Of a stretch of DNA of 64,000 nucleotides, positions 1-64,000 are shown in pieces (position 1 is the first letter of the stretch; every line of letters begins with the position of its first letter). The DNA lies in NCBI GenBank assembly GCA_039621445.1, contig CP154954.1:20756642-20820641 (forward strand), written 5' to 3'. The notes below the pieces were generated by a model that saw only the letters and a program-made list of their open reading frames with translations, was not told the DNA's origin and did no database searches. The stretch is from Euglena gracilis. Lineage: Eukaryota. Made by a program: the position numbers and the translations under genes.

Positions 1-2512
1 CACGAAAATTTGGGTCGTTAAGGGTCCATTTTAAGCATTTTGACAAAGTGGCGATTTTGAGAATTAATGGTCGTTTTAGGGGGGGTTTTGGAAAACACCC
101 CCCTGGAACGCCCTGAAATTTTGAAAAACAGAAAACAGCCGGAGAACACCTCGCCTCTGAAGCCCCGGTTGTTTGGTGAGGCTACCGGACCCCCCCTCTG
201 GAGGGGGGGTGACACGGTGTGGCAGGTGACGAAGAGGCACCCGCTTAAGCAACCCGCGCATTTTTGAACAACTCGTGAGTCCCGACGTCCAGTGATGGGA
301 GACGTGAACACACAGCACTGCCCAACAGATGCTACAATTTCTTGGAAGAGATGTTTTAAGCGGTAAACCGCGCAAAATGAGTTTTTGTGATGAAGAGATG
401 CTGGCCTAACGGAGGGGACTGGACTGGGAATAACGTTAAAAACGAGGTTACACGGTTTACCGCGTAAAGAAGTGATGATTCCTCAGGCGAAAACCCGCGC
501 ACAAGGGTTTGAGAAGGAGAACAGTTCGTGTTTGTGGATGACACGTGGGAGCGGGAAGTGGGAACGCACAGAAACCTCCAGAAGTGGGTCATCACGTGAA
601 GTTGTTAATGAACAAGTTTGGGGGAGAGGGAGGGGGACTTTGGGGCGTTATTGAACGATAGCAGTGGGCGGTTATCCGCCTACTTCGTTTTTAGTTTGCG
701 CGGGTTTCCGCCCAGATGAGGTTTGGGTGGAAACCCGAGTGGAGCTTGTTGCTGTCCTGATGGTTTGTGTTTTGTGATGTTTTGGTGTCCCAGTATTGTC
801 GGTGTCAGTGGTGACGTGTGGCGACATCGTTTTTGACAGTTGGTCGGGACAGGTTGAAAGGGAGCTGTGGCTGCTGCGCCGTGACAGCAAGCAGCCGAGC
901 AGGCGGAAACCCGCCTGGCATTTGAGCAGGAGGTGGACACCCTCCTCTGCAATTCGGACGTAGTAATGTTCCCCCCGGCTAGTGCTGAAGGGGTGGCTGC
1001 AGGGACAGCAGTGGAACGCACGTGTCAGTTGCCAGGCCGGGTGAGCTGCGGTAGAGAAGATGTTTTGTTACCGTCCCAAAAAACGGCCAAAAAACTGAGG
1101 TTGATTTCTCAGGAGGAACAAAAGCACCTCCCAGGGCCCTTCTCCTGGAACCCAACGGTCTTGGTGGCCCCAAAATCAGGGTTTGGGGAAGGCTGACGAA
1201 GAAGTGATTCAAGATATGGACGGAGAAACGCCTGTTTCAGCAGCTGATGACAGCAATCGAACAATTTTGTAGGGTTTTCAGAAGGAGTCCTCCAGGTTCT
1301 GAGAAAATCAAGGCCTTTTCAATTGTTTTTTGAAGGAGTTTCACAACATTTTTCGTTTGAAAAGCTGCAGTTTTTGCTGAAATTCAGACAGAATGCCCAA
1401 ACCACCTCTTTTTAACTGGCTCTTCTTCCCTCGGGGTCGGCAACATGCCTGCAGAGAGGCAACGGTGGTCTCCACAGTCAAAAGCCGTGTGGAAGGGGGG
1501 TAAACCAGAAGGTCGTCGTTCTCAACCAACGCCGGGTCGATGTTTGACCCGGTGCATTTTGGCCTCCATCCACGTAACCACCCTCAGCACAAGTGTGTCC
1601 GGTCCTTTTGGAAACCACCCCTGCTCTGAGTGCCCAAGTTTAAGGGCTGGCCATCTCTCCTCGTTTGGTCAACCCCTGCTGGTTCAATCTCCTCTCCCTG
1701 GTTTCCGTAAACCTCCACCCCTCAAACTCACCACAACACGCCAGACGCCATTCAGTTGCAAACTGCCTGGCAACAAAGTCTGTCGTCCGTGTCCTCCGCA
1801 AAGATTCACGCCTGTGACTGGTGTCACAAGTAGGGTTGCAAAACTTTGCCAACAAACCAGCAGACTTCATTTCTAGGGTGGCTTCCATCTCACCCCCCCC
1901 ATCCCATCGTCCACAAATGCTTTGCTTTTTCTGCTGACCCTTAACCCGGCCACACGGATTCCCGCTTACACCCAGTCGCCTTACACTCACCACGTATACA
2001 CACATACCAGGCGGATTCCCTCCTACCAATCATCAACTGTTTGTGTTATTGTACGCGGTAATCCGCGCACCATGCTTTGTTTTCACTTGTACGCGGTTAT
2101 CCGCGTACAAGTGCATTGTGCGCGGATTACCACCCAAACGTTTAACTCCGTTGTCTGTCACCTCTTGTTTCGTTTTACGCGGTTATCCGCACACACTTGT
2201 ATTGTTCACTCGTCTCTCAAATACTGTTATTAACATAAACCATGGACACACAGCCCCATGTCACACCTGTTCAAAATCGGTGTTTTTCCAGCCATTTCAA
2301 ACAGTTCTAGTACACTCCCAACTCACACAACTCACACACAATCGGAAATCGGCTAAGCGGAATACCGCGCAAAACCACTTCTGTTAAATTTTGGCCCAAA
2401 GCCGCCACACACCCCTCTCAGCTCAAATCTTTTTGCCCTTTTAGGTGTTTTTAAAACAGCCAAAAAACGCCAAAAAACGCAAAAATCGGTTGGGCAATTC
2501 GCGCCGCCTAAG
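1..2512. mobile_element. Non-autonomous ~2.8 kb TIR DNA element, copy 1 (left end lies upstream of the window)
   Basis: Colinear, diverged homologue of 32729-35399. Ends in the same right TIR TTGGGCAATTCGCGCCGCCTAAG (to 2512). Lacks a ~170 bp internal segment present in copy 2 (about 33856-34025). No recognisable transposase ORF. Confidence 0.9.
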
Positions 2513-2859
2513 TTTGTTTTGTTTTCACCCCAAATACCGGAATCCCTAAATTGACCCCAACTTCTCAACCGGTGTGTACAGGTTTGGCATCAGAGCACCG
2601 GAATGCCAAACACTGATGAACTTTCACATGCAATTCAATAATTTACATGGCACCCGCAGGGGTTGGAGGGGAGTTGTCATCTGATGAGCCCCAAAAAGCC
2701 ATGTCCCCTTCGATTGGTCAACCTGTTGATCACAGTAGTGTTTTTGAGGGGATTCAATCTCTTGATTGAATCCCCCCCCCCAGGAAAGTTGTCACCTTGC
2801 ATTGGCTTGTACCAGCTGACCACTTCCCGGGGGGGGGGTCAGGGCAGGGGGGCACGCCC

Positions 2860-40347
<37,488 letters not shown>

Positions 40348-41829
40348 CCTTTTGGTGGCCCGGGAGCCTAGTCCAGCTGTCTTCTGAATGCGGTCCTTCT
40401 TTTCAACACACCCTGCCATTCCCTTTCTAAACGTTCAGGCGGTGGCATGGGGCACCCAAGACCACGATGCCGTCCCCAGCCGATGACAACCTGGTCACGG
40501 CGTCCCTGGCGGTAGATGGGAACCGCTTCGGGCGGCCCAGGGGAGTGCCTGCCCTGGATTTGCCTTTTGACTTCTCTTTCCTCGCGGTACTTTTTATCGG
40601 ACTGCCTCCTCTCTCCCCTCTCCGCCCCCGCCCCCTACCCCCATAACCTCCACCCCCGGAGCTAGAGGTATGGCTTCGCCTCAGTGTACCGATATTTATG
40701 AGATTCCTGTGCTCGCGACGTCTCATCTCACTCTTTCTTGGGGCACAGAGGCGGCCTGGTGCTCTTTCTTCACCGCTTCCCATCATTTTGTACATTCCCC
40801 TTCCTTCCACCTGCTGGTCACCAACCAAATCTCAATGTCTCTGAGTCACTTTCAAGTTCTTCTCAGCTCCTCAATTATATTGCGACCTCTGGTGGGTTTA
40901 ATGATTATTTTGGTGCCACACCCCTTTGTCGCCACCCAGTTTTTGTTCTCCTTGCCTTGATTTCATTTGTCTGTCGATAGCAATCATCACCCTTACCAAT
41001 AGTCGCAGGTCTGCTACTTGTGGGATCTTTCCTGGGAGGCTCTTCACCTTTGGGCTGCAGGAAATTCGACTGATTCAAGAGGATCCGAACACATCATAAA
41101 CCCCTCCCCCCCACAAAACCAACCCCCCCCCCAAATAACACCCCCCCCCCCTCGGGGTCCGACTTCGGCGACCGACCCGGATTTTTATTTGAAAATGTCG
41201 GTAAAAATCAATGAAAATGTAGGTAAAAAACACAGTCACAATCTCCGACAACAAATTACAATAAAAATCGATTTTTTTATGGATCATCTGGCCTGCAAAA
41301 AAGCTTAATTTCATGAGAAAGGACAAAAAATGACCCCAAAGGGAGGCTTTGGGTGTAATTTTGGGTCCTACGGAACTTGAAAAATTTGAAAAAATTTTGG
41401 GGTGCTGTTACCCCAAAATAATACCCCCCCTCAGGCCAGGACTTCGGGCGAGAAAAATAATACCCCGGGGGCATTATTTCATTATTTGGGTGAGGGTTTA
41501 ATATGCCTGTCTAATTATCTCTTCGAGAAATTGAGCTCACAGATTTCTTGATTGACCTTCAGAAGGCCAAATGATATCAAAAGAATTATGGACAGTTGTG
41601 GACATCAAGCGAAGATGGAGCAACAACTTCTCGATGTGAAGTGGTAGATATGATTTGTTCTTGCAGAACTTCACCATTTTTTTTGCAATTTTTCTGCCGT
41701 GCAGTTTTTGATTTGCCCGTGTGCAGTTTTTGCCCCCCGCCTTGGATCAAGGTTATTGTTGTTGTGCAATACGATGAAACCTCAACTGCAGGCCATCAAG
41801 GTTGCGCCCAAAGTGGAAGTCATGCCCAC

Positions 41830-41885
41830 GCCAGTCCCCCCCCCACCCCTCCGCACGAGGGTCCGCCTGGCCACCTGCGCCACAG
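41830..41885 (+). promoter_or_regulatory. Candidate spliced-leader trans-splice acceptor region for NBS1
   Basis: C-rich tract followed by CACAG (41881-41885), 70 nt upstream of the ATG. Euglenozoan mRNAs are SL trans-spliced. The site is inferred, not shown. Confidence 0.4.
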
Positions 41886-41954
41886 GAGCCGCGCCACACA
41901 CCCTCTCCGCGCCTTTGGCTCGCCGCGTCGGAGCCAGTCGGAGGTGCCGGTCCG

Positions 41955-61569
<19,615 letters not shown>

Positions 61570-64000
61570 GTACGCTTGGGTGTGAAGTTGACGGCGTCTG
61601 TGGCCATCCGCGCAAGAGAAAATCGTTTCGCCACTGAAAGCACCGGAGGAAATTTAAATAAAAGAATTTGTGCCCCACAAGGGGTGGGGGGGCGGATCCC
61701 CCCACTCACCATGATTGGGCTTGGGGTGGCGTTTGACCAATCCACCTCCCTGGATTCCAAGGTTCCAGTAATTCCCATTCACAGGGGATCCCCCCCTGTG
61801 AGATTGTGGATTTGTTCATCCATCCATCCATCCATCCAGGTCGAGCCCAAAGGAGAATTTACCTGGCCTGGAAAGTATTGTGGTGTTTCGTTACTACAGG
61901 GTGGGTGCCTTCCAGGGACTGACCGCCCCCCCCCCCCACCAGGCTTTCCCAACAACCCAGAACCCCCCGAGTCATCTTGAAGTGGTTCTTTGGGTTTTGG
62001 CGGGTGCCGGCCGACACCTATTTGTTTTCGGGGGGGGGGGGACACGGTGAAGGAGACCCCCCCTAACTGTGGAGTATGTGCTTGGCGGGGGCTTTATGGC
62101 CGGCAAAGTAAACCAGGTCAGCCCCACCAAGCTCCGGCCACCTCCACAAACACAGACAGAGGGGCCAGAGGCGGACAACAGCGCCAGGCCAGAAGGGAGG
62201 ATAAAAGGCACCTAAAAAAAAGCCGCAGTGGACACGGGGGGGGGGGCATTGGGCCTCCGCATGCGGCCTGCGGGTCGGCCGGGCATCGCCCATCGCCCGG
62301 CCGACCCGCAGGCAGCTGCCGGTCTCCCCCGGGCGTCCCCCGCCGCCGTCCCCCGGGTCCACAGCCCGCCCCGCAGGTCGGCCCCCTCCCCTGCAGCCTG
62401 TGCCGTGCGGAGGGAGTGCCCCGAACGACTCTCCATTCCCGGCCCGGCTTCGCATCCATCACCGTCGTCGGTAGTGCTGTCGTAGCGGCTGTTGTCGTCT
62501 TTCTCCTGCTTCGCTCGTCTCCACCAACAGCGTTGGACCGGTTGGCTGGCTCATACAGTCACTTAGTCACTGGCCGACCCCCCCCCCCGAAGTGGGTGAC
62601 TGGTATTTTTTAGAGTGAGGGGGGAGGTGGCAAAAAGCCACCAAAGTGCCCTGCCGCCAAAGGCGGCAGAATTTTCTTGGGGGCCATCTCTCACGTTTGT
62701 TTTGCCGTCCGTTGCGGACTGCCCTGCCAACAGAAGCTCCACCCCAGAGGTCATAACTGGGGTCATATGGCACCGAAGAAATTATACCCAAAATTTCAGT
62801 AATAAACACAAAACAGCAAGTAAAAAATGCAAGTTGGATGTAAGGAGCTTCTCTTAAGGAGCTCCCGAGAACGTACACATTTCTGCTGAAGAGGACAGAA
62901 GACGAAGTTCTCTGGTGCCAGCAACCACATTCCAGACTCATCGCATCATGCGCGCAAGCTTGCCAGACTCGCGCGCATGATGTTTGTGAATTGGGGGCGT
63001 ATAAATGCGCATTCTGTGCTGCAGGTCCCGAACTGAGGGCTCGAGGTTGAATCTTTGCCAGTTGGTCTGCTTTAAATTTGATTTTTAATTTGATTAAATT
63101 GAATTTTTTTCCTGTTTTGATTCAAACCCAGTCTGAGGATGCTTGTGGGAAAACAGACCCCCTTGAAAATTTTTTCATCATGCTTTTCACCATTTTCTGA
63201 CATGAAAGGCAGCAAAACCTGGTCAAAAGTAGTCAAAACAGCAAACACTGACCCAAAAAGTCGGCAAAAGTGGCAAAAGCAGACAAAAAGCAGCAACGTG
63301 GCCAAAAGTGGGCAAAAGTGGACAAGAGTCGGCAAAAAGTGTTGGTTTTCGGCAGTGACGCCAATTTGTCACCAGCAACAAACATTGGCAGAAAATAAAA
63401 AAGCAACACCCAAAATATTAAAACCATGGGACGAGCGACCGACACCCAAAGCAACTTGGGGACCAGGGCAAGGTACAAGTTTTAGGCAACCCCTGAAAAG
63501 TAGTAAAAGAGCGAACCAGAAGAAAATCTCGCACACCATGAAACAGCTGGAACAGCACACGCAAACAACATCCACCATTGGCAAACCAACCCCAACCGGG
63601 GCGGGGGGGGAGGGGGACGCAACATGGACCCTGAAAAAAGCAACACAAAAAAAAACGCAAAAAAAAAACGGAAATTGCATGCGAATCCCTTAGCGAGAGA
63701 CGAAAAATTTCGGCTCTGTTGAGAAGATTTTCCATTTTACATAAAAATAAGCATTTTGTTGACCAAAAAAACACTACAATAACAAAAATTTGCCAAAATT
63801 TTTAGTCTTGGTGGAAAATCAAAAAAATTACCAAAAAAATTCAGAAACCACCGGGTGAAAAAAACCACAAAAAAACCAAAAAAAATGCAAAAACGCAAAT
63901 TTCGCCAAAATCGGAAAAAAAAAACAACAAAAAAACGTGTTTGCATTTCCCCCCCTGCCCAACCCTAACTACAGGGTCATCAACCCATCCTCTGGCCCAG

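What the first reader, a model, noticed from the sequence alone, without database searches (positions are those of the whole stretch)
360..2368. GCGG-N4-CCGC palindrome scattered through the 2.8 kb element
Seen: the 12-bp palindrome with an AT-rich 4-nt centre, or 1-2 mismatch variants, occurs at 360, 452, 487, 668, 700, 727, 903, 1954, 2011, 2055, 2093, 2122, 2179 and 2357. It is often extended, e.g. TACGCGGTTATCCGCGTA and CAGGCGGAAACCCGCCTG, and is separated by unique sequence of irregular length. Most sites are retained in copy 2 while centre and flanking bases vary. Inference: an operator-like array for a dimeric protein (transposase or host factor), or recombination/cassette boundaries. 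The sites extend far deeper than usual subterminal repeats.
Basis: partly seen in the sequence, partly recalled or inferred. Interest (0 to 1): 0.7.

Follow-up and report, generated by a model that had tools for sequence, protein, structure and literature searches.

The report
Palindrome array in abundant Euglena transposon
The repeated GCGG-N4-CCGC palindromes are real and lie only inside a gene-less, very abundant jumping element, where they most likely serve as docking sites for the protein that moves it, a known design in a family not yet described.

Summary
Observation confirmed. All 14 listed sites exist: 8 exact, 5 with one mismatch, 1 with two. Copy 1 has 8 exact sites and copy 2 has 10, against about 0.03 expected from shuffles of each copy. 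The other 57 kb holds no exact site with an AT-rich centre.

The host is a 2,788-bp non-coding element with 48-nt terminal inverted repeats. Copy 2 is 32612-35399; copy 1 is 1-2512 and is cut by the window start. Public DNA runs put the family at roughly a thousand copies.

The real site is wider than 12 bp: two half-sites Y-R-S-GCGG around a 4-nt A/T spacer. The element's own tips (C-TTAGGCGG) carry one consensus half-site. Most hairpins are weak, so sequence rather than structure seems to be read. Arms differ between the copies at half the rate expected for their CpG content; this rests on only two copies.

Best reading (0.6): a subterminal binding-site array for a dimeric, element-encoded DNA-binding protein. 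It works like CACTA, Ac or Muta1 subterminal repeats. No protein partner was found, and the superfamily is undetermined.

This scan earlier noted "private palindromes" in ParB-gene transposons elsewhere in this genome. I found no sequence link to them.

The parts
1..2512 (+). Copy 1 of the 2.8-kb non-autonomous inverted-repeat element. Its left 117 nt lie outside the window.
   Evidence: BLAST to copy 2 gives 87-89% identity over 1-1128 and 1133-2512. Full alignment.
32612..35399 (+). Copy 2, complete at 2,788 bp. It is flanked by a 5-nt direct repeat AAAGA (32607-32611 and 35400-35404), a weak candidate target duplication.
   Evidence: Contig pieces and loose ends of other copies stop at 35399.
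32612..32659 (+). Left terminal inverted repeat. The tip C-TTAGGCGG carries one consensus half-site.
   Evidence: Inverted pair I1: 48 nt, 75% complementary. Tip compared with the half-site matrix; alignment.
35352..35399 (-). Right terminal inverted repeat of copy 2.
2465..2512 (-). Right terminal inverted repeat of copy 1.
   Evidence: Inverted BLAST match 2465-2513 to 32659-32611. Alignment.
360..914 (.). Left cluster of 7 palindromes in copy 1 (360, 452, 487, 668, 700, 727, 903).
1954..2368 (.). Right cluster of 7 palindromes in copy 1 (1954, 2011, 2055, 2093, 2122, 2179, 2357).
32667..33640 (.). Left cluster of 8 palindromes in copy 2 (32667, 33087, 33180, 33215, 33396, 33428, 33455, 33629). 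The first lies in the part that copy 1 lacks.
   Evidence: Neighbouring sites are inverted copies of each other, centres included (I5, I21).
34854..35255 (.). Right cluster of 6 palindromes in copy 2 (34854, 34942, 34980, 35009, 35066, 35244).
   Evidence: Inverted pair I8 joins sites 34980 and 35009.
33856..34035 (+). Insert of about 180 bp private to copy 2. It is not part of the family.
   Evidence: Gap in the alignment to copy 1. Depth is at single-copy level, and contigs skip 33855 to 34036.
21117..22375 (+). A related but different, AT-richer element. Its left end resembles the family's inverted repeat (about 28 of 35 letters). Its own sites all read GAA-GCGG-N4-CCGC-TTC (21169, 21514, 21857, 22024, 22195), and one has a long spacer (21393-21419). 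The right end is not defined.

Best explanation
**What it is.** The palindromes are cis-acting protein-binding sites in the two subterminal regions of a gene-less cut-and-paste (inverted-repeat) DNA transposon. The transposon is present at roughly a thousand copies. Earlier notes of this scan call the genome Euglena gracilis; I did not test that.

**The site.** Each site is two inverted half-sites, T/C-A/G-C/G-GCGG, around a 4-nt A/T spacer. That is the geometry expected for a protein dimer.

**How it would work (inferred).** A protein supplied in trans by an autonomous relative loads as many dimers on both sub-ends. This protein would be the transposase's own DNA-binding domain or a second TnpA-like accessory protein. 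Loading helps bring the two ends together and lets the gene-less copy compete for the protein. Each tip carries one half-site, so two synapsed tips would mimic one internal palindrome.

**Shown:** the array, its restriction to the elements, the half-site, the tip match, the family's abundance, and the absence of coding capacity.

**Inferred:** that a protein binds, which protein it is, and what binding does. My split is transposase itself about 0.35 and a separate accessory binder about 0.25.
For: 1. **Enrichment.** Enrichment is extreme and confined to the elements. Copy 1 has 8 exact sites and copy 2 has 10, against about 0.03 expected. There are 0 AT-centred sites in the other 57 kb.
2. **Sequence is kept, not pairing.**
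   - In 28 half-sites per copy, each of the four GCGG positions keeps its letter in 25-28 of 28.
   - Position -3 is T in 22 and C in 6.
   - Position -2 is A in 17-18 and G in 10-11.
   - The two spacer positions next to each arm are mostly A/T (22-28 of 28).
   - No site uses a different complementary arm.
3. **Weak hairpins.** DNA hairpins average -4.8 kcal/mol and range from -0.2 to -11.8. Most sites pair only 4 bp.
4. **Tip match.** Both tips read C-TTAGGCGG, which is the consensus half-site at nucleotides 2-9. In the window, 8 of 9 TTAGGCGG words lie in the two copies.
5. **A real, abundant transposon.**
   - It has a 48-nt inverted repeat and sharp ends.
   - Summed contig depth in run X3 is 2x10^5 to 8x10^5 inside the element. 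The left flank gives 206-670 and the private insert 352.
   - Run X5 gives the same picture.
   - The tool warns that this depth is not a copy number.
6. **Family majority restores arms.** The family majority letter restores the arm where copy 2 is mutated: 33457 A>G in 98.6% of depth and 34989 T>C in 96%.
7. **Arm conservation.**
   - Arms differ at 9 positions against 20.8 expected for their CpG content (Poisson P 0.003).
   - CpG columns in arms differ at 4 of 62, against 59 of 216 elsewhere (Fisher P 0.0003).
8. **Sister element.** A sister element shares the end sequence but has its own site flavour, GAA...TTC at 4 of its 5 short-spacer sites (the fifth has one flank mismatch). G at position -3 never occurs in the 56 half-sites of the main family. 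In CACTA elements, conserved ends go with subfamily-specific subterminal motifs read by a second protein (PMC2613891, passages).
9. **Experimental precedent.** For Muta1, more subterminal repeats raised transposase binding and excision (PMC5499845, passages).
Against: - **No protein.** No partner protein was found. No relevant Pfam family turned up in 300 open frames of the window: 150 of 125 aa or more and 150 of 75 aa or more. The only match was a sub-threshold ZIP-transporter hit at 13305-13880. 8 of the 158 longer frames were left out and 29 of the 179 frames listed out, most of the latter lying inside the two copies; seven of those 8 longer frames entered.
- **No further copies as sequence.** Two metagenome scans and one viral scan found nothing.
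- **Uncorrected arm conservation is not significant.** Arms differ at 8.7% and the rest at 11.0% (Fisher P 0.52).
- **The CpG correction has weaknesses.** It rests on two copies and on sites chosen because they match the motif.
- **The many-copy test was not done.** The read-laying output showed only 40 of 472 variable places.
- **Target duplication is weak.** It rests on one copy and one A-rich 5-mer.
- **The sister-element argument is thin.** It rests on one decayed copy without a recognisable right end.
- **A host protein is not excluded.**
Confidence: 0.6

Rival explanations
1. The sites are parS-like loading sites for a ParB-fold accessory protein. Earlier notes of this scan report such a protein in other transposons of this genome, and a red-algal preprint proposes one (PAG3). 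This would be a special case of the accessory-binder reading. It could include local base modification by a fused oxygenase.
For: - Two earlier notes (unchecked) describe transposons in the same genome that pair a ParB-fold gene with about 31-32 private palindromes.
- The Bostrychia preprint reports arrays of inverted repeats beside PAG3, which joins a ParB-like domain to a 2OG-oxygenase domain (10.1101/2025.02.11.637652, passages).
- This element is a gene-less carrier of 14-15 dyad sites, and a sister element has its own flavour.
Against: - No ParB-like gene was found in this window.
- No shared sequence was found with the noted elements.
- The half-site equals the transposon tip, which points to an end-binding protein such as the transposase.
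- The preprint's ParB assignment is itself weak (HHpred E 0.29).
Confidence: 0.15
2. The palindromes act as structures: hairpins in single-stranded DNA or RNA, or cruciforms. They would not be sequence-specific duplex binding sites.
For: - Site 24-mers fold better than background, at -4.8 against -1.07 kcal/mol.
- A few sites are long perfect palindromes (2093, 34854: about -11.7).
- Both strands are transcribed at a low level.
Against: - Most sites pair only 4 bp, at -2 to -5 kcal/mol.
- Arms never change to another complementary pair; the sequence is fixed.
- Conserved flank positions such as CCGCGCAAAA are not complementary to their partners.
- G-T and A-C mismatches show no strand bias. 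At extension positions 1-6 I counted 6 against 14 in copy 1 and 10 against 10 in copy 2 (my sums).
Confidence: 0.08
3. The sites are read by a host factor. This could be a transcription factor, or a silencing or DNA-modification system that targets CpG palindromes. The element either exploits it or is marked by it.
For: - Each arm holds a CpG.
- CpGs in arms are kept far better than other CpGs of the element: 4 of 62 differ against 59 of 216. This could mean protection from methylation-driven decay.
Against: - No AT-centred site occurs in 57 kb of surrounding DNA.
- Site flavour is element-specific.
- The tip carries the half-site.
Confidence: 0.1
4. The palindromes are small mobile or mutational insertions of their own: mini hairpin elements, excision footprints or cassette junctions.
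For: - Unique spacers are of irregular length.
- Some contigs of other copies replace the stretch between two sites. One example is 34957 to 35010, with 14 other letters between.
Against: - Sites are at the same positions in both copies and in the family majority.
- No free-standing copies lie outside the elements.
- No duplications flank the sites.
Confidence: 0.04

Closest known systems
CACTA (En/Spm, Tgm/Tgmt*) subterminal repeat regions bound by TNPA-like proteins
   Same: - Short motifs are reiterated in both orientations and form palindromes in both subterminal regions.
- Gene-less derivatives are moved in trans.
- Ends are conserved while subterminal motifs differ between subfamilies.
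- Arrays can run for hundreds of bp (Tgmt*: 24 repeats over 732 bp) (PMC2613891, passages).
   Different: - The ends here read CTTAGG..., not CACTA.
- The candidate duplication is 5 bp, not 3.
- The sites are strict dyads with a fixed 4-nt spacer.
- The half-site equals the tip.
- The array reaches about 1 kb on one side.
Muta1 (Mutator-like) and Ac/Ds subterminal transposase-binding repeats
   Same: Many short sites near the ends raise transposase binding and excision (Muta1: PMC5499845, passages). The Ac/Ds hexamer repeats are recalled, not checked here.
   Different: Muta1's repeats are tandem and lie inside a 145-bp inverted repeat. Here the two arms share nothing beyond 48 nt plus the scattered sites, and the sites are palindromes separated by unique sequence.
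PAG3 (ParB-like plus 2OG-oxygenase) with adjacent inverted-repeat arrays in red-algal Plavaka transposons, and the 'private palindrome' transposons noted earlier in this genome
   Same: Arrays of element-specific inverted repeats inside DNA transposons, proposed as self-recognition sites (10.1101/2025.02.11.637652, passages; notes e1-7359102 and e1-7335275, unchecked).
   Different: - No ParB-like gene is here.
- The array is dispersed in two subterminal clusters rather than in tandem beside a gene.
- No sequence link to the noted elements was found.

Membership tests
Non-autonomous terminal-inverted-repeat DNA transposon (class II) | Terminal inverted repeats at sharp, repeated boundaries | tested here: met
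   The ends are 48 nt and 75% complementary. The same ends occur in copy 1. Other copies' contigs stop at 35399.
Non-autonomous terminal-inverted-repeat DNA transposon (class II) | Target-site duplication | tested here: inconclusive
   AAAGA flanks the one complete copy. It is A-rich and a single case. The left flank of copy 1 is outside the window.
Non-autonomous terminal-inverted-repeat DNA transposon (class II) | Many dispersed copies | tested here: met
   There are two copies in the window. In run X3, 20,569 contigs were laid and depth is about a thousand times the flank. Run X5 gives the same picture (the tool says depth is not a copy number).
Non-autonomous terminal-inverted-repeat DNA transposon (class II) | No coding capacity of its own | tested here: met
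   - No Pfam hit was found in those of its open frames that I scanned; several shorter frames inside the copies were left out.
- The longest shared frame is 71% identical in protein at 89% DNA identity, as expected without selection.
- No protein relatives were found for the frame 1938-2384.
CACTA / En-Spm superfamily | Termini 5'-CACTA...TAGTG-3' | tested here: not met
   The ends read CTTAGGCGG...CCGCCTAAG.
CACTA / En-Spm superfamily | 3-bp target duplication | tested here: inconclusive
   The 3 nt on the two sides differ (AGA and AAA). The only direct repeat is 5 nt. One copy only.
CACTA / En-Spm superfamily | Subterminal repeated motifs in both orientations | tested here: met
   There are 14-15 dyad sites in two subterminal clusters.
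hAT5 or Transib (5-bp duplication groups) | 5-bp duplication together with the group's terminal motif and transposase | tested here: inconclusive
   A 5-nt repeat is seen once. The existence of hAT5 is taken from PMC12730594 (passages). The terminal motifs of these groups are recalled, not checked. No transposase is available.
ParB/PAG3-type accessory system | ParB-fold gene in the element or its autonomous partner | not testable with these tools
   No such gene is in the window. No genome is held. No further copies could be fetched.
Foldback-type elements (long ends built of tandem repeats) | Long inverted arms made of tandem subterminal repeats | tested here: not met
   Without the 48-nt ends, the best local match between the left arm and the reversed right arm is a single 18-nt site. 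It scores 31, against a null maximum of 27.

The most novel reading that the evidence does not exclude
The palindromes are parS-like loading sites for a transposon-encoded ParB-fold protein of euglenid transposons, possibly fused to or working with a base-modifying oxygenase. With roughly a thousand copies of 14-15 sites each, the genome would hold over ten thousand such sites. The protein could bridge or condense the element's ends. It could also mark the T-rich centres or the CpG arms, which would explain why arm CpGs escape the decay seen at other CpGs of the element.
Probability: 0.15. Interest if true: 0.75.

Novelty: new member of a known kind. Interest (0 to 1): 0.35.

Why it matters
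The finding defines a very abundant, so far undescribed DNA-transposon family of a genome whose mobile elements are barely catalogued. It gives a precise half-site (Y-R-S-GCGG, 4-nt A/T spacer) and the end sequence. Both are the handles needed to find the autonomous partner and its DNA-binding protein.

If that partner carries the ParB-fold gene noted elsewhere in this genome, this family would be the natural test bed. It offers thousands of sites, which suits ChIP, DAP-seq and modification calling. Otherwise it is an ordinary, well-marked example of subterminal binding-site arrays.

My literature searches listed no description of such a family in Euglena. I read only the listings.

Tried and rejected
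- **Own genome.** None is held, so no genome-wide copy census was possible.
- **More copies as sequence.** Two metagenome scans used the end 23-mer and an internal 23-mer identical in both copies. One viral scan was also run. All gave 0 matches.
- **Sampling copies through predicted proteins.** I used the frame 1938-2384 that spans seven sites. It gave 14 word candidates and none significant.
- **Looking for a partner gene in the window.** 300 frames were scanned against Pfam. The only hit was a sub-threshold ZIP-transporter match at 13305-13880, unrelated to this finding. There were no Rfam families and no tRNAs.
- **Coding reading of the element.** Rejected: 71% protein identity at 89% DNA identity, and frames broken by indels.
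- **Long degenerate inverted arms.** Rejected.
- **Right end of the sister element.** Not found.
- **Per-position diversity across the family from read laying.** Only 40 of 472 variable places were printed and the one call is used.
- **Fungal Zn-cluster CGG-N-CCG sites and the KorB operator.** Both came to mind as look-alikes. They are recalled, were not tested, and I give them no weight.
Full report
**1.

The exact pattern GCGGN4CCGC occurs 25 times in the window, against 0.87 expected from shuffles. Of these, 18 lie in two copies of one repeat and 2 in a third, related element. All 20 have an A/T-rich centre. The 5 matches elsewhere have G/C-rich centres.

Shuffling each element on its own, with dinucleotides kept, gives 0.026 and 0.025 expected matches, against 8 and 10 seen.

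**2. The host element.**

BLAST of the first 4.5 kb against the window finds a second copy at 87-89% identity (1-1128 to 32729-33855; 1133-2512 to 34036-35399). It also finds an inverted match between 2465-2513 and 32611-32659.

- Copy 2 is therefore complete: 32612-35399, 2,788 bp, with 48-nt inverted ends that are 75% complementary.
- Copy 1 lacks its first 117 nt because the window starts inside it.
- Copy 2 holds a private insert of about 180 bp at 33856-34035.
- AAAGA flanks copy 2 on both sides. It is one A-rich 5-mer in one copy, so it is only a weak candidate target duplication.

The element is not coding:
- No Pfam family matches those of its frames that I scanned.
- The longest frame shared by both copies is 71% identical in protein at 89% DNA identity, which is what neutral drift gives.
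- Indels break the other frames.

**3. Abundance.**

I laid public data on 32300-35700 at 80% likeness or more.

| Region | Run X3 summed contig depth | Run X5 summed contig depth |
|---|---|---|
| Left flank | 206-670 | 5.7-14.5 |
| Private insert | 352 | 4.3 |
| Inside the element | 1.9x10^5 to 7.9x10^5 | 4x10^3 to 2x10^4 |

In X3, 20,569 contigs were laid. The tool warns that this depth is not a copy number, so I read it only as "order of a thousand copies".

Contig pieces and loose ends of other copies stop at 35399, which confirms the right boundary.

RNA reads from two runs cover the element thinly on both strands. Most are under 95% alike, so they come from other copies.

Earlier notes of this scan call the genome Euglena gracilis. 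I did not test that.

**4. Anatomy of the sites.**

I pooled left halves with reverse-complemented right halves, giving 28 half-sites per copy:
- Each of the four GCGG positions keeps its letter in 25-28 of 28.
- Position -3 is T in 22 and C in 6.
- Position -2 is A in 17-18 and G in 10-11.
- Position -1 is mostly C or G.
- The two spacer positions next to each arm are mostly A/T (22-28 of 28).

The unit is therefore two 7-8-nt half-sites around a 4-nt A/T spacer.

Both element tips read C-TTAGGCGG, the consensus half-site at nucleotides 2-9, with no second half behind it. In the window, 8 of the 9 TTAGGCGG words lie in the two copies.

Neighbouring sites are often inverted copies of one another, centres included: sites 33087/33180, 33428/33455 and 34980/35009.

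In copy 2 the sites start 55-1,017 bp from the left end and end 144-534 bp from the right end. The central 1.2 kb has none.

**5. Sequence or structure?**

DNA hairpin energies of 24-mers around the sites average -4.8 kcal/mol, against -1.07 for other 24-mers of the element. The range runs from -0.2 to -11.8, and most sites pair only the four arm bases.

The arms never switch to another complementary pair, and some conserved flanks are not complementary to their partners. This favours a protein reading duplex sequence over a hairpin or cruciform.

**6. Conservation.**

Uncorrected, arms differ at 9 of 104 positions and the rest of the element at 239 of 2172. That difference is not significant (P 0.52).

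The element shows strong CpG decay, however. CpG columns differ at 59 of 216, and other columns at 180 of 1956, mostly by transitions. Half of each arm is CpG.
- Arm CpG columns differ at only 4 of 62 (Fisher P 0.0003).
- The CpG-matched expectation for the arms is 20.8 differences, against 9 seen (P 0.003).
- Sites exact in one copy show 1 of 64 and 3 of 80 arm changes in the other, against 5.8 and 7.3 expected.

Positions -1 and +1 behave the opposite way. They differ at 9 of 26, including 4 C-to-G or G-to-C switches, against a background of 25 in 2172.

Where copy 2 has a mutated arm, the family majority has the motif letter: 33457 at 98.6% and 34989 at 96%.

The arms therefore look constrained, but the many-copy test remains undone. 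Only 40 of 472 variable places were printed.

**7. A sister element.**

At 21117-22375 lies an AT-richer element. Its left end matches the family's end at about 28 of 35 letters. Its five short-spacer sites, plus one with a long spacer, all read GAA-GCGG...CCGC-TTC. G at position -3 never occurs in the 56 half-sites of the main family.

Shared ends with private internal sites is the pattern described for CACTA subfamilies. There, a transposase reads the conserved ends and a second protein, TNPA, reads diverging subterminal motifs (PMC2613891, passages).

This is one decayed copy without a recognisable right end, so I give it modest weight.

**8. Explanation.**

The best-supported reading is a subterminal array of binding sites for a dimeric, element-encoded DNA-binding protein supplied in trans.
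- The tip half-site suggests the end-binding protein itself.
- The sister element suggests a separate binder.
- I cannot decide between them.

No partner was found:
- No genome is held.
- The window has no transposase-like or ParB-like domain in 300 frames.
- Collection scans returned nothing.
- A protein-database search with a frame across seven sites returned nothing.

**9. Comparison with known systems.**

The array works like the subterminal repeats of CACTA, Ac/Ds and Muta1.
- For Muta1, more repeats gave more transposase binding and excision (PMC5499845, passages).
- It is not a CACTA member: the ends are CTTAGG..., and the flanking 3-mers differ.
- It is not a foldback-type element: the arms share only the 48-nt ends and the scattered sites.
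- The depth of the array, about 1 kb and 0.5 kb, is large but not beyond the 732-bp region described for soybean Tgmt*.

The scan has noted element-specific palindromes before. They were seen in two ParB-gene transposons elsewhere in this genome (notes e1-7359102 and e1-7335275, unchecked). Those notes point to a red-algal preprint that proposes ParB-like PAG3 binding to adjacent inverted-repeat arrays (10.1101/2025.02.11.637652, passages). I found no sequence link between those notes and this family. That reading stays a minority possibility.

**10. Verdict.**

This is a real, strongly non-random feature of an abundant transposon family that I did not find described. Literature searches listed nothing on it; I read listings only.

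Mechanistically it is a member of a known kind, with a neat dyad geometry and a tip match. The interest is moderate. It would rise if the ParB link or a base-modification link were shown.

Noticed in passing
window 33856-34035: The ~180-bp insert private to copy 2 begins with 63 nt (33856-33918) matched by RNA reads that end in a run of A. The upstream part of those reads (57 reads, full agreement) is not in the window. It may be a captured piece of an mRNA 3' end or a terminal exon.
   Followed up: partly
window 4373-4500 and 15799-15927; partial at 35832-35900: A ~125-bp inverted-repeat mini-element with long G and C runs at its ends occurs in two copies 96-97% alike, plus a partial relative beside copy 2.
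   Followed up: no
window 20900-21030 and 22400-22500: A ~29-bp satellite (TTTTGTGGTTCACCTGTGGACACCAAAAA) lies on both sides of the sister element. The element seems to have landed in, or be part of, a satellite array. A solitary CCGCCTG end-like word lies at 21043.
   Followed up: no
window 36000-40000 and 10000-11200: There are long arrays of 10-nt-period repeats (GC 0.32, GC skew about -0.5) and of 8-10-nt-period repeats.
   Followed up: no
window 32612-35399: The GC skew of the element is positive over the left 1.7 kb and negative over the right 1 kb, flipping near 34300. The two arms share no alignable sequence beyond the ends and the sites.
   Followed up: partly
window 1-2512 versus 32729-35399: CpG columns differ three times as often as other columns between the two copies (27% against 9%), mostly by transitions. 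This is a sign of methylation-type CpG decay in this repeat.
   Followed up: partly
window 32969-32977 (copy 1: 241-249): A solitary half-site CCGCCTAAG, identical to the element's right tip, lies inside the left arm. It is followed by another half-site-like word, AACCCGCGCA.
   Followed up: no
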